The translations under genes and the position numbers were made by a program. A stretch of DNA of 63,693 nucleotides, counting the filler, from Collodictyon triciliatum (taxonomy: Eukaryota), in assembly GCA_043381765.1 (NCBI GenBank). It is 15 parts of 15 records of this genome, joined end to end, with 100 filler letters (N's around TTAATTAATTAA, not from the genome) between each part and the next. Parts side by side here need not be neighbours in the genome. Positions count along the whole stretch, not along the records: positions 46,799 to 50,948 come from JBHJMP010006451.1; 14 more parts are not named here. One strand, given 5' to 3'. The notes under the pieces were generated by a model that saw nothing but the letters and a program-made list of their open reading frames with translations, had not been told where the DNA came from and did no database searches. Positions 1 through 63,693 of the stretch are shown piece by piece; the first letter of the stretch is position 1, and each line of letters opens with the position of its first letter.

Positions 1-390
1 AAAAAGAAAAAGAAAAAGAAAAAGAAAAAGAAAAAGAAAAAGAAAAAGAAAAGAAAAGAAAAGAAAAGAAAAGAAAAGAAAAGAAAAGAAAAGAAAAGAA
101 GAGAAAAAAGAAGAAGAAAAGAAAAGAAAAGAAAAGAAAAGAAGAGAAAAAAGAAGAAAAAGAAATGAAAAGAAGAGAAAAAAGAAATGAAAAGAAGAGA
201 AAAAAGAAATGAAAAGAAGAGAAAAAAGAAATGAAAAGAAAAGAAAAGAAAAGAAAAGAAAAGAAAAGAAAAAAGAAGAAGAAAAAGAAAAAAGAAATGA
301 AAAGAAGAGAAAAAAGAAATGAAAAGAAGAGAAAAAAGAAACGAAAAGAAATGAAAAGAAAAGAAAAGGAGAGAAGAGAAGAGAAAAAAA
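1..390. repeat. Purine-rich (AAAAG/AAAAAG)n microsatellite at contig end
   Basis: Direct tandem repeats. The K/R/E-rich ORF 231..419 is only its translation. Confidence 0.95.
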
Positions 391-1137
391 GAAGTTTTAC
401 AGCTTTACCTTCAAAGTAGTTCGGGTTCTCTTCGCCGGACATCTTTAGGGTGCTCAAGGCTCTAATATTGATGCGACACCGTTCAAGAAAAGAAAAGAAA
501 AGAAAAGAAAAGAAAAGAAAAGAAAAGAAAAGATAACGGGGCAGAAGGGTTCAACTCTATGTGGATGTATGTATAAACTCATATTTTTCTTGACTATTTT
601 TGTTTGATCTGTCTGTTGCGAATCCGAAATCCAACTGATCGAGTCTGTGGCCCGCCTATGAATCCAAGATACGAAGCAAACGACGAGTGCAATCTGGAGG
701 AAATCAGTAGAAACCAAGAAGGTTTGCAGGCGAGTGACTCAGCCAACGCGATCAAAGGAACAAGACCTCCGTTGCACTAATGGGTCACCCAAACCCTGTT
801 CAACCAGACTCCTTTCAAAACTGTGCCTTGTCTAATCGGCTTGCCCATGGAGTCATGTCTCAAGATGGGTTTATGATTCCCATGTCACTACCATCCCGAT
901 GGGTGAGTTGCCTTTGTATAATTCCCATCACACCGCATTCTTGCCAGTGAGCTGAAAAAGAAAAAAGTGTATCAGGGGAGAGGAGAAGAGGAGGAGAGAC
1001 ATAGGAATAGCAGGGGTCGATTGACGAGGAAAATAGATGAATCCGGTGAGCTGAGTGGCATAGTTGCAGATTGAGTTTTTTTTTCTCCGTTCCTTCTTAT
1101 GCGGCCAGTGTGTGAGTGGAATCCGAGCCCAACATAG

Positions 1138-3011
1138 CTACTTGTCACGCAGAGTGCTGACAAGCCTAAATAAAAAAAATTACAAGGAAATCAGCTACAT
1201 ATTCATACTCGCCCATAGGATTGTGGCAGCCTAGGGTTCCTTGATGAGACAGGTGTTAACCACAAAGTACCAATCAAGTCCTTCGTCCAATCCCTCGCCC
1301 TTGACAGCGGAGCATTTGAAAATGGCCCATTGTCTTTGCTTTAATGAGGCCAGCCCAAGTCCCTCCGACACTTCTGTGGGTGTCATCGCACCAGGAAGAT
1401 CTACGGAATAGAATCTGTTGACAATATTGCGCTTGATTGTTGCTTCTAAGTTTACTAGGTTTACAGAGCGTATTACAATTGAAAAAGAAGAAAATTATGT
1501 GATTTGGGATAGAACTAAAGTAATCATAATGAATATGTGTGATTTGTGGGATGCAGAATGTAAAAAAGATTGGAATATGAATCCTTCTGAATCGAAAAAG
1601 AAAAGAAAAGAAAAGAAAAGAAAAGAAAAGAAAAGAAAAGAAAAGAAAAGAAAAGAAAAGAAAAGAAAAGAAAAGAAAAGAAAAGAAAAGATGTATCACA
1701 TGTAATGTTAAAAGCAGGGGACTAGGCGCATTTACCCTGCTTGTTAGCCAGTACAAGGAGCGCAGCGTCCTTAAGTTCTTCCTCCTGAATTTTGAGTAAA
1801 TTTTAACATGTTACTCGTGTTTATATAGGTACATATTATAAGTATAATAGAATGGAAATCAAATGACCCTACCTCGAGCATGGCAATCATTTCCTCTTTC
1901 GATATGCCTAGCCTGTCTCTATCAGCACTGTCGATAACATAAATAATTGCATTTGTGTTGGCGTAGTAGCATCTCCAATAAGGCCTATAGCAACTTGAGT
2001 GAGGCCATATTGATAATATGAACCTCACCAATGTTTCACATATAATCAATATTTTCAATAAGGACGACTAAAGACCTAATACTTTGCTGCCCACCAAGGT
2101 CCCAAACTAAATTAATGATCTTAAGTAAAAAAAAAAAAAAAACAACGATACTTTCTTGTATTTATAATACAACATATTTGTCAAATTAGCAAATAGACAC
2201 CCTGGAACTTGACATTCTTGTATGTGACTGTTTCCATATTGAATCCGATTGCTGTGTGAGCAGTTTAAAGTAATTGCAGGGTGTGAAATTGATGACTTTC
2301 TTTTTAAGTTAAATATAAACAAGAAGATTACATAAATAAAAAAAAAGAAAGAAAAGGCGTGTTCGATCTTGATGAGACAAAAGCTAACTCGGGATGGTAG
2401 TCAAAACTTCTCCGATCTGGATTATGATAAGTCATTGAACCAATTTAATAAAAAGTCGTGACAAGATAGAGGGGATAATGAAGAAACACTTGAATGAAAC
2501 TTTTATGAAGTTGTATGATTACATAAAGGAAAAAATAAAGTTGTATGATTATATTATGTGCACTGTGAGGCGTAATTAAATGAAACAAAAGATGCAAGTT
2601 GCGAATGTATGATAAAGAAACAAGTATCCTCTAAAGATGCATAAGAAGGAGACCTGCATCCGGTACAGAATTGTGGTTTTCCCGGCACCGTCCAAGCCGA
2701 GGATGAGGATACGCGTATTTTTATCTCCAGAGAGATAGGAGAACAACCGAGTCAAATACCCTCCTGTATTCGTCCCACAGAAAATAAACAAGACAAATGA
2801 CGAGGCAGGCGCAAATCTTTAGAGAAGTCCCACAATAATCCAAACAAATGAAACGGTTGTTGGCGCGAATGACAGAAACCCGCCGGGTGAGAAGGAAAAG
2901 AAAAAAAAGAAGCTGCTTCAAAATGCAAGGAACGAGAGTCATAGCTGAGTAACTATCCCAAAAAGAAGAAAAGATCATCAAAAGTTGGACAAAACGGTCA
3001 GGATTACCCAT
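1138..3011 (-). CDS. ARL1: ADP-ribosylation factor-like GTPase ARL1, complete, 9 exons
   Basis: Spliced translation [99 protein letters not shown]...LANKQDLPGA...[16 protein letters not shown]. It has myristoyl Gly2, P-loop, WDLGGQ, NKQD and the ARL1-diagnostic IRPYWRCYY. All 8 introns are GT-AG. The first coding exon is ATGG (3008-3011). Confidence 0.96.
1594..1690. repeat. (AAAAG)n microsatellite inside an ARL1 intron
   Basis: Perfect 5-mer tandem array. Confidence 0.95.
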
Positions 3012-3455
3012 GATGAAGCAAGCGGCGGGCAGAAAGCGGCGGGCAGCGAGTTTCTTCTGGTCTTCTGTTGGCGATCGAGTGCGCCGATCAGATCAGATTC
3101 AGTGGGTGTGTGGATGATCGAATGCTCAGAATCGCTGGTCGAACGCAGCCAATTCATCGCATTAAAAAAGATTACTCGTGGACTGAATTGCCTGAGTCAA
3201 CAAATACCAACACTAATGCAGACATACTCGAAATTAGGTTGCTTATCTTGTATTTTATGACAAAAAATTAAAATATCTATATTTTCCAGATATGAATAAA
3301 ACCAAAACACAAAACGAAAGGCACAAGATGGAATAATGGCAAAACTTGGTATCTGGTAGGGTTTCTCTCGACAGGCGCCGCGCAGATGTCTGAGTGTTTT
3401 GAGAGACGTGGTCTGATTGCTCTCCTTGTTTCAGCACAGGGAGATCTCCCTCTAC

Positions 3456-3962
3456 ATGACTACAGCGTTTGACTTCGACCGGGCCACCGCAGAGGAGTGG
3501 ATCCTTCTCAAGACAGGAAAGCTTCCCGCTTCGACGCTCGGTTGGTTTCGCGCGGGTGTTGGGTTCTATAATAAAGGGAGATACGACAAGTGCATCGAGT
3601 GCATGAAGAAGAGTGTCCAGCTCGACTCGATGAATGTACTTGGAAACAGAGAAGAAACCGTTTTTTTTTAGTCGTTGTTGTGAAACGACGATCTCAAAAC
3701 CTTTTATTAAAGAGTCTAACAAAATGGAAAAGCACTCTTTCTTAATTGTGAATAGATTCTCTTTTTTGGTTTATTTTTGCATCCAAGACAGAAAAAAATA
3801 TAAGTATTTCAACTCTCCAACTTATTATTTCGCTGATTAAAAAGACACGGTTTATTTTATGATATCCGGATTACAAAAGCTAACTGTATCATCATTCGGT
3901 CTTTCTTTCCCCCCAGTATAACGCTTATCAAGTCATGGCCCGGGCGTGTGTTGCCACAAATC
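3456..3962 (+). CDS. TPR-repeat protein, 5' part (truncated at contig end)
   Basis: MTTAFDFDRATAEEW...GWFRAGVGFYNKGRYDKCIECMKKSVQLDSMN|YNAYQVMARACVATN fits the TPR consensus. GT-AG intron at about 3636-3917. Divergent from ARL1. Confidence 0.7.
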
Positions 3963-3984
3963 GTATGCAATTCTGTTGGGCCTT

Positions 3985-4157
<173 letters not shown>

Positions 4158-4257
4158 NNNNNNNNNNNNNNNNNNNNNNNNNNNNNNNNNNNNNNNNNNN
4201 NTTAATTAATTAANNNNNNNNNNNNNNNNNNNNNNNNNNNNNNNNNNNNNNNNNNNN
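4158..4257. other. Artificial contig spacer N44-TTAATTAATTAA-N44 (first of 14; the others start at 8415, 12672, 16926, 21183, 25438, 29691, 33943, 38195, 42447, 46699, 50949, 55198, 59446)
   Basis: Identical 100-bp block with stop codons in all six frames, recurring about every 4.25 kb. Confidence 0.99.
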
Positions 4258-4878
4258 ATACATACATACATACATACATACATACATACATACATACATA
4301 CATACATACATACATACATACATACATACATACATACATACATACATACATACATACTCCAAATAGAATTCAATCCTATGAAAAGAATAGTACAAGTTTT
4401 CGTAGAAACTTATTCCACTTATTTGTCATTAATTTTATTCGCCTGTTACTTTATTGAGCACTCCTGATGAAATAGGTGCCTTTAATTCACGTAAGGGAAA
4501 TAAATGACAAACGACCCACGCTGACCCTCGTGTATGAAAAAAAAAGATTCAAAAATGACCAGTTGTTTGAAATAGGAATTTAGATTTAATGAAAATCACT
4601 AAAGAAGCTTTGTGTGTTTCCTTCACTTCAAACCACGGTCTGTCCATGCTTACCTGGCCTTTTTTCTGCGTCCATGGTCACTTTTGCAGAATGTGCAATA
4701 GTATAAATAAATTGGAATTCTGGGCATGATGTTGGCCTTAAGAATCATGTGCAATTTAGATTCTAATAGACCATAATAATGATTCAATTCATAAAGAAAC
4801 CCTTGTGTTGATTATAAATAGTTGTAAGCCTCCTTTAATGAATTTCGGATAGCACGACATAGATAACGAATAACCAGA

Positions 4879-6501
4879 ATGACATCCGCACTACCTTACG
4901 GGAGTTCCAACTTGGGTGGGATGCCCAGCGGTAATGAACTATTTGCTTTAAGATAGAAAGCTATTCCATTCAGAAAAATTATTCATCAACCGAACCCCCC
5001 GATATATTTTAGATTTTGCGATGTTCAACAGCCTTCAGGCGGCTGAATGGGCTCGCAGCATTAATATGAGCCCCTCCACTATTCAATACATCCAAATGAA
5101 CAATGTGACAGGAAGAGATGTTTTGGCAGCCAATGAAGAGCAGATGCGCAACATTTTTGGAGCCAACGATGGTTCCATCATGTACAGGGCATTGGATCCC
5201 TATCGCATGAGGGGAAACGTTGGGGTGGGGGGCGGAGTCCACGGAATGGGTCTACCGTCAGCAAATGCTGGGGGAGGGTTGTCTGGGCTGCCTGGTTTCA
5301 TTCCTTTCTGGGGCTCCAATTCTTACTCAAACCAATCCGCTTATAACAAGGGCAAGAAAGCTGGAAAAGGGGCGCTACTGGGCAGCGCGTTGTGCGCTTC
5401 CCTTTATGGGTGTCTTATGCTGGGCTTGTTGATATCATCCTTGGTTTTAGCTGCCATCTTGCTGAGAATGATATACCACAATGAAAACAGCATTCACAGA
5501 TTGGACCGAGGGATTGAAAGAATAGGGAATCTCAACAACTTGTCAGCGTCGGTGCGCGGCGCCTATAAAAGCCACGAAATGCCGTTGGCTGTCATGGAAT
5601 GGAATTCCGACAAGTATCTTCCAAACGTCGTAAGGGCACCTTTCACTTGATGTTACATTAGAGGAGTTTGCTATCAATATCTAGGTTTTGTTTTCAGGGA
5701 AATAACATTGGGCATTTGTTTAATAATATTTTTCATTCTGTAGGTGTCATTTTCTCTCCCTTCTTATGTTCTAGGCAGTGGAGATAAAGTGGAGGTGGTT
5801 CCACTTTACATGAGTAACGGAGAAAAAGTTGGGCTTGTTCGCCTCACATTTAGTGATTCGTCAGTCGTTATCGAGACAAAAAATGATGATCTAGAGGACC
5901 TAAATAAAGGGGTATTTGATTTACTCCAAATTATTTTGATACTCCATACATAATTGCTTGTTATTTTCATTATTAACTGAATTGAAAGGACAAATAAAGA
6001 AAACTCATTACAAAAGTTCGCTATTAACCCTCCTATGTATTTTAATGGCCGCTTGGATCGATGATATAATTGCATTTAACGCAAATCACAACCAAACTCA
6101 AGACCGAGTCGGCAATAAACGGTGATAAATATAATTCGATGTGAACTCAATATGAACCTTTCATTCTCATCAAGCCGATCCTAACAATCGATTATCACGG
6201 ATAGAGCACCACGAAGCGAAACAATTTATCGAAAGGATGGCGCAAGTCCGCACGACTGTCGATAGGGTTGAAATCCTTATCAAAATTAAAAATCCGAACG
6301 CATTAATAGGAAGGGATCTATTTAATTTAATCTCAAAATTGTCAATAGGATGCTCTGAAGGATTCTCTTGAAAGTAATGACGTTACCTGCAAGGCTGCTC
6401 ACTCGGGCAATCAAGTATCGGGTCTCACGTTCCAGCGATGCATAAGTTGGGATGCAGACCACTCCAGAGTCCACATCAGCCTTGTTCAATTCCTTCAATG
6501 A
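4879..6501 (+). CDS. Uncharacterised type II membrane protein with N-terminal SAM-like domain, 6 exons
   Basis: Exons about 4879-4930, 5013-5629, 5744-5911, 6103-6121, 6205-6245 and 6349-6501 join in frame via GT-AG. AAEWARSINMSPSTIQYIQMNNVTGRDVLAANEEQMRNIFGANDGSIMYRAL resembles a SAM/SAM-PNT fold. It is followed by a Gly-rich linker, a hydrophobic helix (LYGCLMLGLLISSLVLAAILL) and a C-terminal domain ending ...HISLVQFLQ*. Confidence 0.7.
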
Positions 6502-6898
6502 CTACCACTTGACACAATCCTTTAGGCCCGCATTGTTCCAAAAGAAAAGAAATGAAAAAAGGAACCGTGGGGTGTTAGTGCAGGGCACAAGCAGACGAAG
6601 GATGGGCGTCAGATACCACCACAGAATCCCATAAATCTTTGGTCTCGTTCTACCCTCAAATCCATAGCTGGAAAATCCCATTGAAGCCCCAATGCGGTTG
6701 ATTGCTATGTCTGGAAAACATGGTTTAGCTCCAACAACAAATGCGTGAGCATTCTTTTCCAACGCACATAGAGAAAGCCTGAGCGTATGTGCGCGATATG
6801 GCTAAGAAAACAAACAGAGCCCAACAAGAGACTGCGAGAATAGGTGGGAAACAAACATATAACAGTCTTAGAAAAAGCGCACTTGAAAAACCAGCGCA

Positions 6899-7509
6899 NN
6901 NNNNNNNNNNNNNNNNNNNNNNNNNNNNNNNNNNNNNNNNNNNNNNNNNNNNNNNNNNNNNNNNNNNNNNNNNNNNNNNNNNNNNNNNNNNNNNNNNNNN
7001 NNNNNNNNNNNNNNNNNNNNNNNNNNNNNNNNNNNNNNNNNNNNNNNNNNNNNNNNNNNNNNNNNNNNNNNNNNNNNNNNNNNNNNNNNNNNNNNNNNNN
7101 NNNNNNNNNNNNNNNNNNNNNNNNNNNNNNNNNNNNNNNNNNNNNNNNNNNNNNNNNNNNNNNNNNNNNNNNNNNNNNNNNNNNNNNNNNNNNNNNNNNN
7201 NNNNNNNNNNNNNNNNNNNNNNNNNNNNNNNNNNNNNNNNNNNNNNNNNNNNNNNNNNNNNNNNNNNNNNNNNNNNNNNNNNNNNNNNNNNNNNNNNNNN
7301 NNNNNNNNNNNNNNNNNNNNNNNNNNNNNNNNNNNNNNNNNNNNNNNNNNNNNNNNNNNNNNNNNNNNNNNNNNNNNNNNNNNNNNNNNNNNNNNNNNNN
7401 NNNNNNNNNNNNNNNNNNNNNNNNNNNNNNNNNNNNNNNNNNNNNNNNNNNNNNNNNNNNNNNNNNNNNNNNNNNNNNNNNNNNNNNNNNNNNNNNNNNN
7501 NNNNNNNNN
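6899..7509. other. Internal scaffold gap (about 611 N)
   Basis: Run of N without the TTAATTAATTAA marker. Confidence 0.95.
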
Positions 7510-7696
7510 TTTCTTTTTCTTTTTCTTTTTCTTTTTCTTTTTCTTTTTCTTTCTTTTCTTTTCTTTCTTTTCTTTCTTTCTTTTCTTTCTTTTCTTTTCT
7601 TTTTCTTTTCTTTTTCTTTTCTTTATCTTTTTCATGCTGGCTTCCGTGATATTTTGCTCGCTGAAACTAATTCTCCTAAAATAATTAGTGCAACAG

Positions 7697-8275
7697 TTCA
7701 CTGGTAGATTCGCTTTTTTTACAAGCGGAACCAGCGGAACGATTTGTCTCATGTGAAGATGAGCTCTCTACGTCGCGTCATCGGACAGCTCATCAGACAA
7801 GGAAAGGCTCTAACTTTGTGCGGATAAAGCCAAAGCAAGACCATGACGACCAAGAAAGGAATGACGAAAATGAAGATGAAAGGACTAAACTCTCTCATAA
7901 ACAAGAGAGAAATAAAGGTCACAAGAGGAATGACTCATTATTGCCAAATGAATATATCCACTTACAAGAAGTGGCGCCCCAGAACATTAAAGTTTTAGAC
8001 CAGTACATCGATCTTTTAATGGCCTGGAACCATGAACAGATATATGCCCCTAGAGTAAGTACCCCATATTTATCTGTAATTGTTTTAGCTATGATTTTTA
8101 TTTTGCAACGCATATCCAACGAATACTCATGATGATATTCCTTATTTCAACCCTTTGTCTTTTCAAGGTTCGGTCTCTAATAATCGAAGGTATTCCATCA
8201 ATATTAAGAGGGAAAATGTGGAAAAGATTTTTGGATTGTGATTCGATCCATTCAAAAAATATTGGAATATATGAG
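7697..8275 (+). CDS. TBC (RabGAP) gene fragment, paralog of 21432..24365
   Basis: ...IKVLDQYIDLLMAWNHEQIYAPR|VRSLIIEGIPSILRGKMWKRFL...NIGIYE contains the TBC-opening GIPxxLRGxxW motif. Intron 8055-8167 is GT-AG. Truncated by the gap and the contig end. Confidence 0.8.
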
Positions 8276-9019
8276 GTATAAACGGTGTTCTTTGTGCAAA
8301 GATTTATACTATATTGTTAACGTATTCAACGTCATAAGTACATTTTAAACTATGGATTCATATGCAACTTAACACCCTTTCCCCCCCCCCCCTACCACCC
8401 CCCACCCCACCCACNNNNNNNNNNNNNNNNNNNNNNNNNNNNNNNNNNNNNNNNNNNNTTAATTAATTAANNNNNNNNNNNNNNNNNNNNNNNNNNNNNN
8501 NNNNNNNNNNNNNNATGTCGTATGAGATTGGTCTGCGTGAGCGCCATTTTCCTTTGTTATTCAGGACGGCTGTGGTTGGCTGTGCATCTTGTGTGCGGAA
8601 TGCGGTGGAGCCTGGCGTTGTGATGCACGAGCCGTCTTCTACGAATGAGATTTCTCTGATGGTGGCCGCGTTGCCTTCGTGAACCTGTTTGATGATGCAG
8701 AAGCCATTCTGGTTGTCCCAGTGTTTTTTATTCATACTGATATACCTCTTCTTACTAGCAATATTGCACTTTCATTACTTTCCTTTAGTGTCTTTGATTT
8801 TCACCCAATTAGTAAGGAATATGGCTGAAGGAAAACAATAATACGTCTTTCCATTATTGCACTTTTTTTTTTGATAAAAGCAGATATTGAAAAAAAGGAG
8901 AGTGTTCGAGAAAAAATTGATTAAGACATAGCGACCAAACTCACATTCACGTAGAAAATGATCTTTCATAGTCTCAGTTTTTCTATGTATCAACCAGGCA
9001 TTTTAATTGAATATTCCTT

Positions 9020-9790
9020 TTATTTCTTCTTTATTCTCGAGAGTGTCCGGCGAATGTGAAGATATTGTGCATCAGGAGTTACGTCAATAAAGTTGAATGA
9101 AAATACTGCGGGTTTGGATTTAGGGCCATTAAACATGGCTTTTTCAACAGGGTCGAGTTGTGCCCAGCGAATTCCGATTATTTTAATCAGCTCAGAATGG
9201 GGAAGAAGAGGATACTCCAATCGAAGGGTGGGTCTCATGAAGTTACAAAAATTGATGAATGGCCGATTCTTGGGTCCCAAAAAGGTGTTCCTGTCATCAT
9301 CTCGGTGCATTGGTGTGGCGTTGCTTTCCTTGCATAATTGACGTGAGGCTATTGCTGAGACTGAAGTTTTTGTTCGATGGGATTCTTTTGGCTCTATTTT
9401 TTCGGTTATTTTTGGAGGACGACCCCTTCGTGGGCAATCTTTTTTTGCATGCTTTTCTGTTTTAAATAAGGGTGATGATGCCGAGGTGGTCTCACAGCTT
9501 TTGAGCTTCGCGGTATCTTGCAGAGCTTCAAGTCTTACTTCGGGGATGGCGATCATGATATTGGGTTCAGATCCAAATGCTCCTGCATCCCGCATATCTG
9601 GCAGACTTTCGAGCTCTGCAAAAAGAGGCTCGCAAGGAAGCTCGCCATCACCATAAAAAATATCTGTAGGGGCACACTTAAGAAGAATATGATGAGATGG
9701 CGGGCTCGATATTTGCTGAAAGGTGCATGTTTTTGACTTGGATTTTTCTTTCGGGTACAAGAACCCTCCTTGGGGTGGCGAGTAAGCCAT
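9020..9790 (-). CDS. Intronless HMG-box protein with AT-hook (about 256 aa)
   Basis: RRGRPPK AT-hook. HMG box NRPFINFCNFMRPTLRLEYPLLPHSELIKIIGIRWAQLDPVEKAMF. Confidence 0.85.
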   Translation of the reverse strand: MAYSPPQGGFLYPKEKSKSKTCTFQQISSPPSHHILLKCAPTDIFYGDGELPCEPLFAELESLPDMRDAGAFGSEPNIMIAIPEVRLEALQDTAKLKSCETTSASSPLFKTEKHAKKDCPRRGRPPKITEKIEPKESHRTKTSVSAIASRQLCKESNATPMHRDDDRNTFLGPKNRPFINFCNFMRPTLRLEYPLLPHSELIKIIGIRWAQLDPVEKAMFNGPKSKPAVFSFNFIDVTPDAQYLHIRRTLSRIKKK

Positions 9791-11362
9791 ATTTACACAC
9801 AAGGCCGATTTCAGCTCTGAGATGTGGCAAAGGGGTAGAGGGCTGTGAAGAGGTTATGACTTTGAACCCTTTAGGTAATCTATGAGCACTGTGGCAAGGT
9901 GAATGAGTGTGGCTGATAGAAGCAAAACAATCACGATAAACAGTTTATTTGGCTTCTTTCCCTTGAATTGTATGAGAGTCCTAGAATAATACCAGACCTA
10001 AATCACTGGACCTTCTTCCTTTGCAAAATGAGATGTCACCCTCCCTAGAACAATAGAGTACAAATAAAATAAGTATATGTGATGATAAGTGCAAAGTTTG
10101 TGTGAAATCAGCGTTAACAGTAGTTTACTATTTGACATTCGTTTTTCTATCATGATAGTTGAAAAGAATATATGACAAAACGATAAGATGACCACGACTG
10201 AATGAGAAAGGTGGGGTAAGGGTTGTGCCATGACAAAAGCTATGGACGTGGCCTGATGGGGTGAGGGGGTGCTATCATCACTCAAAATCCAGACAACTAG
10301 GAAAGAAAGGTAGCTAGCACGTGCGAGGCCAGCTTATGCAAGGGACTAAAGATTATGCAAAGGCGTATGTCGGTGTGAGGGGAAGGCAGACCGATAATGA
10401 ATGGCAGTTTCTCAAACAGCAGAGTCGACTTACACATGCCCGACAATTGTTTTTTCATTAATGCACCAGGCGTTCGCGGGCTCGGTGTGGAGCATTTGGA
10501 AGTAGACCGAGCATATTGTTTTGTAAAAAAAATAATCGTTGGTTGCGTATTTGTGAGGACAGAGATACCCGAACATACCACAATTTGTTTGTCGCATGAC
10601 TGACATTTCCAGCAGATCGGTTGACCTGGACACATGCCTTTGTGGGATTATAAAAACACAGAAAATTGTGGAAGTGAAGCAACCAAATATGGATTAATCT
10701 GCGCCACAAATATTTCCTCATCTGGATTTGTCGTGAAATATGGGGTGAGAATGTTCGAAAAAACGTCCAGGTGTCGACTTTATTTGTGGAATTTTAACCA
10801 AAGTGGGCATGAACAATCTGCACAACCCTGTTTTTATGACCTATCAATTTGTGAGCACACAGATAATATATATTATAAATATATATATCATTATTTTATA
10901 AGTGAATATTTGAGAAAGTCATGTAATAGGATTTTAATTAAAATTAAGTCTATATATTCCAAATTTGTATAAAGCGATCCCCGAACCTGATTTGGAGACC
11001 GAGATTCAACACGGCAACGAAAGGCTGCTGCTCCTTTACAGCCCCACAGCCGCAAAGCGCTTCGTTCCTCTCCGGCGCATCCTTTTTGTTTTACAATTTC
11101 ATCAGCTTCTTTGTTATTTCTTGGAGGGGGTTTTTTTTTTTGAATACCACAGTTTGTGCAAGCAGATTTTGTTCTTGGTTCTGGTTGGTGGGCCATGTGT
11201 CGGGAAGCAGATCCATGAATGAAAACTGGGCGCAGACTCTCGCCAAAAGCACCAGGCATTCGCATATGTCACGCGTGGCTCCTTCTTTCTTTCCCCTCCT
11301 TCTCACCTGTTGCTCTTTTTCTTTCTTCTTCTCTTCCCCACTCCTCACTTTGCGCCCGTAGC

Positions 11363-25673: not shown

Positions 25674-28628
25674 TGGTGCAAAGTTCGTCGGGCCTGAAAG
25701 TGCAATATTAGCAACACAGTTTGTGTATGCCCCTAGAACCCCCTCGATACCGCATACCTCGGGCTATTCGGTAATTTATTTATTATAATTTTTATTTTAA
25801 TTTTGAATGATATTGAATTTGGGTAATCGTTCTACCATATGTTGATGTCTACTGGGATTAGGTATCGGATATATTTATCAATATATAATAATAACGTAAC
25901 AAAAAAAAAATTGAAATACACACAAGAGACGGGTTTCCTGTTAATGCAAAATTGTGTGATACTGGAGCACCTGGAGGGAAGCATCCTCCGAATCCATACA
26001 CCTAGATGAATGTAGCTTGTTCTTAAATCACAACATCATTAACATAGAATTCCATATTATTCAAAGGAAATCAACGTGTGCAAGATTTTGACAGGTAAAT
26101 ATATTTGAACAATTCTTATTTGGAAACTCACGGGGAACATCTTGTCATAGTCGTAGTAAGCAACAACATTACCCACTGAGGTTATAGCCGTCTGTTCGAT
26201 ATGAATTGTGAGTGTTGCATTAATACTGCGAACCAAACAAAGAGCAAGGTAGGTATACTTGTTTTTTCTTAACAAGGTGGGTATATAAAGTATTGGCTAT
26301 GCATAAGGCTTAAAAGACCTGATAACCATTGAGCTTCTGTGGATTCAGATAGTGAAGACTGGAAGGATATGATGGTGTTCCATTGCTCCCGGTGAAGTCA
26401 ATAGCAAAAACCTTTGATTAAATAGAGTATCTCTGTGAAAGATTATTCGGTAATAAATAATCATGTGTCTGCCTAAACACAATATATACGTATCTCTTCA
26501 TTTTGTGATTGCCTCTTTGTCTGTATGATTTGGTAGTATGATTCAAAGAAATCAGGCGAATTACGATGCTGATGTTGTATCCCCCTGCAATGTAATCAAG
26601 GAATGAAGGACAAGGCGTCTGTTCGATTTCATAAAGCGATAAAACTCCAGAGTTTTTGTAACCGCTCTTAGACTTTTTCTTGGGATTAATCAGGTCGTAA
26701 TTTCCAGGTTTCAATAGCTCGCCGGCAGGAACCTATGGATGGTCATTAAAATATTGAAGTGAACTCCTATATCATAAGATTATTGATTGAGCAAAGAGAT
26801 TGGGCCAACTTATGATTGTATTTAAAAAAAATTGCACCTCACAAGAACCTATGAAGTCGGATTTGGTTTTGCTGTCCCAGTCATAGCATTCAATCTATCA
26901 TTTCATTACATTATTTGGGCAGGGAGGGAGGAGCCGGGATTTGAACGATAAATCGGATATGCCAATGCGCAAATCATATTGACTCAAAGAATATAGACAT
27001 TAGAATATATTTGCTTATAAAACAAACCTTGATGATTGTGTCAAGCTTCCCATTGCACAATTCAGACAGAGATAAATGAATGGGCTTCCAGGTACTGTGA
27101 ATTATTGTTTCCATGAGTCCAGATATGCAAGTGCTCAGCATTTAGATACATCATCAAGACCAAAGTATGCATACGGATCTAGGGTTTTGAAAATTGTTTC
27201 GCTCTTGTAAACTACGTGGCTGGTCTTTTCATCGACTTTCCGATTGATGATGATGTAAGGGTCTGCGATGTTGAGAATTTTAAATATTTATGAATGTGTT
27301 CGGGAGTATGGTGCGTAGATGCAGCAAAAAAAAAAAAAAAAGGATAATTAACTTTTCATTTTACTCTGACTTTCGTGTAATAATTTTATTTACCGCTTTT
27401 TCCGAATAAATCCATCCTATCTAAGTGTTGTCCACGGAACTTCATTCTAAAGGAATATTCATAAACAAAGTGCATAACACAGGTAAGAATAGTCTAATAT
27501 GGTAAAAATGAGAAATCGAAATACGTGAGTGCCATCTTGCAATCGTTCACTTCCTCGCCGTAGATTTTGATTGTTCCTCTAGTGCCCTCTGAATGAGATG
27601 GCTTCCTGAAAAAGAAGTGAAAGGCAAAAGGCGAGATAGTGAGGAAATGAACAAGATTAATTGATTTGGAAAGGTATTATTTTATTATGGTTACTTTGAG
27701 GGAAAAGTGATGCATTTTAGTAGTACGCAAATACATACTTCAAGGGGCGAGTTATGGTCTGTCCTCTGGCACCAACAACTTCACCAAGGGTGAATAGCTG
27801 TACATGAGATATTACAAGGCATCAATTTATTTTATTTTATTTTATTTTATTTTATTTTATTTTATTTTATTTTATTTTATTTTATTTTTATTCTTCCTCA
27901 ATTTTGTGAGGGTGGGGGTTGTATTATAAGTACCAATATAAAGCCCACAATTACAACAGAATCAATATATGCGCATGTATAAGACAAGAAATAAATATCA
28001 TGATGCCCACAAGTTCTCCAATAAAGTCTTGGTCACCGAGGGTGCCTTTTGGTTCATCAATGTCGTAGACGACAGCGCGGAGATTGATAGTCTGTATTGG
28101 CGGGGGGAGAGATCACTCCTTAGACATTGTAGTTTAGTGTAACACAGATTTGTGACGAATACAGTACCCTTTCAAAATTGAAGTAGGCGCTTAGGCCTTT
28201 CGCAAAATTCGGGCTGGAACAATCTCTATTTTAACGGGTATTACATGATTATTACGGATTGTTGATACTCCTGAGTCAAACCATTATGAGAAATGGTCGT
28301 TTGCAAAAGAGATGGGCGCTTCAGTTCTGGACTGAGTGCTAGCGGAAGGTAAGGTACATATCATATATTATTGATATGATTATTTGACCACCCACTTGAT
28401 CTGTTCAGTGCGGTCCAGTTCCTTCCATGTTCCATCTTGGAAGGAAAACAGAACGACCATCGGATCGCTCTTTGATAAAAGATCCATGGAAGGTAGATCC
28501 CTGCTCGTTTGGCAAAACTTAAGAGGTACACAAGTCTCAGAATAGAGGTTAAGCCTAAGAAAGGCTGAAACTTACGTGCAAGAAAAGCGCATGCGGAACT
28601 CGGTGGTGTTTGATCCTGGCACTGCCAT
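25674..28628 (-). CDS. Copine (C2A-C2B-vWA), 3' end truncated
   Basis: Spliced: MAVPGS...[16 protein letters not shown]...DRTEQIK...YDID...DQDFIG...[13 protein letters not shown]...YDWD...SFLDYIAGG...AIDFTGSNG...SLHY...[12 protein letters not shown]...[19 protein letters not shown]...LSGPTNFAP. About 13 exons, all GT-AG. Confidence 0.93.
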
Positions 28629-30881
28629 CCTCTACTTCACTGATCCTAGGAAAGGAAAGCTCTTCTTTTTCTTTTTTTTTTTTTGGGAAGGAATGGAAGA
28701 GGATGAGTCTTTTTTTTATACATAGATGTTCGCTACGGATATGACTCTTCTTGTCAATCTGTACGTGCGGAAGGTTCTGGTGTTGGTTCTGGAAATATAT
28801 TCATAGAGAAGGCGGCAAGTTCTTTAGACCGTCTGCCAGTGAAGTTGTTTTTTTTTTTTTAACTTCACACAACAAGGGGCTCAGACAAGCGACCCAAACA
28901 AACAGAAGGGAGACGGGGTTTGTTTGGGTCTGTCGGGAGCAACACCGGAAGCAACAAGAATCGAACACACAGCCCATAGTCTTCAACCGATCAAGCAAAC
29001 GAGCGCATTCACTCGACTGTGTTGTGTGAGTGTGCCAAATCGGCTTTTGGGTGCACACTTTCTCTGGTCACTGGCCCTTGATGGGGCAGACTCTGTCCCT
29101 GTAGTGCCTTGCGGGAAGTCGTGGGATAAACCTATTCCTTCACCTCTCGTCCGCTTGGACTTGGGTTGGAGTTTGGGTTGGGTTGAGTTGGGTTGGTGAC
29201 AGAAGACATTCTGCGGTGTGATTTGGCTGAATATTCAGTGAAAAGAAAAAATATTGCTATGGCGCGCTACTCTCGCTAAGGGCTGCCGTTTGCGATAGGC
29301 TCAGAGCAGACCCAGGGGGTTGGTTTCACAGGGTTAATGATTGGCCTGCCCCATGACCCTACCAAGGCACTTTGTGTTCCTACTACTTGTAAGAAAGGTT
29401 CGTTTTTTGTTTTATTATTAAATGTTTTTTGATGTTTTTTGATGTTTTTTGATGTTTTTTGATGTTTTTTGATGTTTTTTGTCATTTGGTCATGTCATCT
29501 GCTGCTCGTATCTTTTATTGCGTTGTTCCCCTTTGGTTTTGCACAAAAAGCACGTTTCCCTTTGGTTTTGCACAAAAAACACACGTACGGCAACCAAGCC
29601 TCAACTTGACGACGAGAATGTGGTCTACGAGCACTACCGGACGCGACCGGTGGAGCGAGCAGCGGGACTGCAGGAGAAGGGACTCTACCCNNNNNNNNNN
29701 NNNNNNNNNNNNNNNNNNNNNNNNNNNNNNNNNNTTAATTAATTAANNNNNNNNNNNNNNNNNNNNNNNNNNNNNNNNNNNNNNNNNNNNTTTTGTTTTG
29801 TTTTTTTTTGTGTTTTTTGTTTTTTGTTTTTGTGTCGTGCACCATCGAATATTCGATCAGTGTTTGAGCAGCGTTGCTAAGAATTGCGTTGCAAGATAAA
29901 TGTAAGAGAAGGTGGGTCACTCTGAACAAATTCACAGCTGATTATCTATTACTGCAATCAATTAAATATATGTAAATATGTGGAACGCAATGCAAAACAA
30001 AAGGGAATGTCCCTGTATACATAATGCACAATATATTCCACAAGTGGACCTCCACAACAGAACAAGTGCGCTGTGTGGCTGCCTTTGCAGTGGTGAAATT
30101 ATTTTGTTGTCTTCTGCGCGGTTAGAAACCTTTTTTCTAGATCTCTGCAGCACGAGAGGGAGGTACACGGAAAGATTGAGGGGCCAGCCTGAAGAATAAA
30201 AAGCAGCAGTAACGAGATAGGTAAAAAGAATCCATGGTTGCCGACGTTCGAAGGGAGCCTTCAAAGCAGCTTTGCGGAAAACTTTTCTCAGAACCTAATA
30301 GCAATGCACTTGAACTTTGCATGATTTAGTCACAAGCAAAAAGGAGAAAGAAAAGAAAACAGTCAAGAAATTCTTTTCGTTGCTACCTTTGTACCCTCCC
30401 CACACAACAAAAGTAGACGAGAATGAATGCCCGAGAGGTCAAGAAAATTACCAGCACTGACATGAAAGAAAGCAGCGAAACATAATCGATAAATAGATAA
30501 TACTCAATAGCCACTGACGGTATACAAGTATGAAGCCTGAGGATTGAAGCATTTATTATTTGCCGTCGAGAAAGGCGCCAGCCAGATGGCAATCCAAGGT
30601 GTGCAAGATATTATAAATGCTTGCTTGCAGCGTCCTAGATAAAAAGGAAGCGCACAAATAATAAGGCATCACATACAGGGACATATCAAAATAAAAAAGT
30701 TAAGGTTAAAAAAGAAAAAAAGAAAAGAACAGATGGGCAACTTTTATTCCTTAGGACGTTTTGAATTAAGCACACCATGATATGATATCCAATAGGGTAA
30801 AAGGCGAAAAAAAAAAAAGAACAAATGGTACCTCTTCCTCCTCCTTTCAAGAGTGCTTCCTCACCGCGCCCTACCTGCGGT

Positions 30882-32489
30882 TTAGTATTTGCCCTTGGGC
30901 ACATCGATGCAATCTTCGTAAACTTTACGGAGGTAAAAGTTCACTTTGTCAAGCATATCCTTTTGATTGACTAGATGAGCAGCAGCCATGTGCTTCCTGT
31001 TGACAAGATCTTCCGGATCAAAGTCTTTCATGTAGTGGTCGTACTCTTCATTTGTTGCCAAGCGCGAGTCGATCGCCATAAACCTCATTCTGGCAATCTC
31101 ATTGAATCCATTGACCTCGTTCCATGGATTAAACCAACCCGTTCCGTCAGTAGTTTCCACCACAACACTTTGCTCTGGCATGAAGAGCACGGCCATCTGG
31201 TGGGAACCGTCTGAGGATATGAAGATGTCCAGGTCGGCAAAATATCTTATCTGCTCTTCAAAGCTCATATCTCTCATCACCTCCCAGTACTCTACCTCCA
31301 TTTCAGGGTGAGCGCTTCTAAAAAGAGTTGCAAACTCGGACGCGTCTAACCAGCGCTTGTGACCCGAGTCCCATTTTGCAAAGACAAGAGTCTTTCTTGG
31401 GCACCTTTTCTTCGTCGGTGCAGATATCCCTGCTTGCTGGAAGGAACGGGCACGAATCTTGTCTATGTACTCTCGCACTGCTATGGCATCCACCCGGGAC
31501 ATTGTCTTCAGGTTATTGCCATTTCCCTGCGAGGCGAGTAGGTTACAGCACACAACATTCCGCTCAGATGTTTCGAAGACCTGAAGAGGCTTTCCTCCCA
31601 GCTTGACATTGTGCTCGGATATCAATTCAACCAGGAGGTTGTTGAGTCCACGGTGCCATCGAACTGGGCCGCGTGTGTATGTGGAGCCGTCGATGAGGAT
31701 GTTTTCGAAGGTCTTGAATGTGTCTCCGTTCAAGTGCTGCTCCATACCCAGCACAAAAGACGGGAACTGGCGGCCATACCACATGTGTTGCAGATTGTTG
31801 GAGCCACCGAAGTTGCCCAGTAGCGACAAAGTTGGTCCTTGGATATGCTTGCTCTTCGCCCATGTGTCTGGAGTTGGTACGATGGGAAAGAAGCCGGCTG
31901 AGCCCGCATCTCTGGCAGCCTTCTTCTGCTCTTCAGAGGTCATGTTGAAAAGATAGTATCTGTCTCGCTCCACACATACATCCTGCAGATACAGTGTTTT
32001 GTACTTGGAATCAACCCGAAGCACTTTCCCGTTCGGTGGCCTTTGGTTTTCCACGTCTGAAGACTGTAAGAGCCTCGATACTGGAACATGAATAAACTGG
32101 GCGGTAGAGTGCTCCGTACTCAAAGACGGAACAATCCTCGTCCTGAAGGCTTCTTTCATTAGAGTCAGAAGGCTTAAGGTGACGATTGCCACGCCGAGGC
32201 AAACGACTGTGTGACTTCTGTGGTGTAATTGTATTGGAGGTCAGGAATGAGAACATGGTGGGAAGTGAAATGGTAGAGACTCTCTAAAGTGAGTGCAGAG
32301 GAATGAAGGATGCTCATTTGCCTCTTTGTATTCTCAGCATGCCTTAGCCAGCTGGCGAGGAACGATCTTGAAGAGAAGCGAGCAAAAGTGCAAGTGCGGA
32401 TACAGAGAGGGGTTCTTTGTTTTGTGTGTTGATACCTATGTCATCTGATCGAGACTTCTGCAGATGTAAGAGAGAGGTTACCTTGGCAT
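30882..32489 (-). CDS. Glycosyltransferase family 61-like type II membrane protein, 2 exons
   Basis: ATG CCA AG|gtaacc (32489) splices to ...cacag|A AGT, giving the signal anchor MPRSHTVVCLGVAIVTLSLL. NLQH motif, and MSFEEQIRYFADLDIFISSDGSHQMAVLFMPEQSVVVE matches the GT61 C-terminal signature. Confidence 0.75.
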
Positions 32490-35400
32490 TCTGTGGGACG
32501 CCTTCGGCTGACTAGTGTCTGGGTTTTTGCGGATCTGTGTTGCAGGCTTCTTAGTATAAAGTCTGTGTCCTTTTCTCGAGAAGCTGATTCATTCTTGTGG
32601 CGATTCTCATCCCGCCAGCCTCGATTGCGTCTGGGCTGCCCGAGATTCATTTCCTCTTTTCATTTCCATGTGTCCCAAGTTCCAGATTTGTCTGCGTAGC
32701 GTTTCTCGCAGCCCCCGCAACGTCTTCATAGGAAATGCTCCTCCAACTGCTATTTCTCGGTTGGTCTGTTGAAAATACTACCTGTATCTTTTGTAATTGA
32801 ATGTGTGTGCCTACTTCTGCCCTTCGGGAATCAAGTAATTAGGTATTTTCGAGCCCACTTAAATTTGCTTAATGGTAAACTTTGAGTATTTATACAAAAT
32901 TACTTTCAATAGAGTTAATCTGGAAAAATGGGGGATAAATTTATGTATATTTACTAGTTTTGTAATACCTTATAGAAAGAAACATGAATTCTCCTCCAAA
33001 TATCTCATAAATGAATTGTCATCCATAACTACCCATCCAAAATATTTTTTCTTGCTATAAACTGCGTATCGCCGAAGAAGACCTCAGACCCGAAACTAAT
33101 ACTATCGTGGCGCTGTAACGGGGCGAGCTCCGGTGGAACAACATAAACTGCCATGTCTTTTCACACCATTACTATCACCCACGAGACCAGCAGCAAAGCA
33201 TTTTCTGGAGACTTTACGAGCCAAGCTTGAGCTCACTTGGTGTTCACTAAGAGGCTATGTGTTAGGCTCAGTCGTATCGCAGCAGGCGCCTTAATAGGCT
33301 GCAGTGACAAGACACTCTCTCGGAAATCGAGCGCATAGTTTCTCCTTCCTCACGCGGAGCTCATGGAAAAGCTGCCTGCGATTTTCCTTACTCCTTGTTG
33401 ACACATGGGTCTACATGCATCGTCTTCAATTTACCCCTTTATTCGATTTAAGGTAAGGGGTTTCATATAATGCCTCCTCTTAAAAACCTCAAGAACAAAG
33501 AAAAAAACGAGATTAAAACATTATGAACCTATGTAAAAACTAACAGGTCATGAACGAATGATGCTCCAACTGAACTTTACATATATAGTTCTGTTGGATA
33601 GCACCAGGATACTTAACTAATTCATGGTACGACCTTCCTCCTTCCCTCTTTTTCTACGCGACATTTCATTTCAGTTGAGCTCTCATTTCTCTACATGAGT
33701 GACAAAAAAATTATAAAGTTCCACCCTGAAGGACTCGAAGCACTTAACACACGGAGGACATGGTCTATTTCAAGCACTAAGAACCAAATAAATATAAGTA
33801 GATAAAACGCGTTCTCTGTTACTCAGACCCTGTGAGAAGAGACATGTGCAAAGAAGCCGAGAAAGAAATTCAACCTCGCCTTGTATCTCTCATGCAAGCA
33901 CAAGACACAGGCTACAGGCTAAACTGCAGGATGCAACTCCTGNNNNNNNNNNNNNNNNNNNNNNNNNNNNNNNNNNNNNNNNNNNNTTAATTAATTAANN
34001 NNNNNNNNNNNNNNNNNNNNNNNNNNNNNNNNNNNNNNNNNNTTTTTGTTTTTTTTGTTTTTTTTGTTTTTTTTGTTTTTTTTGTTTTTTTTGTTTTTTT
34101 GTTTTTATTTTTTTTTTCATCCGACCCAAGGGAAGAGTTTTTGTGTTATTATTTAGTTCGCTGTATTTAGGATTACTTAGAGTAACGTGACGGACTTTGC
34201 AATGTTTTTTTTCTATTGGGTACTGTTAAGGTCACAATGATACTATGCAGAGATTTTGTTCCGTGGCCAGAGAGGACAGGAGAAGAAGGAAACAGGCAAC
34301 CGCGAGCCAGAAAAACACCCGTGTTGCTTTCGATGATCGTTGGTTGATTATTTGATTCAGGTGTTCATCAACCAATATCAAACTTGGAAATTATAAATAT
34401 TATCTTTTTCAAACATAAGAGAATGCGACTTCTATAAAAATATACATTATATGTAAATTTAATGCAATATAAAGGTAAATATGAGGCCATACAAATTGAG
34501 ATATCAAGAAGGCCGCGCACTGTACAAGTGCGTATGAATGGCGTATCTGATCTCGGCACAGAAAAAGCACAGCAACGTTTTTCCAAAGGGCGCAAGGGGC
34601 TGGTAGTGGGCATAGAATCATTCCAGATATGGATATATTCTCTTTGGAAATCAAGCCCTTATCCAAGATGGCATGAGGAAGCGAGGTGAGCAACAAACGG
34701 AGCGGACACAGACCACACAGCCGCGAGGGCGATTTAGAGGAGCGAGACACTCCACCCTCGAGTTATTCAGATAAGGAAATAGTCATTTCCATATTTATGA
34801 ACACAAGCGATTTGTGGCTCAGTGGTGCACTTTTGCGGGGGCGTATGTAGGGCCGGGCAAAGGGAGCGGCTTCAGGGGTATTTAGGCAGGGCCGAGCGTT
34901 TGGCGATAGAGTATATGTCATGTTAATGTGAGCGCGATTGGGTTGCGAGGCGATTGCAAGCAAGAGCAAGAGAATGGGGTGCTGTTTCAAACGGCTGTGA
35001 TTGATGGAGATAATCACGCGATTGGTGGTTTTGATTTTCGTATGTCCTGCACCCCCATCCCACTTGTCATCACTACCCCCTCGCAAGCCCCATTCCTGTG
35101 CCCAAGCCTTGTGTTGTGTGTTGGGTTGGGCTGTCTTGTTTAATTATCGGGTGATTTTTTATTATTTATATTCAACTTTGGCTGCTGGGCTACCTTACAA
35201 TGTTTTTGTTTGTGAACCTTGTGGAAGCCTTGTGTTTGGGCACACGATTCGTTTCGTGATAGGAGCGAATGCCATGAACATCCTAACTTGCCTTTTCACC
35301 ATGATTGAGCTTCTTTTTACGTTCTTTCATAGTGTTGTGATTTTGATTTAATCAGTTTTTCATTCATTTTATTTATTTATCGACGATTCTGTTCATTCGA

Positions 35401-36103
35401 TAAAAAAAAAAACCTTTACAAAGAATAGTGTAGAGCAATAACAAGGACTAGAGTATATGATGAAGAAAAATAGAGAGAAAGGGAGAAGGAACCAATATCA
35501 AAATAATAAAATAAAATTAATAAAATAAAAAAGAAAAAGACCAAAATAATGTGGCAAGTCAATCGCCCATCTGCCAACACAGAATTTTTTCCCCTTTTAT
35601 TCGATTCAAAACAACACACACACAATCGATACCATCACATATCAGAAAGGAAATTGCAATATTCTCTCCGCCCACACAATCTAATCGATACCAACAAATA
35701 TCAAAACATCTGTTCTCGTTAGTGTCAGTGGAAATAATAAACACAAATGAAAAACGATTTGATCATCGGGATTCGTTCATCTTCAACAAGCAAGAAAAAT
35801 CCACACACAAACCTTCTTGCAGTCATCTCTATATGATTTCATAAACGTCAAACAAATCCTTTCTCTTCTTTTCACAACAAAGCCTATTCCACAGACACTT
35901 AAAAATCATCCTATGAAGTGAAGACAGCGCATGATCTAAAACTGCAATCACAACCGAAACGCATATATCTCCTATCGCCCAGTAAAGATACTCAAACCAC
36001 ACAAAAGCCCTCAAGCTCACAACCATTTTTTTTTCATACCAACACAGCATCTAAAGCACATCAAAGAAAAAGAACGCCAGATATCAAGACCAAGCTGGGC
36101 GTC

Positions 36104-37009
36104 ATGGATGGCACAAACTGGGAATACGACTTTCCGCTCTTCTCTGAATGGCACGAGGCCTCCCCAGAGTTTACAAGCCAGCTTTCTGAACCCGGCCTCG
36201 ACTCGCCTGCATCTGACGTGCAGATGAGGTTATCGCTCAGAGTGCATCGCCCGTCCTGCAAGACTCTTCTGTCAGCTGCAGAAATGGACGAAATCGTGGC
36301 TCACTCCTTTGGACAGGACTCCCAGATGGAGTCTACGGCAGCCTTGACTCATCCCATCACACGCGATTGCAGTGCCCAGAGCGTCTATCCACTTTGCTCT
36401 GACGTAGTGTCATTTATCAAAGAGGAGCCCTTCTTCGATGACTTTTCGTACCGTCCCTCATCTGAGCAGAGCTGCTTCAATCAACAAGACCCCGCCGAGA
36501 AACAGAACGGGCAGGTTGAGCAGTGCGAACAGAGCCAACTCCTTCACCAGACTTTTTCTTCGAGAAAGTCCAAAGTCCAGAAGCGGCCCAGCCCGAAGCA
36601 GAAGCCAAAGACCGTTTGGCATCACATTACTACTGAAGACAAGAAAGGTATAATAAAGTCTCAATCAGAGACTATTCCAATCGATGAAGAGCAAATGAAA
36701 CCTATGTGTCACGATGAACTCCAATCGCCTCAAGAGATGTGCCTCTCGGCTGATTTTCTGGACTCAATGCCTGCAGTCCGCGCAAGAAAACCTACACAGA
36801 AGCCGTTTATCCGATTTTGCTCTCTTGTTCGTCATGAGATGCGAAGGATGAATCCGTCTCTGTCAAACCACGAGCTGATGAAGACGATCGCATCGACATG
36901 GTATCGACTGGATGAGACGCAAAAGGACTTCTACCGACACCCGTCGGACTCTCGCACCTTCCACTTCATCGATATGACAAAAGATGTCTATACAGCTTCT
37001 CATCAGTAA
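36104..37009 (+). CDS. Intronless HMG-box protein (about 301 aa)
   Basis: C-terminal HMG box QKPFIRFCSLVRHEMRRMNPSLSNHELMKTIASTWYRLDETQKDFY. Acidic N-terminus. Confidence 0.87.
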   Translation: MDGTNWEYDFPLFSEWHEASPEFTSQLSEPGLDSPASDVQMRLSLRVHRPSCKTLLSAAEMDEIVAHSFGQDSQMESTAALTHPITRDCSAQSVYPLCSDVVSFIKEEPFFDDFSYRPSSEQSCFNQQDPAEKQNGQVEQCEQSQLLHQTFSSRKSKVQKRPSPKQKPKTVWHHITTEDKKGIIKSQSETIPIDEEQMKPMCHDELQSPQEMCLSADFLDSMPAVRARKPTQKPFIRFCSLVRHEMRRMNPSLSNHELMKTIASTWYRLDETQKDFYRHPSDSRTFHFIDMTKDVYTASHQ

Positions 37010-38095
37010 CACAAAATCTCAACCCCTCACTTCCTTCACATGTTTCCCCGGTTTTTTTTTGTTTGGATAATATATTTTCAGGAAGTGAAAGAGATAAAAG
37101 AAGAAAAGAAAAAAAAAGGAGAGAGAGAAAATGAAAACAATACCTGCATGTGGGACTTCTAGAAATTTTTTTTACCACGTATAATAACATCTCTACCACA
37201 TCGCTCCACAAGTCTACTGATGACTTCCATCAAATCTCTCCTATTTATTGTGCTTTCTCGTTTATCCCTTCACAAGTCCCCACATTCCCATCTGCAACAT
37301 ATTCATATTTCTTGTGACGAATCCCCTCACATGAACGCACCCCACTCCATCGCACCGCACCAAGACTTCCTAGCACCTTATCTCCTTTTGATAATAAATG
37401 CATCATAGTGCATGATAGCCCAACAATAATAAAATTTAGGCAGCAAACATAAAAGCAACTTGTGTCCTCTTCCTCGAGCTGATATATGGTTCCATGAAAG
37501 TATGGTGTTGTTGGTGAGAATACAAATGCAGTTTCGCCAAAGAACATCAACTCGCTATTTGGTTGCGATTGGTTTCACCGGCTTATGTCTGCAATAGACT
37601 ACTATTGCGTGATGGAGAGCAATCAGTAATTAAGCAGGTTACTGAAGAAGAAAAGACTTACACGGAGATAGACTCTGGTGTCTATGGTAATATATTTACT
37701 GAATATATCCTTTTGTAGATATAAGCCGACCTTCAAAAACGAGTTAAAAAAAAGAAGAAGAGTATTACGTGAACTCGTTTGACACATGAAAAGTGAGACA
37801 TAAAAATAAGTGGGTTGGCTTCAGCATGGCAAGCAAAAGAGTTTTATTTAGTTCTGAAGCTAATCAGAGAGCTGTGACGGGGTTCGAATAGGTTCTTTGT
37901 CAGACTTATCTACTGAGGATTGGTTCTCGGCGTTCTTCTTGTTGCGGTAATACCGCTTAAAATATGACTGGATGATTCGTACTGCCCGCACTTTACCAAC
38001 CTTTCAACGGATTGATATTGAAAGTTGAGGTAAGGAAACATATTGAAATATGGTGTTTTTCTTCAATAAATTAGAACATTAATCCATATATACAT

Positions 38096-38096
<1 letters not shown>

Positions 38097-38192
<96 letters not shown>

Positions 38193-38394
38193 AANNNNNN
38201 NNNNNNNNNNNNNNNNNNNNNNNNNNNNNNNNNNNNNNTTAATTAATTAANNNNNNNNNNNNNNNNNNNNNNNNNNNNNNNNNNNNNNNNNNNNATACAT
38301 ACATACATACATACATACATACATACATACATACATACATACATACATACATACATACATACATACATACATACATACATACATACATACATAC
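38097..38394. repeat. (AAAG)n and (ATAC)n microsatellites flanking a spacer
   Basis: Two arrays of about 100 bp at adjacent contig ends. Confidence 0.95.
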
Positions 38395-41300
38395 ACGGTT
38401 GTTTGTTGACATCATCGCTGTATACTTGTCTCTTGAGCCTCATTTCCTTCCAAAATAGGAACAATATTCCAAACATAAATAACTCCAAAAATTGCCACGC
38501 AAATGGTTGGAAAAACATCGCGTGTTCGTGAAATATTGGAGCTCAAAAAAAGTATCCCACGGAACTTGGGATACTTGAATAATAGAAAGTAACTGAAAAA
38601 AAAATAGTGCCAACGAACAGACAACGTATGAATGTGAAAATGGAAAGATTTTCCGTCTTTCCCAACGGCGATGGAAGCGCGAGTTTCGCAGACCGTCATG
38701 TGGCCGCGGCGTCGTACATATCGGCCCTATCAATCATTCGCATCGTCAACTTTGCGTTGAAAACCGCAATACACAATGCGGTCTCCGGGAAGATATATGA
38801 CGGCTTAAACAGTCGTTTCACGCAAGGGTCCTTGAGGGTTCCTAGCTGTAATATGATATTTGATCCACCAAAAAAAATTACTATCACATGCTCGAAGGAA
38901 TTTCGAAGTACTCACCTCAGAATCATGCTGACCATACACAAATGTAGATATGGCTACCATTATGAGAGGAGAGGATTGTCATAGTTCACATTATCTGATC
39001 CCTTAAAAAAAAAGCACTTGGTGAGTTGAGGCAAGAAAAAGAAGGTTATAGCAACAGTGAGAAAGAGAAGGACAGATTGGTGTAAGTAATGAGTGGCATG
39101 TTGCAAAAGTAGGCGATGGTAAAAAAAAAAAGGCGAGACGGGAACCGAAGGCCAGGGGAGTAAAGGCATTAGGCTGTGGTTTCTGTTTGGTTATCTGCTG
39201 TATTTGCGGGGGCAGCCCTGCGCTAGTATATGCTATTCAAAAATTGTGCTTTTGTAGAGTATTCTTTCAAAAAGGGTATGTCATATGAGAGGTGCTGCGG
39301 CGTGCCCAAGCAGCCAGGCAATCGAGTCTATATCCCAGAAGGCTCACTTGTCATGAGATAAAAATAGAGGCACGTGCAGCCCACTAGCCTATAACTGTGT
39401 ATCAGTGGGACATATTATACGCGCTTGCTTGGTTATGTGCCGGGCTCCGTGTATATCAAAATATCCTTGCTGTACTGTCGGAGTGAGAGAAGAAGCTCGG
39501 GTTACCTCCATGGATATTGGCGTTACAACTTCCTTCTGTTAAAAGATAGTGTTCGATCATGTAGGAAATTCACTTGGCGTATTGGGGTACGTTCAGGAAA
39601 ATGCATCTCAATTAATAGGTGAATCATGCGAAGTCTGACTTGGTTAAAAAGTACACGATACTTGTAGTGACTCTTAAAGTACTCTACATACCCAAGCCTT
39701 TTTAAGAGATGAGTGAGAAATGCATTTGTGGCCATGCTGATTCTATCACTAGGGTCGTATTCGTTCCCGGCCAAGAAACAGGCGTTCTGTCCAGGCGTGG
39801 CAACAGGGCGAAACCCTAGGGGAAATATATTTACTAGCCTAAAAAAGAGGTACCCCTTAAGGTTCTGTTGTTACTCTGCATTTGCCGTTTTCGCTAACTC
39901 GCGAACAAATACTCAAAATAGCGTGAATAGCTAGTAATGTGGCCTAGTCCACCTTTACATGAATTTATGAGATTATTACCCATGGGCCAATAGGAGCGCT
40001 TTGAGTGAATATCTGGGTGCCGTAGCGAAAGTCGCTGGCAGGTCATTGTTTTTCCGCAAAGCCATCTCGGTATCTGTGAGCAATTTATGCCTTTTAGGTT
40101 ATCAGCTCAAGTTTATACGTATTGCGCCGCTCTCATGTATAAAGTGTGTTTACTGTAGATATGTTGATTAAAAAATAGTGAAGGAATAGCACATGCGATG
40201 CATAGGAATAGGTTCTGAATGCCTGACCATTAAAACCATCAGGTGGCTTTGTATCTCTCTCGTCCTGGACTCACTGGCAAAGGCGCAGGTAGCAAAGGAG
40301 CTAAGTGTATAATGAATTAGTGGGCGAAGAGAAAGTGGAGTCATGCTAGTGTGGATGTTGGATATGTGCGAATGGAATAATACTGTGAGCGAATAGCCTT
40401 ACAAACATACCATCACACCCGCTCCATTAGCTTGGGCTCGTCTTCAATGCCCGCTTGGTTTGTGGTCATTTTCCTGGGTGCTTGGGGTGTGGACGTGGTG
40501 GTTTCTCCTCGGCGTGGGTTGTGTCTGCGGAAGAAAATATCGCACGTCCGCAGTGGTTTGGCTTATATATGAGAAATATGAATATGAAATAGAAAAAAAT
40601 GGCCTAAATAGGACTAAGTAATAGGGCTTTGGGACACGACCCAACGCGCTCCTGAATTTTGGATTTTGTGAGAAACGAAAAAATTGCTAATAATTTTGCG
40701 AACTTTGATACAAAAGCATCAGCTTTTTACCGAGTCTTCGAATAATTAAGCCGTATTTGTATCACCCAATGAACATTCAATCCAGCATCAACAAATTATA
40801 AATTTAAAAAAACAGTCCCCTTGTTTTCCATGGGTAAAATAATTCGCTCAATATTTTGTGAGGAAGCTTTGGAGAAAAAGGAAGTTTTCATGTACTATTC
40901 CTATGGATTGACCCTAAGAGGTAATATTCAATGAAAGATGCTAACTTAAGTGCCTTCAAGATTACAAAAATTTAAAAATATCATTTCTTCCATAAGGCCT
41001 ATTCTGATATTTTCTTTGAATGTTCGAGACCTTCCCGAAGCGCATTTGGTTTTTTTATTACGAATGAGTTCGAACGGGCTTCGTTGTTGTCTGCTTGGAG
41101 GACGGCTCGCCGGGTGAGGTGTGTTTGTCCGGGTGTGGTTGTCTCGGGTTGGATTGTGCGCGCAAAGAGTAGCGTCAAGCATTTTGTGATGAAAACAAGA
41201 AGGTCTTTGGGGTGTGTTGGCCTCCTGACCCACAAACCATTCCAAGACTTTCGCCACCGTGCCACCCACACAATACTTATTTATCCGTCTTTCTCTCGCA

Positions 41301-41990
41301 GTAGGCGCTCACTGCTTCCGTTCCTTTTTTTTTTTTCAAATACCGCCTTTCGTGGGAACCAAACCTCTAGGGCGAAAGGCTATTGTCCCGATGACGCTGC
41401 ATGCTCATCTCGTCAGCCTTTTACTTGCCTCGCGCGTAGAGGATGGGTGCACTTTCCTTAGGCTTTGTGTGTGCTCTGTAGCTCTCATTCAGCTTTTTTG
41501 TTTGTTTTTGTTTGTCTTTGTTCTTGTTTGTTTTTGTTTGCTTTCGTGTTCTTTTGCTTTAAGAGATGTGGGTGGGCTTGCGCGCAGTGAGCAGGTCAAG
41601 GCTCATTACAAATGTGGAATATACCGAAAATCAAGTTACAACAGTCAAGGTAAAGTGCTCAGCTCAAATGCAGGATACGTTACGGTATTTATGTGGCATA
41701 TTGATCTATCATGTACTGATGTTGCTGTTTGTACAGATATTTGAGCATTCCATTAATTCTGGCAGTTTACGTCCCTCGCTTTATTTGACACATATTTTTG
41801 ACTATACATAGCGCATCGAATAGACAGCATAGCGCCTCTCGTTTCTTTGCGAGATGGAGCAGCTTTTCCTTCAACTCCACCTGACTCACTGCAACACGAG
41901 CACGAGGGAGTGGCTATTAGTTACCCCGTTTTGTCCGAGCCCAGCGGAAGCCTCTCGCGGTTTAGCATTTTCCGCCCCGGTACAAGGCGC

Positions 41991-42050
41991 GATATTTTTC
42001 TATCGCAGCGGATGTTTTTCTATCGCAGCGGATGTTTTTCTATCGCAGCG
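41991..42050. repeat. 20-bp minisatellite x3 (GATRTTTTTCTATCGCAGCG)
   Basis: Three head-to-tail copies with one mismatch and no spacers. Confidence 0.9.
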
Positions 42051-42546
42051 GCTGTGCTTTCTCGCGTGCTATACTTTGTCAGAGGCTGGAGCAGGGACAC
42101 GGTTTCTTCTTGGCCAAGTAAAGTGGCCCACCAACCTTTTCGTCCCAAACTCTTACGGTTTCCGTTACTTCGGCACTCTGGAATAAATGTGTCCTAAAAA
42201 TTCAATCGAGCAAAGGCAAAAACTCCACATACATAGGGTTATTCATGGTCTTTTGTCTTTTAGTATTTCTCATGTGGGTGTATAACAATACGATGTAAGA
42301 AACTTCCCTTCATATGCGCACTCTCTGTTGTTCAGAGAGCCAGGTGACCACCCAATTGTTTGCCTTGACTCCTCGCTGTTAGGGAGCTCTTTTCAAGGGC
42401 GCAGCCACCGGTTAGTTTCCTACTAGCGTCTGCTCTTTACTATTTCNNNNNNNNNNNNNNNNNNNNNNNNNNNNNNNNNNNNNNNNNNNNTTAATTAATT
42501 AANNNNNNNNNNNNNNNNNNNNNNNNNNNNNNNNNNNNNNNNNNNN

Positions 42547-42966
42547 AAGCAGGAGCGTATGTGTCTAAAACCACAAACGCGTATCCATACACCGGTTAAG
42601 CAAAGTCCACTTCCGGCTACGCATGGTTCCGATGCCAGGGGACGGTCAAGCGGCACTTCCTCTAATACCAGACAAACAACGATGTATCGCTTTTTGTCAG
42701 AATCACCCAGCAAGAAACGCAAGGAAAGTGACCCGTTGTCCCCTCAAAAGACTCATCCTGTGGAATGAAATAGGATGTTAACCTTGTCTGAGATAGATGG
42801 TTGGATGGACTCGTTGGAATGGATTTGAGAAGTAACTGCCATGTGCGTACTTTCATCGACCCGTCAACTTTACCCGCTCTTCTGTCAGTCTTGAACACAA
42901 CCAGAAATCGTGTTGGATTTGATTCACCCACTTAGGTGGAGTACTCTGCCTGTGAGAACACTTTCT
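42547..42966. mobile_element. Dispersed repeat, copy 1 (probable transposon remnant with convergent frames)
   Basis: Colinear similarity with 54726-55140, including the shared blocks AAGCAGGAGCGTA, CCCTCAAAAGACTCATCCTGTGGAATGAAATAGGAT, ACTTTCATCGACCCG and GTGAGAACACTTTC. Confidence 0.7.
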
Positions 42967-43245
42967 CTGTTTTCTACCTTGTTTCTCTCTTTTCTTAATC
43001 CTCCCAAAATAAAAAAAACTCCAACCACACAATCCGGGGGTTTCCACTGTCTCGTCCACAGCTTATTATTATCCTAGAAGTGAAAGTGTGATTCCTCGGC
43101 TTTGTTTTCTCCCAATAAGAGAGTGGAAAAAAAAACCAAAAAATGAAGTTGAAATTGAGAATTAAAGTGTTATGTTTCGACTTTATTCTCGTAGAAGTCC
43201 CTCTTGACTGTGCTAATGTTTAGGAGAGAATGTCTTCCTGCGGCC

Positions 43246-46200
43246 TTAAGAGGAGAACCCTGGAAGGTGAAAGAAATGGTCGCAGTGTTTTTTGTTGTAC
43301 AACTCCCTGCATCGCAATCCATATCGACAACGGTGAAGGACACTGCTGTCAGTCTGATTCGAAGTATTTGATGGACAAACTTCCATTCTTTCACAGAGAG
43401 GGCAAATATTGCGCCCAGATGAGGTAGCAAGAAACTTCTTTACTGCCTTTCCAGAATCTTCTTCATGAAGAAGGCGAACAGCCTGTAAAGACATGCGCTC
43501 TTTCATATCTCTAGTCCTAATGTAATCCTCCTTATTGCTTTTGCACAATCTCGTTGAAATACCAACCCAGTCAATATTTGATTGCACATTGTCCCAATAG
43601 TCTATTTCAACGATGTTCTCCTGCATGAAATCTTTGGGCATAACTTTCCTTTCCAGAGCCTCCTCAAACTTCAGGCCATTGCGTTGGATTTCAGGCTCGC
43701 TCAAATCTCTACCACATTGAGTTAAGAGAGTTTCGTCTCCATCAGATATCATAAGCTTCAAGAGGGAATCGAAAGCTGATCCAATTTGGTTCATGTGCGG
43801 AGAAATGAACGGGAAGTTACAGAACCTTTCATCAAAAACGTTCATCGCCTCGTAGTCTTCTGCATTTACATATATGTGTACCTATAGGTTATAAGTGTTG
43901 TAATTTTCTCTCTTCATATATGCAAACCGAGATTATTCTATAGATATAAATGTATCTTTAGTGACAGAGACAAACGGAAAATTGCATATAATAATAAAAG
44001 ATAATAATAAAAGATAATAATAAAAGATAATAATAAAAGATAATAATAAAAGATAATAATAAAAGATAATAATAAAAGATAATAATAAACATGCCCAATA
44101 TGATTGGATTATGGTAAAAAAAAACTGAAACAATGAGAGCTAACTAATACGAGAGAAAAAAAAGTAATATTATCGGAAATATTATATATATATATAAAGA
44201 AATAGAAGATAACAATATAGGAAGATTCAAGTTTACTTTACCTGTCTGAAATTTGTATATCTGGACACAAGATCTATGACCATCGAGTTAAATTCCTGGC
44301 GTGGGTATTTTTTCGAAATCCAGGAAGAATCGGGTATTAATACAACATCACAGCCAGCTTTGATCGCTAGGACAAACAATTCATCAAACAAAGCCTTTAA
44401 ACATCCAAGGTCCGTGTCAGTCCCCCTCTCGTATTCAAGTTGTTTCATATTCACGTATGCAAAAGAGCATTTTTGGAATTCAGGGAGTATGTAAAAGCCG
44501 TCTTTCTCTGGACCTCGCATTATGAGACCGTTATCAACAAAAAAGAAAGAATCAGCCGTGTTTTTGAGATTAAAATCGCTATGCATACGTTCTTTTTCTG
44601 ATATATGGGCTAGATGGCCATCCAAATATAGTGGTAGGTCTGTGCGTCGTAGAATGTCACTAAGAACGTGGGCATTTCCATTTTTGTAATCGTTTAATAA
44701 GTTGGGATTTTCGTTTATGAGTGCGACTACGGTATTCATTCCTTTGCTTTTGTAAAATTCGACAGACTTTAATGGATCCAATTCACTGAAGCAAATAGCT
44801 GTTCTGTGGTTCATGGTGCCGTCACTGTTGGACTCGCATTTGCTCCTTCCATTTTGTGAGGGATGGTGTAAAGGCGGCGGTGTAATTATTGCGGGATATG
44901 AATAAGGAGATTTTCCTCTGAAAATCCCGACTGTATGGTGAAGCATTGCTGATCTTACGGAGTGCGGCGGAGGTAGTTCTTGGTCTTCTGGTACAAGTAT
45001 ACCAGAATCATCAAATCTAAATTCTGAGGGTATGGCACTTTCCATATGGATAAAGCGTAAAGGATTCCAGTTCGATCTGTATATGGGATCGTCTGGTGGT
45101 AGATCTCCAAAGATACTATAACGTTCGTAATTAGAGGAGGGTATACAGGATGAAAGCGAAAGATAAGCTGAATTTAAAGGATTTAATTTTGGGACAAAAG
45201 AATCATCCCCCGTGTGTTGTTTGAATTCAACAAAGAAAGCTCCGACCCAACAAAATCCAAGCAGGAAACGGTGCATTCTTTGAAAAGATTGGGTCAGTTT
45301 CAATAAGAGATATGTTGGAGTTAAAGTTACCACGCATAACAAGTAGCCTCCCATGTAATCATATAGACTGGATTGTAACTCTTTCATTTGGTGCGATGCA
45401 TTGTGCTCCAGGAGAATGTAAAAAAATTGGTAGTCCACGTTACACGGCGCTATCTGCGATTCATTCCAAAGGACTGATGATTGACAGAGTGAGTCAAATG
45501 TAATGATGAATCTATTAGGTTCCGTTGTCATGTCGATGATTAGACCAGGGTAGTTCTCTGATAACATTTTAATCCCTTGGGATACCTTTTGGAAAGCAAT
45601 TAGTTGCACGTTACCAGATGCGAATAGGGAAACATGAAAATCTATTGAATTCCAGGTATTAAAGCCTTGGCGTATGCCTGGCTCCGTATTTTGAAGCACA
45701 TGGACAATCCAAATAGGTTGGTTAAAAATGTGGTACACTCTACAACTCGATTGGTTAAAGCTAGAAAGCCATGCTTGAATGAACCTGATAGGTAAGAATG
45801 TTGCTGGGAACACAGGTCTTATGATATATTCATCCATGGCTGATGGTTTCAGAGCACTAACATGGTAATTTACTGGGACGCACCATGATGGTATCTCGTA
45901 ATTAGAAAGCAAAAGCTTCGGGGATGGGAATTGTGCTATTTCCTTTTGAGAGCCAAGAGAATTTTGAATGTAGGTTGCTGGAGACTCTGCGTTCTCATTA
46001 ACAGCCTCTGCTTCTATACAGCTGGAGTACGTAGCTGCACTTGAGAGCAGGTAAGAGGGACCAGATTCAAAAGCCTCTGCTGAATAAACCCTTGGCAGAA
46101 TCTCTTCTATGTTATTGGCTTTGATTGTAGATTTTCTTCATGAAAGAAGAATACTCGAGTATATATATATGGTTGTTGTGTCGACTTTTCTGGTGCAAGA

Positions 46201-46519
46201 TAAGGGTAAAATAGTTCTCTGTATGGTTAATTGTATATATCTTTCTCTTTCAATTTAAGAATGAAAAAAATATTGAAACAAAAAAGGAAACAAAAAAATG
46301 AAAATGAAACCAAGGGATGATAAGCGTGAGCATATAATTATTTTTCTCCTCTTTATTTGATTTAAAGCACAAGCATAGAAGATTAATCGAAAAAGCCAAG
46401 CTAGGTTTAGCAAAAGTCAGTGTATGAAAGGTTATGAATTACCTTGGTTGTGTGCCGTTGAGGCCGCATCGGATCTCTTCTCCACTGCTTCATAATTTTC
46501 AATGATGTGAAAGCTCTTG
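43246..46519 (-). CDS. Large protein with degenerate bacterial-type PARG (TIGR02452/DUF2263-like) macrodomain and C-terminal PBZ zinc finger; 5' partial
   Basis: The ORF 44242..about 46120 splices CAG|gtaaag..tatag|GTA (43881) in frame to 43246. Macrodomain-like order: TAICFSELDPL / VVALINEN / DILRRTDL / NGLIMRG...GFYIL / LFVLAIKAGCDVVLI / FRQVHIYV. PBZ CRYGLRCRELYNKKHCDHFFH at 43267-43329. Confidence 0.7.
43989..44089. repeat. 12-bp tandem repeat (ATAATAATAAAAG-like unit) in intron
   Basis: Head-to-tail AT-rich array inside the intron of the PARG-like gene. Confidence 0.85.
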
Positions 46520-46600
46520 TCTAAGATTTTAGGAGGTAGAAATTATGTACTTTTTTTTCCTCTCAGGGAGGGCGAAGAGGGAATAGGGTATGCAAAAGTC

Positions 46601-46698
46601 AGAAGAAGAAGAAGAAGAAGAAGAAGAAGAAGAAGAAGAAGAAGAAGAAGAAGAAGAAGAAGAAGAAGAAGAAGAAGAAGAAGAAGAAGAAGAAGAAG
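46601..46698. repeat. (AGA)n microsatellite
   Basis: Trinucleotide array at contig end. Confidence 0.95.
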
Positions 46699-46798
46699 NN
46701 NNNNNNNNNNNNNNNNNNNNNNNNNNNNNNNNNNNNNNNNNNTTAATTAATTAANNNNNNNNNNNNNNNNNNNNNNNNNNNNNNNNNNNNNNNNNNNN

Positions 46799-49700
46799 AT
46801 CACATTTTTAGGGACATTTTCAATTGGATTTCCGTAGATGATAAGCCCGCTTCGCAGACTCTGAATCGATCCGAGGAGTGAAGATATCTCCTTTATCTGC
46901 ACAGTCAAGCAAATTAAATATTTAGAGAACATTACTCAGAATAATACAACATCAAAATGTATTTCATGCTTCGCCCTTTTTATTATTATTATTTTTTTAT
47001 AGAAATTATGCCGATTACTTTTTACTTTGGGTTAAGTAAGATTCACATCTTAAAATGGATATTAATGATAAAATGATGATATTAAGAATATTTCCGTTAA
47101 AATAACGTTTATCTTATTGCTTAGTTTCATCAGAGTTTATGAGTTTTTTTGTATTTAGTGTAGCAGAAAAAAACTATTTCCTTTTTCCCTCAATTTACTT
47201 TATAATGACAAAGTTGATTTGTTGGCATTGCAGGTGTTCCTTGGGATATGAGATGCGATTATACTTGCCTGATTCAGCGAAATATCGAGCTTCTCTAAGT
47301 TTGTGAGTCTGAATATGGGGTCTGGAACTGTGGTCAACTGTGACATACTTTACATTTAAGTGTCTGAGATTTCAAACAATATGAAGATATTGTCAAAAGT
47401 GCGTGATGGTGGTTTTCAGAAAGGCTACCTGACATTTCGAGATATTTAATCTTTTTATCGTGGTCATTTTTCCAAGCCACTCGGTGTATGCAGTAATCTG
47501 CAGAAAATGAACGAAAAATTTTCAAAATAACTCACGAAAACTAGAAAACGCCACATCAGGTCAATGTATTATTATTTGTCAAAATGATTATTATTTTCTT
47601 CAAGATTTAGGTCTAAGTTTTTTTTCGAGATTGGAGCCCTGACCTGGTTATTCGAAATATTCAGAGATTCGACCGAAAACATACCAAACAACTGCTCTGG
47701 GCATTCTGTAAACTAGGAAATCATTCATAATAATCAGCAGGCTTCATCATTGATTTTATTTCATCTTTTGAGTCTATAAATATTTTTTTATTAAAAACCT
47801 TGTTTTTGCTTATGTCTAATGATGTTAATCCTGTTAAGCTTGATATTTCGAGGGGAAGTAACGATATCTGTGATGCGTGTTGTAAGTAAAAATTGCATAA
47901 TCGTTTCTCGAAGAAATTTATGTATTTGACAAAATCAGGTAGAAAATAAGGGCTTGCTTCGTTGTTGGAAACGTTGAGATTTTTCAGGAGAGTCATCGCA
48001 CATATAGACGTCGACAAACAGTCGAACTTATTGGAATATAGGCATCACAAAATCAGAATATGTTATAACGAAATACAATCATTTATTTAAACGCTATTTA
48101 TCCAAAATGCGAAACTTAATTACATACTTTGTTCCCACTGGTGTTGAATGCTACAATTTTGGACAGGCATGATATTTCTGAAGGAATGGTCAACAGCTGA
48201 TTTTGAGAAACATCAAGGCGAGTAAGAACCGTCAGGTGTGATATTTGGGCGGGTAACGATGATATCTGTAATCATAGTAAAAGAGAATAATGCAAGAATG
48301 AACGAAGTTGATTCAAATGCAGTTATTGAATTAAATACAAATGTTTTTTTCAAAAAGATAGCAGTAAATAAAAAAACACATGTGAAAAACCTTGTTTTTA
48401 GATAAGTCCAGATATACTAGATTTGTAAGAGCGAAGCATGGCTCCGGGAAAGATGTAAGCTGTAAACAAGGTGGTGAGTTTAAGTATATTGATTGTTAAA
48501 TGACAGTTTTTTTGAAGATATTTAAGAAAATATTACTTCGTTTGAATGGATGTAGAGTTTCTTCAGCCCAACTAAATGCTTGAGCGAATCAGGAATATGA
48601 TAGAGCTTCATGTCGCCCATCCATAGCGAGGTTGCATGTTGGATTCCATGGTGATGAGGGATATATTGCACATTCACGTACTGAAATTCTTCCAACTCTT
48701 GAAGAATGCTAGAGCTTAATGGATGTTTAGGAGATTCAATCTCATTTGGTTGCAAGCAGTCGTTTATGAATTGGGATGCAAACGAGAGTTCTTGCTCAGA
48801 GATCGAATGGTTCGCATGGACATCAGGTTGGTCAAGCTTGGATATTGTGTTTCCATCAAGCCTCAAGGCTTTCACTTTCTCAAGCAATCTTTCTGACAAT
48901 TCGTCTTTCTTTTTCTGCAGATGAGTCACCAATTGGCTGTAAAATAATGCCTTAACATTCTTCTTAGGTGCATTAGAATCGCTACCAGAGCCTTCAACAG
49001 ATTGATTTGACAATTCAACAAATGCAGAAATGTCATCTGGTGATATATGATACATCTCAACCATTTTGCTTTCATTCATTATGTCTCGAAAGTCATCGAA
49101 TCTTTCCCTGCTCGTTTGGTTTGAAATTGTATCGCTCAATTTTAAAAAGCGATGCTTTCGCAGCCACTCCACAAATTCACCCTGGTACATATCAGCCAAA
49201 GGAGCATATTTAATTGGAAGCAAATCGTTCATCGTCTTTTGAGGAAGCCTCTGTTCACCTGATTTCAACTCATCCAAGTATACACAAACTTGATTCAGAG
49301 AAGGTCGGAGCTTATAGTTTTGCTTCCAGCACTCCCTGATAAGATGGTTAAGCTCACAAGTGGCTTCTTTCGGTATTTCAGGCCGTAATCCCCTGATGAC
49401 TGAATTTTGTGGCCTTGACTCATGCAAAAAAGGCTCGATGCCAGAAAACATGTACCAAACGAGCATTGCCAAAGCATACACATTGCTTGGTTCTCCTCGG
49501 TGCCCAATATTCACTTCATTTTCACCATACATTTCAGGATTATCATCATAGAACGGCTTACAAGCAACTTCATGGATTTCTGGTGCTTGCCAGTTGGCAG
49601 TTCCGTCTTGCTTGTCCTCACCAAATCTCGTCGGTAAGTTTGAACCGACTTTATCTACGTCACGACGGCTCACTATCCCAAAATCCACAATTTTTAACGA

Positions 49701-50930
49701 TTCACCCACAATCATAACATTATCGGCCTTCAAATCTTCGTGGTACAGATTTTTGGAATGCAAGAAAATTAGACCAACGCACATTTGCTTTGTGTAAGAA
49801 ATAATTTGAGGTAATGTTGGCTTGATATTTTTCTTTTCCAACATAGATTTCAACGAAAAGCCTGCATTCTCCATAACCATGTAAAATTTGTCCTCTTTGC
49901 GATACACACCGAATAATTTGACAATATTTTCACATTCTTTGCATTCATGCAGAAACTTGCTTTCAAAAATGAACGATTGAATCACCTCGCTGAAGGTCTG
50001 TTGCCTCATAGCCGGCATGGTTTGGATTTTCACCACAGCACTTTTTCCTTTGAATGTTGTTTTATAAACGCGCCCAAAAACCCCCCTTGCGAGATACTCT
50101 ATTAATTCTATTCTTTCATCAATCCATAGGTCCTTCAATTCTCGGTCGAATGAATCCAGCTCAAGAGTTGCTTCAGGAGATTGCGGCTTCCTATTCTTTT
50201 CCGCTCTCACCACAGAGGTAAATCTCTTTGAGATTCCTTTATTTTTTAAGAAAAATGATTTACTAGTTTTCAATAAAATTTAATCAAATTATGATTAAGT
50301 TGAAAATTAAGATATATTTGAATATATTGGTAAAAAGTACCTTGTTCCAGATAGACGATCCCTTTCTTTACTGCACTTGTTTCTAGTTGATGGCTCTTCG
50401 TACACACATTCAATTCTGATTCATCTATCTTTGCTGATGTTTGAACGTATCCGTCTAATTCATGGCGCCGACATACTGGGCATTCAAATCGGTAAGCTTC
50501 CACAAAATTTGGTCGAATCGATGATATTTGTTTGATGAAGGTGCAAAGAATGTCAAAAATACTGACGATTCTACCGCCTTCATCAATTTCGTTTTCGTAT
50601 TTTCTAATCTTAACTGAAATATGCTTTTGGAGGATTTGGTACAAAATAATCAATCCGTCTCCTGGAAGCAGTTGAATTTCATCCGTTCCTGTTTTGCAGG
50701 AAGCATTCAGGTGTATGAATGCCACATCTCTGAAAAATTGGTCGTCATACTGAACTCCAGCTTGTGCCCTTTTTGTCAAGCGAAGCGCTTGAATGGCGAT
50801 ACTTCTTTTGTCAGAGAGTTGGACGTCACCGTTGGTCATTATTTCTACAGAGGTTTCAGCGATACAGTTTGACTCTGGTTTTTCATTCCATAACGCTTTT
50901 AGGTTTTGGCAATCCTCCATCAATGAGGGA
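46799..50930 (-). CDS. Roco-like TKL kinase fragment: COR-like - non-RD kinase - SAM-like region - LRRs (both ends truncated)
   Basis: A COR C-terminal-like exon (W...ECPVC...CTKSH) splices in phase 1 to 50236. Kinase motifs LARGVFGRV, AVVK, HEDLKADN, DFG, GTANWQAPE, CW..RP. LRR exons follow at 48459-48391, 48265-48128, 48026-47958, 47867-47799, 47712-47644, 47497-47429, 47337-47269 and 46896 to the edge. Confidence 0.88.
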
Positions 50931-51048
50931 AAGGCAATGCATTCTCTGNNNNNNNNNNNNNNNNNNNNNNNNNNNNNNNNNNNNNNNNNNNNTTAATTAA
51001 TTAANNNNNNNNNNNNNNNNNNNNNNNNNNNNNNNNNNNNNNNNNNNN

Positions 51049-51126
<78 letters not shown>
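51049..51126. repeat. (ATT)n microsatellite
   Basis: Trinucleotide array at contig start. Confidence 0.95.

Positions 51127-63693: not shown

What the first reader, a model, noticed from the sequence alone, without database searches (positions are those of the whole stretch)
46799..48537. One LRR per 69-nt phase-0 exon, two with GC donors: a cassette array able to diversify a receptor
Exon lengths are exactly 69, 138, 69, 69, 69, 69 and 69 nt (23-aa LRRs). Every intron is phase 0 at the same LRR register, after N-x. Any subset could therefore be skipped, duplicated or swapped without frameshift. The 69-nt periodicity fixes two donors as GC (GAA|gcaagc at 47957, CAG|gcaagt at 47268), and GC donors are often alternatively used. 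The repeats are highly diverged. The LRR gene at 57.2-58.0 kb has an intron at the same register. Exon-per-LRR shuffling is described for Ectocarpus ROCO genes; here it sits downstream of a kinase. Inference: a combinatorial, immune-like recognition system in a protist.
Basis: partly seen in the sequence, partly recalled or inferred. Interest (0 to 1): 0.8.

Follow-up and report, generated by a model that had tools for sequence, protein, structure and literature searches.

The report
One-repeat-per-exon LRR kinase gene
A freshwater protist gene for a protein kinase carries a tail of leucine-rich repeats in which almost every 23-residue repeat sits on its own 69-base exon; the layout is real and partly confirmed in RNA, but nothing yet shows that it is used to mix and match repeats.

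Summary
On the minus strand of one 4.15-kb contig (window 46799-50948), a 581-codon kinase exon is followed by exons of 69, 138, 69, 69, 69, 69 and 69 nt and a last open exon. All eight introns are phase 0 and follow N-x of the LRR motif. Two donors are GC. A lake metatranscriptome confirms the GC-AG intron 47957-47868 and the GT-AG intron 48127-48027. It also holds one unspliced contig over the GC intron, the only intron that is stop-free in frame.

The repeats are old and diverged (mean 39% nt identity), with no repeated DNA and no exon skipping seen. The 985-residue fragment has no membrane segment. The LRRs are of the cytosolic SHOC2/LRRD1/ROCO 23-residue class.

The nearest relatives are Diphylleia rotans LRR-kinase transcripts. 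Their isoform breakpoints fall at the same N-x register. The layout is best read as a conserved legacy of exon duplication, like the Ectocarpus LRR-kinases. The window is a chain of unlinked contigs, so the "57-58 kb LRR gene" is not a neighbour.

The parts
50341..50947 (-). N-terminal coding exon, open to the contig end: 202 codons plus 1 nt of unknown fold
   Evidence: Open frame. No Pfam family at E<=0.1 apart from a zinc-ribbon hint at E 0.12. No Atlas hit. AlphaFold2 single-sequence model with pLDDT 35, unusable. The exon end is inferred from GT at 50340.
50237..50340 (-). Inferred 104-nt GT-AG intron, phase 1, between the N-terminal exon and the kinase exon
   Evidence: Frame change between ORFs 50270-50992 and 48522-50279. 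Splice signals read. The joined frame is open. No RNA support.
48537..50236 (-). Large exon holding the protein kinase domain (about 49284-50102), a ~215-residue linker with a segment shared with Diphylleia relatives, and the first LRR(s). It ends with N-E followed by donor GTAATA.
   Evidence: Pfam Pkinase 117.9 bits, residues 60-332. 33% identity over 320 aa to Diphylleia LRR-kinase P0172, extending past the kinase. Catalytic loop H-E-D (non-RD); DFG, APE and the lysine are present.
48391..48459 (-). LRR exon 1, 69 nt, phase 0 on both sides
48128..48265 (-). LRR exon 2, 138 nt, holding two repeats. The internal repeat junction reads CAG|CTG where the other repeats have an intron, consistent with a precise intron loss.
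   Evidence: Best solved-structure matches are LRRD1 and SHOC2. Its 3' junction to the next exon is seen in RNA.
47958..48026 (-). LRR exon 3, 69 nt, followed by the GC donor GCAAGC
   Evidence: Both of its junctions are seen in RNA contigs.
47868..47957 (-). 90-nt GC-AG intron. It is the only one of the eight introns that is a multiple of three and stop-free in frame, and it is seen both spliced out and unspliced.
   Evidence: The joint 47867|47958 skips 90 nt with ends CT..GC on the + strand. A separate 137-nt contig runs straight through 47851-47987. Frame analysis.
47799..47867 (-). LRR exon 4, 69 nt
47644..47712 (-). LRR exon 5, 69 nt (acceptor TAG)
47429..47497 (-). LRR exon 6, 69 nt (Cys in place of the Asn)
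47269..47337 (-). LRR exon 7, 69 nt, followed by the GC donor GCAAGT at 47268
   Evidence: This donor has no RNA support. It is fixed only by frame and LRR period.
46801..46896 (-). Last visible exon (96+ nt): a final repeat ending G-N-P and running on without an intron, cut by the contig end

Best explanation
This is a fragment, cut at both contig ends, of an expressed gene of a freshwater protist related to Diphylleia (CRuMs). It encodes a soluble, probably cytosolic, signalling protein: an unknown N-terminal region, a non-RD protein kinase, a linker, and a C-terminal solenoid of at least 10-11 leucine-rich repeats of the 23-residue SHOC2/LRRD1/ROCO class. That solenoid most likely acts as a protein-binding or autoregulatory surface for the kinase. 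The one-LRR-per-69-nt phase-0 exon layout is the footprint of how the domain was built, by tandem duplication of a single symmetric LRR exon. It is old: the repeats have diverged, one intron inside the array and those between the first repeats have been lost, and the same intron register is present in another LRR gene of the same assembly and in Diphylleia LRR-kinases. As far as the data reach, the exons are spliced in order. The GC donors are functional but probably weaker, so the in-frame 90-nt GC intron is sometimes left in. Shown: the exon structure, two junctions in RNA, the LRR class, the kinase family, the absence of a membrane segment and the divergence of the repeats. Inferred: origin by exon duplication, cytosolic location, binding function and constitutive splicing of the rest.
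For: Exon coordinates, phases and register. RNA junctions for the GC-AG and one GT-AG intron, joining neighbouring exons. Spliced product open for 985 aa and aligning almost gaplessly with LRR domains of period 23. LRR class: the best solved matches of the two-repeat exon are LRRD1 (7e-28), SHOC2 (9e-27), Leptospira LIC proteins and RSU1. Hits are dominated by LRR-Roc-COR, SHOC2, erbin and PIRL-type proteins. Kinase. No hydrophobic 19-residue window above 1.45. Old, diverged repeats with no repeated DNA. Register conserved elsewhere: the small LRR gene has a phase-0 intron after N-P. In Diphylleia, 2 of 2 isoform breakpoints that fall inside LRR arrays lie exactly after N-x, and the divergent upstream text ends in Q, as a retained ...CAG would read. 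No internal LRR gain or loss in 4 isoform comparisons from 3 Diphylleia LRR-kinase clusters. Precedent: Ectocarpus LRR-kinases have repetitive LRR exons with traceable paralogy and no shuffling (PMC3341825, passages).
Against: RNA cover is thin: four contigs at depth about 2 from one metatranscriptome, covering only 47800-48234 and 48712-48818. Exon skipping elsewhere or at low frequency would not have been seen, and contigs drop rare variants. An unspliced contig over the GC intron does exist, so processing is not strictly uniform. Two GC donors among 9 introns of the gene is far above the roughly 1% quoted for human introns (PMC3167603, abstract). GC donors are reported as enriched in alternatively spliced genes (PMC2490688, abstract). 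The kinase is non-RD, a class linked to innate immune signalling (PMC8463890, abstract). No genome is held, so paralogues, family size and exon exchange between genes could not be examined. Both protein ends are missing, so a signal peptide, membrane segment or Roc-COR further upstream cannot be excluded.
Confidence: 0.62

Rival explanations
1. Cassette splicing: individual 69-nt LRR exons are skipped in varying combinations, so one gene yields kinases with different LRR surfaces, an immune-like recognition repertoire.
For: Every exon is symmetric (phase 0-0) and of one repeat length, so any subset can be removed in frame. There are two GC donors. Literature links GC donors with alternative splicing (PMC2490688, abstract), and reports alternative splicing of modular LRR exons in human NLRs (PMC6642158, passages) and in brown-algal ROCO genes (PMC11378527, passages). 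The kinase is non-RD.
Against: No skipped form was seen. Both junctions observed join adjacent exons. There were 0 internal LRR in/dels in 4 Diphylleia isoform comparisons. A 23-aa length difference between two Diphylleia isoforms turned out to be a duplicated stretch inside the kinase. In-frame compatibility is a property of any domain built by exon duplication and does not show use.
Confidence: 0.12
2. Evolutionary exon shuffling, as in Ectocarpus ROCO genes: LRR exons are exchanged, duplicated and deleted between and within paralogues over short evolutionary times, and the gene is one member of a fast-evolving family.
For: The exon type is shared by two unrelated LRR genes on 2 of 15 random contigs. 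A family of related LRR-kinases exists in Diphylleia: at least 6 distinct 50%-identity clusters among the best 8 hits. Short boundary-spanning similarities exist between units (34 nt at 74%, 24 nt at 83%).
Against: Within the gene no two units exceed 55% nt identity. No intron similarity was found and there are no tandem repeats. None of the non-coding LRR relics in introns described for Ectocarpus were found (PMC3341825). Paralogues could not be examined because no genome is held.
Confidence: 0.12
3. Regulated retention of the in-frame 90-nt GC-AG intron: leaving it in inserts 30 residues between the fourth and fifth exon-encoded repeats and alters or breaks the solenoid, giving an on/off or variant isoform without nonsense-mediated decay.
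For: It is the only intron of eight that is both a multiple of three and stop-free. Spliced and unspliced contigs occur at equal word depth (2 and 2), while the neighbouring GT intron appears only spliced. Its donor is GC.
Against: The unspliced contig may be pre-mRNA or DNA carried in the RNA library (warning). My own estimate, not computed in any call, is that one such stop-free intron among eight would arise by chance about one time in five. Depth 2 gives no usable ratio.
Confidence: 0.08
4. Parallel intron gain: the introns were inserted independently at the same proto-splice-like site (codons ending AAG or CAG after the Asn) in an already assembled LRR array.
For: Six of the eight introns' upstream exons end in AAG or CAG, resembling the MAG|R proto-splice site (recalled, not from a call).
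Against: The base after the junction is a purine in only 4 of 8 cases. Identical phase and register across eight introns, a second gene and Diphylleia is explained more simply by inheritance from one duplicated exon. The 138-nt exon looks like a loss, not a missing gain.
Confidence: 0.05

Closest known systems
Ectocarpus LRR-kinases and LRR-ROCO genes with one LRR per exon (Zambounis et al. 2012, PMC3341825; Teng et al. 2024, PMC11378527)
   Same: Each LRR is encoded by its own exon of constant length. The exons are symmetric, so they can be added or removed in frame. The exon type is shared by several LRR gene families in one genome. A kinase is in the same protein in the LRR-kinase subset. 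The Ectocarpus LRR-kinases, like this gene, showed repetitive exons without shuffling (passages read).
   Different: Exons are 72 nt / 24 aa there and 69 nt / 23 aa here. The boundary there is after NxLx (type I) or offset (type II), and here it is after Nx. The phase is given as 2 by Teng et al. and is 0 here. ROCO exons there are near-identical and recombining, whereas here they are diverged (39% nt). No Roc-COR was found here. The supergroup differs (stramenopile versus a CRuMs-like protist). Supplementary tables of both papers could not be seen.
Exonic modularity of LRR domains in vertebrate NLRs (Hoss et al. 2019, PMC6642158)
   Same: There are strict exon-per-repeat (NOD/NLRC, one 28-aa LRR) or exon-per-two-repeat (NLRP) arrays, with introns at one fixed position of the repeat. 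The layout is a precondition for in-frame alternative splicing (passages read).
   Different: The LRR class differs (28/29-residue RI-like versus 23-residue). The protein context differs (NACHT versus kinase). Alternative splicing is demonstrated there and not here.
Diphylleia rotans LRR-kinase transcripts (EukProt EP00002; P0172, P0173, P0174, P0023)
   Same: The kinases are homologous (33-37% identity, with a shared insert and a shared post-kinase segment). They have 23-residue LRRs. The intron register after N-x is inferred from two retained-intron isoforms. The cap motif LPCWNNT is shared with the window's small LRR gene.
   Different: In Diphylleia the LRRs are N-terminal to the kinase and the proteins end after the post-kinase segments. 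Here the LRRs follow the kinase. Those kinases have H-R-D (P0172), while this one and its closest Diphylleia relative P0001 have H-E-D.
SHOC2 / LRRD1 / RSU1 / ROCO-type cytosolic LRR scaffolds
   Same: The repeat length is 23 and the consensus is LxxLxLxxNxLxxLPxxIxxLxx. They are the best solved-structure matches and give near-gapless alignment with LRR-Roc-COR proteins.
   Different: Those proteins lack a kinase N-terminal to the LRRs. Their gene structures were not examined here.

Membership tests
Eukaryotic protein kinase (Pfam PF00069/PF07714) | Kinase domain profile above the curated cut-off | tested here: met
   Pkinase 117.9 bits (cut-off 31.7) and PK_Tyr_Ser-Thr 116.6 bits, residues 57-332
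Eukaryotic protein kinase (Pfam PF00069/PF07714) | Catalytic residues: beta-3 Lys, catalytic loop Asp and Asn, DFG, APE | tested here: met
   All are present. The catalytic loop reads H-E-D-L-K-x-x-N, so the kinase is non-RD, and the first Gly of the glycine loop is replaced. Activity itself was not tested.
ROCO proteins (LRR-Roc-COR, with or without kinase) | Roc GTPase domain followed by COR | tested here: not met
   No Roc, Ras or COR profile was found in the 581-aa ORF or in the 225-aa ORF directly upstream of the kinase, even at E<=10. The protein's N-terminus is missing at the contig end, so a more distant Roc-COR cannot be excluded.
ROCO proteins (LRR-Roc-COR, with or without kinase) | LRRs N-terminal to the Roc-COR core | tested here: not met
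   The LRRs lie C-terminal to the kinase
Modular exon-per-LRR arrays with shuffling (Ectocarpus type I LRR exons) | One LRR per exon, constant length, symmetric phase | tested here: met
   Six 69-nt exons and one 138-nt exon, all phase 0-0. The length is 69, not 72, and the boundary is two residues earlier than type I.
Modular exon-per-LRR arrays with shuffling (Ectocarpus type I LRR exons) | Near-identical exons, recombination between and within loci, non-coding LRR relics in introns | tested here: not met
   Within this gene the maximum nt identity is 55% and the mean 39%. There are no repeats over 34 nt and no LRR relics in introns. Comparison between loci is not testable because no genome is held.
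Modular exon-per-LRR arrays with shuffling (Ectocarpus type I LRR exons) | Alternative transcripts with different LRR exon sets | tested here: inconclusive
   Only two junctions are covered, and both join adjacent exons. One unspliced contig was seen. There were 0 of 4 LRR in/dels among Diphylleia isoforms.
Receptor kinases of the plant LRR-RLK type | Extracellular N-terminal LRRs, a single membrane span, then the kinase | tested here: not met
   The order is kinase then LRR. The highest 19-residue hydropathy is 1.45, inside the kinase. The repeat period is 23 and the class is cytosolic.
23-residue SHOC2/LRRD1/RSU1-class LRR | Period 23 with LxxLxLxxNx plus LxxLPxxI | tested here: met
   Column consensus over 10 units. 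Solved-structure matches. Near-gapless alignment over 240-279 aa.

The most novel reading that the evidence does not exclude
Diphyllatean-like protists (CRuMs) independently evolved a family of soluble non-RD kinases whose 23-residue LRR sensor domains are built from interchangeable 69-nt phase-0 exons. Weak GC donors allow exon skipping or in-frame intron retention, so single genes give several recognition surfaces. This would be a third, independent origin of a modular LRR-based immune-like system, after vertebrate NLRs and brown-algal ROCOs.
Probability: 0.1. Interest if true: 0.75.

Novelty: new member of a known kind. Interest (0 to 1): 0.35.

Why it matters
Exon-per-repeat LRR arrays are cited as raw material for receptor diversification in vertebrate NLRs and brown-algal ROCO genes. 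Finding the same layout in a lineage close to Diphylleia, with a different exon length, phase and register, shows that the architecture arises repeatedly and can persist long after the repeats have diverged. That argues against reading the layout alone as evidence of a diversifying system. The gene gives a concrete, testable case: one primer pair across about 1.7 kb would show whether skipping occurs. It also adds a verified GC-AG intron and a first look at gene structure in a barely sampled eukaryotic supergroup. A search of the paper library found no paper holding both 'Diphylleia' and 'LRR'.

Tried and rejected
1. The whole-genome search failed because no genome is held for this window. No census of 69-nt LRR exons or paralogue comparison was therefore possible beyond the 15 contigs of the window.

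2. Earlier findings of the scan returned nothing by place, sequence or words.

3. The metagenome contig scan with the kinase ORF gave one distant locus (L001, 31% over 118 residues). It was of no use for exon structure.

4. The 'longer' homologue search found no close long relative. The best hits were insect STE20-like kinases at 28%.

5. The N-terminal 202 aa remains unexplained: no Pfam family, no usable Atlas hit, and an AlphaFold2 single-sequence model with pLDDT 35. No fold search was attempted on that model.

6. Rfam found no match anywhere in the window.

7. An LRR-region search with Diphylleia P0172 was swamped by generic LRR proteins and yielded no further isoforms.

8. A 23-aa length difference between Diphylleia isoforms P0295 and P0036 looked like a skipped LRR. 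It is a duplicated stretch inside the kinase.

9. Only one sequencing run held the stretch, with 0.06 of the sampled words. Parts of the gene without cover say nothing either way.

10. An alternative GT four bases into the second GC-donor intron was considered by eye. With the nearby acceptors it does not restore the frame. This was not computed in a call.

11. ROCO membership was considered and rejected for lack of Roc-COR.
Full report
**What the window is.** N runs recur every ~4252 bases as N44-TTAATTAATTAA-N44. The 63.7-kb window is therefore a chain of about fifteen unlinked contigs of ~4.15 kb each. The finding lies on one of them, window 46799-50948. Both the start of the finding (46799) and the upstream end of the gene (50948) are contig ends. 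The 'LRR gene at 57.2-58.0 kb' is on another contig (55298-59445) and is not a neighbour. No whole genome is held, and the scan has no earlier notes on it.

**The observation.** The gene reads on the minus strand.
- A 581-codon open frame (50279-48537) holds a protein kinase domain: Pfam Pkinase 117.9 bits, residues 60-332.
- This frame runs without a stop through a ~215-residue linker into a first LRR. It ends with N-E followed by GTAATA.
- Exons of 69, 138, 69, 69, 69, 69 and 69 nt follow, then a last exon of at least 96 nt that runs into the contig end.
- The eight introns measure 77, 125, 101, 90, 86, 146, 91 and 372 nt. One search gave 78 for the first because I set the donor one base off; searches give the right end, 48537.
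- All eight introns are phase 0 and sit right after N-x (once C-x) of LxxLxLxxNx. Each 69-nt exon therefore carries exactly one 23-residue repeat.
- Two donors are GC: GCAAGC at 47957 and GCAAGT at 47268. Both match the rest of the donor consensus well.
- A motif-plus-splice-signal census finds 9 such units in the window, 8 in this gene and 1 in the other LRR gene. Twenty shuffles gave 0-1.
- The spliced product, computed from coordinates, is open for 985 residues. Its LRR part aligns almost without gaps over 240-279 residues at 31-37% identity with 23-period LRR domains of other proteins. That would fail if any splice boundary were wrong.

**RNA evidence.** One public run held part of the stretch: a lake-water metatranscriptome with 0.06 of the sampled words. 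Laid on the contig, it gave four contigs.
- One 98-nt contig with no mismatch joins 47958 to 47867, skipping 90 nt with ends GC..AG on the gene's strand. The first GC donor is therefore real. The shorter side of the joint is 30 nt, at the tool's caution limit.
- One 179-nt contig joins 48128 to 48026, skipping 101 nt (GT..AG).
- One 137-nt contig runs unspliced through 47851-47987, that is, through the GC-AG intron.
- A fourth contig on 48712-48818 has 10 mismatches and belongs to a paralogue or a relative.

Depths are about 2. Both joints link adjacent exons, and no skipped form was seen, but only 47800-48234 of the array was covered. The 90-nt GC intron is the only one of the eight that is a multiple of three and free of in-frame stops. 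A retained copy would therefore insert 30 residues rather than truncate. By my own estimate, not run in a call, this could be chance, and the unspliced contig may be pre-mRNA or DNA.

**What the protein is.**
- The kinase has the lysine, the catalytic Asp and Asn, DFG and APE. Its catalytic loop reads H-E-D, so it is a non-RD kinase, and its glycine loop is degenerate.
- Against solved structures it is a generic kinase. The best matches are STK10, Src-family kinases, TTK and RIPK1, at 1e-18 to 1e-14.
- The 202 residues upstream are joined by an inferred phase-1 intron, 50340-50237. They match nothing: no Pfam family, no Atlas hit, and an unusable single-sequence model.
- No Roc or COR domain is present in what is visible.
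- No 19-residue window exceeds a hydropathy of 1.45, and that one lies inside the kinase. The visible protein therefore has no membrane span, and kinase and LRRs lie on the same side of any membrane.
- The two-repeat exon matches LRRD1, SHOC2, Leptospira LIC proteins and RSU1 best.
- The wider searches bring up LRR-Roc-COR, SHOC2, erbin and PIRL-type proteins.
- This is the cytosolic 23-residue LRR class, not the 24-residue extracellular plant type.

**Relatives.**
- The only close relatives among 5.8 and 1.8 billion proteins are transcripts of Diphylleia rotans, a member of Collodictyonidae in CRuMs. P0001 and P0002 are 51% identical. P0023 to P0027 are 31-37% identical.
- Full-length Diphylleia members (P0172, P0173, P0174, P0023) have the order LRR, kinase, then post-kinase segments. 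The domain order here, kinase then LRR, is therefore different.
- The Diphylleia isoforms gave a test of the cassette idea. In 3 LRR-bearing clusters (4 comparisons), no isoform lacks or gains an internal repeat.
- Two isoforms instead diverge N-terminally exactly after G-N-P and G-N-D. The foreign upstream text ends in Q, as a retained intron ending CAG would read. The intron register after N-x, phase 0, thus seems shared with Diphylleia.
- A 23-residue difference in another cluster is a duplicated stretch inside the kinase.
- The window's small LRR gene has exon 1 at 58035-57793 (243 nt) and exon 2 at 57721-57545 (177 nt), both phase 0. It has its intron after N-P and shares a cap module with the motif LPCWNNT with Diphylleia P0172 at the equivalent place.

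**Age of the array.**
- The ten repeat units share on average 39% nt and 27% aa identity, with maxima of 55% and 61%.
- The longest direct repeat in the region is 34 nt at 74%. Tandem Repeats Finder reports nothing.
- The introns hold no decayed LRR copies.
- The 138-nt exon has CAG|CTG at the place where the other units have an intron. The first repeat(s) are fused to the large exon, which fits occasional precise intron loss.
- This is the picture of an old array made by duplication of one symmetric exon and since diverged. It is not the picture of a locus that is being reshuffled now.

**Comparison with what is known.**
- In Ectocarpus, each LRR of ROCO genes is on a 72-nt (24-aa) exon with highly similar, recombining copies. 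The 15 LRR-kinases have repetitive exons of two registers, but shuffling was reported for ROCO and not for LRR-kinase genes (PMC3341825, passages).
- Teng et al. give phase 2 and report alternative transcripts with different LRR sets (PMC11378527, passages).
- Human NLR genes show strict exon-per-LRR modularity, with demonstrated alternative splicing of NLRP3 (PMC6642158, abstract and passages).
- GC donors are reported as enriched in alternatively spliced genes (PMC2490688, abstract).
- Non-RD kinases are linked to innate immune signalling (PMC8463890, abstract).
- Against this background the present gene is a new member of a known kind. It differs in exon length (69 nt), phase (0), register (after N-x), domain order and lineage.
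- A library search found no paper holding both 'Diphylleia' and 'LRR'.

**Verdict.** The structural observation is confirmed and partly validated in RNA. The functional inference of a combinatorial, immune-like receptor system is not shown. The architecture permits it. The GC donors, the non-RD kinase and one unspliced contig are weak hints for it. The divergence of the repeats, the ordered junctions, the lack of LRR in/dels in Diphylleia isoforms, the cytosolic LRR class and the absence of a membrane span speak for an ordinary LRR-kinase whose exon pattern records its origin. I put 0.62 on that reading and about 0.1 each on cassette splicing and on evolutionary shuffling. Both remain open mainly because no genome and almost no RNA were available.

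Noticed in passing
whole window; linkers at 4158-4257, 8415-8514... 59446-59545: The window is not one piece of chromosome. About fifteen contigs of ~4.15 kb, in slowly decreasing size, are joined by N44-TTAATTAATTAA-N44 spacers. Any inference from gene neighbourhood across these spacers is invalid.
   Followed up: yes
window 57545-58035 (minus), continuing to about 57300: A small LRR gene starting with ATG at 58035. Exon 1 is 243 nt and exon 2 is 177 nt, both ending in phase 0. Exon 2 carries a cap module with the motif LPCWNNT that matches Diphylleia LRR-kinase P0172 at residues 137-200. Further downstream the frame reads a charged Ala/Glu/Arg/Lys repeat that looks like a coiled coil (read; not analysed).
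   Followed up: partly
window 48712-48818: A metatranscriptome contig matches this part of the linker with 10 mismatches in 107 nt and has unrelated ends. A paralogue or a related strain or species is expressed in the same lake sample.
   Followed up: no
window 49740-49760 (catalytic loop of the kinase): The catalytic loop is H-E-D rather than H-R-D, making this a non-RD kinase. Its closest Diphylleia relative P0001 has the same, whereas the Diphylleia LRR-kinase P0172 has H-R-D.
   Followed up: partly
window about 46600-46698 and 58765-58865: Long microsatellites at or near contig ends: (GAA)n of about 95 nt abutting the spacer, and (GAGT)n followed by (GT)n. These are probably the reason the assembly broke there.
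   Followed up: no
window 44233-46137 (minus): A 634-codon open frame with no Pfam family, on the contig next to the one studied.
   Followed up: no
window 18757-20331, 35903-37009, 9020-9853, 30882-32240, 62837-63691: Other long open frames on other contigs: a Myb protein with two repeats, two HMG-box proteins, a glycosyltransferase family 61 protein and a RING finger protein. Rfam found no RNA family in the window.
   Followed up: no
Diphylleia proteins P0172, P0173, P0174 (not in the window): These LRR-kinases carry two LRR blocks, each closed by the same cap ending in LPCW. Two similar post-kinase segments follow the kinase, and the first of these is also recognisable after the window's kinase. 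Pfam names neither element.
   Followed up: no
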